This document shows, piece after piece, positions 1 through 58,582 of a stretch of DNA of 58,582 nucleotides. Source of the stretch: Patescibacteria group bacterium. Lineage in GTDB: Bacteria > Patescibacteriota > Minisyncoccia > Phycocordibacterales > CAIZLB01. Made by a program: the position numbers and the translations under genes. How positions within the stretch are numbered: position 1 is the stretch's first letter; every line of letters starts with the position of its first letter. Location of the stretch: positions 191,716 through 250,297 of the forward strand of contig JAZKFG010000002.1 in the NCBI GenBank assembly GCA_040386515.1. Direction: 5' to 3'. The notes beneath the pieces are model-generated. The model made no database searches. It had not been told where the DNA came from and was given only the letters and a program-made list of their open reading frames with translations.

Positions 1-4
1 CTTG

Positions 5-20
5 GTGAACTATGGTACAC
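5..20. promoter_or_regulatory. LexA-box-like operator (GTGAAC-TATG-GTACAC) overlapping the umuDC extended -10
   Basis: Imperfect palindrome with a GAAC-N4-GTAC core, one mismatch from GAAC-N4-GTTC. The right half overlaps TGgTACACT (13-21), whose last T is 7 nt before the umuD ATG at 28. The same GTGAAC half-site recurs at 10471 and 13578. Confidence 0.55.
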
Positions 21-27
21 TTACCGT

Positions 28-435
28 ATGCTCACCTATAAACCCATTCCATTCCTATCCCACAGCGTCCAAGCTGGCTTTCCATCCCCAGCTGACGACT
101 ATCAAGAGAAAACCATAGACATTAACGACCTCTTTCAAGTAGACGAAGCTACTTCTTTTTACGTACGAGCAACAGGCGAATCTATGAAAAACGCCGGTAT
201 AATGCCTGACGATATTCTCTGTGTCAGAAGAGACATCGACCCAATAGACGGAGACATTGTCATTGCAGCAATCGACAATGAATTCACCGTCAAAACATTT
301 AGAAAAAAGGGAAACATAATTATCTTCGAAGCAGCTAACGAAGAATTTTCAAACATCATTCCCATGAATGAACAAGACGTGCAAATCTGGGGAGTGGTTA
401 CAGGATTTGCTCGCGTATTAAAAAGAAAAAAGTAA
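28..435 (+). CDS. umuD: UmuD-like S24 peptidase (polymerase V accessory subunit)
   Basis: 135 aa, colinear with E. coli UmuD as I recall it. Motifs: VQAGFPSPADDY (cleavage-site region), GESM (Ser nucleophile), FTVK (Lys). The stop TAA is followed one nt later by the umuC ATG. Confidence 0.85.
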   Translation: MLTYKPIPFLSHSVQAGFPSPADDYQEKTIDINDLFQVDEATSFYVRATGESMKNAGIMPDDILCVRRDIDPIDGDIVIAAIDNEFTVKTFRKKGNIIIFEAANEEFSNIIPMNEQDVQIWGVVTGFARVLKRKK

Positions 436-436
436 T

Positions 437-1783
437 ATGAAAAAACTCTTCGCTCTCGTTGATTGTTCTGCCTTCTACTGTTCATGCGAACGGGCATTTC
501 GTCCTGATTTAAAAAACAAACCAGTATGCGTTTTATCAAACAACGATGGATGTGTTGTCTCATTAACACCTGAAGTAAAAGAGTTAGGGATTGGAATCGG
601 TACGCCATTTTATCAAGTAAAAAAAACACTGGAAGAGTTTAAGGTTTCAGTATTCTCATCGAACTATTGTCTATACTCAGATATGAGTAGACGTGTTATG
701 CAAGTCATAGAGCGATTCAGTGGGCAAATAGAGCAGTGCTCTATCGACGAAGTATTTGTTGAATTTGATGTAAATGAAAACGATATTGAACATGAAAGAA
801 TACGACTCACGCTACTTGCAGAAGAATTGCACAAAGCAGTATTAAAGGGAACTGGCATTCCTGTTCGTGTTTCTATTGCTGAAACAAAAACACTGGCCAA
901 AGTTGGAAGTGAGTATGCAAAGAAATTATTAAAGGCAGGAAAATTGCCATGCGTATGTTTTTGGGAGCATCCAGATAAAATTAATTTCTTACAAAACTTA
1001 TCAGTTGCCGACGTGTGGGGAGTTGGACGAAAATGGTCTAAGAAATTACAAGACGAGGGATATAAAACCGCATATGATTTTTCACTAGTTGATCACAAGG
1101 CAATAAAGAAAACATCAAATATAATATTGGAGAAAACTGTTCTCGAACTCCAAGGTGTATCATGCATACCTCTTGATTTTAACTATGAACAAAGAAAAAG
1201 TATGATTCGCAGTCGAATGTTTGGACAAAAGCTCAATGACCCTAAACTCATCCGTGCAGCCGTAGCCACGCATATCGCTCGTGCTGCAGAAAAGCTTCGG
1301 GAAGAGAATATTGTCACAGGTATGATTACCGTTTTCATTTCCACAGGACGACATGCGGAAGTTCGTCACTATGGCCATGCTAGTGCGCATCTTATGCGAC
1401 CGACTAGTGACACGTTTATGCTGCAAAAAGTGGCGCATAACCTTTTTCGAAAATGCTACAAATCAAAAACTCCAAAAGGGGATGAGTTTAAATATGTTAA
1501 AGCTGGAATCATTTTCCATGAGCTGGCAGAAAACACAGGGCAGCAAATTTCTCTGTTTGATTTTATAAATGATGAAAAAACGGAAATTATGGATTCACTC
1601 GATACTATCAATAAAAAGTATGGACCGCACTCTGTTGTATTCGCGTCCCAAGGAACGCCTGATTCTTTGCGAGGTATTAAGGCTGCTAAAAAGGATGGAG
1701 CTAAGTGGGGAATGAAAAGAAACCTTATGAGTCCGCGTTATACGAGCGTCTGGGCTGAGCTTTTGGAGGTCAAGATTGGATAA
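437..1783 (+). CDS. umuC: Y-family DNA polymerase UmuC (polymerase V catalytic subunit)
   Basis: 448 aa. The N-terminus FALVDCSAFYCSCERAFRPDLKNKPVCVLSNNDGCVV is typical of UmuC/DinB-type polymerases. Translationally coupled to umuD. Confidence 0.9.
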   Translation: MKKLFALVDCSAFYCSCERAFRPDLKNKPVCVLSNNDGCVVSLTPEVKELGIGIGTPFYQVKKTLEEFKVSVFSSNYCLYSDMSRRVMQVIERFSGQIEQCSIDEVFVEFDVNENDIEHERIRLTLLAEELHKAVLKGTGIPVRVSIAETKTLAKVGSEYAKKLLKAGKLPCVCFWEHPDKINFLQNLSVADVWGVGRKWSKKLQDEGYKTAYDFSLVDHKAIKKTSNIILEKTVLELQGVSCIPLDFNYEQRKSMIRSRMFGQKLNDPKLIRAAVATHIARAAEKLREENIVTGMITVFISTGRHAEVRHYGHASAHLMRPTSDTFMLQKVAHNLFRKCYKSKTPKGDEFKYVKAGIIFHELAENTGQQISLFDFINDEKTEIMDSLDTINKKYGPHSVVFASQGTPDSLRGIKAAKKDGAKWGMKRNLMSPRYTSVWAELLEVKIG

Positions 1784-1798
1784 TGCTATACTTACCAT

Positions 1799-2380
1799 AT
1801 GAAAAAATACATCGCAGAACTTATCGGAGCATTTGCTCTCACATTAACAGTAAGCCTTTCTTTGGTTGGGACATTTCCAATCGCAACTCCATTATTGGCC
1901 GCGCTCACACTTGGACTTTTTGTATATTCAATCGGACATATTTCAGGTGCGCATATTAACCCCGCAGTAACACTCGGCGCATGGTCTATTAAAAAGATTT
2001 CTACACAAAATGCACTCGCATACATGTTGGCACAATTTGTTGGAGCAAGTATTGCAATGACAATTATGGCATACACGGTTGGAACTCCTTCTGTGACATC
2101 AACATTAAGTTGGGCGGTATTCTTTGCAGAACTTATTGGTACATTTTTCTTTACATTCGGAATCGCCTCAGTTATCTATGAAAAAACTCCATCAGTTGCC
2201 TCAGGTGCAGTTATTGGAGGATCACTTCTTCTTGGAATTGCCATCGCTGCACATCTTGGAGCAAACGGAATATTAAATCCAGCAGTAGCATTTGGAATTG
2301 GTTCATTTAACTTCGCATACATTCTTGGTCCACTTGTTGGATCTGTGCTTGGAATGCAGGCATACAGAAAACTTCTATAG
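1799..2380 (+). CDS. MIP-family channel (aquaporin/glycerol-facilitator-like)
   Basis: 193 aa, six hydrophobic segments and two NPA boxes (HINPAVTLG and LNPAVAFG). TGcTATACT at 1784-1792 ends 7 nt before the ATG. Confidence 0.85.
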   Translation: MKKYIAELIGAFALTLTVSLSLVGTFPIATPLLAALTLGLFVYSIGHISGAHINPAVTLGAWSIKKISTQNALAYMLAQFVGASIAMTIMAYTVGTPSVTSTLSWAVFFAELIGTFFFTFGIASVIYEKTPSVASGAVIGGSLLLGIAIAAHLGANGILNPAVAFGIGSFNFAYILGPLVGSVLGMQAYRKLL

Positions 2381-2381
2381 C

Positions 2382-3200
2382 ATGAAATTGTTTCTACGAA
2401 TCATACAGCGACTCTTAATATTTATTGTAGCAATACCAATACTTTGGTTTATTGCAACGCAAATATTTACTCGCTTAGATCGTAGGCTTCCTGCCTTCGT
2501 CGCCCTCATTGTTACATATATTTTCTCAGCCTATCTTTTGCTGCCCGAATTGATTCGAATCATTCGGCAGATTTTAAGACGAAAATATATTCCTCGAACT
2601 ACGCACGCAGCCGATGGATTGTCTGCTGACCCAGTGAATATTATTTTAACAGGAACATATGATGATTTGCAGTCGGCTTTTAAAGCGGCTGGTTGGTATA
2701 CCGCTGAAAGGTTGACGCTACGAACTGGATTAAAGATCATCACACATTTTGTAAGAAATAAGCCATATCCTGAAGCACCCTTTAGTCCACTTTTTCTGTT
2801 TGGACGAATGCAGGATTTTGGTTTTGAAAAACCTATTAGCAATAGTCCGCGTCAGCGTGATCACATACGTTTTTGGGCAGCAACGCATGACCCTGTTCTT
2901 TCTATAACTGATATTAATTATTGGATTGCAAAAGAGGAAGTGGATTTATCAAAAGCAACTATTTGGGTTGGTGCAGCTACGCGTGACACAGGCTTTGGCT
3001 TGACGCAGCTTACGTACGAAATCAGCCATAGGATTGACAAGCATATTGACAACGAGCGTGAGTATATATTGCATGTGCTTGAGGCAACTGGGTGGATTCA
3101 GAATATTGAGTATATCAATCCAGGCGAATGGGTAGCTGGCAAATATATAACAGACGGTAAAATCGTATGTGCAAAACTGGTTGCTCCAATCAAGAAATAA
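2382..3200 (+). CDS. Membrane protein with LssY_C-like C-terminal domain
   Basis: ORF trimmed to the ATG at 2382, one nt after the aquaporin stop. Two N-terminal TM helices, then a domain resembling LssY C-terminal family members (PVNIILTG...FLFGRMQDFGFEKP...RDHIRFW). The family call is from memory. Confidence 0.5.
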   Translation: MKLFLRIIQRLLIFIVAIPILWFIATQIFTRLDRRLPAFVALIVTYIFSAYLLLPELIRIIRQILRRKYIPRTTHAADGLSADPVNIILTGTYDDLQSAFKAAGWYTAERLTLRTGLKIITHFVRNKPYPEAPFSPLFLFGRMQDFGFEKPISNSPRQRDHIRFWAATHDPVLSITDINYWIAKEEVDLSKATIWVGAATRDTGFGLTQLTYEISHRIDKHIDNEREYILHVLEATGWIQNIEYINPGEWVAGKYITDGKIVCAKLVAPIKK

Positions 3201-3216
3201 GGTATATACTACATAT

Positions 3217-3696
3217 ATGAAAAAGCCTACCTATAATGCAACTGTATATGGATTGCTCCTTACTGTGGTTCCTGTTATTTGTCTTGTTCTTATGGAAATA
3301 ACAGGCAACAATCTTACATTCGATAATCCAACTTGGTATGACATCGCAATTCAAACAGTGTTGCCAGTATTTATTTTATACCTTGGTATTCGCGCACGAA
3401 AAAAACAGCTTGGAGGATTGATAACTTGGAAACAGGGAACAGTTGCTGGATTTGAAATATCGCTTATATTTGCATTGATTTCCCCGTTTGTATTTTTGGC
3501 ATACTATTATTTTGTAAATTTCAAAATTATTGCATCAGTTCGAAATGCATATCATTTAACTCGAGCAAGCGATATGGGTGTGATTCGAATAGATATGCTT
3601 TTGCAATTTGTTAGTGCGCTTATTTTTGGATTAATAGTTAGTTCTATTATTTCATTTTTCATTCGATCAAAAACATTGAATCCAGAGATTAAATAA
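3217..3696 (+). CDS. Hypothetical polytopic membrane protein
   Basis: ORF trimmed to the ATG at 3217; TATACT at 3205-3210 ends 7 nt upstream. Four predicted TM segments. No motif recognised. Confidence 0.45.
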   Translation: MKKPTYNATVYGLLLTVVPVICLVLMEITGNNLTFDNPTWYDIAIQTVLPVFILYLGIRARKKQLGGLITWKQGTVAGFEISLIFALISPFVFLAYYYFVNFKIIASVRNAYHLTRASDMGVIRIDMLLQFVSALIFGLIVSSIISFFIRSKTLNPEIK

Positions 3697-3710
3697 TATA
3701 TCATATATAC

Positions 3711-4268
3711 ATGAGTAACTTTACAAGAAAAAGCGGAAAAGGATTTACGCTTATTGAATTATTGGTTGTTATTGCAATTATCGGATTGCTTTCAAGTATT
3801 GTCTTAGCGTCGCTTTCAAGTGCGCGTTCAAACGGACGAGACTCAAAGCGAGTTTCAGAAATTCGACAAATTCAATATGCGCTTGAATTGTATTACAATT
3901 CAAATTTGCAGTATCCAACTTGTTTATATACTGCATCTGGATGTACGACAACATTGCAAGGTTCGGCTTTTATGAAAAATGTACCTAAAGATCCACTTAG
4001 CGGACTTGGATATTCTTACGCTGGTAATGGATCAGGGGCAAACTGTTCAAGTTATCACTTAGGTACTTCGCTGGAAAATAATAAAAACAATAAGATTTTA
4101 CAAACTGGAAGTGATGCGACTGTGCAGGCAATATGTACGGGTAGTCCGGCAGACTTCTCAGGGCTTTCATACGCTGCAGGTGGGCAATTGTGTAATACAA
4201 CAGCTGGTATTGCACAACCTACTGCTGTTGCAACAGGAGAAACATGTTACGACTTAAAACCGAACTAG
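3711..4268 (+). CDS. Type IV pilin / pseudopilin-like protein
   Basis: N-terminal prepilin cleavage/methylation motif KGFTLIELLVVIAIIGLLSSIVLASL, followed by a Cys-containing globular part. Confidence 0.8.
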   Translation: MSNFTRKSGKGFTLIELLVVIAIIGLLSSIVLASLSSARSNGRDSKRVSEIRQIQYALELYYNSNLQYPTCLYTASGCTTTLQGSAFMKNVPKDPLSGLGYSYAGNGSGANCSSYHLGTSLENNKNNKILQTGSDATVQAICTGSPADFSGLSYAAGGQLCNTTAGIAQPTAVATGETCYDLKPN

Positions 4269-4293
4269 TTTTTGGTGTGATATACTGTCAGTC

Positions 4294-4839
4294 ATGAATA
4301 AAGATAATACTCTCATTATAATCTTAATATTGATTTTTATTATTCTTGCTGGAATTTCAGCTACAAAGCTATTTCCCGGCACTGTTCTTCAAATTGTAGA
4401 CAGAAACGATGTTCAATCGCCTGTAACCGTAAACGGAACTACTAGTGCGCCAACTACGCTTGATGTCTCTCTGATGCCGATTTCAATATCGAGTTCAACA
4501 CCTACTGTTAATGTAAATGGCAGTACATTTCGATTGACAACATTTAACAATACTGTTATTGGCCCTGATCAAAAATACACACTTGGTTTCGAAGGTTCAA
4601 AGTTGAATGCAAAATTTTGTAATAATATGGGAGGTGAGTATACATTACAAAATGGAATACTTCGATCTAATATGATTAGTACTATGATGGCTTGCGCCGA
4701 ACCTGCCAATCTTATGCTTATAGAAAGCACATTTGGTTCAATGGTAAGCAGCGGTGCTAAGTTCTCTCTGCAAGGTCATACATTGACTTTGATTGATACA
4801 TTGAATAACACTATGGTCTTCACAGTCTTTATGGACTAA
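4294..4839 (+). CDS. META-domain (HslJ-like) secreted/membrane-anchored protein
   Basis: N-terminal TM anchor. The C-terminal part (NAKFCNNMGGEYTL...MMACAEP...FSLQGHTLTL) resembles META domains. TGaTATACT at 4278-4286 ends 8 nt before the ATG. Confidence 0.55.
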   Translation: MNKDNTLIIILILIFIILAGISATKLFPGTVLQIVDRNDVQSPVTVNGTTSAPTTLDVSLMPISISSSTPTVNVNGSTFRLTTFNNTVIGPDQKYTLGFEGSKLNAKFCNNMGGEYTLQNGILRSNMISTMMACAEPANLMLIESTFGSMVSSGAKFSLQGHTLTLIDTLNNTMVFTVFMD

Positions 4840-4848
4840 ACTATAGAT

Positions 4849-5115
4849 ATGAATACTCCAACACTTTGGTTTAAAAGAAAAATATATGGATGGGGATGGA
4901 GACCTGTTACATGGCAGGGGTGGTTTACATTGCTTGTATATATTGTATTGCTGCTCGCATGTGTTTCTACATTAAACAATAACTCATCACCGCGAGAAGT
5001 TGCAGTGATGGGTTTATTGCCGCTTATTATTTTAACTTCAGCCCTGATACGAATTTGCTATAAGAAGGGTGAGAAGCCACATTGGCAGTGGGGAAGAAAA
5101 GATGATGCTCGTTAG
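4849..5115 (+). CDS. Small hypothetical membrane protein
   Basis: 88 aa, Trp-rich N-terminus and two TM segments. No recognisable family. Confidence 0.4.
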   Translation: MNTPTLWFKRKIYGWGWRPVTWQGWFTLLVYIVLLLACVSTLNNNSSPREVAVMGLLPLIILTSALIRICYKKGEKPHWQWGRKDDAR

Positions 5116-5119
5116 CTTG

Positions 5120-6856
5120 CTAATATCCTCGGTGTGTTAAGTCCACAGCTTTTTTAGTGCTTGTACTTACATCATTTACTTGTGCTCCATCTTCTGTGTG
5201 AATAGTTGCAGTTGTTCCTTCAAATGTCACGTCACTTCCGTCTGCAGCTGTGATTTCTAATTTGCCTGTAGCATGCACATGCACATCTGCAGCATCGGTC
5301 GCCATAATAGTTGCATTAGTTGTATTCATGCTGCCTGCATCATATTCCGCTCCATCTTGAATGTCTGCTTTTAGATTTGTCGTAGTTCCATAAGTAATGA
5401 GACTTGCGCCGTCTTGCAAATCAACAATAAGATTATTTGTCTCTACTGTTACATTTGCAAATGCTGCTTGTGACACTGAAAGTGTTAAGTCAGTTGCTTT
5501 AACATGTTTGGCTTCAAAATTTACACCTCCTTCAAGCTGTATTGCCTGAAGATTTGGAGCTGTGACAATAATATCCATTCCGCCTTTGGCAAAACAAACA
5601 ATGCACATACTTTTTCTTTGATGTTCCTGAACTGTTAATGTATCATTTTCAACTTTAAAATCTCCATCTTGAATATCACCTAATCTACCTTTGGCTGTTA
5701 CGCTATATGTATTGCCTTCAACATATGTCACTTTATTGCCTCCTTCCAATTTTATTTTTGTAAATGGAGAAACTTCAACAGTTTGTGTGGTGACCTGATA
5801 CTCTGGAAGGGCTAATACTTTATCTCGTATTTCAAGTGAATATCGAACTCCGAATGTCCCAGCAAGAATAATCATAATAATCCAAATTCCTCCCCATATC
5901 ATTGCAGCTGTTCCGCTTAGCTTAGATCGGCCGGCAACAATGGTTGTTCCAAGTGATCCGATAAAGAGTACGGGAATAAAGATAAGAAGAAATCCAATGA
6001 TAATAAGTATTGTATATACTGGCTGAGAAACAACTTGTGATATTGGGAAATCAATATATGGTGATTGATAATTAAAGATTAAGTTTCCTGCCATAAAAAT
6101 AAGTGCAAGACTTATGAATGCTGGAGCTGCGATTAAAAATATTCCAATTAGTTTTACTGCTATTTTTATTGCCATTCGTACAATGCTTCCAAAGAATTTA
6201 AATACTTGTTCAAGTCGAGTCCGAAAGACTGAATTTCTGGCAAATAATTCTTGGCCGTTATTTTTTATATTTTGCATTTGATCAGTAAAGTCTTCTTTAA
6301 AAGAAGCAAGTGTAACTGGTCCTCCTCGCATCTTTACTTTATCAGTTGCAGTCTTTGCCTCTGGAATCAGAAAGGCAAGGGCAAGATAGACAAAAGCAAA
6401 TCCTCCACTTGTTGCAATAAGAAGTACTGCAAAGATAATTCGCATAGCAAATGGATCAATGCCTGTATAAGCTGCCAGTCCTGCTGCTACTCCAGCAATA
6501 ACTACATCATCGCTGCTTCTATATAATCTTCGTGATGTTGATGATGATGTGGTTGCCTCTTCTGTCTCAGTCTTTGAATCTTCTTTGCCTTCAGCGCCAC
6601 TTATTTCTTCAACTGTACCCATTGATTCCATAACATGCGTTACGTCAGCAAGAGTTACAATGTTATTGTGATGTTTTATTTTCTCAAGCAATTGCTCTGC
6701 AATACGTGCTTCTATATCTTCAACCACATCATCGCTATCACCTATATTTTTAAAATAAGCCTTAATTGAACTTAAGTATTGATTTAATTTTTCATAGCCA
6801 TCTTCTTCTATAGTGAAGAGATTTCCGGCTAGAGTTATTTGTAGTGCTTTTTTCAT
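5120..6856 (-). CDS. PspC-domain membrane protein with C-terminal beta-rich (DUF2807/DUF4097-like) domain
   Basis: 578 aa. The PspC motif region is SDDVVIAGVAAGLAAYTGIDPFAMRIIFAVLL, followed by several TM helices and a repetitive beta-strand C-terminus. Downstream of padR in the same operon. Confidence 0.8.
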   Translation of the reverse strand: MKKALQITLAGNLFTIEEDGYEKLNQYLSSIKAYFKNIGDSDDVVEDIEARIAEQLLEKIKHHNNIVTLADVTHVMESMGTVEEISGAEGKEDSKTETEEATTSSSTSRRLYRSSDDVVIAGVAAGLAAYTGIDPFAMRIIFAVLLIATSGGFAFVYLALAFLIPEAKTATDKVKMRGGPVTLASFKEDFTDQMQNIKNNGQELFARNSVFRTRLEQVFKFFGSIVRMAIKIAVKLIGIFLIAAPAFISLALIFMAGNLIFNYQSPYIDFPISQVVSQPVYTILIIIGFLLIFIPVLFIGSLGTTIVAGRSKLSGTAAMIWGGIWIIMIILAGTFGVRYSLEIRDKVLALPEYQVTTQTVEVSPFTKIKLEGGNKVTYVEGNTYSVTAKGRLGDIQDGDFKVENDTLTVQEHQRKSMCIVCFAKGGMDIIVTAPNLQAIQLEGGVNFEAKHVKATDLTLSVSQAAFANVTVETNNLIVDLQDGASLITYGTTTNLKADIQDGAEYDAGSMNTTNATIMATDAADVHVHATGKLEITAADGSDVTFEGTTATIHTEDGAQVNDVSTSTKKAVDLTHRGY

Positions 6857-6876
6857 ATATGTTAATTATTTTGCAA

Positions 6877-7215
6877 TTATTTAGTTAGGGAAGTAATAGA
6901 TGAAGATAATGTTTTCCAAGTGGCTTTGAGTTCATGTAAGTTATCTTTTCCTTCAGTCGTAAGTGTGTAATATTTCCGTGGCGGTCCTGATCTTGATTCT
7001 TCCCATGTGTGCGTGAGCAGTCCTGCGGTTCTAAGGCGACTCAAGAGGGGATAGAGTGTACCTTCTACAACCAGTAGGTCTGCATCTTTTAATTCTGATA
7101 ATATTTCAGACGCGTACACTCGGCCTCGGGCAATAATAAGGAGAATGCAGAATTCAAGAGTGCCTTTACGCATTTGAGCTTTTGTATTTTCAACTGTTGA
7201 TTCTTTATTTGGCAT
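6877..7215 (-). CDS. PadR-family transcriptional regulator
   Basis: 112 aa with winged-helix motifs: LEFCILLIIA...YASEI...EGTLYPLLSRLRTAGLL...RKYYTLTTEGK. TGtTACACT (minus strand, 7222-7230) ends 7 nt before the ATG. Confidence 0.85.
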   Translation of the reverse strand: MPNKESTVENTKAQMRKGTLEFCILLIIARGRVYASEILSELKDADLLVVEGTLYPLLSRLRTAGLLTHTWEESRSGPPRKYYTLTTEGKDNLHELKATWKTLSSSITSLTK

Positions 7216-7231
7216 AGATATAGTGTAACAG

Positions 7232-7258
7232 ACAGTACTTGGTAGTGCAAGGTACTGT
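7232..7258. promoter_or_regulatory. Inverted repeat ACAGTACTTG-N6-CAAGGTACTGT in the padR/csaA divergent region (candidate PadR operator)
   Basis: Near-perfect 10/11-bp arms, read directly. Sits just upstream of the padR -10 element. Confidence 0.35.
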
Positions 7259-7294
7259 GGATAAATATGGTCAACTTAATGATATAATACGAAC

Positions 7295-7630
7295 ATGCAC
7301 ACAATATCTTGGGATGAATTTGAAAAAGTAGAAACACGAGTAGGAACAATTACTCAAGTTGACGATTTTCCTGAAGCGAGGAAACCTGCCTATAAATTAT
7401 TAATAGATTTAGGCGAGTTTGGTATTAAGAGATCGAGTGCACAGATTACTACGTTATATACCAAAGAGGAATTAATTGGTAAGCAAATTGTATGCGTAAT
7501 TAATTTTCCAATAAAGAAAATTGGAGCATATGAATCAGAAGTTTTGACATGTGGATTTTACAGAGAAAACGGAGATGTTGTTTTAGTTGTACCTGATAAA
7601 CCAGTATCGAATGGATTAAAGCTTGGATAA
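7295..7630 (+). CDS. csaA: tRNA-binding domain protein (CsaA/YgjH-like)
   Basis: 111 aa. DEFEKVETRVGTITQVDDFPEARKPAYKLLIDLGE...QIVCVINFP matches the OB-fold CsaA/EMAP family. TGaTATAAT at 7280-7288 ends 7 nt before the ATG. Confidence 0.8.
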   Translation: MHTISWDEFEKVETRVGTITQVDDFPEARKPAYKLLIDLGEFGIKRSSAQITTLYTKEELIGKQIVCVINFPIKKIGAYESEVLTCGFYRENGDVVLVVPDKPVSNGLKLG

Positions 7631-7670
7631 CTAATAGCCAGAAGTCTCTTTACGCGCTATACTATTGTTT

Positions 7671-7985
7671 ATGCCAACAAAAAAGCCAACAACAACAAAA
7701 ACAACAAAAGCTCCTGCTGCAAAGAAATCAGCTGCAGGATCTGGATTAACACGACCTATGAATCTAAGTGCAGATCTTGCTGCAGTAGTAGGTAAAGGAC
7801 CAATGTCTCGACCAGAAGTTGCAAAGCAGATCTGGGTTTACATAAAGAAGAACGATTTACAGGATCCAAAAAACAAGCGAAATATCGTTGCAGATGAAAA
7901 ACTACTAAAGGTATTTGGAGGAAAGAAAGTTGTTACAATGTTTGAAATGACAAAGCTTATCTCAGGTCATCTTACAACTATCTAA
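7671..7985 (+). CDS. SWIB/MDM2-domain protein with Lys/Thr-rich N-terminal tail
   Basis: LSADLAAVVGKGPMSRPEVAKQIWVYIKKNDLQDPKNKRNIVADEKLLKVFG is a typical SWIB domain. Start set at the ATG at 7671, 8 nt after TATACT (7658-7663), rather than the TTG at 7665. Confidence 0.75.
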   Translation: MPTKKPTTTKTTKAPAAKKSAAGSGLTRPMNLSADLAAVVGKGPMSRPEVAKQIWVYIKKNDLQDPKNKRNIVADEKLLKVFGGKKVVTMFEMTKLISGHLTTI

Positions 7986-8008
7986 TTTCTTTTATAGAGA
8001 TTTTAAAA

Positions 8009-8048
8009 TAAAACAAAAGCACCGAAAAAGTGCTTTTGTTTTATTTTT
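8009..8048 (+). terminator. Rho-independent terminator
   Basis: Stem AAACAAAAGCAC (8011-8022), loop CGAAAAA, stem GTGCTTTTGTTT (8030-8041), then a T-run. Confidence 0.8.
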
Positions 8049-8152
8049 GAAAAACGGTTTATAACTCCTTGCACTATTTTTCATATTGGGCTAGGCTTAA
8101 ATTAGAACCAATTTATTAATATATTATCAATTAATTATATTAAATTACCTAT

Positions 8153-8758
8153 ATGAAAACTAAAACAATTCTTACATTACTAACGTTAACTCTTGCTCAG
8201 AGCGCATCTGCTCTTACAGTAAATGCTGCTCTCGACAGTAGTACATCTGTTTCTGCTCCTGTGCCTGTTATGGCTACAAGCGGAACAACAGTTGGAGTTA
8301 ATGCTGATGCATCGAATACTATTATTCTTAATGCAGATGCGACAACTACTGTAGGTGCTGGTGCAAATGTAAATACAAATGCTTCAGGAACAACTGAAGT
8401 AATGACGATGAATTCATCTGCTAATACTGTTTCTTCAGTAAATACAGATAATGATGATAAAGTAACTGTGACATATAAGCGTCCAGCAAAACTTTTTGGA
8501 TTTATTCCAGTAAGTATTACTGAAAGAGCAACTGTAAAAGTTGAAGATGACGGAACACGAACAGCTGAAGTGTCACAGTCATGGTGGGCATTTATGGCGA
8601 AAGCTAATACAAAGACTAAAGAATTTCTAGCAGCCCTTAAATCACGTCTACAGGCAAATGCAAATGTTTCGTCAAGTACTACACTAACTGCAACAGAGAA
8701 AACTCAGTACGTAACTGAAATCAATGCAGCAGCGGATGCAGCATATTCAGGAAACTAA
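8153..8758 (+). CDS. Hypothetical secreted protein (Thr/Ala/Asn-rich)
   Basis: 201 aa with a signal-peptide-like N-terminus (MKTKTILTLLTLTLAQSASA). Low-complexity middle. No family recognised. Confidence 0.5.
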   Translation: MKTKTILTLLTLTLAQSASALTVNAALDSSTSVSAPVPVMATSGTTVGVNADASNTIILNADATTTVGAGANVNTNASGTTEVMTMNSSANTVSSVNTDNDDKVTVTYKRPAKLFGFIPVSITERATVKVEDDGTRTAEVSQSWWAFMAKANTKTKEFLAALKSRLQANANVSSSTTLTATEKTQYVTEINAAADAAYSGN

Positions 8759-8805
8759 AGAGTGATGTTTAAATAGTGAAAGCATATGGTGTATACTTGC
8801 ATCAT

Positions 8806-10428
8806 ATGCTTTTACTTATCGTATCTTTTATAGCTGGAGTATTAACTGTTTTAGCGCCATGTATATTGCCACTGCTTCCTGTTATAGTTGGCGGTTCATT
8901 TACAGGCGACATAAACAAAAAGAAAACATTTACTATAGTCGCATCGCTTGGAATATCGGTTATTGCTTTTACCTTACTTCTTAAAGTAAGTACGCTTTTT
9001 ATCACTATCCCTGAATCGACATGGACATTTGTCTCAGGTGGTATTATTTTAATTCTTGGACTGATTACCTTATTTCCATCGCTTTGGGAAAATAAGATAT
9101 TGAATCGTTTAACTCGTCAGTCTAATGCGCTTATGAATGCTGGAGATCAAAAGAATAGCTTCTGGGGAAACGTGCTGGTTGGCGCATCGCTCGGCCCTGT
9201 ATTCTCGACATGTAGTCCGACATACTTTATTATTCTTGCTACTGTGCTGCCTGTACGACCGCTAGTTGGAATTGTATATTTACTTTCATATACTATAGGG
9301 CTTTGCTTGTCTCTGTTTTTCGTAACATATATTGGGCAAAAGATTATTAATAAGCTTGGGGTTGTGGCTGATCCGAAAGGAATATTTAAAAAAGTATTGG
9401 GTGTAATATTTATACTGGTTGGACTTGGAATTTTAACAGGGGTAGATAAAATAGTGCAGACTAAAATAGTTGATGCTGGATTCTTTGATGTGACTAAAAT
9501 TGAACAAGGATTATTGCAAAAAAATATGCAGAAAATAGTTGGCGGTGAAATTAAAAAAGCTCCAGAGCTCGCTGGTATTGAAGGGTATATAAATACAGAG
9601 GGTAAGCCAATAACTCTTGCAGATTATAAAGGCAAAGTAGTGCTTTTAGATATTTGGACATATAGCTGTATAAACTGTAAGCGCACTATTCCATATATTA
9701 AAGAATGGTATGCAAAATATAAAGATCAAGGATTTGTGGTGATTGGAGTACATACGCCTGAATTCGCATTTGAAAAAGTTCCAGCCAATGTGCAGAAAGC
9801 AGTGAAGGAGTTCGGTATTGAATATCCTGTTGTGCTTGATAATGCATACGATACATGGAATGCATTTGGCAATCAGTATTGGCCGAGAAAGTATTTAATA
9901 GATGGTGAGGGTAATATTATCTATGATCATATTGGCGAGGGCGGATATGAGGAATTTGAAATGCAAATTCAAAAAGCTTTAAATGTAACAAAGCCGATTA
10001 CAACTCTGGCTCCTGCTGATACGAGCGGGGCGAATAGTCCTGAGACATATTTTGGATCTTCACGTAATGAATTTTTGGCAAATGGTAAAAGTGGTGTTTC
10101 TGGTATTCAAACATTTACACTGCCTAAAACATTTTCAACTAATAATTTGTATCTTGGAGGCACTTGGAATTTTAGTCCTGAGTATGCTGAGAATACGAGT
10201 ATGGCTGATATTGTATTTCCATATGATTCGAAGAATGTGTACATGACTGCTGGATCGGATGCAGGGGTTGAAGTAGAGATTTACAATGATGATGCGTTGG
10301 TAAAAACGGTTATGATTAAGGATGAGACATTGTATACGCTTATTGAAAATGAAAATGCGGGGAAGCATACATTGCATATAAAAATACCGAAGAAAGGATT
10401 GAAGGCTTTTACGTTTACTTTTGGGTAA
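8806..10428 (+). CDS. DipZ-like thiol:disulfide oxidoreductase (CcdA/DsbD membrane domain + thioredoxin-like domain + C-terminal beta domain)
   Basis: N-terminal CcdA-type TM core (LAPCILPLLP ... FSTCSPTY). Thioredoxin fold with CINC active site (DIWTYSCINCKRTIPYIKEW). The alternative start GTG 8776 is in frame; ATG 8806 lies 9 nt after TATACT (8792-8797). Confidence 0.8.
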   Translation: MLLLIVSFIAGVLTVLAPCILPLLPVIVGGSFTGDINKKKTFTIVASLGISVIAFTLLLKVSTLFITIPESTWTFVSGGIILILGLITLFPSLWENKILNRLTRQSNALMNAGDQKNSFWGNVLVGASLGPVFSTCSPTYFIILATVLPVRPLVGIVYLLSYTIGLCLSLFFVTYIGQKIINKLGVVADPKGIFKKVLGVIFILVGLGILTGVDKIVQTKIVDAGFFDVTKIEQGLLQKNMQKIVGGEIKKAPELAGIEGYINTEGKPITLADYKGKVVLLDIWTYSCINCKRTIPYIKEWYAKYKDQGFVVIGVHTPEFAFEKVPANVQKAVKEFGIEYPVVLDNAYDTWNAFGNQYWPRKYLIDGEGNIIYDHIGEGGYEEFEMQIQKALNVTKPITTLAPADTSGANSPETYFGSSRNEFLANGKSGVSGIQTFTLPKTFSTNNLYLGGTWNFSPEYAENTSMADIVFPYDSKNVYMTAGSDAGVEVEIYNDDALVKTVMIKDETLYTLIENENAGKHTLHIKIPKKGLKAFTFTFG

Positions 10429-10463
10429 AATGTATCGTAATACGTTATACACATGTATTTTGT

Positions 10464-10492
10464 TTGACAGGTGAACTGGAGTTCACTATACT
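10464..10492 (+). promoter_or_regulatory. Promoter TTGACA-17-TATACT whose spacer is filled by the perfect LexA box GTGAAC-TGGA-GTTCAC (10471-10486)
   Basis: TTGACA at 10464-10469 and TATACT at 10487-10492, with exactly 17 nt between them. The 16-nt palindrome occupies 16 of the 17 spacer nt. The -10 ends 7 nt before the ATG at 10499. Confidence 0.75.
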
Positions 10493-10498
10493 TAAATC

Positions 10499-10714
10499 AT
10501 GAGTAAACAAAAACTAATCACAACAATACACGCAGAATTAGAAAAAATTAATGAGCAAATTGACCTTAAAATCATACAAGGTCAAGACTACAAAAAGGAG
10601 TCAAAGAGACACAAGTTTCTTATCTCTCACTTAACTCAGGCAATTCGAGGTGAAGAGTTTCGACCATCATGGACATACAAGATATCTCACATCATGGCCT
10701 CATTCTTGCTATAA
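10499..10714 (+). CDS. Small hypothetical protein, first gene of the lexA transcription unit
   Basis: 71 aa with a charged, probably helical N-terminal part and a hydrophobic C-terminal tail (ISHIMASFLL). Ends 11 nt before the lexA ATG. No family recognised. Confidence 0.45.
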   Translation: MSKQKLITTIHAELEKINEQIDLKIIQGQDYKKESKRHKFLISHLTQAIRGEEFRPSWTYKISHIMASFLL

Positions 10715-10725
10715 TCCATACATAC

Positions 10726-11292
10726 ATGATCGATACCTACAAGAAAAAAATATTATCATTCTACGAAGCCCATAAGCGTATGCCTGGGTATGCGGAGATT
10801 ATGAATCTAACCGGATTCAAGTCTAAGAATGCTGTATACAAACTTATTAATAAACTCGTTGAGCTTGGAGTTATTCGAAAAGATGATAAAGGGAAAATTA
10901 CTCCTGCCTTTATGTCTGAAGAAGTTCCATTCCTTGGGTATGTTGAAGCTGGACTTCCATCTCTTGCAGAGGAAAGTTTATTGGATACTATTGATATTGA
11001 TCAATACTTGCTTCCGCATAAAGAGAATAGTTACATACTTGAAGTGAAAGGTGACTCTATGATTGATGAAGGTATTAAAGAAGGTGATTACGTTATTGTT
11101 GAAAAAAAATCTGATGCCAAAGATGGTGAAATTGTGATCGCTGAAGTTGATGGTGGATTTACTATGAAGTATCTAAAGAAACAAGGGAGTAAAATATTCC
11201 TCCGACCTGCGAATAAAGATTTTAAAGATATTTACCCAACTGAATCTTTTCAAATCGTAGCAGTAGTGAAGGGGGTTATACGAAAGTACTAA
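10726..11292 (+). CDS. lexA: LexA repressor
   Basis: Trimmed to MIDTYKKKILSF. Winged-helix N-domain, Ala-Gly cleavage site (VEAGLPS), GDSM Ser nucleophile and catalytic Lys (FTMKYLKK). Confidence 0.9.
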   Translation: MIDTYKKKILSFYEAHKRMPGYAEIMNLTGFKSKNAVYKLINKLVELGVIRKDDKGKITPAFMSEEVPFLGYVEAGLPSLAEESLLDTIDIDQYLLPHKENSYILEVKGDSMIDEGIKEGDYVIVEKKSDAKDGEIVIAEVDGGFTMKYLKKQGSKIFLRPANKDFKDIYPTESFQIVAVVKGVIRKY

Positions 11293-11310
11293 GTATGATA
11301 GTATGCATCT

Positions 11311-11790
11311 ATGAATATAAAACTAAACACAAACAAAGGAACTATTGATTTAGAATTATTTGAAGAAACAACACCTAAAACTGTTGCTAACTTTATTAAG
11401 CTTGCTAAAGATGGATATTATGACGGAGTTAAATTTCACAGAGTTATTCCTGGATTTATGATTCAAGGAGGAGATCCTCTTACAAAAGATGATAGTCAAA
11501 CTCCACGATGGGGTACAGGAGGACCTGGATATACATTCGAAGATGAGATTGGTGACACAAATGGTAACTACGAAGGAACTATAGCTATGGCTAATGCTGG
11601 TCCTAATACAAACGGCAGTCAATTTTTTATAAATGTAAAAGATAATAATTTCCTTGATACAAAGCACACGGTATTTGGTAGAGTTTCAAATGGAATGGAC
11701 GTGGTACATGCTATTGAAAATACTCCAACAGGAATGCACGATAGACCTGTTGATGCGGTTGTTATTAACAATATTGAAATACTAGGATAA
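11311..11790 (+). CDS. ppiB: Cyclophilin-type peptidyl-prolyl cis-trans isomerase
   Basis: 159 aa. Motifs: FHRVIPGFMIQGGDP ... GTIAMANAGPNTNGSQFFI. TGaTAGTAT at 11296-11304 ends 7 nt before the ATG. Confidence 0.9.
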   Translation: MNIKLNTNKGTIDLELFEETTPKTVANFIKLAKDGYYDGVKFHRVIPGFMIQGGDPLTKDDSQTPRWGTGGPGYTFEDEIGDTNGNYEGTIAMANAGPNTNGSQFFINVKDNNFLDTKHTVFGRVSNGMDVVHAIENTPTGMHDRPVDAVVINNIEILG

Positions 11791-11791
11791 T

Positions 11792-12778
11792 ATGAAGCGA
11801 ATTTACATAACTCGTCAGATTCCGCAGCTGGCAGTTACTATGCTTAAAGTGAAAGGATACGATGTGGTTGTTGGTAAAGATAAGACTCCTGTTTCAACAA
11901 AGAAAATTATTGATATTCTAAAAGCTGAAGAAAAGAAGGGAAAAGGTTTTGATGCACTTATTAGTTTACTTACTGAAAAGATTACAAGCAAAGTAATTGA
12001 TGCTGCAACGGGACTTAAAATCGTTTCTAACTATGCTATGGGCTATGACAATATTGATGTTAAGGCAATAACCGCCAGAGGTGTTGTTGTGACTAATGCG
12101 CCAGGAAAGTACACTGATACTATCGCAGAGCATACAGTTGCGCTTATATTAGGTGCTACAACTCATATTGCTGCAGCTGATAGATTTGTTCGAGCTGGTA
12201 AATACAAAGGCTGGGACCCTATGATTTTCACAGGGACTGACATAAGTGGTAAAACAGTTGGTCTTATCGGAGCAGGACGAATCGGTGAGCGAGTAGCACA
12301 TCATCTTGCTAAAGGCTTTGAATCTAAAATCATATACTTTGACGCACGTCCCAATGAAAGAATAGAAAAAGAGTATGGAGCAATACGAATTGAGTCACTT
12401 GATGAATTGCTTGCACAGTCTGATATTGTTTCTCTTCATGTACCACTGCTTCCAAGTACGCATCATATGGTTAATGCAAAATTTTTGAAGAAAATGAAAA
12501 AGACTGCATTTCTTATTAACACTGCTCGAGGTCCTGTTGTTGATGAAGTTGCACTTGTTACAGCACTTAAAACAAAACAGATTGCTGGTGCTGCAATAGA
12601 TGTGTATGAATTTGAACCAAAGCTTGTTAAAGGCTTGAACAAGCTTGAAAATGTAGTGCTTACTCCGCATATTGCATCAGCAAGCGAATTTGCACGAAAT
12701 GAAATGGCTCGAGTAGCTGCACAAAATGTAATTGATGTTTTTGAAAATAGAACACCAGCAGGAATTGTGTTAGAATAA
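11792..12778 (+). CDS. D-isomer-specific 2-hydroxyacid dehydrogenase (glyoxylate/hydroxypyruvate reductase-like)
   Basis: 328 aa. NAD-binding GLIGAGRIGERVA, and catalytic-region motifs LINTARGPVVDE and VVLTPHIASAS. Confidence 0.85.
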   Translation: MKRIYITRQIPQLAVTMLKVKGYDVVVGKDKTPVSTKKIIDILKAEEKKGKGFDALISLLTEKITSKVIDAATGLKIVSNYAMGYDNIDVKAITARGVVVTNAPGKYTDTIAEHTVALILGATTHIAAADRFVRAGKYKGWDPMIFTGTDISGKTVGLIGAGRIGERVAHHLAKGFESKIIYFDARPNERIEKEYGAIRIESLDELLAQSDIVSLHVPLLPSTHHMVNAKFLKKMKKTAFLINTARGPVVDEVALVTALKTKQIAGAAIDVYEFEPKLVKGLNKLENVVLTPHIASASEFARNEMARVAAQNVIDVFENRTPAGIVLE

Positions 12779-13380
12779 TGAGCATGAAAGTAACTTCAAC
12801 GATTCAAAATGATATTAAGAAAGCATACATGACTCCAAAGATTGGAGTGAGTGCGAGTGCTGATGGAAGTTTTTTAACTCAAGATGTATGTGAGATCGGA
12901 AAGCAACTTGGAAAAGAGATTGTAGAGCAGGGAGGTATTCTTGTGACAGGTGCATCAACAGGTTTTCCATATTGGTCTGCAATGGGAGCAAAGCATGCAG
13001 GAGGTTTGTCAGTTGGATATTCACCTGCAACAGGTCCGAAAGAGCATACAGAAGTATACAGACTGCCGCTTGATTATATGGATTTGATTTCATTCACTGG
13101 ATTCGGATATCCAGGGCGAGATATTATTTTTACTCGAACATGTGATGGCATTATTATCGGTCCTGGACGGATTGGAACGATTCATGAGTTTACTATTGCA
13201 TTTGAAGATGAAAAACCAATGGGAATTCTAGAAGGAGATGGATGGGATACAGATGAAGTTATTAAATACATCATTGAAAAAAGTCATAGAGCAAATAAAT
13301 ATATTGTTTTTGATAAAGATCCTCGTAAGTTAGTTACAAAAGTTATGAATATGGTGCGTGAGAAAAAAGCATTGCTGTAA
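12778..13380 (+). CDS. TIGR00725/LOG-like Rossmann-fold protein
   Basis: 200 aa. IGVSASAD...GGILVTGASTGFPYWSAMGAKHAGGLSVGYSP resembles the lysine-decarboxylase-like/LOG superfamily. The start overlaps the upstream stop (TAATG). Confidence 0.55.
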   Translation: MSMKVTSTIQNDIKKAYMTPKIGVSASADGSFLTQDVCEIGKQLGKEIVEQGGILVTGASTGFPYWSAMGAKHAGGLSVGYSPATGPKEHTEVYRLPLDYMDLISFTGFGYPGRDIIFTRTCDGIIIGPGRIGTIHEFTIAFEDEKPMGILEGDGWDTDEVIKYIIEKSHRANKYIVFDKDPRKLVTKVMNMVREKKALL

Positions 13381-13403
13381 ATTTTTAAAATAAAAGTAAA
13401 AAT

Positions 13404-13426
13404 ACTCTCTCCGGAGAGTTTTTTTG
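13404..13426 (+). terminator. Rho-independent terminator (short)
   Basis: ACTCTC-TCCG-GAGAGT hairpin followed by T7. Confidence 0.6.
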
Positions 13427-13577
13427 TTGAAATGTTCATGAATTTTTATTTTCGGCAGATGCCTCAGAAACTGTCAACTTGACTATGTTTCAAAATTGGA
13501 AACACCTTACATATGCTTACTTTTTGTCGTGCATGTTTACATATTTTTGTATGTGTCTTATTAAGGTAAAAATGGCA

Positions 13578-13593
13578 GTGAACTAGTGTTCAG
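13578..13593. promoter_or_regulatory. LexA-box-like operator GTGAAC-TAGT-GTTCAG upstream of the RNR operon
   Basis: Perfect GAAC-N4-GTTC core. Ends 17 nt before the hexamer TAATAT (13611-13616) of the extended -10 TGaTAATAT (13608-13616), so it lies over the -35 position of the nrd promoter. Confidence 0.6.
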
Positions 13594-13627
13594 TAAAGAC
13601 AATTTAGTGATAATATATTAACTACAT

Positions 13628-14917
13628 ATGACAAAAAATTTACAACACAAAATTAGTTTTGTTTTAAAGCGAGATCGATCAATTGTTAACTTCAATATGG
13701 ATAAGGTGATTACAGCTGTAGAAAAGGCTTTGAAAGAATCTGGTGAGTATGTATATGGTTTGCCGCAAGAACTTGCCGAAAAAGTTGTTGCACATTTGGA
13801 AAATAAAAATAAAGATGGTTCATACGTTCCATCAGTTGAAGGTATTCAGGATGTTGTTGAAATTATGCTTATGCGTTCAGGGCTACATGTTACTGCTAAG
13901 GCATATATTCTATATCGAGAAAAGCATGCTGAGGCTCGAAAACGAGATCTATTTAAGAAGCGGATTGCACTTCGACCATATGAATATCCGGAACTTCTAG
14001 AATATGTTGATGGTATTCGTCATTCATATTGGCTTCACAGTGAATTTAACTTCACATCAGATATTCAGGACTATAAAGCTAACATTACTGAGGTAGAGCG
14101 AAGTGCATTGAAAAATGCCATGCTTGCCATTGCTCAGATTGAGGTATCAGTAAAAACATTTTGGGGAGATGTATATAAAAAAATTCCAAAGCCTGAGATT
14201 GGAGCAGTTGGAGCAACATTTGCAGAATCAGAAGTTCGACATGCTGATGCCTATGCAAACCTTCTTGATATTTTAGGATTGAACGATGAGTTTGATAATA
14301 TCAAATCTGTTCCAGCTATTATGGATAGAGTTAACTATGTAGAGAAAGCTATTTCGTATGCATCGTTCGGTAGTGAGAAAGATTATTCAAAAACTCTATT
14401 GCTGTTTTCGCTTTTCATTGAGCACGTATCGCTCTTCTCACAATTCTTGATTATTATGTCTTTCAATAAGCATAGATCAATGTTCAGAGGAATGTCGAAC
14501 GTTATCGAAGCTACATCGAAGGAAGAACAATTGCACGGAATGTTTGGAATCGATTTGATAAAAATTATTCAAACAGAACACCCAGAATGGTTTGATGCAC
14601 AGTACAATGAAAGTGTTATCAAGTTATGTGAGGATGCATATGCTGCAGAGGAAAAGATTATTGATTGGATTTTTGAGAAAGGAGAATTGGATTTCTTGCC
14701 AAAAGACGTAATTAAGGAATTTATTAAAAATAGATTCAACAACTCACTTGTATCGCTCGGAATGAATAAAATCTTCGAAATTGACCAGCCGACACTAGAA
14801 AAAACAGATTGGTTTGATGATGAGATCATGACAACAAAACACGGAGACTTCTTTGTTAAGCGATCTGTAAACTATAACAAGAGAGGGGCAAGTATTACGG
14901 CAGCTGACTTATTTTAA
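13628..14917 (+). CDS. nrdB: Class I ribonucleotide reductase beta (radical-generating) subunit with N-terminal ATP-cone
   Basis: Residues ~10-100 form a textbook ATP-cone (FVLKRDRSIVNFNMDKVITAVEKA...IQDVVEIMLMRSGLHVTAKAYILYREKH). The rest is ferritin-like R2, with metal-ligand motifs IAQIEV, ESEVRHADAY and EEQLH. Confidence 0.9.
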   Translation: MTKNLQHKISFVLKRDRSIVNFNMDKVITAVEKALKESGEYVYGLPQELAEKVVAHLENKNKDGSYVPSVEGIQDVVEIMLMRSGLHVTAKAYILYREKHAEARKRDLFKKRIALRPYEYPELLEYVDGIRHSYWLHSEFNFTSDIQDYKANITEVERSALKNAMLAIAQIEVSVKTFWGDVYKKIPKPEIGAVGATFAESEVRHADAYANLLDILGLNDEFDNIKSVPAIMDRVNYVEKAISYASFGSEKDYSKTLLLFSLFIEHVSLFSQFLIIMSFNKHRSMFRGMSNVIEATSKEEQLHGMFGIDLIKIIQTEHPEWFDAQYNESVIKLCEDAYAAEEKIIDWIFEKGELDFLPKDVIKEFIKNRFNNSLVSLGMNKIFEIDQPTLEKTDWFDDEIMTTKHGDFFVKRSVNYNKRGASITAADLF

Positions 14918-14951
14918 TTAACTAAACTAACCTTAACTACATACAATAACT

Positions 14952-16622
14952 ATGAAATGGCTCAACGAAAACAGTAGAAAATTCCTTGCAAAGGATTACA
15001 TTAATGACGGATCAACTGCTGAAGAACGAATTCGTTTCTTAGCTGAGCATGCACAAAAAATCCTTGGTATAGATGGATTTGCAGATAAATTTTATGGATA
15101 TATGGAGAAGGGATATTTCTCTCTTTCAACTCCAGTGTGGGTTAATTTTGGGTTTTCGAAAGGGCTTCCAATTAGCTGTTTCGGATCTTATGTAGGAGAC
15201 ACTATGGGAGATATTTTATATACAACGGCAGAAGTAGGAATGATGAGTAAAAAAGGAGGAGGAACATCAGCATATTTTGGTGATCTTCGAGAGCGAGGTG
15301 CTGCTATTACAAACAACGGAACATCATCTGGACCTGTGCACTTTATGCGATTGTTCGATACAGTAACAAACGTAGTAAGTCAGGGATCAACTCGACGAGG
15401 ACATCTGGCTGCATATTTGCCAGTTGAGCATCCAGATATTGATGAGTTTTTAAATGTAGGAACAGAAGGAGATCCTATTCAAGGTCTGACTCATGCTGTA
15501 ACTGTAACTGATGAATGGATGAAATCAATGCAGGAAGGGGATGAGGCAAAGCGAAATGTATGGGCAAAGGTTATCAAGCGACGAACTGAAATCGGATATC
15601 CATATATTTTATTTACAGACAATGTAAACAATAACACTGTTGAGGTATATAAAGATAAGCATAAGATTTATGCAAGTAACCTATGTAGTGAAATCGCACT
15701 TCCATCAGATGATAAATGGTCATTTGTATGTTGTCTATCATCTATGAACGTTCTCTATTATGATGAATGGAAAAATACAGACGCTGTACAGACTCTGACA
15801 TATTTCCTTGATGCAGTTATGACAGATTTTATTACAAAACTTGAAGGATATAGAGATTCAGAAGATGCAGAGCGACGACAAGAATTTTTCTTTATGGAAA
15901 AATCATATCGATTTGCTGTTGAGAACCGAGCAATCGGTGTTGGAGCACTCGGATGGCATTCATTCCTACAAAGTAAAATGATTGCCTTTGAAAGTCAGAA
16001 AGCAGCCATACTGAATGTTGAAGTATTTAAATTTATCAAAGACAAAGCCTATGAAGCATCAGCTGAAATGGCTGTTAAATATGGTGAGCCTGCAATGCTT
16101 AAGGGAATTGGTCGACGACACACAACATTGTGTGCTGTTGCTCCAACTACATCTTCTGCATTTATCTTAGGACAAGTATCACAGAGCATTGAGCCTGTAT
16201 GGTCAAACTGTTACGTGAAAGATATTGAGAAAATGAAAGTAACAATTACAAATCCATTCCTAGAAAAGCTTCTTGAAGAAAAAGGAAAGAATACAAAAGA
16301 AGTATGGCAAGATATTCGAGATAAGGACGGATCAGTACAGCATGTTGATTTCCTAACAGAAGAAGAAAAAGATGTATTTAAGACATTTGCCGAGATTGAC
16401 CAGTATGCGATTATTGATCAGGCAGGTGCACGACAAATGTTCATCGACCAGAGTCAGTCTTTGAACTTGATGATTAATCCAAAAACAACTTCTGCAAAAG
16501 AGATTAACGCATTGTATATTGATGCATGGAAAAATGGTGTGAAGACATTATATTATCAGCATAGTATGAACGCAGCTCAGGTTCTTGGACGAAAGAAAGT
16601 GTGCATCAGTTGTGAATCTTAA
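14952..16622 (+). CDS. nrdA: Class I ribonucleotide reductase alpha (catalytic) subunit, short form without ATP-cone
   Basis: 556 aa with active-site regions (NLCSEIALP, CAVAPTTSS). C-terminal redox Cys pair CISCES. No ATP-cone at the N-terminus. Confidence 0.9.
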   Translation: MKWLNENSRKFLAKDYINDGSTAEERIRFLAEHAQKILGIDGFADKFYGYMEKGYFSLSTPVWVNFGFSKGLPISCFGSYVGDTMGDILYTTAEVGMMSKKGGGTSAYFGDLRERGAAITNNGTSSGPVHFMRLFDTVTNVVSQGSTRRGHLAAYLPVEHPDIDEFLNVGTEGDPIQGLTHAVTVTDEWMKSMQEGDEAKRNVWAKVIKRRTEIGYPYILFTDNVNNNTVEVYKDKHKIYASNLCSEIALPSDDKWSFVCCLSSMNVLYYDEWKNTDAVQTLTYFLDAVMTDFITKLEGYRDSEDAERRQEFFFMEKSYRFAVENRAIGVGALGWHSFLQSKMIAFESQKAAILNVEVFKFIKDKAYEASAEMAVKYGEPAMLKGIGRRHTTLCAVAPTTSSAFILGQVSQSIEPVWSNCYVKDIEKMKVTITNPFLEKLLEEKGKNTKEVWQDIRDKDGSVQHVDFLTEEEKDVFKTFAEIDQYAIIDQAGARQMFIDQSQSLNLMINPKTTSAKEINALYIDAWKNGVKTLYYQHSMNAAQVLGRKKVCISCES

Positions 16623-16626
16623 TTCT

Positions 16627-17157
16627 ATGGCCCACAATTACATTGAAAGAACATTGGTTATTATTAAGCCTGATGGAGTGGCTAGGGGTTTAGTTGGTGA
16701 GGTGATATCTAGATTTGAGAGGGTTGGGTTGAAGTTGGTTGATATGAAGATGGTTATGACAACTCTTGAGCATGCTGAGAATCACTATGTGCTTGATGAT
16801 CAGTGGAAAGTGATAACTGGTAATAAAACCATTCAAAGTTATAGAGACAAAGGGTTAACTCCGCCAAGTGAAGATCCTGTTGAAATAACTAATGCGTTAT
16901 TAAAGCGATTGGCAAAATATATGGTTGAAGGCCCTGTCATTCCAATGGTCTGGGAAGGTCCTCATGCTGTTAAAATTGTACGAAAATTAGTGGGTAGTAC
17001 AGAGCCTTTCTCATCAGATGTAGGGACTATACGAGGGGATTATGTGCTTGATTCGTATCAAATAGCACTTGAGGAAGATCGTTCAGTGTACAACCTTGTA
17101 CACGCTGCAGGGAGTGTTAAGGAGGCTGAACAGGAGATACATCACTGGTTCGCGTAG
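16627..17157 (+). CDS. ndk: Nucleoside diphosphate kinase (long form with internal insertion)
   Basis: Trimmed to MAHNYIERTLVIIKPDGV. Motifs: TIRGDY, VHAAGS (catalytic His). About 30 aa longer than typical Ndk. Confidence 0.85.
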   Translation: MAHNYIERTLVIIKPDGVARGLVGEVISRFERVGLKLVDMKMVMTTLEHAENHYVLDDQWKVITGNKTIQSYRDKGLTPPSEDPVEITNALLKRLAKYMVEGPVIPMVWEGPHAVKIVRKLVGSTEPFSSDVGTIRGDYVLDSYQIALEEDRSVYNLVHAAGSVKEAEQEIHHWFA

Positions 17158-17289
17158 GGGTAATTTAAAGCCCGAGCTTTAATAGCTCAGGCATCCGGGA
17201 CAACCCGTTTGTGTTAAATTTTAACCTAAGTAATTTATTTGTCAAATGGGTGATTTTCTTAAAGTGATGTGCTATATTAGGCACATCAA

Positions 17290-17376
17290 GGAGGATTGGA
17301 TGAGTGGTTTAAATCAACAGTTTACTAAACTGTCGAGCCAGAAATGGTTCCGTGAGTTCGAATCTCACATCCTCCG
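17290..17376 (+). tRNA. Type II tRNA with Ser identity features; anticodon loop TTACTAA gives anticodon ACU
   Basis: Acceptor stem GGAGGAT/ATCCTCC. D arm GAT..ATC with a GG-containing loop. Anticodon stem ACAGT/ACTGT. Long variable arm GAGCC-AGAAAT-GGTTC. T arm GTGAG-TTCGAAT-CTCAC. Discriminator G; no encoded CCA. TGcTATATT (17270-17278) lies 11 nt upstream. Confidence 0.8.
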
Positions 17377-17380
17377 CAAT

Positions 17381-17638
17381 ATGAGAACTATTATTAAGAC
17401 TATAATTATTGTTTTAATAATTTCAGGAATTTTGTTAGTTTTAATGGCTTGGCAAGGGTGTAAATACCAAACTGGAGGTGAAGGTGATAATGGAGCATTT
17501 TTTAAATTTCTAAGAGTTATAGAACATAAAACTTTTTGTAAGCCTAGTAATACATATTCTGATGTAAACAATGATGCACCTCAAGTTATTGTTGATACTG
17601 TTTCGGTACAATTAAATAAACCTATAATAGTTCATTAA
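17381..17638 (+). CDS. Small hypothetical membrane protein
   Basis: The listed ORF 17246..17638 overlaps the tRNA. Trimmed to the ATG at 17381 (MRTIIKTIIIVLIISGILLVLMAW), giving 85 aa with a single TM helix. Confidence 0.35.
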   Translation: MRTIIKTIIIVLIISGILLVLMAWQGCKYQTGGEGDNGAFFKFLRVIEHKTFCKPSNTYSDVNNDAPQVIVDTVSVQLNKPIIVH

Positions 17639-17641
17639 TAT

Positions 17642-18607
17642 ATGAAAACCTTCGCTGTAGACAAAGTAAACACATCCCTCCTCCTTCTCTCAGCAGTCGC
17701 TGCTTTTTTCCTTCCATTTGAAGTATTTCTCTTTTCATATGCCTTTTTCGGACCACTTCATTACCTAACAGAAATATCATGGCTTGAAGAACGATCATTC
17801 TTTTTAACACACAAAAAGTTTGTGTGGATTATTATAGCAGCAGGACTTCTTATTTTTGCCGCATACTTGGGGTTAACGCCGATTATCGATTCAGGATATT
17901 TAGTATTTGTCAGTTTGCTTATTGCTGCTACATTTTCATTAGTATTTTTATTTATAAAACCTCGTACTCTAAAAGAAAGAGCATTACTCAGTGGTGTAAT
18001 GGCAGTCATTTTGCTGTGCACATATTTTCTCCAGTCTTGGACCATATTCTTTGCCATACTCGTTCCTACAATCATTCACGTTAGTCTCTTTACTATTCTC
18101 TTTATGTTTCAGGGTGCTCAGCGAAGTAAAAGTGCAGTGGGATATTTTAATGTATTCTTTTACGTCCTACTTTCACTCGGCCTTGTATTCATTACGATTA
18201 AAGGCCTATCATACTCACTCTCAACTTACGTTACAGATGCATATAGATCCTTCGAAGGGGTGAATTTGCAAATAATGAATATGTTAAATATAGGAAACTC
18301 GGATGTGCAGTGGTCGATATATAAATCAGCAGCAGGACTTTCAATTATGAGATTCATTGCTTTTGCGTATACATACCACTACTTAAACTGGTTTTCAAAG
18401 GTAAATATCATTAAATGGAATGCAGTATCAAAGCGAGTGCAGATATTTACCGTATGCATTTGGATTGGATCAGTTTTATTATATATTTCAAACTTCGAAT
18501 TTGGTCTAGTTGTTTTATATTTTCTCAGTCTCATGCATGTACTCTTGGAATTTCCTTTAAATCAACATTCAATGGTAAGTATATGGTCAGGGTTTAGGAA
18601 AAAATAA
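17642..18607 (+). CDS. Hypothetical polytopic membrane protein
   Basis: 321 aa with about 8 hydrophobic segments. Conserved-looking His motifs (GPLHYLTEISWLEE, HYLNWF, LMHVLLEFP). No family assigned. Confidence 0.5.
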   Translation: MKTFAVDKVNTSLLLLSAVAAFFLPFEVFLFSYAFFGPLHYLTEISWLEERSFFLTHKKFVWIIIAAGLLIFAAYLGLTPIIDSGYLVFVSLLIAATFSLVFLFIKPRTLKERALLSGVMAVILLCTYFLQSWTIFFAILVPTIIHVSLFTILFMFQGAQRSKSAVGYFNVFFYVLLSLGLVFITIKGLSYSLSTYVTDAYRSFEGVNLQIMNMLNIGNSDVQWSIYKSAAGLSIMRFIAFAYTYHYLNWFSKVNIIKWNAVSKRVQIFTVCIWIGSVLLYISNFEFGLVVLYFLSLMHVLLEFPLNQHSMVSIWSGFRKK

Positions 18608-18628
18608 TTTTATTGGTATAATATCCCT

Positions 18629-19360
18629 ATGAAGAAAACGAACTTTCAAAGTGGATTAGCATCTATAATTGTAATTATTGTTGGAGTTCTTCTTATTGCT
18701 GCAATTGTTGGAGGAGGATATTGGTATGCAAAAAAGTATTTTGCAAATGCACTTATTTCTGATTCATCTGCTGAATTTTCTCCAATACCTAAGGGGGACA
18801 AAGAAGAATCTAATGATGACGCTGTTTTAGGTACATCAACTACTGCTGAAGTGGAGCTTACTGCTACTTCATCATTGGTTCAGGCTACAAGTACCGTGAG
18901 TGCCACATCTACTGCCTCAACGACAGTAAAGTCTGCACCAGCTACTACAACCCCATCAGGGTCAGCTACTCTTAAGACATTGTTAAGTATTTCAACAAAT
19001 CAAAGTTGTAAGGTGGATAATGTAATAAATGGAAAATTAGTAGGCAGCCCAGGAGCGGGAACAGTATATACAAAAGGAGGTGATATTATGATTATGTACA
19101 AGACTTCAGATTCGCCAACGAATCGTATTCTAGTAAAAGGGGACACTGCATATGTTTCTACTGAGAAAAAAGATAATTGGGTTGGAGTAAAAATGAAAGC
19201 AAATCAACTCAATGCCTATCTTGCAGGCAAAGTTGATCTGCCAGGCTTTATTGGTATGGATACTCCTATTGCATATGAGTGTAAATCAAGAATATTTACA
19301 GATGATGAGTACGAGGGGTTGTTTATGGTTCCGACGTATGTGGTATATACTGATCTTTAG
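18629..19360 (+). CDS. Hypothetical membrane-anchored extracytoplasmic protein
   Basis: 243 aa with an N-terminal TM anchor, a Ser/Thr/Ala-rich linker and a globular C-terminus. TGgTATAAT at 18614-18622 ends 7 nt before the ATG. Confidence 0.5.
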   Translation: MKKTNFQSGLASIIVIIVGVLLIAAIVGGGYWYAKKYFANALISDSSAEFSPIPKGDKEESNDDAVLGTSTTAEVELTATSSLVQATSTVSATSTASTTVKSAPATTTPSGSATLKTLLSISTNQSCKVDNVINGKLVGSPGAGTVYTKGGDIMIMYKTSDSPTNRILVKGDTAYVSTEKKDNWVGVKMKANQLNAYLAGKVDLPGFIGMDTPIAYECKSRIFTDDEYEGLFMVPTYVVYTDL

Positions 19361-19364
19361 TGAA

Positions 19365-19390
19365 CTTCATCTTCTTCATGAAGACTTCAT
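19365..19390 (+). promoter_or_regulatory. Three direct CTTCAT repeats (spacing 9 and 11 nt) upstream of the response-regulator gene
   Basis: CTTCAT at 19365, 19374 and 19385. The middle part forms the palindrome TCTTCATGAAGA (19373-19384). The last repeat ends 12 nt before the -10-like TACTAT (19403-19408). Confidence 0.35.
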
Positions 19391-19415
19391 TTAAACCAGT
19401 AATACTATATAGTAT

Positions 19416-20084
19416 ATGAAAATTTTACTTGTCGAAGACAATACCAAATTAGCAAAAAACATTAAGCAAGGCTTAACTCAAGAAGGGTTTGCAGTGGATA
19501 CTGTAGAGGATGGAACAGAAGCTGAAAAGAAAGTTTCTATAAATAGAGACGAATATGACCTTGTGGTACTCGATAGAATGCTTCCTGGAAATGATGGATT
19601 AAGTATTTGCGCTTCGTGGCGAGAGCAAGGTATTTCTATCCCTGTGCTTATGCTTACAGCCATGGGGGCAACAGAGGATAAAGTTGTAGGACTAAAAGGT
19701 GGTGCCGATGACTACTTAGCCAAACCTTTTGATTTTGAAGAGCTTTTAGCTCGTATACAGGCTCTTTTACGGCGGCCTAAGCTCGCTACGCAAGAGAAGA
19801 TTACTATTGGTGATCTTATGCTTGATACGCAAGCTCATGTCATTACGCTTAAAAATAAGCCACTCACACTCACTCTTAAAGAGTTTATGGTTCTTGAGTA
19901 TTTAATGAGAAATCAAGGCAAAGTTGTTACTCGAGACGAGTTATATGCCCATGCATGGGATTATGCAGACCTTACCTTGAGTAATACAGTTGATGTGCAC
20001 ATAAAGAATATACGAAGAAAAATTAAAGATAAATCTAAGATTATTCAAACTGTACGTGGTGTTGGATACAAGATGGATATATAA
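19416..20084 (+). CDS. OmpR/PhoB-family response regulator
   Basis: 222 aa. Receiver domain (DLVVLDRMLPGNDG, KPF) and winged-helix output domain (LTLKEFMVLEYL...TVRGVGYKM). Confidence 0.9.
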   Translation: MKILLVEDNTKLAKNIKQGLTQEGFAVDTVEDGTEAEKKVSINRDEYDLVVLDRMLPGNDGLSICASWREQGISIPVLMLTAMGATEDKVVGLKGGADDYLAKPFDFEELLARIQALLRRPKLATQEKITIGDLMLDTQAHVITLKNKPLTLTLKEFMVLEYLMRNQGKVVTRDELYAHAWDYADLTLSNTVDVHIKNIRRKIKDKSKIIQTVRGVGYKMDI

Positions 20085-20091
20085 TTAATCT

Positions 20092-21066
20092 ATGTACGAC
20101 GACTTTTTTAAAGTTCGAGCAAAACTGATTCTTGTCTATACTGCCACAGTAAGTGTGCTCATTGCAGGCTACAGTTTTATTTTGTATGACATTCTTCTTT
20201 CTGATTTTGCTGATTCACTGCAAGACAGGGTTTTTGCCTTGAATCCTGAAGTGAGAAATATGATTGTAAAAAGAACAGGAGATATTATACAGGGGAGAAT
20301 AATGATTATTGATATTGCCATTCTCTCTGTTATTGTTCTTTTGAGTTTCTTTTTGACCAATAAAACACTCGGTCCGATTCGGGAAAATATTCAAAAGCAA
20401 AAGAGATTTGTGGCGGACGCATCTCATGAAATGCGTACTCCTATTGCTGTTATTATTTCAGGACTTGAGGTGGTGCTTCGAAATAAAGATTTAAATGTAG
20501 AAAGCGCTCGAGAAACCCTAGTTGAGACCTTGGCCGAAATGAAAGAGTTTTCAAAATTAAGTACACATTTACTGGATATTTCTCGATACGATGCAGGAAT
20601 TCAAGTTGATTTTAATAATGTTGATATTACGGAGGTAATAGAATCTGCAGTTCAAAAAACAAAGCTTTTGGCTGCTGATAAAAAGATTGAACTTACTTCA
20701 TCTTTTGAGGAACAAAGGGGAATTGTAATGGGCAATAAAATTGAACTATATAGATTATTTTACAATATTGTCCATAATGCCATTAAATATACCCAAGCAG
20801 ATGGAAAAATAATTGTGCACGGTGAGCGTAAGAATAAGAAATATGTAGCCACTATTACGGATACAGGCATAGGAATGGATAAAGAAACCATAAGTAAAAT
20901 TTTTGACCCATTCTTTCAAGGTGATAAGTCAAGAAGTAGTGGTGGAGCAGGATTAGGATTGACATTAGCAAAAAGAATTGTAGAGAATCATAAGGGAAGC
21001 CTTCAAATACAAAGTAAAATTGGAGATGGTACTAAAATAAGCATATCTTTTCCACTCGCTTCATAG
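20092..21066 (+). CDS. Sensor histidine kinase (HisKA + HATPase_c)
   Basis: 324 aa, two TM segments. H-box FVADASHEMRTPIA, N-box YNIVHNAIKYT, G-boxes DTGIGM and GGAGLGLTLAK. Confidence 0.9.
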   Translation: MYDDFFKVRAKLILVYTATVSVLIAGYSFILYDILLSDFADSLQDRVFALNPEVRNMIVKRTGDIIQGRIMIIDIAILSVIVLLSFFLTNKTLGPIRENIQKQKRFVADASHEMRTPIAVIISGLEVVLRNKDLNVESARETLVETLAEMKEFSKLSTHLLDISRYDAGIQVDFNNVDITEVIESAVQKTKLLAADKKIELTSSFEEQRGIVMGNKIELYRLFYNIVHNAIKYTQADGKIIVHGERKNKKYVATITDTGIGMDKETISKIFDPFFQGDKSRSSGGAGLGLTLAKRIVENHKGSLQIQSKIGDGTKISISFPLAS

Positions 21067-21094
21067 TTACTTCATCTAAGGGCTATATGATTAG

Positions 21095-21137
21095 ATACAT
21101 ACTTCAATAATGAAATAAAATCTTCTGAAGTATGTAT
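21095..21137. promoter_or_regulatory. Perfect 12-bp inverted repeat ATACATACTTCA-N19-TGAAGTATGTAT
   Basis: Read directly. Located between the HK stop and the next gene. No T-run follows, so it is not a classical terminator. The arms contain the ACTTCA core also seen at 19364-19390. Confidence 0.35.
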
Positions 21138-21178
21138 TATAAAGTGTTACTACTAATTAACTAATCAAAAAATTCATT

Positions 21179-21661
21179 ATGAAATATCACAAAAGAATTG
21201 TTACTGGTGCATTTGCACTATCCCTATTAGTAGGAGGATCTTCAGTTAAGACATACGCAGATTCAGTTACTGCTCAAAGTGGTGTCAGTGGTACATCTAC
21301 TCGAAGCGGTGCATTGCATTTCAAAAATTTGAAAAATGCTCGTTTAAAAATAAATCATAAAGTTGGAGTTATAACCTCAGTAGGAGCTTCAGGATTTACA
21401 TTTGATGTCTATCATGGACACAATGCAACATCTACTGCTACTGCAACAAAAATCCTATCGATTGACGTAGGTACAACCGCAACTACTACGGTTAAAAAAG
21501 ACGGGGCAGCTGCTACATTTGCAGATCTTGCTGTAGGACAAAAAGTTATTGTCTCAGGTAGTGTAGATAGTACAGGTCACATTATATCCGCAAAACGCGT
21601 TGATGTAGTGACAAATCTCTCAGGTGGTGTTTCAAAAAAGAAAGGTAAAGTAATAAAGTAA
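21179..21661 (+). CDS. Hypothetical secreted protein
   Basis: 160 aa with a signal peptide (ALSLLVGGSSVKTYA). The beta-rich C-terminus (GVITSVGASGFTFDV ... VGQKVIVSGSVDSTGHIISAKRVDVV) is reminiscent of DUF5666-type domains; this is from memory. Confidence 0.45.
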   Translation: MKYHKRIVTGAFALSLLVGGSSVKTYADSVTAQSGVSGTSTRSGALHFKNLKNARLKINHKVGVITSVGASGFTFDVYHGHNATSTATATKILSIDVGTTATTTVKKDGAAATFADLAVGQKVIVSGSVDSTGHIISAKRVDVVTNLSGGVSKKKGKVIK

Positions 21662-21702
21662 AATTTTACATTACCTAATTTATACATAATTAAAAACACA
21701 AT

Positions 21703-21993
21703 ATGGAAAATAAACAGATACATTTCAGCATTAGTAAGAACACCTTAATTCTCGTATCAGTTATTATAGCCTTTTTGCTCATCGTTATTATTGGTCTTTG
21801 CGCGAGGGGTAATAGACATGAGATGATGATGAGACAGGGACAAAATGGCGACGGATATATGATGCAGAATAGACAAGGAGGAACTCGTGGACCTGGTCCA
21901 GGATCAGCTCGAGGAATGATGCAAGGAGGAGGAATGGTTCAACCGACTACGGGAGCAGTCCAGGTTGAGGCCTCAACCACAATGTCGAATTAA
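21703..21993 (+). CDS. Small membrane-anchored protein with Met/Gly/Gln-rich tail
   Basis: 96 aa with one TM helix, then MMMRQGQNGDGYMMQNRQGG...GMMQGGGMVQ. Confidence 0.4.
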   Translation: MENKQIHFSISKNTLILVSVIIAFLLIVIIGLCARGNRHEMMMRQGQNGDGYMMQNRQGGTRGPGPGSARGMMQGGGMVQPTTGAVQVEASTTMSN

Positions 21994-22027
21994 TTTTCCG
22001 TATTATTAATAGAAAAACTAACAAAAT

Positions 22028-22067
22028 AAAAAAACTAGCATTGAGTTACGAACTGCTAGTTTTTTTA
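22028..22067. terminator. Bidirectional rho-independent terminator
   Basis: A7-CTAGCA (22035-22040) ... TGCTAG (22054-22059)-T7, between convergent genes. Confidence 0.75.
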
Positions 22068-22079
22068 TTTTTAGTTTTG

Positions 22080-22427
22080 TTAGCTTAGAACTTTCTGAAC
22101 AAATCTTTCGAATACCTGTGGATCGTTCTGAGCTAGGTCAGCCATAATCTTTCGGTCAACTTCGATTTCTTTCTTTTTAAGAACTCCTATGAATTTACTG
22201 TATGTAGTTCCATAAGTTCGAAGTGCTGCGTTGATTTTAACATTCCATAGTCGTCGGAAATCTCCCTTTTTATCTCGTCGGTGTGCAAATGCTGTGTTTA
22301 GAGAGTGAACAATTTGTTCGTACGCTAGTTTTTCTTTTGTACCTCTTCCTCCTCTAAAACCCTTAGCCATCTTAAGAACATTTCGTCTTGTTTTTGCGGC
22401 GTGAACGCCTTTTTTAACTCGTACCAT
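22080..22427 (-). CDS. rplT: 50S ribosomal protein L20
   Basis: 115 aa. [26 protein letters not shown] is the canonical L20 N-terminus. Confidence 0.95.
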
Positions 22428-22462
22428 ATATGTATGTAAGTTTGATTATTAATGAATAAGAA

Positions 22463-22654
22463 TTATAGGTGAGCAAGAAATCGTCTCTTTTCTTGACTAG
22501 ACATATGAAAGTCTACCTGTCGTTTTTTAGCTAACTGAGAACGTCCACTTTCTTTTGAGTTAAAGTGGTTGTGTCCTGGTGTTCGCGCTTTGATTTTGCC
22601 GTTTTTACTAACTTTAAGTCGTTTAGCAAAAGACTTGTTTGATTTTACAGTCAT
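22463..22654 (-). CDS. rpmI: 50S ribosomal protein L35
   Basis: 63 aa, basic. KSNKSFAKRLKVSKNGKIKARTPGHNH matches L35. Confidence 0.9.
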   Translation of the reverse strand: MTVKSNKSFAKRLKVSKNGKIKARTPGHNHFNSKESGRSQLAKKRQVDFHMSSQEKRRFLAHL

Positions 22655-22700
22655 ACGTTTGAACTATATTTAATATTATTGGTTTATAAGTCTCGAGGCG

Positions 22701-22716
22701 GAGAACATGTGTTCTC
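22701..22716. promoter_or_regulatory. Palindrome GAGAAC-ATGT-GTTCTC (GAAC-N4-GTTC core) in the infC-rpmI spacer
   Basis: Perfect 6-bp arms, read directly. The flanks differ from the other three boxes (GAG/CTC instead of GTG/CAC). Lies 32 nt upstream (minus strand) of a TATAGT element at 22663-22668. Confidence 0.3.
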
Positions 22717-22758
22717 ACTTCAAGTGCCTTTTCGACGGATCTTTTTGAGTTACCGAAG

Positions 22759-23295
22759 TTACTTCTTTTTTTCTATTACAAGTGCAGGTCCTTTAGGTCC
22801 ACGCTTAAGTGGTACTGTGATTTTAAAATCAACTGAAATAAGGTTAAGATATCGCTGTAGTCTATCGTTTAAAAAGTCATCCTTTAAAAACTTTGAACGT
22901 CCAGAAACGAATAATTCAACACGTACTTGCTGACCGTCTGCGAGCCACTCTGAAGCTTTTTTAGCCTTAAGAGCAAGATCTGCTTCACCTGTACCTATCT
23001 TTACTTGAATATTTTTCACTTCGACAACTTTTGCAGTAGCTTTTGAGGCTTTCTGCTTTTTGTTCTCGTCATATTGAAATCTACCATAATCCATGATTTT
23101 TGCAACTGGGGGAGTGGCATTTGGGGATATCTCTATAAGGTCTAAACCGGCATTTTGAGCCAACTTTTGAGCTTCGGCATTGCTTACAACGCCAATATTT
23201 TCACCATCGGCACCTATCAGACGGAGTTCTGGGGCACGAATATGATAGTTAATGTTTGTTCGGGGTGTTGTTTGACGTGGGGTAAATTGCGACAA
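22759..23295 (-). CDS. infC: Translation initiation factor IF-3
   Basis: 178 aa. INYHIRAPELRLIGADGENIGVV and the C-domain match IF-3. The first codon in the track is TTG; non-AUG starts are typical for infC. Confidence 0.9.
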   Translation of the reverse strand: MSQFTPRQTTPRTNINYHIRAPELRLIGADGENIGVVSNAEAQKLAQNAGLDLIEISPNATPPVAKIMDYGRFQYDENKKQKASKATAKVVEVKNIQVKIGTGEADLALKAKKASEWLADGQQVRVELFVSGRSKFLKDDFLNDRLQRYLNLISVDFKITVPLKRGPKGPALVIEKKK

Positions 23296-23385
23296 GGGGT
23301 TTGGATTTTTTATATTTTATATATGTATTAAATAATTACATTTACCAGTATAGCATATTTTTATACATAGGGTATACTTGTCTGT

Positions 23386-24654
23386 ATGGACATACATTCA
23401 CAGAATAAAAACTACTCAACTAAGATATTTATAGCCGTTTTGATCTTTGCGATCGGATTTGTGGTAGGGAATTTTTCACCTATTATTGCTGCAAATGTAG
23501 CAGCAAAGCAGGTGGCTGAAAAAGTGGACATTAAGACATTTTGGAAAGTGTGGGGAATTCTTGATGATGAGTTTGTAACTACAAAGCATAGAGACCCTAT
23601 GAGCAGTGATGAAAATAGAGTTAGTACAAGTACTGCAAGTTCAACTGCTATAGATTCAAATCTTTCAATAGATGAAAAAAGATTGTATGGAGCAATTAAA
23701 GGTATGGTAGATGCAGAAGGAGACCCATATACGACATTCTTTACTCCAAGTGAAGCGTCTTCGTTTGAAACTGAGATTAAAGGTAGTTTTGGAGGAGTAG
23801 GAATGGAAGTTGGTAAAAAAGATGATGTTATAACGGTTATTTCACCAATTCCTGGAAGCCCTGCAGAAAAAGCTGGGCTTAAGGCAGGGGATAAGATTTT
23901 AAAAATTGATTCTACCGTTACCTCAGATATGACTATTGATGCTGCTGTGCAATTGATTCGAGGAGAAAAAGGAACAACTGTAAATCTAACAATATATAGA
24001 GAGGGTAAGGATAAGCCGCTTGAATTTAAAGTGGTTCGAGATATTGTCGAACTTCCTACAATTACTAAAACTCTTGAAAATGGAATTTACACAATTAAGA
24101 TTTATTCATTCTCAGAGCAAGTATCTGGTTTGTTCAAACAGGCAATTCAAGAGTTTAAGACAACAGGTTCAAAAAAGCTTATTATCGATCTTCGAGGTAA
24201 TCCGGGTGGATACTTGGATGCAGCCGTTGATATTGCCAGTTACTTCGTTCCTCAAGGGAAAGTTGTAGTAAGTCAGGACTATGGAAAGAAAAGAGATGCA
24301 GAGTATATGAGAAGTGTTGGATACGGACTTGTGGGAAGTGATACTAAAGTTGTGGTTCTAGTTGATGGAGGATCTGCCTCAGCGTCAGAAATTCTAGCTG
24401 GTGCATTGCAGGATTATAATCTAGCTACGCTTGTTGGACAAAAGACTTTCGGAAAAGGGTCAGTTCAGGAATATATAAAGATAACTCCAACAACAGGCCT
24501 TAAGGTAACTATTGCAAGATGGCTTACACCGCTTGGACGTTCTATATCGGTAGATGGGCTTACTCCAAACGTAGAAGTTAAAAATACAGTGGATAGTAAT
24601 GGTAAAGTTATAGATACTCAGTTGCAGAAGGCAGTTGAAATACTCGGAAAATAG
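23386..24654 (+). CDS. ctpA: Carboxy-terminal processing protease (S41 family, PDZ domain)
   Basis: 422 aa. PDZ region GGVGMEVG...ISPIPGSPAEKAGLKAGDKILKID; catalytic region LVDGGSASASEILAGAL ... TFGKGSVQ. Confidence 0.9.
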   Translation: MDIHSQNKNYSTKIFIAVLIFAIGFVVGNFSPIIAANVAAKQVAEKVDIKTFWKVWGILDDEFVTTKHRDPMSSDENRVSTSTASSTAIDSNLSIDEKRLYGAIKGMVDAEGDPYTTFFTPSEASSFETEIKGSFGGVGMEVGKKDDVITVISPIPGSPAEKAGLKAGDKILKIDSTVTSDMTIDAAVQLIRGEKGTTVNLTIYREGKDKPLEFKVVRDIVELPTITKTLENGIYTIKIYSFSEQVSGLFKQAIQEFKTTGSKKLIIDLRGNPGGYLDAAVDIASYFVPQGKVVVSQDYGKKRDAEYMRSVGYGLVGSDTKVVVLVDGGSASASEILAGALQDYNLATLVGQKTFGKGSVQEYIKITPTTGLKVTIARWLTPLGRSISVDGLTPNVEVKNTVDSNGKVIDTQLQKAVEILGK

Positions 24655-24672
24655 TGTATACTGGACTCCTAT

Positions 24673-25098
24673 ATGAAAATCATTCTTCTAAAAGACCTAC
24701 ACAAGGTAGGAAAAAAATATGAGGTTGTTACAGTGGCAGACGGATATGCTCTTAATAGTCTTATTCCAACTAAAGCAGCTGAAGTTGCTACTGCTAAAAC
24801 AGTAGAGAAATATACAAAGCTTAAAGAAGTAGAAAGTGCAGCACGACTTCTACGAGAAGAAGAGCTTGTTAAAGAACTTGCAACTATTGCAGGAAAAGAA
24901 TTTACAATTGAAGCTAAGGCTAACGAACAAGGGCATCTTTTTGCATCAGTGCATAAAGAGGAAATTGGTTCAGTAATTGGAGTTGATCCAATGTACATCA
25001 CAATTCCTACTCCTATCAAGGAAGTTGGTGAGCATACAGTTACTGTTACAGTTCGAGATACATCAAAGGATGTGAAGGTTACTGTGGTAGCTAAGTAA
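24673..25098 (+). CDS. rplI: 50S ribosomal protein L9
   Basis: 141 aa. MKIILLKDLHKVGKKYEVVTVADGYALNSLIP is the canonical L9 N-domain. Confidence 0.9.
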   Translation: MKIILLKDLHKVGKKYEVVTVADGYALNSLIPTKAAEVATAKTVEKYTKLKEVESAARLLREEELVKELATIAGKEFTIEAKANEQGHLFASVHKEEIGSVIGVDPMYITIPTPIKEVGEHTVTVTVRDTSKDVKVTVVAK

Positions 25099-25120
25099 TT
25101 TTTAAGAACAAGCCAAAGTG

Positions 25121-25154
25121 AAAGACCCAGAGCAAAAAATGCTCGGGGTCTTTT
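25121..25154 (+). terminator. Rho-independent terminator
   Basis: AAAGACCCAGAGC-AAAAAAT-GCTCGGGGTCTTTT, with one mismatch in the stem. Confidence 0.7.
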
Positions 25155-25181
25155 CCTATTCAGGAAAATTAAAGATCAATG

Positions 25182-25355
25182 TTAACGCTGGTATCTTCTT
25201 GGTATAGCATCGTCAGAGATAGCCACTTTAGTCCCTTTGGGAGGGGTGTATATTTTGAAGTGATCTTGAAGCTCCTCATTTATGCGGAGTATTTCTGACG
25301 GAGTCTGACCTTGTTTTTTAGAGGAGACAGTATTTGAACTACCTGTTTTTTTCAT
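25182..25355 (-). CDS. Possible 57-aa small protein (below the ORF-track cutoff)
   Basis: My manual translation: MKKTGSSNTVSSKKQGQTPSEILRINEELQDHFKIYTPPKGTKVAISDDAIPRRYQR. It sits alone in a 314-nt gap. No homology is recognised. Confidence 0.25.
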   Translation of the reverse strand: MKKTGSSNTVSSKKQGQTPSEILRINEELQDHFKIYTPPKGTKVAISDDAIPRRYQR

Positions 25356-25469
25356 GCAAATAATGGGTTAAATTAAAAGCGAAAGTTCGCCTACATATGA
25401 GGGTATCATATTTTTATACTCTTGTTTATATTGATTAAAATAAGGTTATTAATGTGGTAGAATTAAAAT

Positions 25470-28202
25470 ATGAATCGTGCATTCCTTTTTGTAATATTAA
25501 TACTTTTGCCATTTTCATTAAATGCACAAACTGTATCAACCATATCACAGCCAATATGTACTTTTAATAGAAACCTTCAAGTAGGATTTAAAGGTGAGGG
25601 TGTGAAAAATCTTCAGACTATTTTAAATATAAATACTCAAACTCAAGTTGCTAAGGTTGGGGCAGGTTCGTCTAAAAATGAAACTACTTTTTTTGGAGCT
25701 GCAACTCGAGCAGCAGTAATTAAATTTCAAGAATTATATGCCAAGGATATTTTAATTCCTTCAGGATTGGCTAAGGGAAATGGTTTTGTTCGGGCATTTA
25801 CAAGGGAAAAGCTGAAGGAAGTATGTATGCCTGCACCTGCAGTTGTTTCTCTGCCAGTTACAACTAATGCTAATGCAACAGCTACTGCATCCGTTACTAC
25901 AACAACTGTTATTAATCAAGTTGTGCAGCAGATATATGCTGGAGGAGGAACTCCTACATATGATGCTATGCCTCCAGTTATTTCTCAGATATCAGTAACT
26001 CCAATTTCGGATACAAGCGTAATTGTTACTTGGACAACTGACGAATCAGGAAATTCATTGGTGGAGTATGGGACAAGTGCATCGTATGGACTTTCAACAA
26101 TTGATACTGCTTTTGTTACAGCACATAGTGTTACACTTACAGGATTAACAGCAAGTACAACATATCATTTTAGATTGAAGTCTGCTGATGTGTTGTCAAA
26201 TGTAAGAACATCATCCGATCAAGTCTTTACAACGTTTGTTGGACTAATGGATTCATACAGCAACTTGTATGCAGTTCATGCTACAAAACGGGTACTTACT
26301 TCGTATTCAGGTCCTTTGTATAGAATTAGAAGAGATTCAGATAATGCGACTATGGATGTAACACCAACAGCAACTGGCTGGCCAAATAATTCAGCAATTT
26401 CAACATGGCTTGCTGGTGCAAATGCGTACGTTACAACCGTGTATGATCAATCTGGAAATGCACGAAATCTAATTCAGACTACTGTGATCAAACAACCGTC
26501 ATTGAATCTTAGCGGAACGCAGGCAGTGTTTGAATTTGATGGAGGAACTCAGGAACTCGCTGGTGCTACTACGATGAATGCATTCTCTCAAAATATAGGT
26601 GCAGCATCTGTGGTTATGGTACGACGTCATGATATTGCAACAGTAACGGATAGAGTGCCTTTCTTTGTTTCAACTCCTTCTGGTGCAACAAGAATGACTA
26701 TGGGAATTAGCGCGACACTTGGAACTGATTCTGCATCAGGACGTCGAACTGACGCTGATAGTATTCAGAGAAGTAATGGATTTTCAATAAATACAAATTG
26801 GGCAACTGAAATCGGTCGTTGGGATTGGTCGACAGCAAATCTATATCATCAACGAGATGGGGAAAGTGAGATTAAATCCTCATTCCAGACTGCTGGAAAT
26901 TCTCAAAACAGTACGAGTACAATCGTAACAGTAGGTGCCGCCTCGACCAACTCGTATTTCAGTGGGCAGATTAGTATGATTGGTTGGGTAAGAGCAAAAT
27001 TAACTGATACTGAAGTAAATACAATGGTTAATTCGCTTTCTGAATTAAAAGCTACAACAACTCAAAGTACAAACGGTCAATTTTTATCATGGGGATCAAC
27101 TGCATTAACAGGGACATATACCCTTGCACCAGGATTGACGAACTATACAGCGTTCGCGCCAAGTGGAGCAACTGTCACAGAGGCGGATTTAGACAGTCAT
27201 AGATATCATCATCATACTCGTATTGCGGTACAAAATGGAAGAGTGTGGGTCGCATTTACAAGTAGTGGTACTAACGAAGATGGAAGCGGACAGTTAACTG
27301 TAGTTAAGAGTAGTCCAGACGGTGGTAGTACATGGTCGACCACGACTGTTGCTGTTGGATCACAGAGTACATTTGCAGCTGCTGGAGCTTCGTATGTAAA
27401 TGGAAGCAGAATTACATATCCTCGATCTTTTGTTAAATACAATGGAGAACTGTATCTCGTAACTGCCGTAGATGATGTAACAGCATCAAACAATCTTACA
27501 GGAAGTGCTTTGCTTGCCAATAAAATGAATGACGACGGAACTGTAGGAACAGTCTTTAGAATTTCAACAGAAAACTATACGCCTCAGTCAGGATTTCCAA
27601 CAATCAATTACGATGCGACTCTTGGTCCTGCTTTATTTGCCTCTGCCGCGCTCTATGGAAACTGGGGAGGATCAAGCATCGGAAATACTCCTTCAAGCTG
27701 GACTGGATGGATTACGCAATATGGTGAAAACTTTACTGAACCGACAACTATTGATCTTAATGTATCAGGAACTGCACTGGTTAGATTATGGAGAAAGACT
27801 ACTACGACATTTGTTGGATTTAATTCACTGTGGTCGCAAAGATCTTCTAACGGTGGGGCAACTTGGTCACCTTTATCTCAGACAACTATTCCAAACTCAC
27901 CTTCATCCGCGACGGGTATACGATTGCCAGATGGAAGAATTGTCCTGGTAGGTAATCCACGTGATGTAACAAATCCACGTGATCCACTCTATATCGCTCT
28001 GTTTAATGGTACGACTGGAGTTGTTAATAATGTATATGCTGTTAGACAAGGACTTTCTGCAAACCCTGTGTTCCCGGGTACATTTAAAAGTGGAGTTATT
28101 GCATATCCAGATGTTGCTTTTGATGGTACAAATCTTTGGGTAAGTTATTCAATACATAAAGAAGATATCGGTGTGACAAAGATTCCTCTGGGTGGATTAT
28201 AA
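25470..28202 (+). CDS. Large secreted multidomain protein: peptidoglycan-binding domain + FN3-like + jelly-roll/LamG-like + BNR (sialidase-like) propeller
   Basis: 910 aa with a signal peptide. PG_binding-like region (GEGVKNLQTILN...FGAATRAAVIKFQELY). FN3-like region (ISVTPISDTSVIVTWTTDESGNSLVEYGTSASYG...TYHFRLKSAD). BNR/Asp-box motifs SSPDGGSTWS and SSNGGATWS. TGgTAGAAT at 25455-25463 ends 7 nt before the ATG. Confidence 0.8.
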   Translation: MNRAFLFVILILLPFSLNAQTVSTISQPICTFNRNLQVGFKGEGVKNLQTILNINTQTQVAKVGAGSSKNETTFFGAATRAAVIKFQELYAKDILIPSGLAKGNGFVRAFTREKLKEVCMPAPAVVSLPVTTNANATATASVTTTTVINQVVQQIYAGGGTPTYDAMPPVISQISVTPISDTSVIVTWTTDESGNSLVEYGTSASYGLSTIDTAFVTAHSVTLTGLTASTTYHFRLKSADVLSNVRTSSDQVFTTFVGLMDSYSNLYAVHATKRVLTSYSGPLYRIRRDSDNATMDVTPTATGWPNNSAISTWLAGANAYVTTVYDQSGNARNLIQTTVIKQPSLNLSGTQAVFEFDGGTQELAGATTMNAFSQNIGAASVVMVRRHDIATVTDRVPFFVSTPSGATRMTMGISATLGTDSASGRRTDADSIQRSNGFSINTNWATEIGRWDWSTANLYHQRDGESEIKSSFQTAGNSQNSTSTIVTVGAASTNSYFSGQISMIGWVRAKLTDTEVNTMVNSLSELKATTTQSTNGQFLSWGSTALTGTYTLAPGLTNYTAFAPSGATVTEADLDSHRYHHHTRIAVQNGRVWVAFTSSGTNEDGSGQLTVVKSSPDGGSTWSTTTVAVGSQSTFAAAGASYVNGSRITYPRSFVKYNGELYLVTAVDDVTASNNLTGSALLANKMNDDGTVGTVFRISTENYTPQSGFPTINYDATLGPALFASAALYGNWGGSSIGNTPSSWTGWITQYGENFTEPTTIDLNVSGTALVRLWRKTTTTFVGFNSLWSQRSSNGGATWSPLSQTTIPNSPSSATGIRLPDGRIVLVGNPRDVTNPRDPLYIALFNGTTGVVNNVYAVRQGLSANPVFPGTFKSGVIAYPDVAFDGTNLWVSYSIHKEDIGVTKIPLGGL

Positions 28203-28215
28203 AAATAAAAAAATT

Positions 28216-28250
28216 AAGCCGGCAACCTTGTAAGTGGTTGTCGGCTTTTG
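28216..28250. terminator. Rho-independent terminator, usable in both directions
   Basis: AGCCGGCAACC (28217-28227), 8-nt loop, GGTTGTCGGCT (28236-28246). Flanked by an A-run on the left and a T-run on the right. Confidence 0.8.
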
Positions 28251-28403
28251 AATTGACTACTCCAAGGGAGTGTTTAATCGGCTCCACCATCTCTGGGGTA
28301 TTCTTCGTCATCAGGGTCGGTCGAGAGTGTTTCTGTCATGGCATTCGGGAGATTGGTTAAAAGATCTCCTAATCAACAATATCATATTTTTATGCTATTG
28401 TAG

Positions 28404-29651
<1,248 letters not shown>

Positions 29652-29911
29652 AATAAAAACGACCCCACCTGCATAGTGATCAAACCCGAAGGGATCTAAC
29701 GTATGGGTGAGGCCCTGTGTTTCCACAGTGGGCTGTTAAAGCGCTACTACCGGAGGACCTTTATAATTAAGGTCGACATGCACGGTTTCACTAGGCTTAT
29801 ATAAAACGTACCATATGATTTGCTTAGGTACAATGCATAAAAAATAGCCGTGCATTAATCGCCCCACTCCTGGGATCAATCAACGCACGGCCACATGGCA
29901 AACGTGCCAAC
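29652..29911 (-). ncRNA. Candidate structured ncRNA of unknown class (~260 nt)
   Basis: GC-enriched convergent spacer. On the minus strand there is a cUUCGg hairpin (plus 29685-29693), CUGUG-GAAA-CACAG (29715-29728), GCCGUGC/GCACGGC (29847-53/29885-91), GACCUU/AAGGUC (29756-61/29769-74) and GUACC/GGUAC (29808-12/29827-31). A terminal stem CCUCACC/GGUGGGG is followed by U5AU3. Extended -10 TGaTAGCAT lies at 29918-29926 on the minus strand. Confidence 0.4.
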
Positions 29912-29942
29912 GAATGCATGCTATCACAGATTTCTGAAAATT

Positions 29943-29991
29943 AAAAATACCAAACCCATGCTTGGCTGCGACGTATGGGTTTGGTATTTTT
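29943..29991. terminator. Bidirectional terminator hairpin (17-bp stem) carrying a conserved 21-nt core
   Basis: AAAAATACCAAACCCAT (29943-29959) pairs with ATGGGTTTGGTATTTTT (29975-29991). Abuts the dnaE stop codon. Confidence 0.8.
29957..29977 (+). repeat. 21-nt repeat CATGCTTGGCTGCGACGTATG (copy 1)
   Basis: Exact reverse complement of 46022-46042. In both places it forms the apical part of a hairpin. Confidence 0.85.
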
Positions 29992-32900
29992 AATTTAGCT
30001 TTTGTGCACTCTCAAACACCAAACTCTTTTTATCCTCATGAGGAGAGAATTTACCTTTAAGTACAATACAAGACTCTTCAATAATAACTTTTCTTGCCTC
30101 ATCCACTTGTTTTGGAAATACCACTACTTCAATCTCTCCACTCAAATCTTTCAGTGTAAAAAATATAATCTTTTTAAGTGGATCTTTTTTTGTGGGAATT
30201 TCTTTTACACGTTCCACAATTCCGCCGAGTATATACATTTTTTCAGCAACACCCTCAGCAAGAACTTTTAATACGTCAATATCTCTTTTTTCAAATACTG
30301 ATTTATATTTATCGAGTGGGTGACCAGAGATGTAAAATCCAAGCAAATCTTTTTCCCACAATAATCTTTGCTGTAGTGTTTCTGGTCGCTGTGCAGTAAT
30401 TTCCTTATGTTCTACAATAGCTTCTTCTGCACCTCCAAACATATCAAACAAGTTTCCTTGAGCCGCATCAATTTTTGCATTTGATTTATTGTATTCAAGA
30501 TATTTTTCTAGTCCTTCCAGCAAATCCATTCTATCTCCAAGATCATCCATCGCTCCTGACTTGATCAGGGCTTCAAGAGATTTTCGGTTAAGATTTCTAT
30601 CTTGTATTCTCTCTAAAAAGTTTTCAATACTTGTAAATGCACCATCTTTAGTTCTGTTATCAATAATACTCTGTGCAATTCCTTCACCTAAGTTTTTAAT
30701 ACTGAAAAGTCCAAAACGAATCGCATCTTTTCCAGTTTCTTTATTGTATTCAGGAATAACGGTAAATGTTCCAAAACTTTCATTAATACTTGGCGGAAGA
30801 ATAGTAATACCCATTCGCCGACATTCTTTAATAGAGACAGCCACACCTTCCAGATCTCCTGACTCAGCAGTAAGAACCGCAGTCATATATTCTGATGGGT
30901 AGTTAGCTTTTAAATACGCTGTCACGTATGCAACTCGTCCGTATGATACAGAGTGAGCTTTGTTAAATCCATAGGCTGCAAACGGCTCAATCCATTTCCA
31001 TACATCTGATGCTTTTTTCTCTGACCATTTACTATGTGTTACGCACCCTTTAATAAATTTATCTTTTTGGGCAGCCATTTCTTCTGGAATTTTTTTACCT
31101 ACGGCCTTTCGGAATTTATCAACTTCTCCCCATGAGTATCCTGCAATCTTATGGGCCATCATCAGCAAGTCGTCCTGGTATACAAGAACCCCGTATGTCT
31201 TTTCAAGAATATCTTCGAGCATTGGGTCCATGTATGACACCAGCGTTGGATTATGTTTTCGCTCAATATACATGGGAATAAACTGAATAGGTCCAGGTCG
31301 ATAGAGAGCTACCATGGCGTTAATGTCGTGAATCGTTGTCGGCTTAAGGTCAACTAAATATTTTGTCATTCCATCACCGTTCAACTGGAATAAATCCTGT
31401 GTCTCACCTCGGGCAAGCATTTCAAATGTTTTTTGATCGTCCATCTTTAAGTTGTCAATATCGATGTCAATGCCAAAACGATTTCGAACGAGTTTTTTTG
31501 CTTCGTAAATAATTTTCAAGTTTTTAAGTCCAAGGAAGTCAAACTTTAAAAGTCCTGCCTCTTCAATAGAGTACATGTCGTACTGACTAATAATCTTTTG
31601 TTCACCTTTAGTATCATACTGGAGTGGAGTAAAGTCAGTTAAGGCGGTAGGGGAAATAACCACACCTGCTGCATGCACACCGATATGCCTCGCACACCCC
31701 TCAACTTTTTTGGCCATATCAATAATAGTTCGCACGTCAGGATTTTCCTTGTACAGCGTTTTTAATTCTTCTGTGATTTCAATAGCATGATCAATAGTCA
31801 TTAAAAATCCCTGTGATCCAAGCGGAACAAGTTTTGAAATCTGATCACCGAGCGCATAAGGAAATCCCATGGCACGAGTTACGTCTTTAATAGAACCTTT
31901 GGCGGCCATAGTTCCGAATGTTCCAATCTGGGCCACTTTGTCTGCTCCGTATTTAAATCGAGCATAATCAATAATCTGATCGCGCTTATCATCGGCGTAG
32001 TCCATATCAATATCAGGAGCTGAAGGTCGTTCAGGGTTAAGGAATCGTTCAAAGGGAATTTGAAACTCAAGCGGGTCAATGTTTGTAATACCAGAGAGAT
32101 ATGTCACCATTGATCCAGAAACTGATCCTCGAATGTTTGAAAGGATTTCATTTTTCTTCGCAAAAGCCAAAAGGTCAGACACAATCAAAAAGTAAGGGGA
32201 GTATCCTTTTGTTTTAATAACTTCGAGTTCATATTCAACTCGCTTCAAAACCGCTTCTGTTTTTTCTACGCCTCGTTTTGCAAATCCTTCATACACAACA
32301 TCTCGCAATGCTTCGTCTGCATTTTTTCCTTCAGGCAAATCCATTTTAGGGAATACCCATTTTCCAAGTTCAATAACAAGCTTACACTGACTTGCAATAA
32401 CTTCTGTGTTTGCTAATGCTTCTTTATATATCGCATCTCTGTCGGCATTATTCTCATCAGAAAATAATTCCTCCATTCGAGAAGGTGAGGCAAATGAAAG
32501 ATCTGAATCATCTTCAATCACACGTTCAACATTACTCTGAATAGACATCATAGTTGCCCGAGCTTTTTTATCCTCAGGGTTTATATAAAACACATCGTTT
32601 GTTCCGACTGGCTTTATATTGAATCTTTTTATAAATGCAATAACACGAGCTTCGAGCTTATCGTGGCCAGTAAGCTCATCATGACGAGTTATTTCATAAT
32701 ATAAATCATCACCGTATATATTTTTAAGTTTTTTATATTCTTCAAGTGCAACATCGTCGTCATCAACTTTTAATGCTTCAGAAATTTTACTATTCCAAAA
32801 GGGAATAATGCAAATAAGATCATTCTGATATTTTCCAATAAGCTCATCGTCAATTCTTGGCTTATAGTAGTAACCTTCAATGTTTGAATCTGTTACAAGT

Positions 32901-33208
32901 TTTATAAGATTGAGATATCCTTCGTAATTTTTCGCAAGCAATAAGTGTCGAGTTCTCTTATTGTCCAATCGTCCTTCTTTATCAAAACGCGTTCGAGCTG
33001 CAACATAAAAATCAACACCAAGAATTGGATTTATTCCTTTGGCTGTACATTCTTTGTAAAATTCAATAGCACCGTATAAGTTGCCGTTATCAGTTAAGGC
33101 AAGGGAATCCATACCAAAAGCTTTAGTTTGTTTTACCAATTCGTCTATCTTTGGAACTGCTTGGAGCAGACTATAATGACTGTGCACATGCAAATGGGTA
33201 AAAGGCAT
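29990..33208 (-). CDS. dnaE: DNA polymerase III alpha subunit
   Basis: Trimmed to MPFTHLHVHSHYSLL (PHP domain start) at 33208. TATAAT (minus, 33216-33221) ends 8 nt before it. The 44-codon upstream extension in the track contains a terminator. PHP, palm/fingers and OB regions are all recognisable. Confidence 0.93.
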   Translation of the reverse strand: MPFTHLHVHSHYSLLQAVPKIDELVKQTKAFGMDSLALTDNGNLYGAIEFYKECTAKGINPILGVDFYVAARTRFDKEGRLDNKRTRHLLLAKNYEGYLNLIKLVTDSNIEGYYYKPRIDDELIGKYQNDLICIIPFWNSKISEALKVDDDDVALEEYKKLKNIYGDDLYYEITRHDELTGHDKLEARVIAFIKRFNIKPVGTNDVFYINPEDKKARATMMSIQSNVERVIEDDSDLSFASPSRMEELFSDENNADRDAIYKEALANTEVIASQCKLVIELGKWVFPKMDLPEGKNADEALRDVVYEGFAKRGVEKTEAVLKRVEYELEVIKTKGYSPYFLIVSDLLAFAKKNEILSNIRGSVSGSMVTYLSGITNIDPLEFQIPFERFLNPERPSAPDIDMDYADDKRDQIIDYARFKYGADKVAQIGTFGTMAAKGSIKDVTRAMGFPYALGDQISKLVPLGSQGFLMTIDHAIEITEELKTLYKENPDVRTIIDMAKKVEGCARHIGVHAAGVVISPTALTDFTPLQYDTKGEQKIISQYDMYSIEEAGLLKFDFLGLKNLKIIYEAKKLVRNRFGIDIDIDNLKMDDQKTFEMLARGETQDLFQLNGDGMTKYLVDLKPTTIHDINAMVALYRPGPIQFIPMYIERKHNPTLVSYMDPMLEDILEKTYGVLVYQDDLLMMAHKIAGYSWGEVDKFRKAVGKKIPEEMAAQKDKFIKGCVTHSKWSEKKASDVWKWIEPFAAYGFNKAHSVSYGRVAYVTAYLKANYPSEYMTAVLTAESGDLEGVAVSIKECRRMGITILPPSINESFGTFTVIPEYNKETGKDAIRFGLFSIKNLGEGIAQSIIDNRTKDGAFTSIENFLERIQDRNLNRKSLEALIKSGAMDDLGDRMDLLEGLEKYLEYNKSNAKIDAAQGNLFDMFGGAEEAIVEHKEITAQRPETLQQRLLWEKDLLGFYISGHPLDKYKSVFEKRDIDVLKVLAEGVAEKMYILGGIVERVKEIPTKKDPLKKIIFFTLKDLSGEIEVVVFPKQVDEARKVIIEESCIVLKGKFSPHEDKKSLVFESAQKLN

Positions 33209-33283
33209 GCGTACTATTATACTGCAGGTTGCAAGGGTCTGGGACTGGTGTTTTTGAGTGTTATATTGGTTATATGTGAAAAT

Positions 33284-33322
33284 GAAAAAACCTCGGTTGC
33301 CGCCAGAGTTGGCGGGCCGAGG
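33284..33322 (-). terminator. Rho-independent terminator (GC-rich) for the upstream small membrane-protein genes
   Basis: Minus strand: CCTCGG-CCCGCC-AACTCT-GGCGGC-AA-CCGAGG followed by T6. Confidence 0.8.
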
Positions 33323-33339
33323 TGATAAGAATTGGGACA

Positions 33340-33564
33340 TTAGGATTCTAATTCCTTCATTGCCCTGTTGATGAAAGGTGTGGCGATCACACCGCCAAAG
33401 GTACCGAGGAACATAAGACAGAAAAAGAAAATCCTTGTAAACAGACGGTCAGGAAATTTCTTCATCAATAAACCTCGATGAATCAGAAGGCAGATCAGGA
33501 ATCCGAGAAAACCTGTGATGAAATAAGCTGTAAAAAAGCCTGAATGCTGTAGGAGTGTTTTCAT
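33340..33564 (-). CDS. Small hypothetical membrane protein
   Basis: 74 aa, two TM segments. The start overlaps the upstream stop (ATGA). Confidence 0.4.
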   Translation of the reverse strand: MKTLLQHSGFFTAYFITGFLGFLICLLIHRGLLMKKFPDRLFTRIFFFCLMFLGTFGGVIATPFINRAMKELES

Positions 33565-33920
33565 TGCTTGGGTGTGGTTTGGGGTGAGGGAAGGCTTTCA
33601 GGGCCTTCAGCGAAGTCAAAAGTGGTCTTAAATGCCCATATACATAAAGGCATTAAAACACCATTTAAGGCTGCAATAATGAATGCAACGAAATAAATCG
33701 CGACAATTATTGCCAAACTTAGCCGTGGCTTGTTCAACCAACGGTCTAAAGTTTGTTTAATTTCCGCATAGTTATTTCCAGCACCGTTTTTGCTGAATAG
33801 CATACGGGATAGGTAAATAATGCCAAAGATAGCATTAAGGCAAAGAAGGACAATTATTAAACTAACCATAATGAGCACTGAGTGGGTGGAAGCCAGTAAA
33901 TGACTGGTACATGACGACAC
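33561..33920 (-). CDS. Hypothetical membrane protein
   Basis: 119 aa (GTG start in the track; an internal Met start is possible). Three TM segments. Confidence 0.4.
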   Translation of the reverse strand: MSSCTSHLLASTHSVLIMVSLIIVLLCLNAIFGIIYLSRMLFSKNGAGNNYAEIKQTLDRWLNKPRLSLAIIVAIYFVAFIIAALNGVLMPLCIWAFKTTFDFAEGPESLPSPQTTPKQ

Positions 33921-34043
33921 TTCGAGGTGTCACTAATCTTTTTATACTAACTACGAAGAGAAATGTCAATTTTGCTTAAAAACCGTAATATACCCAAATC
34001 CTACCCTTGCAATTATCCCTAAAATACGTATACTCATAGTATT

Positions 34044-34274
34044 ATGGTAAACAACATGCGTCACACACGAGGGCATACTCGTAACAGAAGAAGTCATCAT
34101 GCTCTTACAGCTGTAGACTTAACACTGTGTTCAAACTGCGGACAGCCGACTCCAAAACATATGGTTTGTAAAAACTGTGGTTTCTTTAAAGGGCGAATGG
34201 TTATTGATATGGCTGCAAAAATCGATAAAAAAGCTGTAAAAGCACAAAAAGCTGAGACTGTAAGCAAAGCCTAA
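34044..34274 (+). CDS. rpmF: 50S ribosomal protein L32
   Basis: RHTRGHTRNRRSHHALTAVDLTLCSNCGQPTPKHMVCKNCGFFKGR matches the L32 zinc-ribbon form. An alternative ATG lies at 34056. Confidence 0.85.
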   Translation: MVNNMRHTRGHTRNRRSHHALTAVDLTLCSNCGQPTPKHMVCKNCGFFKGRMVIDMAAKIDKKAVKAQKAETVSKA

Positions 34275-34329
34275 CTTTTAGAAAGGCTAAGTTTAGTCCA
34301 TTGTTCATTTAAATAAAAAACAAAACATC

Positions 34330-35238
34330 ATGGCAAGCAGACATCAATCCCGAACAATAGCATTACAATCTCTGTACGAGATTGATTTTCGTGGTATTGA
34401 CCCTAACTTGTTTGAAGAGGTTCTTGTACACAATGTGCAGGAATTTTCTCAAAATGATGTAGATATGACATACGCCAAGGCACTCCTTGACGGAATTTTG
34501 AAGAAACAAAAGGAAATAGACGCAATTATTATTAAAGCTGCCCCAGAATGGCCTCTTGATAAAATTGGAATTGTAGATCGAAACGTATTACGTCTCGGTT
34601 TGTATGAACTTATATATGCAGATAAAGCTGAAGTTCCAGCAAAAGTAGCTATTAACGAGGCTATTGAAGTGGCTAAGTTTTTTAGTGGGGACACATCAGG
34701 CAAATTTGTTAACGGAGTACTTGGCGCAGTATATAGAGACCTATATGGTGCAGAAGAGCCTAAAGCTAAAAGAGAACCTAAAGTTAAGAAAGAATTAACA
34801 GAGGAAGAAAAGCAGGCATTACCAGTACAAAAACTTGTTGGAAGTATTGTATATGCGAAGCATGAAGGTGATATGTATCTTGCGCTTGTGCATGACGTAT
34901 TTGGGTTTTGGACATTGTCAAAAGGAAAATTCCTAGAAGGTGAAAGTCTTATTGATGCAGCAAAGAGAAAAGTACAGGAAGAATTAGGTATTGCATGTGA
35001 ATATAAAGAAACTGTTGATACAAGTGAATATATTGCATCTCATCCTGAATTTAAAAAAGTTCGAAAACAAGTTGAATACGTTTTAGCTGAAGCTGAATTC
35101 TCATCGCTTACTGCAAAAAAAGAAGGAGGACTTAAAGATGCTGCGTGGTTTAAAATAGACACAGTGCTCGATCTTAATCTCTATGAAGATATGGTTCCGG
35201 TTATCAAAAAAGCTATAGACATAATAGCGAAACAATAA
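34330..35238 (+). CDS. nusB: NusB antitermination factor fused to a C-terminal Nudix hydrolase domain
   Basis: Residues 1-140 are NusB (SRTIALQSLYEIDF...DRNVLRLGLYELIY...INEAIEVAKFFSGDTSGKFVNGVLG). A Lys/Glu linker follows, then a Nudix box GKFLEGESLIDAAKRKVQEELGI. Confidence 0.8.
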   Translation: MASRHQSRTIALQSLYEIDFRGIDPNLFEEVLVHNVQEFSQNDVDMTYAKALLDGILKKQKEIDAIIIKAAPEWPLDKIGIVDRNVLRLGLYELIYADKAEVPAKVAINEAIEVAKFFSGDTSGKFVNGVLGAVYRDLYGAEEPKAKREPKVKKELTEEEKQALPVQKLVGSIVYAKHEGDMYLALVHDVFGFWTLSKGKFLEGESLIDAAKRKVQEELGIACEYKETVDTSEYIASHPEFKKVRKQVEYVLAEAEFSSLTAKKEGGLKDAAWFKIDTVLDLNLYEDMVPVIKKAIDIIAKQ

Positions 35239-35255
35239 AATATTTGAATACAGTT

Positions 35256-35957
35256 ATGATTAAAGTTGAAAAATTTAAAGAATTATCAAAAAAACTCGGA
35301 ATCGAATTTGGAAATATCAATTTGTTGGCTCAGGCATTTACGCACAGATCGTATTTAAATGAACACAGAAATTCAGGACTTGAGCACAACGAGCGTCTCG
35401 AGTTTTTAGGCGATGCAGTTCTTGAGCTTGTAGTAACAAACTTTTTGTATAAAACATATCCGAAAAAGCCAGAAGGTGATATGACTGCCTACAGATCTGC
35501 TCTTGTAAATGCTCAGACTCTTGCTGGTGTTGCTGAAACTCTTGGGCTTAACAATTATCTTTTACTTTCAAAAGGTGAGGCTAAGGATACTGGACGAGCT
35601 CGGCAATATATTCTTGCTAACACAATTGAGGCGCTTATTGGTGCTATATATCTTGATCTTGGATACGATGCGGCTGCGCATTTTATCGACACTAATGTAC
35701 ACGTTCTTATTCATGAAGTTATTGAAAAGAAAAAGTTTATTGACTCAAAAAGTTTATTCCAAGAATTATCACAGGAGCATGTTGGCGTTACACCTCGATA
35801 TGAGCTTATGAAAGAATTTGGTCCTGATCACGATAAGCTTTTTACAGTTGGTGTATTTTTAAATGACATACATATTGCAAGCGGAGATGGGAAGTCAAAG
35901 CAGGAAGCAGAGACTCAGGCAGCGTACAAAGCGCTTATTGCTAAAAAGTGGGCGTAA
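35256..35957 (+). CDS. rnc: Ribonuclease III
   Basis: Signature NERLEFLGDAVLELV and a C-terminal dsRBD (GPDHDKLFTVGV...GKSKQEAETQAAYKAL). An in-frame TTG at 35244 is an alternative start. Confidence 0.9.
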   Translation: MIKVEKFKELSKKLGIEFGNINLLAQAFTHRSYLNEHRNSGLEHNERLEFLGDAVLELVVTNFLYKTYPKKPEGDMTAYRSALVNAQTLAGVAETLGLNNYLLLSKGEAKDTGRARQYILANTIEALIGAIYLDLGYDAAAHFIDTNVHVLIHEVIEKKKFIDSKSLFQELSQEHVGVTPRYELMKEFGPDHDKLFTVGVFLNDIHIASGDGKSKQEAETQAAYKALIAKKWA

Positions 35958-36701
35958 TTATACTTTCGCTGGCTTAGATTTTGTTTTAAGTTTTTTGTTG
36001 GTTCGAATTCTTTGAGCACGAAGTGTACCTGTGGCTTTTGTGGATACTCTATATCCACGACCTGGAACTGTTTCTATGGTTGTGTTTTTGCCGTCTCCGA
36101 TTTTTCTTCGAATATTTCTAATATGAGTTTCAATTGTATTTGAAAATGGATCAAAATCCTTATTCCATACATGGTCCATAATATCCATTCTGCTCACTAC
36201 TTGTCCTGGCTTTTTAGCAATTTGTTCGAGAATAAGAAATTCTTTTCGAGTCATATATACTTGTTTTCCTTTTTTCGAAACAGTTAATGAGTCGACATCT
36301 ATTGTTACGTCATCAATAGTAATAATCTCTTCCTTAATATCATATGGTCGACGAACAAGAGTCTTAATACGTATCACAAGTTCAGCAATAGAAAATGGCT
36401 TAGCAATGCAATCATCGGCACCTGCTTCAAGATAGGCAATTCTGTCATCTGTATTGCCATGAATACTCATAATAAGAATTGGAGTTTTAACATATGATCT
36501 TCGAAGCTCCTTGCAGATTTCAGTACCAAGTTTTTTAGGAAGAATATGATCAAGCAAAATCAAATCATATGCATTGGTTCGTGCAATATATGAACCTGTA
36601 TCTCCTTCATGACACGTATCAACGGTCATATGCTCAGACTGTAAACATTCTACAAGTGCTTTTGTTAAATCAATATCGTCTTCTATAAGAAGTATTCGCA
36701 T
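35958..36701 (-). CDS. OmpR-family response regulator (orphan) with basic C-terminal tail
   Basis: 247 aa with receiver and winged-helix domains, and an extra tail RAQRIRTNKKLKTKSKPAKV. No adjacent kinase. Confidence 0.85.
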   Translation of the reverse strand: MRILLIEDDIDLTKALVECLQSEHMTVDTCHEGDTGSYIARTNAYDLILLDHILPKKLGTEICKELRRSYVKTPILIMSIHGNTDDRIAYLEAGADDCIAKPFSIAELVIRIKTLVRRPYDIKEEIITIDDVTIDVDSLTVSKKGKQVYMTRKEFLILEQIAKKPGQVVSRMDIMDHVWNKDFDPFSNTIETHIRNIRRKIGDGKNTTIETVPGRGYRVSTKATGTLRAQRIRTNKKLKTKSKPAKV

Positions 36702-36821
36702 ATAATTTTAAAGTTTATAAATAAAGTTTGTTAATAATATAGTAACACACTGTATATTCTATATGCATCAAGATAATGAATTATGAAATTTAAATTAAAT
36801 AAAAGATAAAGATTTGATAAA

Positions 36822-36865
36822 TAAAAAACACCTCACTGGTCCGGAGACCAGGAGGGTTGTTTTTA
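36822..36865. terminator. GC-rich hairpin terminator at the left edge of the GC-rich island
   Basis: Minus strand: CCTCCTGGTC-TCCG-GACCAGTGAGG (one bulge) followed by a T-run. A weaker T-run follows on the plus strand as well. Confidence 0.7.
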
Positions 36866-37651
36866 CGCAAGCTGCGTATTTGCCATTACGATGGCTGAGT
36901 TGACCACACGAAACCGTTTGCAGTCGCACGGTACATGTTTGCATTCAGGACAACCATTTTCATAGACTTCTCTGACATAGTGTTCCAAATCAATGTTGAG
37001 TTGGACGGCTACAGCTATTGTCCAAGCCAGAATGTCAGCAAGCTCAGACGTATAGGCATCCTCGATATCACTGACTGAAGAGTCTAAATGATCATGACCT
37101 ATAGCAATTTCATTGAGTTCTTTTATCTCATCATCTAGCCGATGGAGACAATACAGCACCCCGCCCTTATCAGAGTTTGTTTTGCCGAACACTCTGTCCA
37201 GATTTTTCTGATGGTCATGCAAATTCCAGAACGGCTGTTCATTGCTCGGTTTGTGAAATACATATTCAGCACGCTCTTCGTCCTCGCATATACACTCAAA
37301 GGCATGACAAGAGCTGCATTCACCTTCGGGAAATTTTTTGCACATGCTTTCGGTAAAAGGCAAATCCCAGCCATGATTTACGATGGCAAGTATTCTTGCT
37401 ACCATTCTGGCTAGATTTTCGCCTAATATGTCCTTATCTTCTGCGTGTTTACGGAAAGCTTTGGTCAGCCTGTGAGATTGAGAAAGCAAAAACATGATGT
37501 GATGATTCAGACTTGGGTAATGAACCAAGTTTTTACGCTCATAAATTCTTTTAAAGTGATTACCAATTTCTGTTAAGTTCATGATAGTAGGAAAGGGTGA
37601 ATTGTTGAAAAGTCCAGATTTGACAATACCATTTGGAAATACAGGTGTCAA
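36863..37651 (-). CDS. Tandem MazG-like (all-alpha NTP pyrophosphohydrolase-like) protein with two Cys clusters
   Basis: 262 aa from the TTG at 37651; an alternative ATG at 37582 gives 239 aa. It contains two helical modules, and each ends in a Cys cluster (CSSCHAFECIC and CPECKHVPCDC). The second module has a MazG-like helix pair (EIKELNEIA...SELADILAWTIAVAVQLNIDLE). About 50% GC. The family call is by eye only. Confidence 0.5.
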   Translation of the reverse strand: MTPVFPNGIVKSGLFNNSPFPTIMNLTEIGNHFKRIYERKNLVHYPSLNHHIMFLLSQSHRLTKAFRKHAEDKDILGENLARMVARILAIVNHGWDLPFTESMCKKFPEGECSSCHAFECICEDEERAEYVFHKPSNEQPFWNLHDHQKNLDRVFGKTNSDKGGVLYCLHRLDDEIKELNEIAIGHDHLDSSVSDIEDAYTSELADILAWTIAVAVQLNIDLEHYVREVYENGCPECKHVPCDCKRFRVVNSAIVMANTQLA

Positions 37652-37671
37652 TTTTTTGTAATGATTCTACA

Positions 37672-37700
37672 TTGACTTTTTATCTAAACAACCGTATAAT
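37672..37700 (+). promoter_or_regulatory. Canonical sigma70-type promoter TTGACT-17-TATAAT
   Basis: TTGACT at 37672-37677 and TATAAT at 37695-37700, with a 17-nt spacer. It would start transcription ~125 nt upstream of the ATG at 37832. Confidence 0.65.
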
Positions 37701-37831
37701 ATGCACAGTTCTTTAACAATTTGGGTGTGTTCGCAACAGCATGTAGATACTTATTTTATACTGGTTTTTGTATGTTGCGGCGAACAACATCACAAAGTAC
37801 GCTAATCCTTGCACACGTTGTGCGAGGTTAG

Positions 37832-38572
37832 ATGGTGACTTTGGGAGAATCTAGTACCCAACGCGATATCATGTCAAAAACAAGTCAGAAAATGCAACTC
37901 CTCGCCTTTCTTGCTACTCACCTCGATGAGGCACAGTGTGAAGGAAGGGGGCTCGCCAACCTGGTTGCGGCGAAACAAGAAGGTCTGGAGGATTTAATTC
38001 GTTTCATCAACGGATATACCAGTGCAGAAATGCAGAGGGATATTCGTTTGGACCCTGCACAGTTTGGTTTCCCTCCTTTCGCAAAAAGACTGGTCTTTAT
38101 TGGTGTTGAGCCGACCAGATCTAAGTTCTATGAACCTGCAAATTTTGCGGCTGTCGTTACTACAGCAATTTACACTTTTTCTATTAAAATTCCTGAAGAA
38201 GGAGTTCCGATGCCAAAAATCTTTGAGACGCTCATAAGTGCTTTTGATCTAATCTACTCCGCACTGATTGATGATAAAAAAGCTTGTTATCCAGTCAAAG
38301 CAAATGATCTGATTCAAAAACATTGTGGTTTTCATGAGCTTTCTTGCATCCTTGAAAATCTAAATAGGATGCCTGCTACATTTGCGCAAGCGGTTCAAGG
38401 CAAAATTGCTTATGGTCTTCGTGACGCAATTCGAAATGGTAACGGCATTATTATGGTTCCGTACATCGATTTCAAAGCCAAAGCTCCAGCACTTGGATGG
38501 GTAGGGATTGAGGATGTTGAATTCGATCAGAATTCCGTCGCACTCTATAATCCTGCTCTGCAGTTCAACTAA
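37832..38572 (+). CDS. Hypothetical protein (246 aa), no recognisable domain
   Basis: Intact ORF of ~47-50% GC. The ATG is preceded by GAGG (37824-37827). Followed by a strong terminator. I recognise no motif. Confidence 0.6.
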   Translation: MVTLGESSTQRDIMSKTSQKMQLLAFLATHLDEAQCEGRGLANLVAAKQEGLEDLIRFINGYTSAEMQRDIRLDPAQFGFPPFAKRLVFIGVEPTRSKFYEPANFAAVVTTAIYTFSIKIPEEGVPMPKIFETLISAFDLIYSALIDDKKACYPVKANDLIQKHCGFHELSCILENLNRMPATFAQAVQGKIAYGLRDAIRNGNGIIMVPYIDFKAKAPALGWVGIEDVEFDQNSVALYNPALQFN

Positions 38573-38594
38573 TCCCTCCCAAGGCCTCACCCTA

Positions 38595-38630
38595 GTCCGG
38601 CGCCACTCTCAGTGGTCGCCGGGCTTTTTT
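38595..38630 (+). terminator. GC-rich rho-independent terminator at the right edge of the island
   Basis: CCGGCGCCAC (38597-38606), loop TCTCA, GTGGTCGCCGG (38612-38622, one bulge), then GC and T6. Confidence 0.85.
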
Positions 38631-38684
38631 CATGCAATCCTCATTCATTGCCAAAAAACCCATAGTAATGTACTATATCGCTAT

Positions 38685-38903
38685 ATGGCACAAGACTCTC
38701 AGGATAAAGTAATACTCGTTGGAACTGTTGTAGAATCACTACCCGACACTCATTTTAGAGTGCAGCTTGATGATGGAAAACTCGTACTCGCATACCTTAC
38801 AGGTAAGATGAAATACAACCGAATTCGTATCTTAGTCGGAGATACTGTAGAAATTCAGCTCGACGCGCACGGAGGAAAACCACGTCTTATTCGACGACGA
38901 TAA
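38685..38903 (+). CDS. infA: Translation initiation factor IF-1
   Basis: Trimmed to MAQDSQDKVILVGTVVESLPDTHFRVQLDDGKLVLAYLTGKMKYNRIRILVGDTVEIQL. The upstream part of the listed ORF runs through the terminator. Confidence 0.9.
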   Translation: MAQDSQDKVILVGTVVESLPDTHFRVQLDDGKLVLAYLTGKMKYNRIRILVGDTVEIQLDAHGGKPRLIRRR

Positions 38904-38907
38904 TTAT

Positions 38908-40290
38908 ATGACTAATATTGTTGTACGATTTCCACCAAGTCCTACAGGTCATGCCCACATCGGTTCGTACAGAACTGCTATTTTCAATTATTTATTTGCA
39001 AAAAAACACAATGCAAAGTTTTTGCTTCGAATAGAGGATACCGATAAGGCTCGATCAAAAATGGAGTATCAAGAAGGTATTATTGAAAGTTTGTCATGGC
39101 TTGGATTAGGCTATGATGGTTTTTCAATACAATCTGAAAATATTGAATCTCATAAAAAAGCTATTCAAAAACTTATTGTAGAAGATAAAGCATATGTTTC
39201 AAAAGAAGAGGCGAAAGATGGGAGCGGAGTTATAAAAGAAATTGTTCGATTTCGAAATCCAAATAAAGTTGTAACATTTAAAGATTTAATTCTTGGTGAT
39301 ATATCAGTGGATACTACTGATCTTGGTGATTTCGTTATTGCCCGTAATACGGAAGATCCGCTCTATCACTTAGCTGTTGTAGTTGATGATACAGAATCAG
39401 AAGTAACGCATGTTATTCGGGGAATGGATCATATTTCAAATACTCCGCGACAGATTTTATTAATAGAAGCGCTCGGTGCCAAAGTTCCAGAATATGCGCA
39501 TATTCCTCTTGTACTCGGAGAAGACAAACAAAAGCTTTCAAAACGAAAGGGTGCGCTTTCGGTATTGGAATATAAGAAGCGAGGATATCTTCCTTCAGCT
39601 ATTTTAAATGCAGCTACTTTTATAGGATTCAATCCAGGAGGAGAAAAAGAAATCTATACGCTTCAAGAACTTATAGAAGTATTTGATTTATCTAAAGTAC
39701 AAAAAGGAGGGGCTGTATTTAATCCTGTAAAGCTTGATTGGTTTAATCAAGAGCACATGAAGCTTTTGAGTGAAGATACATATATTGAATTTGTCACTTC
39801 ATTTATACCTGCAGTGGTAGCCGAAAAAGTTGATGCACAAACGCTACGAAAAATACTATTAATTGTTCGAGATAGATTAGTATTCGCTGGAGAGCTTGAA
39901 CATATGGACACTGACTCGTCATATACATATATGTTTGAGTCACCATATGACTCGCATAGATCGGATGAAGAGATTCAATCACTTGTATTGGTTCCAGAGA
40001 AAATGAAAAAGGGGGCTGTTGTCACTGCTGCAACAACTCATGCAATATTAGAAGATGTGAAAAATATTATTGCCTCGCTCACAGAGTCAGATTTTAATTC
40101 TGTAGAAAGCATTAAGGAAAAACTTTGGGCATATGCTGAAGAAAAAGGAAAAGGTATAGTATTATGGCCGCTTAGAATGTCTCTAACACTTCAGGAAAAG
40201 TCACTTGATCCATTTTCAATGATATATATACTCGGAAAAGATGAATCTATATCGCGTATTCAAAAAGCACAGAGTATCATGCTACAATAG
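38908..40290 (+). CDS. gltX: Glutamyl-tRNA synthetase
   Basis: 460 aa. FPPSPTGHAHIGSYRTAIFNY (HIGH region), LRIEDTD and KLSKRKG (KMSKS). Confidence 0.92.
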   Translation: MTNIVVRFPPSPTGHAHIGSYRTAIFNYLFAKKHNAKFLLRIEDTDKARSKMEYQEGIIESLSWLGLGYDGFSIQSENIESHKKAIQKLIVEDKAYVSKEEAKDGSGVIKEIVRFRNPNKVVTFKDLILGDISVDTTDLGDFVIARNTEDPLYHLAVVVDDTESEVTHVIRGMDHISNTPRQILLIEALGAKVPEYAHIPLVLGEDKQKLSKRKGALSVLEYKKRGYLPSAILNAATFIGFNPGGEKEIYTLQELIEVFDLSKVQKGGAVFNPVKLDWFNQEHMKLLSEDTYIEFVTSFIPAVVAEKVDAQTLRKILLIVRDRLVFAGELEHMDTDSSYTYMFESPYDSHRSDEEIQSLVLVPEKMKKGAVVTAATTHAILEDVKNIIASLTESDFNSVESIKEKLWAYAEEKGKGIVLWPLRMSLTLQEKSLDPFSMIYILGKDESISRIQKAQSIMLQ

Positions 40291-40296
40291 GGAGAT

Positions 40297-41604
40297 ATGA
40301 AAAGGCTGTCACATGTAAGTTTGGTAATAGGCACAATATGCCTTTTTGCTATATCTGGAACATATATAAATGCGCAAACTGCAACAACGCAAACAACTGC
40401 TCAGACAAAGGAGCAGTTGCAGGCACAGATTGAAGAGCGTGCACGTTTGATTCAAGATCTCGAAAAGGAAATCAAAGCCTATGCTGATTTGGCTGATAAA
40501 TCTTCTAAAGAAGCAGAGACATTAAGTGGATATATTAAAGGATTAGAGCGACAGGTAAGTGCTGTATCTGTTGATATTAAAAAAAGTGAAACGCTTATTC
40601 AAAAAAGTAATTTAGAAATTACTCAGATTTCAGATGATATTGAGGAAGGACAGGCACGAATGGCTCGCTTTAAAGCAGGGCTTGCTGAAACACTCGTTAC
40701 GCAATATCAATCTGATGATATTAATATTATTGAAAACCTTTTAGGAAATAAAAACCTGCTTGCTTCAGTTCAGGATCTTGATCATTTACAAAATATTCAA
40801 GCAGAGGTAGGAAGTAGAGTTCTTGATGTGATTAAAGAAAGACAATCACTTGAGAGTAATAAGACAGAAGAAATGAAAAAGAAGGAAGAACTTGAAGCTG
40901 AGAAAAATAAATTGCAGTCAAAGCAAAAGACTCTTGATATTGCAAAAGCTGAACAGAAAAAAGAGCTTGAATTAACTAAAAATCAGGAAAAGAATTATAA
41001 GACAATTCTTGACGATAAAAAGAAAAAGAAAGCTGCATTTGAAAAAGAGCTTTTTGATTATGAAAAAAAGTTGACTTATGTGCTTAATCCAAACAGTATT
41101 CCAAAAGCCAATAACTCTGCTCTTGACTGGCCGCTTGACAATGTACTTATTACACAGCAATTTGGTAAAACAAATGCATCGGCAAGACTTTATGCTGCAG
41201 GAACACACAATGGTGTGGACTTTAGAGCAGCAGTTGGAACTCCTATAAAATCTGCAGGGAATGGAAAAGTGGCAGGAACAGGGGATACTGACGCTGACTG
41301 CAAAGGTGCATCATTTGGACGATGGGTATTGATTAAATACGACAACGGTCTGGCTACAACATACGGACACCTTTCAAGTATTTCAGTGAGCGCAGGACAA
41401 GCTGTGACTTCAGGACAGGTTGTTGGATATAGTGGAAACACTGGATATTCAACTGGTCCACACCTTCACGTGAGTACATATGCAGCTGACGCGGTGAATC
41501 CTGTAACTCGACCAAGTAATACATGTCCTGGAAAAAGTATGACAATGCCAGTGTCTGCGGTTAATGCATACCTTGATCCACTTGTGTATTTCCCTAAGAA
41601 ATAA
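40297..41604 (+). CDS. M23-family metallopeptidase with N-terminal coiled coil (EnvC-like)
   Basis: 435 aa with a signal peptide and a long coiled coil. M23 motifs HNGVDFRA and GNTGYSTGPHLHV. Confidence 0.88.
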   Translation: MKRLSHVSLVIGTICLFAISGTYINAQTATTQTTAQTKEQLQAQIEERARLIQDLEKEIKAYADLADKSSKEAETLSGYIKGLERQVSAVSVDIKKSETLIQKSNLEITQISDDIEEGQARMARFKAGLAETLVTQYQSDDINIIENLLGNKNLLASVQDLDHLQNIQAEVGSRVLDVIKERQSLESNKTEEMKKKEELEAEKNKLQSKQKTLDIAKAEQKKELELTKNQEKNYKTILDDKKKKKAAFEKELFDYEKKLTYVLNPNSIPKANNSALDWPLDNVLITQQFGKTNASARLYAAGTHNGVDFRAAVGTPIKSAGNGKVAGTGDTDADCKGASFGRWVLIKYDNGLATTYGHLSSISVSAGQAVTSGQVVGYSGNTGYSTGPHLHVSTYAADAVNPVTRPSNTCPGKSMTMPVSAVNAYLDPLVYFPKK

Positions 41605-41643
41605 TCTAAGCAGAGTGTTGACAGATATGGTATTATTGCTCCC

Positions 41644-42738
41644 ATGAAAGACTACTATAAGAGCCTGGGAGTAAGTAAAAACGCAACACAGGACGAGATT
41701 AAAAAAGCTTTTCGAAAGCTTGCTCTTGAACATCATCCAGATAAAAACGGAGGTAAAGATGAAAAGTTTAAAGAGATAAATGAAGCGTATGGTGTTCTTT
41801 CTGACACAAAGAAAAGACAGCACTATGATACGTACGGCAGTGAGGGTCCTCAAATGGGTGGAGGTCAAGCAGGACAAGGATTCGGAGGTTTTGATTTTTC
41901 AGGATTTTCACAAGGTCAGGGTGGAGTAGAATTTGATCTAGGTGATATTTTCGGTTCAATGTTTGGCGGAGGAGGAAGAAAAGGAGGTGGAGGTAGAGCA
42001 CGAACTCGTGGTGCTGATATTGCTGTTGACATAACTCTAACCTTTAAAGAATCTGCACTTGGTGTTGATAGAGCTATAGAATACTCCCGTCATGCAACAT
42101 GTGTAACATGCAAAGGAAGTAAAGCAGAGCCTGGAAGTGATTTAAAAACTTGTGATACATGTAAAGGAAAAGGTCATGTCACAAAGATGCAGCGATCTAT
42201 TTTTGGAAATATAGAACAGCAGTATGTATGTGATGCATGTGATGGAACAGGAAAAATTCCAACTAAAGCATGTCATACATGTCACGGTGCTGGTGTTACA
42301 AAACAAAAAGAATCTATCACCGTGCATATTCCAAGTGGTATTCATTCTGGCGAATCGCTTCGAGTGCAAGGAAGAGGGGAAATGGAAGCAGGTGGTGTTG
42401 CAGGAGATCTATATATTCGAGTACAAGTAAAAAATGATAGTGTTTTTTCTAAAGAAAAAAGCACGGTATTTATGACGCAACATATTCCATTATCTACTGC
42501 TATTGGTGGAGGTGATATAAAGATTCATTCATTTGATCAAGACTTCACGTTATCTATTCCATCAGGAGTGGGAAGTGGAGATGTGCTTCGAGCAAAGGAA
42601 AAAGGAGGAGTGATAGATAGTTCTCGCGGAGCTACAAAAAGAGGCGATATGCATATTACCCTTAAAGTTGATATGCCAAAAAAAATTGGTGGCGATATAA
42701 AACAAGCAATTGAAGCATTAAAAAAAGCTGGTTACTAA
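41644..42738 (+). CDS. dnaJ: Chaperone DnaJ
   Basis: J domain (DYYKSLGV...HHPDKN), G/F-rich region and four CxxCxG zinc-finger repeats. TGgTATTAT at 41628-41636 ends 8 nt before the ATG. Confidence 0.92.
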
Positions 42739-42739
42739 T

Positions 42740-43123
42740 ATGTATAAAAAAATCCTACAATATGCAGTGTCAGGCGGTACTGCATTTATTATGGATTTTG
42801 CAGTATTGTATGCATTGTTCGCCTACACTCATTTAAGTTATTTTTATGCAGTGCCTTTGGCATTTATATTTGGAACGCTTGTAAATTATTCCATAAATCA
42901 TTTGTGGGTATTTAAAGGGAATACACAATCTGTTGCAAAAGGGTATTGGTATTTTTTACAAATTGCTTTGATCGGAATTATTGCAACACTTGGCATAATG
43001 ACAATCATGATTGAGTGGCTGCATATCAATACGCTGTTTTCACGAGTGGTTGCTGCAGGGCTAGTTTTTATTTGGAGTTTTGCAGCAAATTATTTTTTAA
43101 ACTTTATCTTTAACGCGTTATAA
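42740..43123 (+). CDS. GtrA-family membrane protein
   Basis: 127 aa, four TM segments. YAVSGGTAFIMDFAVLYAL...NYSINHLWVF is typical of GtrA-like proteins. Confidence 0.75.
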   Translation: MYKKILQYAVSGGTAFIMDFAVLYALFAYTHLSYFYAVPLAFIFGTLVNYSINHLWVFKGNTQSVAKGYWYFLQIALIGIIATLGIMTIMIEWLHINTLFSRVVAAGLVFIWSFAANYFLNFIFNAL

Positions 43124-43236
43124 CGGAACATTTTAATTTATGCACGTTTAAAATTCTAAATTAGATGTTAAAAGCCTCTTACTTAGGTACATATGCTAGA
43201 AACATGTATAAATATAACAGCTGCTACAATAGAGCT

Positions 43237-43725
43237 ATGCAATATTTTGCACTGTACATAGTATTATTAGTTTTTATTCTGCTTTCATTTCTCCGAGGAA
43301 AGCATGTGCTGTTCAATATTATTCTCATGGTTTATCCGACAATTGTTATATACAATGCAATTTTGGATACGGCAGGCAGTGATTTTTTAAATAAAATGAA
43401 TTTCGGAGTAAGTCCATTTACAATGCACGCAATATTATTTGGGCTTGTATTAATTCCTGTGTATATTTCTATGATTCGTATTGTTGATGAATTTAGATTG
43501 CATCACAATATAAAAGGGGCAGCAGAGTCTATTTTGTTGTCACTTGGTATTGTGCTGCTTACTATTGGAGTATGTTTCCATGTATTGCCAGACAAAGATG
43601 TATTTAATCTCGGAAAGCCTATTGAAGTATTTTTCCAGACAGACTTGGGGTATTTGGTGTGTATGGTTATGCCTATGATATCAGTCTTTATTTTATCTAA
43701 GAAAAAGCTTGATTCATTTCACTAA
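43237..43725 (+). CDS. Hypothetical polytopic membrane protein
   Basis: The track starts at 43165. I prefer the ATG at 43237 because TGcTACAAT (43222-43230) ends exactly 7 nt before it. Five TM segments. Confidence 0.4.
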   Translation: MQYFALYIVLLVFILLSFLRGKHVLFNIILMVYPTIVIYNAILDTAGSDFLNKMNFGVSPFTMHAILFGLVLIPVYISMIRIVDEFRLHHNIKGAAESILLSLGIVLLTIGVCFHVLPDKDVFNLGKPIEVFFQTDLGYLVCMVMPMISVFILSKKKLDSFH

Positions 43726-43799
43726 AAATGAAAAAAGGTAGGTTTTGCAGAGTTTTTCAGACATTTGCTTAGTTTAGAAAAATGTAGTATAATAAAAAT

Positions 43800-44537
43800 A
43801 TGAGTATAGGAAGTCAAAGAAATGACAACATAGAAAAGTTTCAGATAATTTTACAAAGTTTGATTCAATTCGCGACCCTATTATTTTTCAAGATATTTTT
43901 TACGCTTAAAATAGAAGGGGGTGAAGAGGTTCTTAAAGAGTTGATTGAAGCACGAAAAAAAGATAAAGGATTATTATTTGCACCAAATCACATCAGTGAA
44001 TGGGATGCTATTATTGTTCGATGTGCATTGCCTATAAAAGCGTTTGCATTTCCTCTGTATTATGTTGCAATGACTAAGGATCATTATCAATATGAAAAGT
44101 TTGGTTGGAGAAGATATTTTTACGGAGGCAACTTGTTTAAAGTGCTCGGAGCATATCCTGCATATCTTGGAATGCGTGACTATCATGCGTCATTGGTCAA
44201 TCATATTGAATTGCTTGAGTATGGAAAGTCTGTGTGTATTTTTCCTGAAGGGAAAATCAGTGTCGATACATCAAAGCCAGGCGAAGCTAAGGGTGGTATT
44301 GGATTTTTAGCTGAATATACACAAACTGATATTGTACCTGTTACGCTTAAGGGATTTGAACGACTGTCTTGGGTCAAAGGGATTTTCGGCAAAAAACCAG
44401 TAGTTACTGTTGTATATCATCAGGTTCTGCGAATCTCTAATATTTTAGAAACAGCTAAAAAGCAGGGTGTTGCAGAGGGGATTGAGACAAATAAGTTTGT
44501 TAGTAATTTTATTATGGATATTGTAAGGAAAGCTTAA
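43800..44537 (+). CDS. plsC: 1-acyl-sn-glycerol-3-phosphate acyltransferase-like (PlsC family)
   Basis: 245 aa. NHISEWD (HX4D) and FPEGKIS motifs. TATAAT at 43788-43793 ends 7 nt before the ATG. Confidence 0.8.
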   Translation: MSIGSQRNDNIEKFQIILQSLIQFATLLFFKIFFTLKIEGGEEVLKELIEARKKDKGLLFAPNHISEWDAIIVRCALPIKAFAFPLYYVAMTKDHYQYEKFGWRRYFYGGNLFKVLGAYPAYLGMRDYHASLVNHIELLEYGKSVCIFPEGKISVDTSKPGEAKGGIGFLAEYTQTDIVPVTLKGFERLSWVKGIFGKKPVVTVVYHQVLRISNILETAKKQGVAEGIETNKFVSNFIMDIVRKA

Positions 44538-44573
44538 GTTGTTTTGTAAGTTACAGGGCAGTATACTTAGTAT

Positions 44574-44855
44574 ATGGCTTTAGAATTAGATGACAGCAAT
44601 AATTTACAAATAAACCGTTTTAAATCTCGAGTGGTTCTAGGACAGCCAGAACATCCAAAGGTTTTGGATTTTATTCTTAAGACTGGAATTGTAAAGACAG
44701 AAAAATCTGCACTGACAATACTGATTCTATTGACTGTACTTATTTTTGGTATATCGATATACATATTCGCAACAGGTGCAACTTCGGAGACAATAGTTGC
44801 ACCTCAAATTACATATCCTGATGGAAGTAAATCTCCAGATTTAACTAATAGATAA
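44574..44855 (+). CDS. Small hypothetical membrane protein upstream of a pilin gene
   Basis: 93 aa with a single TM helix. TATACT at 44562-44567 ends 7 nt before the ATG. Confidence 0.35.
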   Translation: MALELDDSNNLQINRFKSRVVLGQPEHPKVLDFILKTGIVKTEKSALTILILLTVLIFGISIYIFATGATSETIVAPQITYPDGSKSPDLTNR

Positions 44856-44860
44856 CGTAT

Positions 44861-45385
44861 ATGAAATCATTCTCTACTAAAAAAGGATTTACACTTATCG
44901 AATTACTTGTGGTTGTGGCAATTATTAGTTTGCTTACATCAATTGTACTGGCAAGCTTGAAGACAGCAAAGGATAAAGCAACTATTGCCAAAACTCTTCA
45001 GGAGGTTCAATCGTTCAAAAAGGGAATGGAATTGTATAGAACGAATAATGGAGCTTATTATGCAAATGGAAGTGGATATGTTCCATATTACAATGCTCCT
45101 GCAGTTGGAGGTGATGGAGGCTTGTGGAATCCTTTCATGGCTGCTGTAAAGTCTTCAGTTGATGTAAGCAAACTCGAATTCTTTTCAACACTTGCATATA
45201 ATGCCCATTATATTAATGGGGCATGGGCAGTGGCAAATAATGCATATGCGATATGCGGCGGAGTTACTGTTAAACCAGATGGGTATCTTGTATTCTTCCT
45301 TAATCCTCTTGTAGCAAGTAACTTCAAGACTGAAGTCGGTAGTACTTTAACAACCGGAGGCTGGAGTTGTTTTTTGAATGAATAA
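44861..45385 (+). CDS. Type IV pilin / pseudopilin-like protein
   Basis: Prepilin motif KKGFTLIELLVVVAIISLLTSIVLASL. Confidence 0.8.
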   Translation: MKSFSTKKGFTLIELLVVVAIISLLTSIVLASLKTAKDKATIAKTLQEVQSFKKGMELYRTNNGAYYANGSGYVPYYNAPAVGGDGGLWNPFMAAVKSSVDVSKLEFFSTLAYNAHYINGAWAVANNAYAICGGVTVKPDGYLVFFLNPLVASNFKTEVGSTLTTGGWSCFLNE

Positions 45386-45446
45386 AATTTTAAAACCCTT
45401 CTGCAACAGTCCATCACTAATGTTGCCTCGGGGTTTTAAAATTTTT
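45384..45446 (+). terminator. Long-loop hairpin terminator
   Basis: AAAATTTTAAAACCC (45384-45398) pairs with GGGTTTTAAAATTTT (45431-45445); the loop is ~32 nt. Confidence 0.55.
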
Positions 45447-45492
45447 CATAGGGGCATTGCAAAAAATGGTGCTAAAGGTATAATAATGCCTT

Positions 45493-46005
45493 ATGTCATA
45501 TGTATTTTTTGATTTGGATAAAACACTTATTCGAGCTCAAAGTCAGAGATTACTCATTCAGGTATTGTACAAAAGAAAGCTAATCTCATTCAGAACAGTG
45601 TGGAGATTGAGATTTTTTTTCCTATCATACAAACTCCATTTGGTCTCTCAAAATCGTATGGAAGTACTATTTGAAAAGGCTGCAGAACTTTTTAAAGGGG
45701 TTGATGTAGAGCAAATGCGTAAGGTTACACATGCATTTGTGTTCGCTGAATTTGCAGACATATTAAACTTTAAGGCAGTAGAAGAATTGGAAAAGCATAT
45801 CTCAGCAGGTAAGCAGGTTGTACTTACAAGTGGAAAGGATAAAGTCACGCATTTAGCAAAGTACGATTTTACGGGCTCATTCGCATATTCTGACCATCAT
45901 TCTGATTTGCCACTTTTAATAAAAGCAACGTATAGATACGCTGTGTCTCCTACACGACAGTTGAGGGATTATGCTAAATCACATGGTTGGTTTATTTTAG
46001 AATAA
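45493..46005 (+). CDS. HAD-IB-like hydrolase, short and possibly degenerate
   Basis: Motif I FFDLDKTL and C-terminal YSDHHSDLPLL...AVSP. The region between motif II and the Lys motif looks compressed; 170 aa in total. Confidence 0.5.
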   Translation: MSYVFFDLDKTLIRAQSQRLLIQVLYKRKLISFRTVWRLRFFFLSYKLHLVSQNRMEVLFEKAAELFKGVDVEQMRKVTHAFVFAEFADILNFKAVEELEKHISAGKQVVLTSGKDKVTHLAKYDFTGSFAYSDHHSDLPLLIKATYRYAVSPTRQLRDYAKSHGWFILE

Positions 46006-46021
46006 TTTTTTGCAGAGTACG

Positions 46022-46042
46022 CATACGTCGCAGCCAAGCATG
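46022..46042 (-). repeat. 21-nt repeat (copy 2, reverse complement of 29957-29977)
   Basis: CATACGTCGCAGCCAAGCATG on the plus strand, embedded in a hairpin closed by GCAGAG (46012-46017) and CTCTGC (46047-46052). Confidence 0.85.
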
Positions 46043-46090
46043 CTTCCTCTGCGAAAAATTATCAAGCACTATACTCTGGAGTACTATTTG

Positions 46091-46154
46091 AAAAAATACA
46101 AAAGTAAAAAGCTAACTTCGTGATGGACGGTTAGCTTTTTACTTTTGTATTTTT
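46091..46154. terminator. Bidirectional terminator with ~25-bp perfect stem
   Basis: AAAAAATACAAAAGTAAAAAGCTAAC (46091-46116), 13-nt loop, GTTAGCTTTTTACTTTTGTATTTTT (46130-46154). Abuts the efp stop. Confidence 0.85.
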
Positions 46155-46155
46155 A

Positions 46156-46734
46156 TTACTTCGCAACTGAAACTCGTTCCGCGTATTCTCCTGTATCAGT
46201 ATTCACTCGAATGATGTCGCCAGGGCCGATGAACATTGGTGCTTGAATCTCTGCTCCAGTCTCAAGTGTAACAATTTTGTTACCACCTTTGGCTGTATCA
46301 CCCCGAACTGTTGGTGGAGCCTCAGTTACTTCAAGGTCAATTTTCACAGGAAGCTTTACTCCAATAGGAAGTTCTCCAAAGTATTTAACATCGATAATTG
46401 CATTTGCTTTCAAAAACTTTCGACTGTCTCCGATCAATGTGTCATCTAGCTTAAATCGCTTTGACGGCTCATTTTCAGGACAGAACCACCATTCTCCTTT
46501 ATTGTTGAACAAGTACTTAACTTTACTTGTTTCAAGTTCTGCTTCCTCTGCCTTTTCTGTCGCCTGGAAAGAGTGCTCAATAGTTCTACCACTTATAAGG
46601 TTACGCATTTTTACAGCGTTAACCGGCTTTCGCATTTGTTTTCGAAAAATATGGTGATCTAAGATCTCATATGGTTCTCCTTCAAATATAATTGTTTTTC
46701 GTGTGACTATGTCACTGTATTCTATTATTGCCAT
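46156..46734 (-). CDS. efp: Elongation factor P (non-canonical loop I)
   Basis: 192 aa. GEPYEIL... and C-terminal GDTAKGGNK...TGAEIQAPMFI...DTGEYAERV match EF-P. TATAGT (minus, 46741-46746) ends 7 nt before the ATG. Confidence 0.9.
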   Translation of the reverse strand: MAIIEYSDIVTRKTIIFEGEPYEILDHHIFRKQMRKPVNAVKMRNLISGRTIEHSFQATEKAEEAELETSKVKYLFNNKGEWWFCPENEPSKRFKLDDTLIGDSRKFLKANAIIDVKYFGELPIGVKLPVKIDLEVTEAPPTVRGDTAKGGNKIVTLETGAEIQAPMFIGPGDIIRVNTDTGEYAERVSVAK

Positions 46735-46792
46735 TCGTGTACTATAACGGTTTATAGAATGTTTAGCAAGGATGTGGTACCATTCGACCTAT

Positions 46793-48061
46793 ATGCGGCA
46801 TAGTAATATATTTACAAAAACCAGAAAGGAATATCCAAGTGATGAAGCGGCAAAAAACGCCCAAATCCTAATCCAGGCTGGCTATATCTACAAAGAAATG
46901 GCAGGAGTATACGCCTACATGCCTTTTGGGTTAATGGTTGTTGAAAATATAAAAAGAATAGCTCGGGAAGAAATGAATGCTGAAGGCGGACAGGAAATTA
47001 TTATGACGGCTCTTCAAAAAAAAGAAACATGGGAAAAGACAGATAGATGGAGTGATGAGCATGTTGATATTTGGTTTAAAAGTAAATTAGCTAATGGAAC
47101 AGATATTGGTTTTGGTTGGTCACATGAAGAACCGATTACTGAAATGATGACGCATTCAATTCACAGCTATAAAGATCTTCCAATTTACGTATATCAATTC
47201 CAAACAAAGCTTCGAAATGAGCTTCGGGCAAAGAGTGGTATTATGCGTGGACGAGAGTTTGTCATGAAGGATTTATATTCATATAGTACGTCAGATGATA
47301 TGCATACAGAATTTTACAATAAGATGGCTGATGCATATATGCGATTTTATGATCGAGTTGGATTAGGTTCTGATACGTTTATGACAGTAGCGACAGGTGG
47401 AGCATTTACAAAAAATGTAAGCCATGAGTTTCAGACAATTTCTGATGCAGGCGAGGATATTATATATATAGATAGAAATACAAAAGAGGCGTACAATGTG
47501 GAGGCTTTAGAAGATATGGAAAATAAAGAAGAACTTATGCAATCTCTTGAAAAAGTAAAAGCTGCAGAAGTTGGAAATATTTTTAGTTTTGGCGGAGAGA
47601 AATCGGAAAAAATGGGATTATTTTTTATGGATGCAGATGGAAGTAAAAAGCCAGTTATTCTCGGTTCTTATGGAATTGGTATTACTCGTGTAATGGGAGT
47701 AATTGTAGAAAAATATGCTGACGACAAAGGATTGGTGTGGCCAAAAGCTGTAGCCCCATATGAAATTGAAATCGTGTCTTTATTTAAAGAAAAAGATGAC
47801 ATGGTATATAAAGTCGGTGAAGAAATATATGCGAGCTTAGTGAGTGAATATTCTTGTCTTATTGATGACAGACAAATGAGCATTAGAGATAAAATGGCTG
47901 ATGCAGATATGTTAGGTATGCCCGTACAGATTATTATTGGTCCAAAAACATTAGAGAAGGGAATGGTTGAGGTTAAGATGAGAAAGACTAATGAGAGTGC
48001 TGAGATTAAGATCGGAGAGGTTGTGGATTATATTGGTGAGGTTTGGAATGATGTGTTTTAG
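46793..48061 (+). CDS. proS: Prolyl-tRNA synthetase, minimal form without INS editing domain
   Basis: Trimmed to MRHSNIFTKTRKEYPSDEAAKNAQILIQAGYI, which aligns with the E. coli ProRS N-terminus as I recall it. Class II motifs are present. 422 aa. Confidence 0.9.
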   Translation: MRHSNIFTKTRKEYPSDEAAKNAQILIQAGYIYKEMAGVYAYMPFGLMVVENIKRIAREEMNAEGGQEIIMTALQKKETWEKTDRWSDEHVDIWFKSKLANGTDIGFGWSHEEPITEMMTHSIHSYKDLPIYVYQFQTKLRNELRAKSGIMRGREFVMKDLYSYSTSDDMHTEFYNKMADAYMRFYDRVGLGSDTFMTVATGGAFTKNVSHEFQTISDAGEDIIYIDRNTKEAYNVEALEDMENKEELMQSLEKVKAAEVGNIFSFGGEKSEKMGLFFMDADGSKKPVILGSYGIGITRVMGVIVEKYADDKGLVWPKAVAPYEIEIVSLFKEKDDMVYKVGEEIYASLVSEYSCLIDDRQMSIRDKMADADMLGMPVQIIIGPKTLEKGMVEVKMRKTNESAEIKIGEVVDYIGEVWNDVF

Positions 48062-48063
48062 TA

Positions 48064-48504
48064 TTATTCCTTATGATATGGATGATTATTTAAAATAGTA
48101 AATGCTCTATACACCTGCTCGCACACAAGCATAGTTGTCATTTCATGCGGGAATGTCATGGCTGAGATCGAAAGCTTTTGATCTGCGGTTTTTAATTCTT
48201 CAACACTAAATCCTGCACTTGGTCCTATAACAAAAATAATATGACTTGAAAGGTGAGATTGAATATGCTCAATCTGTTTTGCAAATTGATCTGATGAATA
48301 TGTTTTGCCTTCTTCATCAAGGGCAAAAATATATGCTGAAGAATATGCCTTTTTTATTTCAGCAATGTGATTAAATCTTTTTTCTTCTTTAATATCGAGA
48401 ATCTGTACTTTGGCAAATCGAGATAAACGTTTTTGATATTCTGCGATCAGAGGGAGTATGGTTTTGTTCTTTACTCCGGAAATGGTGACTAAGGTGATGT
48501 TCAT
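48064..48504 (-). CDS. rlmH: 23S rRNA (pseudouridine1915-N3)-methyltransferase RlmH (SPOUT)
   Basis: 146 aa. IIFVIGPSAGFS...LSISAMTFPHEM matches RlmH. TGcTACACT (minus, 48512-48520) ends 8 nt before the ATG. Confidence 0.88.
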   Translation of the reverse strand: MNITLVTISGVKNKTILPLIAEYQKRLSRFAKVQILDIKEEKRFNHIAEIKKAYSSAYIFALDEEGKTYSSDQFAKQIEHIQSHLSSHIIFVIGPSAGFSVEELKTADQKLSISAMTFPHEMTTMLVCEQVYRAFTILNNHPYHKE

Positions 48505-48534
48505 ATTTGGTAGTGTAGCATGGCAGTATGTAAA

Positions 48535-48570
48535 TAAAAAAACCTCCCGAGCACGTAAGTGCCCGAGAGG
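48535..48570 (-). terminator. GC-rich rho-independent terminator
   Basis: Minus strand: CCTCTCGGGCAC-TTAC-GTGCTCGGGAGG followed by T8. Confidence 0.85.
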
Positions 48571-48592
48571 CCGAAGATTGAAACAGGTGAGT

Positions 48593-49294
48593 TCAGAACT
48601 CGAAGGACATGTCTTTTAGTCTGGAAATGACATTGTCAATCCTCTGCAGGGGAGCGAGATGTCCGCCTCCGCAAGAGATGCAGGCAAAACTGCGCCGAGT
48701 ATTTCCCGACACATTGATGCCTTTCCCTCCAACCATTCTGTCATCTGGACTCGTCACAACTGCAACCTTTATTCCATCTGGGATGAAGAAAAGTTCCGGC
48801 TTCGCGAACTGACGCATGGTCATTTCGCGAGCAAAGCGTCCGCTGTCTGGTTTAAGGTTTGTCATAACTTCATCCACTTTCTCTTCGGAAACCGAGAGGA
48901 GATTTTTGACATCACTGCGGGAAAGCATGAAATGCTTGCCGGTGAACATTTTCCACAGATATTTTCCCATGGCCCAGAATACCGGATCTTTGCGTCCGAA
49001 CTTCTTGCCTTTAGGTGGCGGTGGGCTCATCAATACTATCTTGGAAATTTTCATTTCCTTGGGGAGGGTTTTAAGAACCTCCTCAATGATTGTGCAGCCA
49101 GCACTGTGACCGACTAGAGTTGTGATTTCTGGATGACGGATAAGATATCCGATCACCGCCTTGGCACGCGTTTCGACGCTGCCGAGACTGGACATGTCGT
49201 CCATCATCGCAAAGATTTCACTAAGACGTTGTCCAAGTTTTCCAGCAGGGTTAAACCACATGCCGGGAACGAAGAGAGAAGTATTTTTCATCAA
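48593..49294 (-). CDS. Alpha/beta-fold hydrolase (serine esterase/lipase-like), GC-rich
   Basis: 233 aa. Nucleophile elbow LVGHSAGC and a candidate His in GGGHLAP. About 50% GC, with long shadow ORFs on the opposite strand. TGA stop. Confidence 0.7.
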   Translation of the reverse strand: MMKNTSLFVPGMWFNPAGKLGQRLSEIFAMMDDMSSLGSVETRAKAVIGYLIRHPEITTLVGHSAGCTIIEEVLKTLPKEMKISKIVLMSPPPPKGKKFGRKDPVFWAMGKYLWKMFTGKHFMLSRSDVKNLLSVSEEKVDEVMTNLKPDSGRFAREMTMRQFAKPELFFIPDGIKVAVVTSPDDRMVGGKGINVSGNTRRSFACISCGGGHLAPLQRIDNVISRLKDMSFEF

Positions 49295-49462
49295 TTTTAA
49301 TCTATTGTGCAGCTTCCTATAATAGCTGTGGGTGTAAGGAGCGTTTGATTTTCATCAGGGTATAGGGTACCTGTTCATGTTGCATTATACCATAGAACTA
49401 GGTAAAAATCAATATCACCAAATAAGCCCTAAATACATGAATATTTCATGTATAATAGAACC

Positions 49463-50122
49463 ATGCAATCACACAGTACTCTGACTACATACACATACAA
49501 GGCAATCAGATCTATTTTAGGACCAATAATACGAACAATTTGGGTTAAGTCACATACTAATATTCATCATATTAAGACTCATAAAAAAGCAGCAATTGTA
49601 GCAGCTAATCATCAAAGTTTTTTTGACTTCTTATGTCTTGTCTCAGTCTCTGGAAGAAATATTCATTTCCTCTCAGCAGAAAAATTCTTCAAACGCGGAT
49701 TATGGAAACCGCTTATGGTTGGAACTGGGCAGATCAAAGTTGAGAGAAATGCAACAGATAAATCTGTTGTGCATTCACGGGTTAAGACTCATATTTTAAA
49801 AAATGATTTAGTTGGAATTTTTCCTGAAGGAACTCGAGCTCCATCAGAAACAGAAATGTTAAAAGCATACACAGGTGTCGCTCGGTATGCACTTGAACAT
49901 AACGTACCGGTTATTCCAGTAGGCATCAAAGGAACTCATGCCATACATAATAGAGAAAGTAAGAAAATGCTTTTTAAAAAGAATGTAGAAATTGTAGTGG
50001 GTGAGCCGATGATATTTTCATATCCAGAAGGTAGCTCGACTAATCCTGAAATACTTGAAGCGGTGACCAGAACTATTATGGACGAAATCGCGCATCTCTC
50101 TGGAAAAGTTTATCCTCATTAA
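49463..50122 (+). CDS. PlsC-family acyltransferase (second copy)
   Basis: ANHQSFFDF (HX4D) and FPEGTRA. Start moved from 49448 to the ATG at 49463, because TATAAT (49451-49456) ends 7 nt before it and overlaps the earlier ATG. Confidence 0.8.
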   Translation: MQSHSTLTTYTYKAIRSILGPIIRTIWVKSHTNIHHIKTHKKAAIVAANHQSFFDFLCLVSVSGRNIHFLSAEKFFKRGLWKPLMVGTGQIKVERNATDKSVVHSRVKTHILKNDLVGIFPEGTRAPSETEMLKAYTGVARYALEHNVPVIPVGIKGTHAIHNRESKKMLFKKNVEIVVGEPMIFSYPEGSSTNPEILEAVTRTIMDEIAHLSGKVYPH

Positions 50123-50147
50123 AAATATAGTGTGATACAATCATTCT

Positions 50148-51740
50148 ATGTCAGCCTTTAGTCTGTCCAGTCTTATACTTGGTCTTACGACAATACTTTT
50201 TAGTGTTATTGCATATCAATCAGATAGAGAAAATGAAGTAAACCGTTATTGGTTTTATTTTTCTATTCCTTTCGCAACGTGGAGTTTGGCATTATATTTT
50301 TTAACGAGCGCAACTAATATAACCCGAGCACTTGAATGGCAATACGTTCTTGATCTCGCTGCAGTGTGGATTCCTTCTGCCTATTTTGCATTCATTGCTA
50401 AATTGCTTAGATATAAAAAGTCATATACAAAAAATGCACTATATGTAATCAGTTTGGCATTTTCAATATTTAGCTTCACTCATTATTTTAAAGAGGGAAT
50501 GATTCAGAAATTTGACTTCTTTTGGATTAATCCAGGAAAGTTTTACATTTTATTTCCAATATTTTTTGGTGCAGTAGTTCTTCTGAGTGTTGTGCATATT
50601 TTATTTGCATTAAAGAAAATAGAGCAAGGAAGTACATATAGATCGCAGCTTAAAAATACACTCATCGTTTGCTTGATTGGATTCTTGGCTGGAGGAACAA
50701 ACTTTTTCCCACAATTCTTTAACATTTATCCTTTTGGAAACTATATTGTAATACTGTATATCATTGTGATGGTGTACGGTGTTATTCGGTATAAGGTTTT
50801 AAGTACCAAAGTGTTGGCAGCTCAAATCTTTGCTTCTGCATTGGTATTGGTTTCAATTGTAGAAATTATTTTAGCGACAGGCGCAAAACAGATTTTATAT
50901 AAAATTGTTGTCTTTCTGATTATATCATTCTTTAGTTGGCTATTTATAAAAAGTGTAAAAACTGAGGTTCGTATTAAAGATGAGCTAGAAAAATCAGCTG
51001 TTCAGCTCACAAAGAAAAACGCCGAGCTCCACCGTATATCAGAAGAGAAAACTGAATTCGTTTCTCTCGCATCGCATCAGATTCGCGGACCACTCACATC
51101 AATCAAAGGCTACATTTCACTTTTGCGTGATGAAGATCTTGGTCCTGTTACTCCCGAAGCTAAAGAAGCTTTAACTATCATGGAACTTTCATGTACAACT
51201 CTTGCAACAGTGGTAAATGATTATCTCGACATCACTCGTATTGAGCAGGGAAGAATGCATTATGATTTTGCAAATGTAGATGTACGAGCGTTGCTCAAAG
51301 AATGTATGACTGAGTTGCAACCTTCATTTGAAAGAGCAAAAATTCAGTGCATTGATAATGTGCCAAAAGGTGATCAGGGAACTGCCTTCAATGTTCGAGC
51401 TGATAGAACAAAACTAAAGCAGGTAATAATGAATCTTATTGATAACTCTATAAAATACACTCCGCATGGTGGTGTTGCTATTACGGTCTTTAAGAAAAAT
51501 GATGGAATGGTTAGAATTGAAATTCATGATACCGGAGTTGGAATTGCACCTGAAGTTATGCCAAAACTCTTTATGAAGTTTTCACGAGCTCCTGATGCAA
51601 GTGAAGCTAATATTATGGGAACAGGACTTGGATTATTCATTGCCAAAGTATTTATTGAAGCGCATGAAGGTCATGTATGGGCGGAGTCAGAAGGAGTTGG
51701 CAAGGGTTCTACATTTATTATTGAGCTTAAGGGAATGTAA
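50148..51740 (+). CDS. Sensor histidine kinase with N-terminal 7TM-type membrane domain (orphan)
   Basis: 530 aa with about 7 TM segments and a coiled linker. H-box FVSLASHQIRGPLTSI, N-box LIDNSIKYT, G-boxes DTGVGI and GTGLGL. TGaTACAAT at 50133-50141 ends 7 nt before the ATG. Confidence 0.88.
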   Translation: MSAFSLSSLILGLTTILFSVIAYQSDRENEVNRYWFYFSIPFATWSLALYFLTSATNITRALEWQYVLDLAAVWIPSAYFAFIAKLLRYKKSYTKNALYVISLAFSIFSFTHYFKEGMIQKFDFFWINPGKFYILFPIFFGAVVLLSVVHILFALKKIEQGSTYRSQLKNTLIVCLIGFLAGGTNFFPQFFNIYPFGNYIVILYIIVMVYGVIRYKVLSTKVLAAQIFASALVLVSIVEIILATGAKQILYKIVVFLIISFFSWLFIKSVKTEVRIKDELEKSAVQLTKKNAELHRISEEKTEFVSLASHQIRGPLTSIKGYISLLRDEDLGPVTPEAKEALTIMELSCTTLATVVNDYLDITRIEQGRMHYDFANVDVRALLKECMTELQPSFERAKIQCIDNVPKGDQGTAFNVRADRTKLKQVIMNLIDNSIKYTPHGGVAITVFKKNDGMVRIEIHDTGVGIAPEVMPKLFMKFSRAPDASEANIMGTGLGLFIAKVFIEAHEGHVWAESEGVGKGSTFIIELKGM

Positions 51741-51784
51741 TTCGCCTCTCAACAAGCCTTAAAACCTATGCTATAATCCACTTC

Positions 51785-53260
51785 ATGGAACCCTCTACAC
51801 ATGACGAACGACAGGATCGTATTAATAAATTAAAAGCTATACAAGATACCGGAGTTATTGCATTTGCAGATAAATTCGACAGAAGTGATTTGTTGGCGGC
51901 TGCCAAACAGCAGGCAGAAGGAACACGTGTGCGAGTGTGCGGACGAATTGTTTTTTTACGAAATATGGGAAAGTTAGCATTTATAAAATTACAGGACTTT
52001 TCTGGACAGCTTCAAATCGTTGCTAAAGCTGATGTTTTGAATGAAGAATTTGACAAGCTTGTTGACATGATTCATGTAGGAGATTTTATCGGCGCTGAGG
52101 GAAATATTTTTACAACTCAAAAAGGAGAAATCTCTGTGCTCGTAGAAAAGTTTTCATTTCTATCAAAGTCGCTTCGACCACTTCCTGAAAAATGGCATGG
52201 ACTTACTGATACTGAAACAGTATACAGAAAAAGATATTTGGATTTGATTAGTAATACTGAAACAATGGACAGATTTAAATTCCGTTCAGATTTCCTTCGA
52301 GAGCTCCGAAATTTTTACAATAAATATAACTTCGTAGAAGTTGATACTCCAGTTCTGCAGACTTCTGCATCAGGTGCACTTGCAAAACCGTTTATAACGC
52401 ATTACAACGCGCTTGATATGGATGTATATCTTCGAATTGCCCCAGAGATTTATCTTAAGGAAGCGATAGTTGGAGGATTTGATCGTGTATTTGAAGTAGC
52501 TCGAGTATTTAGAAATGAAGGAATGGATGCGAGTCACTTGCAAGAATTTACTATGATAGAGCACTATGCATCATATTGGGATTATGAGGATAATATGAAA
52601 TTCACAGAAGAAATGTTTGTGGAGGTTGTAAGTAAGCTCAAAGGAAGTATGACTATTGAGTGTATGAACCGAGATGGTGAAATGGTATCTGTTGATCTTA
52701 CACCGCCATGGGATAGAAAAACATTTAGAGATCTTCTTATAGAAGATTGTGGAATTGATATTGATTTGTATCCCGAAACCGAAACTCTTAAAGCGGCTAT
52801 TCAAAAACTTGGTATTCAACTTAAGGATATTGATACGCTTGGACGAGGAAATATGATTGACTCATTGTATAAAAAAGTATCACGACCAAAGCTTGTGAAG
52901 CCGACTTTTTTGACACACCATCCAATAGATATTTCTCCGCTTGCAAGAAAAAACGATGACAATCCGCTTGTGACTGATAGATTTCAGCTTGTGCTTAATG
53001 GGTGGGAAATCGTGAATGCATATAGTGAGCTTGTTGATCCTATTGATCAGGCAGAGCGATTTGCAAAACAAGGAGAATATAGAGAAGGTGGGGATGAAGA
53101 GGCTATGCAGAAAGATGATGAATATGTAGAAGCGATGGAGCATGGTATGCCGCCAATGTCAGGATGGGGAATGGGAGTTGAGCGAGTTGTGGCGTTGCTT
53201 ACAAATCAGCCTAACTTGAGAGATGTGATTTTGTTTCCTTTGTTAAAGCCTAAAGCTTAA
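51785..53260 (+). CDS. lysS: Lysyl-tRNA synthetase, class II
   Basis: 491 aa with an OB anticodon-binding domain and class II motifs (FRNEG, GMGVERV). TGcTATAAT at 51769-51777 ends 8 nt before the ATG. Confidence 0.93.
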   Translation: MEPSTHDERQDRINKLKAIQDTGVIAFADKFDRSDLLAAAKQQAEGTRVRVCGRIVFLRNMGKLAFIKLQDFSGQLQIVAKADVLNEEFDKLVDMIHVGDFIGAEGNIFTTQKGEISVLVEKFSFLSKSLRPLPEKWHGLTDTETVYRKRYLDLISNTETMDRFKFRSDFLRELRNFYNKYNFVEVDTPVLQTSASGALAKPFITHYNALDMDVYLRIAPEIYLKEAIVGGFDRVFEVARVFRNEGMDASHLQEFTMIEHYASYWDYEDNMKFTEEMFVEVVSKLKGSMTIECMNRDGEMVSVDLTPPWDRKTFRDLLIEDCGIDIDLYPETETLKAAIQKLGIQLKDIDTLGRGNMIDSLYKKVSRPKLVKPTFLTHHPIDISPLARKNDDNPLVTDRFQLVLNGWEIVNAYSELVDPIDQAERFAKQGEYREGGDEEAMQKDDEYVEAMEHGMPPMSGWGMGVERVVALLTNQPNLRDVILFPLLKPKA

Positions 53261-53322
53261 GTTGTATAATAATTTATATTTTCTTTTGAAATACTCTATC
53301 AGGATTCTGTTAGAGTATTTTA

Positions 53323-53838
53323 GTGATTAAGGTATATATTGATATGGCAAATTTAATGAGTGAATGTCGTGTAAAAAATATTATTATCGATATGAATTCT
53401 TTTTATGTTTGGATTAATGATGTGTATAAAGCCACTGATGTTACTATTTTCACTGGTTACTTGTCTAAGTATGCATCAGAGTACAGGTTGAATAAAAAAA
53501 TCGGATACACATATATTTTTAAAGAAGCAGTATTTAATAAAGATGAATCAAAAATAAAGGCCAATTGTGATGTTGATATTGCAATCGAAGGAGCTATTGA
53601 TTGTGTTGAAAATTATTTAGATATGGCAGTGTTAATTAGCAGTGATGGTGATTTTTTGAGTTTAATAAAATTCTGGCAAAGTAGAAATATAAAAGTAAGG
53701 CTTATTTCTCCAGCAGATCCAAATAAATGTTCATATCTTTTAAAGAGGATTAATATTCCTACCACTTATTTGTCTCAAGTGGTAGAAAAGTTTATCTATA
53801 CAAATGAAAAGGCCCTCGATGAAGACGAAACATCATAA
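53323..53838 (+). CDS. NYN/LabA-like domain protein
   Basis: 171 aa. VYIDMANL ... DVDIAIEGAID ... AVLISSDGDFLSLI ... IKVRLIS fits the LabA/NYN fold. GTG start, with TGtTAGAGT (53308-53316) ending 7 nt upstream. Confidence 0.65.
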   Translation: MIKVYIDMANLMSECRVKNIIIDMNSFYVWINDVYKATDVTIFTGYLSKYASEYRLNKKIGYTYIFKEAVFNKDESKIKANCDVDIAIEGAIDCVENYLDMAVLISSDGDFLSLIKFWQSRNIKVRLISPADPNKCSYLLKRINIPTTYLSQVVEKFIYTNEKALDEDETS

Positions 53839-53927
53839 AGGCCCTTTTCTTGGCGTGATTCAAGTATATCAAAACAAAGATGTCTGTCAATAATGAGTGT
53901 GCTATACTCTAAAAATAAGCTAAATAT

Positions 53928-54941
53928 ATGAAAAAAACTAACGAAACAATAGCATTGACGGGAGACCGACCTACAGGAAGACTACACTTAGGACATTATG
54001 TTGGTTCAATTCAAAATCGTATTGAAATGCAAAAAACAGCAGATCATGCATTTTATATGATTGCAGATGTTCAAGCCCTAACCGATAATGCTCATAATCC
54101 AGAAAAGGTAAGTGAAAATGTTATAGAGGTAATAATGGACAATATTGCATGTGGAGTTGATCCTAAAAAAACTACTTTTTTTATTCAATCTCAAATCCCT
54201 GAGATAGCAGAGATGACTGTTTTGTTTTTGAATCTTGTGACTGTTGCAAGATTAAAGAGAAATCCAACTGTTAAATCAGAAATGAAGCAAAAAGGATTTG
54301 GTGAGGATGTGCCTGCTGGTTTTTTATCATACCCTGTAAGCCAAGCTGCAGATATACTATTTCTTCGCGCAACAAAAGTTCCAGTAGGAGAAGATCAACT
54401 TCCTGTTATTGAACAGACAAATGAGCTTGTTAAAAAGTTTAATTCTATTTATGGAGATTTCTTTGCTGAAGCAAAGCCTGTTTTATCAGATGCAGGAAGA
54501 CTGGTTGGTACTGATGGTCAGGCAAAAGCAAGTAAATCATTAAACAATGCTATCTATCTTTCGGACGAAGATGATGTGATTGCAAAGAAGGTTATGGGAA
54601 TGTATACGGATCCTAATCATATTAAAGTTGAAGATCCTGGAAAAGTTGAAGGAAATACAGTGTTTACGTACTTAACAATATTTGACTCAAGAACTGAAGA
54701 AGTAGAAGAACTTAAAAAACAATATAAAAAAGGTGGTCTCGGGGACGTTGTGCTCAAGAAAAGACTTATACAGGTATTGCAGGATTTAATTGGTCCTATC
54801 CGAGAGAGAAGAAAGCTTTTAGAAAAAGATAAAAAAGCTGTTATGAAAATTGTTGAAAAGGGTACAAAAAAAGTACAAGGTATGGCTAAAGCATATATGG
54901 ATGAAATGAAAACACACATGGGTATTGGGTATTTTAATTAG
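53928..54941 (+). CDS. trpS: Tryptophanyl-tRNA synthetase
   Basis: 337 aa. TGDRPTGRLHLGHYVG (HIGH) and KASKS (KMSKS). Confidence 0.92.
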   Translation: MKKTNETIALTGDRPTGRLHLGHYVGSIQNRIEMQKTADHAFYMIADVQALTDNAHNPEKVSENVIEVIMDNIACGVDPKKTTFFIQSQIPEIAEMTVLFLNLVTVARLKRNPTVKSEMKQKGFGEDVPAGFLSYPVSQAADILFLRATKVPVGEDQLPVIEQTNELVKKFNSIYGDFFAEAKPVLSDAGRLVGTDGQAKASKSLNNAIYLSDEDDVIAKKVMGMYTDPNHIKVEDPGKVEGNTVFTYLTIFDSRTEEVEELKKQYKKGGLGDVVLKKRLIQVLQDLIGPIRERRKLLEKDKKAVMKIVEKGTKKVQGMAKAYMDEMKTHMGIGYFN

Positions 54942-54962
54942 TTTAAGGGTATAATACCCCTC

Positions 54963-57278
54963 ATGAACCTCACAGACATTTCATCTGGACTTACGTCAGA
55001 ATACGTAGCGATACATCACGAAAAGAAACGTAAAAAAGGAAATAAATCGCTCATGCTCGCATTAGAAATATTGAAAGGCCAAGTGTCTTCAATATTTTTC
55101 GTATTGCTTCTGTGTTCAGCGATATTATCCTTCATTCTCGGATCAATTGTGGACGGATGGATATTTGTCATCATAAACCTCATCAGCGTATTACTCGGTT
55201 TCATACAAGAGTTTCGCGCATCGAAAGCAAGTCAGCTCCTTGAAAGCCTTATTTCTCATGAGGCAACTGTTAAGCGAGATGGACTTATTATGAAAGTGGC
55301 AAGCGGAGATATTGTCGAAGGAGATATATGTATTGTGGTTTCTGGCGATGTCCTTGTTGCAGACGTGTTAGTTCGCGAATCTTTTGACGCATTTGTTGAT
55401 ATGTCAGTGCTTACTGGCGAAAGTCTGCCGATAGAAGTAATTGCAGATCAGAAACTTTTAGCAGGATGCAGTCTTGCATCAGGAAGAATGACAGTGCAAG
55501 TGGTATCAAGTGCTGAACAAAATTCTCTCACTGCATACAGCGACAAATTAAGCTCAATTAAAAAGAATAATAGTTTTACCCGATTTGTATCAAATATCAG
55601 CATGCAAATATTATTGCTTGCGCTTGTGAGTATTTTCCTTGTCGGGTTTTTTGGACTAGTTGTATATGAAAAATATACAATATCTGAATTCATCTTGTAT
55701 GCTATTTCAATGCTTGTAGGCGTAGTGCCAGAATCATTGCCGCTTATCATAACACTCATGCTTACACGTGAATCACTTGCAATGTACAAGGAAAAGGTTC
55801 TGGTAAAACGCTTATCAGCCTTGCAGCAGCTTGGCTCTATAAAATATCTGCTTACAGATAAAACAGGAACTTTGACTGAAAATAGTATACGAGTAAATCA
55901 GATCTTTGATGTATCAGATCTTACACAAGTTGCAGATGCTATATCGCTTTCTGAATATAATAAATCTCCTATGGATGCTGCGTTTGATACTGCCATCATT
56001 GCGCACAACAATACGGTTGATACAAATACTGAACAGCCTACAGTTACTCCATTTAAGTCAACAGTAGGATATGCTTCTTTCGAATTTGATAACACTACAA
56101 TTATTCGTGGTCAGTACAATGCGGTGATTACAGCCTCTAATATATCGCCTGAAGAAAGAAAACGATTCGATGAACAGTATGTTGTATTTGAAAGCCAGGG
56201 ACTTCGAGCAATTGCATTTGCTTCAAAAAAAGCGGGTGAATCACAGTTCGTATTCAATGGAATGTATGTGTTCGAAGATCCTCTCAAAGAAGATGCAATT
56301 GCTTCATATCATGCTATTAAAGACATGGGTATTGATGTCAAGATTTTGACAGGCGATTCTGCACTTGTATCAACATATATTGGTAAAAAATTAAATCCTG
56401 ATATGACAGAGAATTCAGTTTGTTCACTTGATAAGATTAAAGTTGAAGATAGCGGAACAACATGTGATATTTATGCGAGATGTCAGCCTGATCATAAGCT
56501 TGCCCTTATTGATATATATGAGAAAAAAGGAGCGGTTGGATTTCTTGGGGAGGGTATTAATGATGCACTGGCGCTTAAAAGAGCTGATGTTGGAATGGTG
56601 GTATACAATGCAAGCGATGTGGCGCGGCAATCAGCAGATATTTTTCTTATGGAAAAAGGGTTAAAACCAATTCTCACTGCTATTTCAATGAGTAGAAAAG
56701 TATATGCACATATTTTTACATATTTGCTGTGTACACTTACGGGGAATATAGGAACGCTCTTTTCGCTTACTGTTGTAACGCTATTCTGGGTTGATATTCC
56801 AATGCTTCCAATACAGATTTTGCTCAATAACTTGCTTACCGATATTCCTCTTATGTTCTTGATTAGCGACAATTTAAGTAAGGAAGAGTATGATAAGCCA
56901 GTAGAGCATTCACCTCGCGAATTCTTTAAAAAAGTGGCACTGTTTGCCTTTATCAGTTCTGTCTTCGATATGACATATTTCTTCCTATTTAATCATTATG
57001 ATATTGAAATATTTAGAACAGGATGGTTTGTCTTCAGCGTATTGTGTGAATTAGTACTTGTTCTTACTCTTCGAGGAAAAACAAAAATGTCTCTCTCACT
57101 TAAAATAGCCTTACTAAGTGCTGGTGCGCTTGCAATTGCACTCCCATATCTTCCTGTAATTTCTACGGCGTTTGCATTGTACCCACTTAATCCTGTACTT
57201 ATGGCCTCACTTGCAATTCTCCTTGTAGCATATTTTGTAGTTAATCAGATTGTGAAAAAAGTATCAATGCGTACCTAA
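54963..57278 (+). CDS. Cation-transporting P-type ATPase (P2/P3-like, Ca2+/Mg2+ type)
   Basis: 771 aa. TGESLP, DKTGTLTEN (phosphorylation site) and GEGINDALALKRADVGM. TATAAT at 54950-54955 ends 8 nt before the ATG. Confidence 0.9.
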   Translation: MNLTDISSGLTSEYVAIHHEKKRKKGNKSLMLALEILKGQVSSIFFVLLLCSAILSFILGSIVDGWIFVIINLISVLLGFIQEFRASKASQLLESLISHEATVKRDGLIMKVASGDIVEGDICIVVSGDVLVADVLVRESFDAFVDMSVLTGESLPIEVIADQKLLAGCSLASGRMTVQVVSSAEQNSLTAYSDKLSSIKKNNSFTRFVSNISMQILLLALVSIFLVGFFGLVVYEKYTISEFILYAISMLVGVVPESLPLIITLMLTRESLAMYKEKVLVKRLSALQQLGSIKYLLTDKTGTLTENSIRVNQIFDVSDLTQVADAISLSEYNKSPMDAAFDTAIIAHNNTVDTNTEQPTVTPFKSTVGYASFEFDNTTIIRGQYNAVITASNISPEERKRFDEQYVVFESQGLRAIAFASKKAGESQFVFNGMYVFEDPLKEDAIASYHAIKDMGIDVKILTGDSALVSTYIGKKLNPDMTENSVCSLDKIKVEDSGTTCDIYARCQPDHKLALIDIYEKKGAVGFLGEGINDALALKRADVGMVVYNASDVARQSADIFLMEKGLKPILTAISMSRKVYAHIFTYLLCTLTGNIGTLFSLTVVTLFWVDIPMLPIQILLNNLLTDIPLMFLISDNLSKEEYDKPVEHSPREFFKKVALFAFISSVFDMTYFFLFNHYDIEIFRTGWFVFSVLCELVLVLTLRGKTKMSLSLKIALLSAGALAIALPYLPVISTAFALYPLNPVLMASLAILLVAYFVVNQIVKKVSMRT

Positions 57279-57307
57279 CACTTGCATTGATATGCTATAC
57301 TATGTGC

Positions 57308-57862
57308 ATGAAAAAAACATACATAGTAATAGGTATTTTAGTGCTTTTAGCAATTTGGCTCTTTAGCTCATACAACAGTATTGTAACTGAGCAGCAGCAA
57401 TACACTGCACAATGGGCACAGGTAGAAAATCAGTATCAAAGAAGATTTGATCTTATTCCAAACCTTGAGGCTACTGTAAAAGGATATATGAAGCAGGAGA
57501 CAGCTGTATTCACTGCTCTTGCCGAAGCTCGTACACGATATGCTGGCGCAGCTACACAATCAGAAAAAGTTGAGGCAACAAATCAAGTTGAATCATCTCT
57601 TGGAAGACTTCTTGTTGTAATGGAAAATTATCCAGTACTTCAATCAATAGGAGCTGTACAGAACCTTCAAGTAGAACTTGCTGGAACTGAAAACAGAGTT
57701 GCTGTTGAAAGACAAAAGTATAATGACACTGTTAAAAACTATAACCTTAAGGTGATGAGAATTCCTGGTTCAATATTTGCAAAAATATTTGGATTTGCAC
57801 AACAGCCATATTTTGAAGCTGTTTCAGGATCAAACGTTGCTCCTAAAGTTAACCTAGAATAA
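57308..57862 (+). CDS. lemA: LemA-family protein
   Basis: Trimmed to MKKTYIVIGILVLL. WAQVENQYQRRFDLIPNL and ENRVAVERQKYN are typical LemA motifs. TGcTATACT at 57293-57301 ends 7 nt before the ATG. Confidence 0.88.
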   Translation: MKKTYIVIGILVLLAIWLFSSYNSIVTEQQQYTAQWAQVENQYQRRFDLIPNLEATVKGYMKQETAVFTALAEARTRYAGAATQSEKVEATNQVESSLGRLLVVMENYPVLQSIGAVQNLQVELAGTENRVAVERQKYNDTVKNYNLKVMRIPGSIFAKIFGFAQQPYFEAVSGSNVAPKVNLE

Positions 57863-57870
57863 TAAGCCGT

Positions 57871-58582
57871 ATGAAGAAACTGTTTTACATATCAGTATTG
57901 TGTGTATGCAGTTTTTTTGTTGTACACACTAATGCACAGTCTGCTGATATAAAGCTGAATACATATGTGACGGATACAGCAAATATGATTCCTGATGATG
58001 TTCAAAGTGCTATTGAACAAAAGCTACAAGCGTTCGATGCATCAACAACAAATCAAATAGTCGTATTAACTATTTCTGAACTTCCGTCAGATGAGACTAT
58101 AGAAACATACGCATATAAAGTCTTTCAAAATAATGGCGTAGGACAAAAAGAAAAGAATAACGGATTATTGTTTTTGATTGCCTTGAATGATAGAAAGAAT
58201 CGAATAGAAGTAGGATATGGACTTGAAGGAGTGCTTCCTGATTCATTGACTGATATTATTCGGAGAAAATATATTACACCTGCATTTCAAGCAGGAGATT
58301 ATGGTAAAGGGGTTAATGATGCAGTTGATCAATTTATAGACGTAATTAGTAAAGGTGAGCCATATACTGGCCCTGTGGAGGGTTCTAAACAAGTTGATTG
58401 GGTAAATTTATTATTCCCGCTGCTGTTTGGAATAATAGTTCTCGGTCCACTACTCCTTGCTATTCCTGTTGGAATTTTGACATTGATGTCAAAAAGTAAA
58501 TCAACTTTTATGGGATTGTTCCTTGGTTTAGTTGGCTCAGTTATTTTATATCTGATAACTGGTATTGCACTAGTATTTATAT
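57871..58582 (+). CDS. TPM-domain (YgcG-like) membrane protein, 3' end outside the window
   Basis: My manual translation: signal peptide, then YVTDTANMIPDDVQSAIEQKL...NQIVVLTISELP...NNGLLFLIALNDRKNRIEVGYGLEGVLPD. This is the usual LemA partner. The ORF is open to the window end. Confidence 0.8.
   Translation, partial: MKKLFYISVLCVCSFFVVHTNAQSADIKLNTYVTDTANMIPDDVQSAIEQKLQAFDASTTNQIVVLTISELPSDETIETYAYKVFQNNGVGQKEKNNGLLFLIALNDRKNRIEVGYGLEGVLPDSLTDIIRRKYITPAFQAGDYGKGVNDAVDQFIDVISKGEPYTGPVEGSKQVDWVNLLFPLLFGIIVLGPLLLAIPVGILTLMSKSKSTFMGLFLGLVGSVILYLITGIALVFI

Follow-up and report, generated by a model that had tools for sequence, protein, structure and literature searches.

GadY of Escherichia coli is a cis-encoded antisense small RNA (sRNA) that lies opposite the 3′ untranslated region (UTR) of gadX. 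More generally, bacterial sRNA genes combine a sigma-70-type promoter with a Rho-independent terminator, and tandem clusters of 'sibling' sRNAs exist. We describe here a spacer between two convergent genes of a Patescibacteria bacterium. Hardly any regulators are known in this lineage, and a candidate small or antisense RNA would be gained for it if the spacer is transcribed; according to a preprint of 2022 on the TM7x strain (doi 10.1101/2022.03.25.485537), cultured Patescibacteria models had by then yielded no validated small RNA. Our tentative reading, to which we give a little less than an even chance, is that the spacer holds a species-specific transcription unit on the minus strand, probably made up of two tandem small RNAs. 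The weight of this unit on its own is small because it is an orphan without conservation, and it counts for more as a further case, in these genomes, of hairpin-RNA units that vary while the intergenic slot they occupy stays fixed.

The window, that is, the whole 58,582-nucleotide (nt) stretch of DNA analysed, belongs to a genome of 0.80 Mb (G000; 13 contigs, 92.7% complete, GC 0.375). The genes for Tgt (28410–29651, plus strand; PF01702, 443 bits) and DnaE (29990–33340, minus strand; PF07733 and four other domains) converge on an intervening spacer of 338 nt. The original prediction had singled out this spacer as unusually long and GC-enriched, and both points are borne out: on a crude gene map of open reading frames (ORFs) of at least 90 amino acids (aa), it falls in the top 7% by length of 780 gaps (median 44 nt) and ranks 10th among 119 convergent gaps, and its GC content (0.447 vs 0.375 for the genome) ranks 14th among the 221 gaps that measure 100 nt or more. 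A second assembler gives an identical spacer junction: of four runs compared, the contig of the probable source sample alone spans the spacer, and it does so with no differences. The minus-strand ORF at 29409..29726 does lie antisense to tgt, as had been proposed.

The spacer contains three hairpin-plus-U-run elements, named here T1, T2 and T3. T1 (29947..29987, both strands; inverted repeat I1) is the dnaE terminator hairpin, with folding energies of −18.3 kcal/mol on the minus strand and −24.4 kcal/mol on the plus strand. It is bidirectional, since a U-run follows the hairpin on both strands, and it is the first terminator-like site 3′ of tgt on the plus strand. T1 shares 78% identity with the T1 of the nearest relative (locus L012), whose Tgt is 90% identical to that of the host. 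A small 5′ hairpin of 5 bp, UGGCA-CGUU-UGCCA (29896..29909, minus strand), appears in the minimum-energy structure next to T2 (29836..29894, minus strand), a 23-bp hairpin (29894–29844) with the apex CCCA-GGAG-UGGG that is followed by CUAUUUUUUAU. Its energy of −35.0 kcal/mol puts T2 first in stability among the 290 clustered terminator-like hairpins found in the gaps of the genome. An AU-rich middle segment of 117 nt (29722..29838, minus strand) with three short hairpins (29831–29808, 29774–29756 and 29728–29715) carries a CCUCC motif and overlaps a 47-codon frame (29879..29736). The last element, T3 (29650..29714, minus strand; −23.8 kcal/mol), is a two-tier terminal hairpin (29714–29661) followed by GUUUUUAUUUU, and its U-run, TTTTATTTT, overlaps the tgt stop codon (29649–29651).

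T2 and T3 look like intrinsic terminators because each hairpin precedes a U-run; judged on the predicted folds, both present a stable hairpin directly before a U-run on the putatively transcribed strand. The U-runs of T2 (TTTTTATGC/TATTTTTTA) and of T3 occur on the minus strand only. An automated terminator scan returned T1 alone, T2 and T3 falling outside the loop and stem sizes that it allows. At T2 a first short RNA probably has its 3′ end, unless the hairpin acts as an internal terminator. A 10-nt direct repeat, ACCCATACGT, is found on the minus strand at 29699–29708 and at 29971–29980, 272 nt apart, in the 5′ arms of T3 and T1 (by estimate, about 0.08 such repeats would be expected by chance), and a hairpin of the T1 type may have given rise to T3. 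No tandem repeat was found in the spacer, which is therefore not an array of repeated guide units.

Comparison with shuffled sequences reveals a marked strand asymmetry. The minus strand of 29645–29930 folds at −104.9 kcal/mol (z −5.47), a value reached by 0 of 200 shuffles, whereas the plus strand folds at −76.8 kcal/mol (z −1.42) and is matched by 11 of 200 shuffles; the strand-specific fold anticipated by the original prediction is thus recovered. When segments were scored separately (100 shuffles each), the T2 segment (29836–29910) gave a z of −7.96 on the minus strand vs −3.85 on the plus strand, and the T3 segment (29650–29722) −3.67 vs −0.23; the minus-strand fold of the middle segment (29722–29838) is no better than chance (z −0.57; plus strand −2.73). 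The excess stability of the minus strand is local and stems from the two long, G.U-rich hairpins T2 and T3. G.U pairs account for 6 of the 23 pairs of T2 and 6 of the 22 pairs of T3, and for none of the 15 pairs of the bidirectional T1. On the plus strand the G.U pairs of T2 and T3 become A.C mismatches, and the hairpins are therefore kept at the level of the minus-strand RNA. Selection of the minus-strand structure at the RNA level is supported by these G.U pairs together with the one-strand U-runs.

All six hairpins named in the original prediction are found at the expected positions. Its description of several stable hairpins applies to the long hairpin (z −7.96) and to the terminal one (z −3.67) but not to those of the middle (z −0.57): GUACC/GGUAC, GACCUU/AAGGUC and part of CUGUG/CACAG are present, yet they fall within the chance-level segment. 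A cUUCGg tetraloop had also been proposed for the terminal hairpin; in the minimum-energy fold its place is taken by a CUUC loop, closed by a stem of 9 bp of which four are G.U pairs.

The promoter of the putative unit was sought with a −10 matrix derived from 15 tRNA/tmRNA promoter sites of the host, which themselves score 7.5–12.3 bits. The motif TGnTAnnnT occurs within 70 nt upstream of 17 of the 35 tRNA/tmRNA genes called by aragorn, so the 'host type' of extended −10 invoked in the original prediction is real. The site chosen there, TGATAGCAT (29918..29926, minus strand), fits this pattern but scores 4.1 bits, a chance-level match (1.5 expected per 340 nt). Among the extended −10 sites of the spacer the highest score is that of TGGTATTTT (29944..29952, minus strand; 10.2 bits, 0.09 expected per 340 nt), which is located inside T1, in its 3′ arm and U-run, and is not conserved in L012 when the alignment is read by eye. 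In the same by-eye alignment, L012 carries TGATAGAGT, of 9.5 bits, aligned with TGATAGCAT and in the same position after the homologous T1, and the similarity between the two spacers stops at about the aligned −10. The similarity over T1 and the −10 suggests constraint, because four-fold degenerate sites of these genomes are almost saturated (0.44 identity vs 0.36 at saturation). A minus-strand promoter after T1 is, from these comparisons, plausible but unproven. Ahead of the second unit no promoter in the range of the host tRNA/tmRNA sites (7.5–12.3 bits) was found; the best match, TGGTACGTT (29805..29813, minus strand; 6.0 bits, 0.39 expected per 340 nt), is a possible weak promoter.

Homologues of the spacer were sought on several scales. 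No match was obtained by blastn against 40 relatives, and 400 further genomes of the class yielded two short matches (E 0.0014 and 0.0071) that are at chance level for that many genomes. Sensitive blastn and nhmmer searches of 29 tgt loci identified no spacer homologue, the host genome holds no paralogue, and phages and plasmids gave no match. Conservation, as would be expected of an sRNA gene, was thus seen neither in the 40 relatives nor in the 400 class genomes or the 29 tgt loci, with the caveat that four-fold sites are near saturation.

What persists among relatives is the position. In loci that reach 1.5 kb past tgt, convergence of tgt and dnaE is kept in 13 of 16 loci from the genus, with spacers of about 20 to 870 nt. 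Each of the six nearest species (Tgt 76–90% identity) has one to three hairpin-plus-U-run units on the dnaE strand, where the fold z-scores of their spacers range from −2.3 to −9.6. Full TTGAC[AT]-N16-18-TAnnnT promoters are found on the dnaE strand in four of these six spacers and on the tgt strand in none. The U-run TTTTTTAT is the only k-mer common to all seven spacers (host and six relatives), and Rfam models applied to the six loci gave two tRNAs above threshold and matched no spacer unit. Within the relatives' spacer units the sole similarity between species is TTTGTTGGTAACGAGGAAC, a 19-nt exact match that opens one unit of L016 and one of L017 (relatives G007 and G015) and may mark the 5′ end of a small RNA conserved between those two species. 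Among 80 metagenomic neighbours of tgt, L041 and L042 alone are close (Tgt 87–89%) and extend downstream of the gene; the host unit is absent from both, one showing just a T1-like terminator (about 70 nt) and the other a unit of about 60 nt, and the spacer unit is for this reason considered dispensable. As far as can be told from sequence, the spacer is a variable slot, occupied in the nearest species by different putative promoter-to-terminator hairpin units or by none, and the differences in length and presence among relatives show gain and loss at this slot. Replacement of a unit and plain divergence of a weakly constrained RNA look alike at this distance, because synonymous sites are near saturation.

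The evidence does not favour the single stable RNA of about 260 nt of the original prediction, nor a new conserved class: the terminator-like T2 splits the stretch internally, the middle is not significantly folded and no sequence relative was detected in the collections searched. If the minus strand is instead read as two small RNAs in tandem, the first would be about 75–100 nt long, starting near 29911 (from TGATAGCAT) or near 29937 (from TGGTATTTT) and ending with the U-run of T2 near 29838. The second, or a read-through product, would end at T3 near 29652, with a length of about 185 nt, or 260–285 nt in total. On the tgt strand T1 is the sole terminator-like site in the spacer; since tgt has no plus-strand terminator before it, the tgt mRNA would run through about 335 nt of spacer. 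The minus-strand RNA or RNAs would then be perfectly complementary to the 3′ untranslated tail of the tgt mRNA. Transcription, transcript ends and antisense action are all inferred here, and the likeliest roles would be to control the tgt 3′ end as a cis-acting antisense RNA or to expose it to processing by RNase III, which the host genome encodes, and to shield dnaE from convergent read-through. A trans-acting regulator of the Hfq type would be less likely than these cis roles: Hfq was not found in the host genome, and when trans targets of the middle segment were sought among 793 start regions there was no outlier, 19 of 20 shuffles doing at least as well as the strongest duplex obtained (−27.1 kcal/mol).

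The main rival of the tandem-RNA interpretation is that T1, T2 and T3 form a promoterless terminator array or dnaE 3′ tail, in which T2 and T3 would serve as back-ups against dnaE read-through and the 'RNA' would be only the tail of leaky dnaE transcripts. This account, unlikely but deserving the most attention among the alternatives, agrees with the confinement of all significant structure to hairpin-plus-U-run elements and with the chance-level score of the proposed −10, TGATAGCAT; in L013–L017, moreover, there is no separate T1 after the dnaE stop, and the hairpin of the first unit is itself the first dnaE terminator. It leaves unexplained why back-ups should follow T1, already a good terminator (−18.3 kcal/mol and a U-run), and why 117–180 nt of non-terminator sequence should separate T2 from T3. 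It also fits poorly with the full −35/−10 promoters that lie inside the spacer, on the dnaE strand, in four of the six nearest species, and with the 9.5 bits of the aligned L012 −10. That the spacer is instead a non-functional relic, consisting of pieces of promoter, leader or terminator left over from a cassette that was inserted into a variable slot and then decayed, and functionless whether transcribed or not, we consider improbable. Such a relic would be expected to lack conservation in every collection searched, as is the case here, and to vary in presence, absence and length as widely as the relatives' spacers do (about 20 to 870 nt); by eye, more distant members of the genus also appear to hold ORFs in the slot. 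Against decay of a protein gene, no translated similarity was detected: 20 frame pieces compared with the host genome and 30 loci gave nothing below E 0.08, Pfam searches of six frames gave a best E of 0.19, and the 47-aa frame has no homologue. The twelve G.U pairs on one strand and the intact long stems argue further for current selection at the RNA level.

The same frame raises the question of a small protein gene, of 39–47 codons (29879/29855..29736), with the AGGAG of the T2 loop as its ribosome-binding site and the T2 hairpin masking its start codon. The frame coincides exactly with the middle segment, which folds poorly, AGGAG stands 11 nt ahead of an in-frame ATG, and small ORFs seem, by eye, to be present in other orphan units of the host genome. 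Even so, a protein-coding role seems very improbable: the start codon and Shine–Dalgarno sequence would be buried in a hairpin of −35 kcal/mol, a U-run lies inside the frame, and the predicted peptide has neither homologue nor Pfam family and, by eye, no clear transmembrane helix. A type I toxin–antitoxin locus was considered and rejected on the same properties of the 47-aa frame. An integron attC site was likewise rejected, no match to a core site being seen by eye.

A very divergent housekeeping RNA (6S RNA, SRP RNA or RNase P RNA) is the least probable of the explanations considered and is largely refuted. It is invited by the fact that Rfam models detect neither 6S RNA nor SRP RNA in the genome, yet the region itself contains no Rfam family, even at E values up to 10. 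With the 4227 models of Rfam 15 at gathering thresholds, the sole match in the whole window is a tRNA-Ser (17290–17376), and none falls in the spacer. When E was relaxed to 10, the region gave nine matches, every one of them far below threshold. Seven are on the dnaE terminator, to which that of ohsC_RNA (25.2 bits vs a threshold of 50) is confined; a miRNA model on T2 scores 16.4 bits vs 75 and RsaJ, on the plus strand, 15.1 vs 100. RNase P RNA and tmRNA are located elsewhere, at G000:C2:280035–280385 (94.8 bits) and at C5:141827–142236 (117.3 bits; aragorn agrees), respectively. The host RNase P RNA is a somewhat divergent class A molecule whose score is just below the RF00010 gathering score of 100. 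Models of 6S RNA (RF00013 and relatives) match neither the host genome nor the region, and the candidate can be set apart from 6S RNA by its predicted fold, a series of separate hairpins rather than a rod with a central bubble. Absence from the nearest relatives is a further argument against any housekeeping RNA.

SRP RNA is ruled out because the lineage has no detectable Ffh. SRP RNA models (RF00169 / RF01854) have no match at E up to 10 in the host genome or in the region, and small SRP RNA was found in none of 41 genomes up to the level of the order. The M domain of Ffh (PF02978) and the SRP54 GTPase domain (PF00448) are each missing from all 41 genomes, the latter with two marginal 24-bit matches in 121 genomes of the class. 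With E. coli Ffh as the query, tblastn returned no match below E 1, while the controls TrmD, L19 and GrpE were found and S16 was missed; no FtsY was found either. By these searches the SRP pathway is undetectable in the host genome and its relatives. Such a loss is already in print, in an account that describes two SRP subunits as absent in many CPR bacteria (PMC8080830). The failure of the original prediction to match RNase P RNA, tmRNA, SRP RNA or 6S RNA is therefore upheld by the Rfam models, by the loci found elsewhere and by the missing Ffh, and the comparison with Rfam it had called for returned no family at gathering threshold and nothing relevant at E up to 10. On sequence comparison, the spacer unit belongs to no described family.

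A broader form of the tandem-RNA interpretation is that the dnaE/tgt junction is one of many fixed 'slots' of Patescibacteria that receive species-specific, GC-enriched RNA cassettes, a generalization that we regard as rather unlikely. Each species would carry one to three tandem promoter-to-terminator cassettes behind a positionally conserved promoter. Were this true, the cassettes would constitute an undescribed class of structured RNAs with fast turnover, maybe general in these reduced genomes, and their role might be antisense control, defence or host interaction.

Further orphan promoter-to-terminator units are seen in the host genome, on the plus strand, at G000:C5:79340–79870 and G000:C3:7600–7990, with small ORFs of about 65 and about 56 codons by eye; the C5 unit has a GC content of 0.456 and a TTGACA promoter. 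The genome also contains a family of bidirectional terminator hairpins in which a 15-nt loop, ATTAGTGATGGACTG, is conserved and the stems and A/T-runs vary. Eighteen copies were counted in G000 (none with a reversed-pattern control), one of them in the window at 45405–45423 (G000:C2:237120–237138) and the 17 others at positions such as C2:146792, C2:250626, C3:109656 and C6:15628. Five copies are present in relative G005 and one each in G008 and G022, the other 37 relatives having none. The family may represent a small repeat element, or a motif that is bound by a protein or resembles an uptake signal. A second terminator family, with the loop ATACTCGC[A/C]GACTGGCAT, has four copies (G000:C2:250541, C2:264108, C3:59190 and C11:649); T1 is a diverged member of it, and the T1 elements of L012 and L041 carry CTATACTCGCCGACTGGTATAG.

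Compared with described systems, the unit resembles terminators placed in tandem or bidirectionally at convergent junctions in that three hairpin-plus-U-run elements follow dnaE in series and T1 is bidirectional. It departs from them in that T2 and T3 are unidirectional, G.U-rich and unusually long (22–23 bp), and in that they are 117–180 nt apart with promoter-like sites between them. With sRNA genes in general it shares the succession of a promoter-like site and a hairpin with U-run, a possible tandem organization, and the recurrence of one to three units in the same slot of relatives; unlike the members of sibling sRNA clusters, however, the host units have nothing in common at the sequence level, either among themselves or with the units of relatives, bar the U-run, and, unlike typical sRNA genes, they come with no Hfq found in the host and no target signal. 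In contrast to the GadY type, both transcripts are putative here, and the host unit shows no sequence relation to that type, is unconserved even within the genus and possibly consists of two tandem units. The likeness to GadY lies in a candidate sRNA encoded between convergent genes, with its own intrinsic terminator and with perfect complementarity to the presumed 3′ tail of the neighbouring gene, in a host where RNase III is available. By analogy, the comparison that we favour is with a cis-encoded antisense RNA or an orphan sRNA gene equipped with intrinsic terminators, which the unit would most resemble in the way it works.

Follow-up and report, generated by a model that had tools for sequence, protein, structure and literature searches.

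Two probably independent transcription units in a variable slot upstream of infA: a tandem MazG-type gene and a putative DGR-target-family gene with a structured leader RNA

Single-domain MazG-like proteins are modules of ~95-120 aa that act as dimers or tetramers. Among them, Sulfolobus SSO3215 (PDB 1vmg), Bacillus MazG (5ie9), B. subtilis YpjD (2gta), and the integron cassette protein iMazG (2q73) have a four-helix fold and a metal motif in common with the C-terminal module of a protein described here, which fuses two such modules. A second protein described here has homologues with a C-terminal variable repeat (VR) and is thereby related to the variable proteins of diversity-generating retroelements (DGRs), of which Bordetella phage Mtd and Treponema TvpA are examples; no template repeat (TR), reverse transcriptase (RT), or Avd gene lies near the copy analyzed here. 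To our knowledge, no conserved 5' leader RNA has been described as part of a DGR. DGR clade 2 is restricted to Patescibacteria (Roux et al. 2021, PMC8144416), the phylum of the DNA studied here. The RT-associated RNA motifs RT-1 to RT-19 adjoin RT genes; in phage BPP-1, RT-10 occupies the stretch that separates TR and RT (Weinberg et al. 2017, PMC5737381).

The two genes lie in a 58.6-kb stretch of a Patescibacteria chromosome (hereafter the window), between a response-regulator gene and infA, and are separated by a divergent promoter region of 288 nt (Table 1). We consider it fairly probable that this block is a variable slot in a CPR chromosome holding two independent single-gene transcription units that are neighbors here by chance, one encoding a tandem MazG-type enzyme and the other forming a cassette of a leader and a DGR-target-family gene. 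The response-regulator gene and infA are outside both units.

Table 1. Features of the block and its flanks, in window coordinates
Feature	Position	Strand	Basis or remark
Left flank, OmpR-type response regulator gene, 247 aa	35958..36701	-	Pfam Response_reg 5e-25, Trans_reg_C 1.5e-23
Terminator of MazG-like gene, GC-rich bidirectional hairpin, A-run before, T-run after	36822..36865	.	folding
MazG-like gene, 239 aa, tandem all-alpha NTP pyrophosphohydrolase	36863..37582	-	gene caller, family alignment A2, profile, AF2
C-module Cys knuckle, C211-x2-C214-x4-C219-x-C221	36920..36952	-	invariant in 8/8 members
Metal motif E-x2-E...E-x2-D of C-terminal catalytic module, codons E152-D183	37034..37129	-	alignment
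N-module Cys knuckle, C89-x2-C92-x4-C97-x-C99	37286..37318	-	kept in 7/8 family members
Promoter-like site of MazG-like gene, TTGACA-17-TATTGT with TG extension	37623..37651	-	10/12 consensus match only
Promoter of unit 2, TTGACT-17-TATAAT	37672..37700	+	11/12 match
Conserved structured 5' leader RNA	37701..37870	+	alignment A6, model R2
Leader box AGTTCTTTAA	37707-37716	+	first leader element
Leader long hairpin P1, TTCGC...GGCGAA	37730-37784	+	then single-stranded CAACATC
Leader three-part hairpin P2	~37792-37844	+	after CAACATC
Leader unpaired GAGAATCTAGTACCC	37845-37859	+	after P2
Orphan gene, 233 aa, unannotated Patescibacteria family	37871..38572	+	phmmer, alignments A3 and A7
VR-equivalent region, diverged, without matching TR in window	38429..38563	+	alignment with VRs and translated TRs of L039, L042
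Terminator of unit 2, GC-rich hairpin + T6	38594..38631	+	-26.0 kcal/mol, z=-4.85
Right flank, infA (IF-1)	38685..38903	+	Pfam eIF-1a 6e-15

An earlier note on this DNA had described a GC-rich block, bounded by two terminators and containing two divergent ORFs, and this outline is confirmed. Positions 36822-38630 have a GC content of 42.2%, compared with 37.2% (sd 1.8) in stretches of the same length, and rank first among all 1.8-kb stretches, with 26.1-28.0 kb close behind at 42.0%. The hairpins at the two ends fold at -21.3 and -26.0 kcal/mol (z = -4.8 each, 0/200 shuffles equal), the former value referring to the minus strand of the bidirectional hairpin, whose plus strand reaches -19.9 kcal/mol (z=-4.0). 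Both ORFs are present, as are the three peptide motifs that the note had cited; of its two G+C counts, that for 40561-40620 (14/60) is correct, whereas 37001-37060 has 30/60 rather than 31/60. The individual genes deviate only modestly, with GC of 41.9% (z=1.5) and GC3 of 41% (z=2.2) for the MazG-like gene and 42.5% (z=1.7) and 35.5% (z=1.3) for the 233-aa orphan gene. GC-rich hairpin terminators of equal strength occur at 29839-29991, 33285-33335, and 48536-48587, and such hairpins are hence not special to the block. Both families are, moreover, GC-richer than their own flanks in every genome examined, so that the rise in GC characterizes the families and does not prove recent transfer.

The response regulator is 83% identical to its orthologue in the sister Patescibacteria genome L002, and infA, which is plausibly leaderless, is 76-83% identical to its counterparts in relatives L001-L005. 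A -10-like hexamer ends 8 nt upstream of the infA ATG.

The slot between these two flanks is variable. L002 carries a MazG-like copy in the same slot, bracketed by 46-nt direct repeats, and has neither the orphan nor its leader. This copy is 37% identical to that of the window, against 77-91% for the proteins flanking the slot, and is no closer to it than family members in unrelated contexts. In L001, the AbiLi/AbiLii pair lies directly upstream of infA, indicating that the site accepts accessory genes. Marks of mobility were sought at the block itself: there is no adjacent tRNA (the window's only one is at 17290), there are no flanking direct repeats, and between 34 and 41.6 kb every ORF is an ordinary gene, none encoding an integrase. 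For the suggestion that the whole block is a horizontally acquired module, the signs are mixed: the variability of the slot and the absence of the orphan from L002 would agree with it, whereas the MazG-like gene, being present in the L002 slot, is not private to this genome.

The adjacency of the two genes, together with the rise in GC, pointed to a new two-gene defense system, and the earlier note had proposed a paired nucleotide-pool defense or toxin-antitoxin-like module. One acquired module with both genes acting together would fit the promoter region they have in common, the block's standing as the 1.8 kb with the highest GC in the window, and the occurrence of an AbiL defense pair upstream of infA in a sister genome. 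The comparative data, however, do not support it. We compared 14 related loci, most on short contigs and few of them long, with family sizes of 8 members for the MazG-like proteins and 12 proteins with 10 distinct leaders for the orphan. The orphan family is found at 0/5 other MazG-like loci and the MazG-like gene at 0/9 other orphan-family loci; that is, by the co-occurrence check which the note had set beforehand, the two families are together at 0/14 loci outside the window. The L002 genome keeps the MazG-like gene without its supposed partner, the two genes form separate transcription units with a promoter and a terminator each, and the partner's family belongs to a different context, that of a DGR and a dedicated leader RNA. 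PADLOC-DB 2.0 yields no match for either window protein at E<=1, nor for P0003, P0006, P0018, or P0011 (control, L001 AbiLi, 4.6e-84). We regard a joint module as very improbable. The lack of co-occurrence elsewhere, the opposite orientation, the separate promoters and terminators, the L002 arrangement, and the different gene neighborhoods of the relatives of each gene, given below, together argue for the independence of the two units.

The first unit is the MazG-like gene. Its most likely start is ATG 37582, giving 239 aa, rather than TTG 37651, and the promoter-like site lies about 35 nt upstream of this ATG. Searched as a single sequence, the protein stays below the Pfam cut-offs (PRA-PH, 15.9 vs 21.3 bits; MazG, 13.3 vs 22) and reaches PDB 1vmg marginally (E=0.005). 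A profile of the eight-member family (alignment A2) matches 1vmg at E=1.7e-15, 5ie9 at 7e-8, 2q73 (iMazG) at 2e-6, and 2gta at 1.4e-5, and the MazG-like call that had been made by eye therefore holds in profile search. The AF2 model (pLDDT 83.4, pTM 0.85) consists of eight helices arranged as two sets of four. Its best Foldseek matches are E. coli MazG, DCTPP1/RS21-C6, and iMazG, with E values of only 0.15-0.4; for the latter two the probability is 0.99 and the TM to target 0.6-0.7. Phage NTP-PPase-like proteins follow as weaker matches.

The two modules differ in their active sites. In the C-terminal module, E152, E155, E180, and D183 are invariant in all eight family members (alignment A2), and the motif aligns with EEvGEL...EElaDv of 1vmg and 5ie9. 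In the N-terminal module, Arg63 occupies the position of the catalytic Asp, with ARILAI in place of ELADILAW (alignments A1 and A2). The metal motif is lacking there, and within the eight-member family only the outlier P0008 keeps ELSDVL at this position; in the profile search against PDB, this module matches 2yxh at 0.008 and 4qgp at 0.009. By fold, motifs, and family, the protein is a tandem, pseudo-dimeric all-alpha MazG-type NTP pyrophosphohydrolase, and the family is CPR-restricted. The C-terminal four-helix module, with its Mg site, would presumably cleave (d)NTPs to (d)NMP and PPi, and the N-terminal module, its site lost through replacement of Asp by Arg, presumably acts as a structural stand-in for the second subunit of a MazG dimer. 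The CxxC-x4-CxC knuckle that follows each module probably binds zinc.

Elsewhere, relatives of the MazG-like gene adjoin DNA_alkylation and ABC_tran (ABC-type ATPase) genes. Such surroundings of ordinary genes, including one resembling DNA-alkylation repair, fit nucleotide/DNA hygiene, and the role of unit 1 is most likely nucleotide-pool sanitation or tuning. Alternatively, this gene alone could be a conflict gene, encoding a single-gene anti-phage enzyme (nucleotide-depleting or signal-degrading) or a counter-defense enzyme that evolves fast in a defense hotspot. Judged by the low identity to the L002 copy beside that of its neighbors and by the AbiL pair in the L001 slot, this reading fits as well as housekeeping, and the direct repeats around the L002 copy, the frequency of tandem NTP-PPase-like proteins as phage cargo, and a distant relative in a filamentous Vibrio phage would all agree with it. 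The strict conservation of the catalytic and Cys residues speaks against it, however, as do the ordinary neighborhoods of other members and the empty PADLOC searches for the window protein, P0003, and P0006. Overall, we consider a role in conflict unlikely, and we retain nucleotide-pool sanitation or tuning as the preferred reading of unit 1.

The second unit encodes the orphan. Whereas the earlier note had started this gene at 37832 (246 aa), ATG 37871 (233 aa) is supported alike by the gene callers, by every homologue, and by the RNA model described below. The promoter it had named, at 37672-37700, is borne out: the site matches in 11/12 positions and, among 34 promoter-like sites in 10 kb, ranks first. 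By eye, a similar TTGACA-17-TATAAT-like site occurs at the same position in six homologous loci (L039, L041, L042, L044, L046, and L051). Unit 2 forms a self-contained cassette composed of a strong sigma-70 promoter, a ~170-nt structured leader, an apparently cytoplasmic protein of 233 aa, and a terminator. By-eye inspection of the protein reveals no hydrophobic signal-like segment at the N terminus.

No match to the 233-aa protein is found in Pfam, NCBIfam, PHROGs, PADLOC, or PDB. An exhaustive phmmer search of 1.8 billion proteins recovers 10 relatives (E 5e-6 to 6e-4), which sit among tRNA synthetase, PGK, FtsW, and TsaD genes. In 11 members of the family there is no Pfam match, C-type-lectin and FGE models included, and the family profile returns nothing from PDB; D146, H151, G153, P197, and W210 are invariant in alignments A3 and A7. 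The single-sequence AF2 model of the window protein has a pLDDT of 32.

Two of the relatives, P0011 (locus L042; phmmer E=7.9e-6) and P0018 (L039; 5.3e-4), carry a VR. At L039, the VR and its downstream TR are identical at 110/128 positions, and 17/18 mismatches fall at TR adenines; at L042, the corresponding figures are 109/125 and 14/16. A bAvd-like gene adjoins the L039 TR (PF22296, E=1e-10, above its cut-off), and the short contigs of the relatives show no RT. Judged from these sequence comparisons, the C-terminal ~42 residues of the family are a DGR variable repeat in other genomes, which suggests a ligand-binding protein.

The copy in the window differs from these relatives. Its VR-equivalent lacks the conserved Cys, the LD..W element, and the ALREQ 3' end, where VR equals TR in the relatives. 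Within the 58.6-kb window, the best match of 38300-38560 elsewhere has ~50% identity, which is chance level in both ungapped and local comparison, so that no TR is present; no ORF of at least 150 aa combines YxDD with GxxxSQ in a crude motif scan for RT; and there is no Avd gene. Given this absence of TR, RT, and Avd and the diverged VR-equivalent, the 233-aa protein is most likely a fixed, non-diversifying paralogue. It could instead be an active DGR target, diversified in trans by a TR, RT, and Avd located outside the window, which covers about a fifth of the ~292-kb source contig. Its relatives are DGR targets, and trans arrangements may exist, as the 4.8-kb L042 contig has a TR and neither RT nor Avd. 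The window, however, holds no TR and no RT, the very elements that the relatives conserve have been lost from the VR-equivalent, and a TR is likewise absent at L045 and at L046, the latter with 10-kb flanks. We regard diversification in trans as quite unlikely and prefer a fixed paralogue.

A strong promoter and a structured leader of ~170 nt precede every member of the orphan family, that of the window included. The earlier note had given the leader a length of ~125 nt and an SD-like GAGG; with the start at ATG 37871, the length becomes ~165-170 nt, and the GAGG, at 37824-37827, like the discarded ATG 37832, falls inside the conserved leader stem P2. In an alignment of eight loci (A6), the fold comprises 41 pairs, with 89.6% of cells paired and 18 pairs changed on both sides; 0/500 shuffles are as good, and slid controls reach 42-48%. 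Model R2, trained without the window, finds it as a single match at 37699-37873 (75.7 bits, E~2e-15) that ends exactly at ATG 37871, and model R1 gives 133 bits for L051, a locus on which it had not been trained. The fold is that of the sense RNA, as numerous conserved G-U pairs and a difference of roughly 100 bits between sense and antisense show. Rfam 15 has no gathering-score match in the window, only noise at E<=5 in 37560-37900, and nothing relevant at L039, L041, L042, and L043. The ribosome-binding region of the leader is not obviously sequestered.

The leader is kept both in members with a TR and in those without one (the window, L045, and L046), which argues that it most likely controls expression of the protein, by way of translation or mRNA stability and possibly via a ligand or protein, rather than retrohoming. 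Alternatively, the element could be a small RNA in its own right, a signal for processing or stability, or a site acting in the DNA, for recombination for instance, that travels with the gene. The cassette-like behavior of the promoter-leader-gene unit, which recurs at unrelated chromosomal positions and is always GC-richer than its flanks, could be explained in this way, as could the lack of an obvious expression platform. The leader contains no terminator-like U-run. Against these functions speak the absence of terminators between leader and ORF, the conserved G-U pairs and strand asymmetry, which indicate RNA of the sense strand, and the position of the element, always between promoter and ATG, with its GGCGAA motif at a fixed distance of 89-96 nt from the start codon. 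We consider these other functions improbable and favor control of expression in cis.

A more specific proposal, which we put forward tentatively, is that the leader represents an undescribed class of ligand- or protein-responsive cis-regulatory RNA, reserved for one family of binding proteins, cytoplasmic and specific to Patescibacteria, whose C-terminal surface is rewritten by DGRs in some genomes. If so, the leader would set the timing of binding-protein synthesis and would connect hypervariable recognition inside the cell with a regulated response in bacteria with reduced genomes. Patescibacteria have a DGR clade of their own (PMC8144416), and a DGR target that is regulated and apparently intracellular would be relevant to the purpose of hypervariation in this phylum.

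These comparisons remove a false lead, that of a two-gene defense system, and leave three objects of interest. The first is a tandem MazG enzyme, confined to CPR bacteria, in which one active site is live and the other dead; it has two putative zinc knuckles and evolves unusually fast in a slot that elsewhere holds an abortive-infection system. The second is an unannotated family of DGR-diversified proteins with no recognizable C-type-lectin signature and no signal peptide apparent by eye, and the third is their structured leader RNA, which occurs with all members of the family and has no counterpart in Rfam.

Among known systems, AbiL (the AAA ATPase AbiLi with AbiLii, an RloB protein) has no kinship in sequence or architecture to either window gene. 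Single-domain MazG proteins are closer, although the window protein departs from them in its inactive-looking N-module and in the Cys knuckle after each module; the part of 1vmg that aligns stops just short of the knuckle. E. coli MazG (3cra) is likewise a two-module all-helical protein of similar length to the 239 aa found here and is the top Foldseek match, over 225 columns at a weak E of 0.15. It superposes poorly (TM 0.29, rmsd 17 A, 15% identity), with no Cys knuckles in the match, and its domain arrangement hence differs. The fold of the catalytic module resembles that of DCTPP1/RS21-C6 (2oie, 6sqw, and 7mu5; Foldseek probability 0.99, TM ~0.6, profile E 1e-3), a house-cleaning enzyme of the kind proposed for unit 1; DCTPP1 is, however, a eukaryotic tetramer of single modules, and at 18% identity its substrate specificity is not transferable. 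The leader finds its nearest parallel in RT-1 to RT-19, as both are structured RNAs tied to retroelements and at least one of these motifs is DGR-linked. Unlike them, the window leader precedes the target gene, and it persists where neither TR nor RT is present.

Between an OmpR-type response regulator gene and infA, two divergent ORFs occupy a 1809-bp block (36822-38630), one encoding a MazG-like protein of 239 residues on the minus strand and the other an orphan protein on the plus strand. The host is a low-GC Patescibacteria (CPR) genome, with 37.2% GC in the window, and when one genome per species was scanned with GltX, its nearest relatives proved to be Patescibacteria MAGs (66-78% GltX identity). 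At 42.2% GC, the block ranks first among equal-sized windows (mean 37.2%, sd 1.8), which upholds the GC-rich island described in the earlier note, but a second stretch comes close at 42.0% and the deviation per gene is modest, both in GC (z=1.5 for the MazG-like gene, z=1.7 for the orphan) and in GC3 (z=2.2 and 1.3). In every genome, members of both families exceed their flanks in GC, with differences of 3 to 6 points (MazG-like) and 2 to 14 points (orphan); hence the rise in the block is a family trait. The two GC-rich terminators of the block do form stable hairpins (-21.3 and -26.0 kcal/mol, both with z near -4.8, equaled by 0 of 200 shuffles), and because equally GC-rich terminators occur at three other places in the window, they reflect host style and are no foreign mark. 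The TTGACT-17-TATAAT promoter is likewise present, as the sole 11/12 match within 10 kb, and repeats around the block are limited to 14-18-mers at chance level.

Coordinates of features in the window and in related loci
Feature	Sequence	Position	Strand	Remark
OmpR-type response regulator gene	window	35958-36701	minus	left neighbour of block
Block terminator	window	36822-36865		resembled by the L002 repeats
Leader (covariance-model match)	window	37699-37873
Orphan gene, start codon	window	37871	plus	233 aa
VR equivalent	window	38429-38563
infA	window	38685-38903		right neighbour of block
Second most GC-rich stretch	window	26.1-28.0 kb
Other GC-rich terminators	window	29839-29991, 33285-33335, 48536-48587
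NusB/NUDIX-box ORF	window	34330-35238	plus	302 aa
Hydrolase-like ORF	window	48593-49294	minus	terminator 48536-48587 downstream
AbiLi and AbiLii genes	L001	7815-9665		directly upstream of infA
46-nt direct repeats	L002	7482-7527, 8328-8373		flank MazG-like gene
Repeated promoter-like segments	L002	8272-8335, 8971-9003, 9313-9354
VR and TR	L039	3875-4002, 4377-4504
VR and TR	L042	2917-3041, 3426-3550
VR-TR spacer	L039, L042	4019-4376, 3052-3425
tRNA-like sequence	L044	~415-490
gltX-M23 peptidase pair with orphan-family gene	L046	3574-10714
Phage NTP pyrophosphohydrolase gene	L052	6649-7641

Two further ORFs of the window deserve mention. The strongest compositional outlier (GC 48%, z=3.5; GC3 53%, z=4) adjoins a SPOUT methyltransferase gene, has a strong GC-rich terminator downstream, and gives a weak alpha/beta-hydrolase signal just under cut-off (Ser_hydrolase, E=2.7e-4). 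A 302-aa ORF, 91% identical to its orthologue in L002, the syntenic locus of a sister Patescibacteria genome, appears by eye to combine a NusB N-terminal half with a NUDIX-box C-terminal half (GKFLEGESLIDAAKRKVQEELGI).

The two genes of the block do not form a pair. When 19 collected proteins were compared with all collected loci by tblastn, the two families occurred together only in the window, and L002 carries the MazG-like gene while lacking both orphan and leader, which speaks against the two-gene system proposed earlier. Relatives of the MazG-like gene neighbor DNA_alkylation and ABC-type ATPase (ABC_tran) genes; those of the orphan lie beside tRNA synthetase, PGK, FtsW, TsaD, NlpC/P60, and YkuD genes.

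As a single sequence, the MazG-like protein matches the Pfam families PRA-PH, MazG-like, and MazG at residues 167-230 of the ORF, all under cut-off, and gives marginal PDB matches (1vmg, E=0.005; 5ie9, E=0.014). PADLOC, NCBIfam, and PHROGs scans returned nothing useful, a word-indexed search found only the protein itself, and an exact-sequence look-up gave no record of the window's own proteins. Relatives surfaced only once the L002 homologue joined the query; the two-sequence alignment retrieved six further Patescibacteria proteins, giving a family of eight. Across this family, E152, E155, E180, and D183 are invariant, forming an E-x2-E...E-x2-D metal motif, as is the knuckle C211-x2-C214-x4-C219-x-C221, and a second knuckle, C89-x2-C92-x4-C97-x-C99, is found in seven members. 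The family profile matches 1vmg at 1.7e-15, 5ie9 at 7e-8, iMazG at 2e-6, YpjD at 1.4e-5, and RS21-C6/DCTPP1 at about 1e-3, so that the initial MazG-like call is borne out.

The protein is a tandem, pseudo-dimeric MazG type with one intact site. Its AF2 model (pLDDT 83.4, pTM 0.85) comprises two four-helix sets, for which Foldseek returns E. coli MazG, DCTPP1/RS21-C6, and iMazG as best PDB matches (E 0.15-0.4) and NTP-PPase-like proteins among those of phages. In the N-terminal module, which matches 2yxh and 4qgp at about 0.008 with the family profile, ARILAI replaces the ELADILAW of the C-terminal module and the catalytic Asp is lost; among the eight members, only an outlier (P0008) has this motif intact. 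The C-terminal module would perform NTP pyrophosphohydrolase chemistry, with the degenerate N-terminal module filling the place that a second subunit has in MazG dimers. The Cys knuckles are putative zinc knuckles, probably structural, and the likely role is nucleotide-pool hygiene. Phage and plasmid collections yield one weak match, a 330-aa NTP pyrophosphohydrolase carried as cargo by an 8-kb filamentous Vibrio phage (L052, PQ189347.1, Tubulavirales; 21.7% identity over 78% of the query, E=2e-4).

What lies upstream of infA differs among relatives, so that within this small clade the site is variable, in keeping with the accessory location first suggested. L002, the only locus to share the regulator-[...]-infA arrangement, holds a full-length homologue of the MazG-like protein in the same slot; the two are 37% identical, against 91% for nusB and rnc, 83% for the regulator, 82% for infA, and 77% for gltX. 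Directly upstream of infA, L001, from a related Patescibacteria genome, carries an abortive-infection pair, AbiLi (AAA_21, 4.6e-84) and AbiLii (RloB, 7.7e-27), with L004 and L005 having core genes and L003 topA at this position. The AbiL genes have 30% GC in surroundings of 35%. The L002 slot also contains a DUF1653 gene and, before infA, ~1.5 kb without a convincing gene, in which 8290-9787 retains no remnant of orphan or leader. Its MazG-like gene lies between direct repeats (91% identical), each a palindromic GC-rich terminator hairpin resembling a terminator of the window block; further promoter-like segments recur within the ~1.5 kb before infA.

The MazG-like proteins of the window and L002 resemble each other no more than they resemble relatives from unrelated contexts, and 37% identity despite a shared slot points to very fast evolution or replacement. 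Such turnover leaves room for the MazG-like gene to be, by itself, a gene of the defence type. We consider this unlikely; a literature search found no defence system based on a MazG-like protein of this kind. Nucleotide-pool hygiene remains the role we would favor.

The orphan protein has no match in Pfam, NCBIfam, PHROGs, PADLOC, or the PDB, consistent with the earlier absence of a nameable motif, and a word-indexed search again returned only itself. Ten relatives, 143-266 aa long, came from exhaustive phmmer against 1.8 billion representatives (E 5e-6 to 6e-4), and family members gave no NCBIfam match (12 scanned) and no Pfam domain (10 scanned). D146, H151, G153, P197, and W210, numbered on the 233-aa protein, are invariant in the family alignment. 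A single-sequence AF2 model was discarded (pLDDT 32). Alignments of the MazG-like family (A2) and of the orphan family (A3) were too divergent for collection scans; with a closer alignment (A4), scans of JGI metagenomes and IMG/VR confirmed no relative, and phage and plasmid collections gave no match to the orphan family.

All orphan-family loci, 10 distinct ones including the window (an additional contig, L040, duplicates L039), share one upstream layout: a TTGACA-17-TATAAT-type promoter, a box AGTTCnTTnAAA, and a long hairpin with TTCGC/GGCGAA closure, followed by single-stranded CAACATC, a three-part hairpin, GAGAATCTAGTAACC, and the start codon, which lies 89-96 nt downstream of GGCGAA. 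An eight-sequence alignment supports a consensus structure of 41 pairs, in which 89.6% of cells are paired versus 42-48% in slid controls; both sides change at 18 pairs, and 0 of 500 shuffles match any of five measures. A covariance model trained without the window finds its leader at 75.7 bits (E about 2e-15), as a unique, full-length match that terminates on the ATG, and L051, outside the training set of model R1, scores 133 bits. Scores of the antisense strand stay at 20-35 bits, and G-U is frequent among the conserved pairs, so the fold belongs to the sense RNA. Rfam 15 contains nothing similar. A leader pattern scan gave one true match in JGI metagenomes, L051, and four chance matches in IMG/VR, all lying in GC-rich coding sequence and lacking the hairpin. 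A pairing of the 5' box AGTTCTTTAA with 3' GAGAATCTAG, sought by eye, is not supported because L043 alters one side without compensation.

The earlier description of the block is largely right, with three corrections: the plus-strand protein has 233 rather than 246 residues, gene callers, all homologues, and the RNA model agreeing on its start; the leader measures about 170 nt, not ~125; and the GAGG read as an SD-like site belongs to stem P2 of the leader. In L044, what looks by eye like a tRNA (anticodon TGC, Ala) directly precedes the promoter-leader-gene cassette.

In L039 and L042, the last ~125 nt of the orphan-family gene are repeated about 370 nt downstream, with 110/128 and 109/125 positions identical between variable repeat (VR) and template repeat (TR) and 17 of 18 and 14 of 16 differences, respectively, at TR adenines. 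Translated TRs have Asn codons (AAC/AAT) where the proteins vary, and a bAvd-like ORF adjoins the L039 TR (PF22296, E=1e-10, above cut-off). Such a pattern marks a diversity-generating retroelement (DGR); Patescibacteria are known to have a DGR clade confined to them (PMC8144416). Between VR and TR, the two loci share a strongly conserved ~370-nt spacer although their proteins are only 49% identical; a terminator hairpin and an extended -10-like TGTGATAAAAT precede ~230 nt with apparent compensatory changes (for example ACGGAAGAGACC...GGTTTCTTCC versus ACGTGGGCGG...CTTCCCGC). By this pattern it looks like a structured RNA running into the template repeat, and it has no Rfam match.

The window contains no TR for its copy anywhere in 58.6 kb, and a motif scan finds no ORF with the YxDD/GxxxSQ of a reverse transcriptase (RT). 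Its VR equivalent no longer has the conserved Cys, the LD..W element, or the ALREQ end, of which the last does not differ between VR and TR in relatives. L044, L045, and L046 also lack a TR (the last searched with 10-kb flanks), and the family thus mixes diversified and fixed members. L046 has the leader and shares with the window a gltX-M23 peptidase pair, its orphan-family gene being ~3.7 kb downstream of the pair, whereas the window copy precedes infA-gltX; the two cassettes are thus close to the same core genes at different sites.

We propose that promoter, leader, and gene of the plus-strand unit make up a cassette whose product, a cytoplasmic member of a DGR-target family, would bind a presumed ligand. 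The window copy would be fixed, and its leader would act on the mRNA, presumably by sensing a signal. Only the leader RNA is a new element of the block; the tandem MazG and the DGR-target-family protein are variants of kinds already known. The RT-associated motifs described previously adjoin RT genes (Weinberg et al. 2017, PMC5737381), whereas the leader described here adjoins the target genes.
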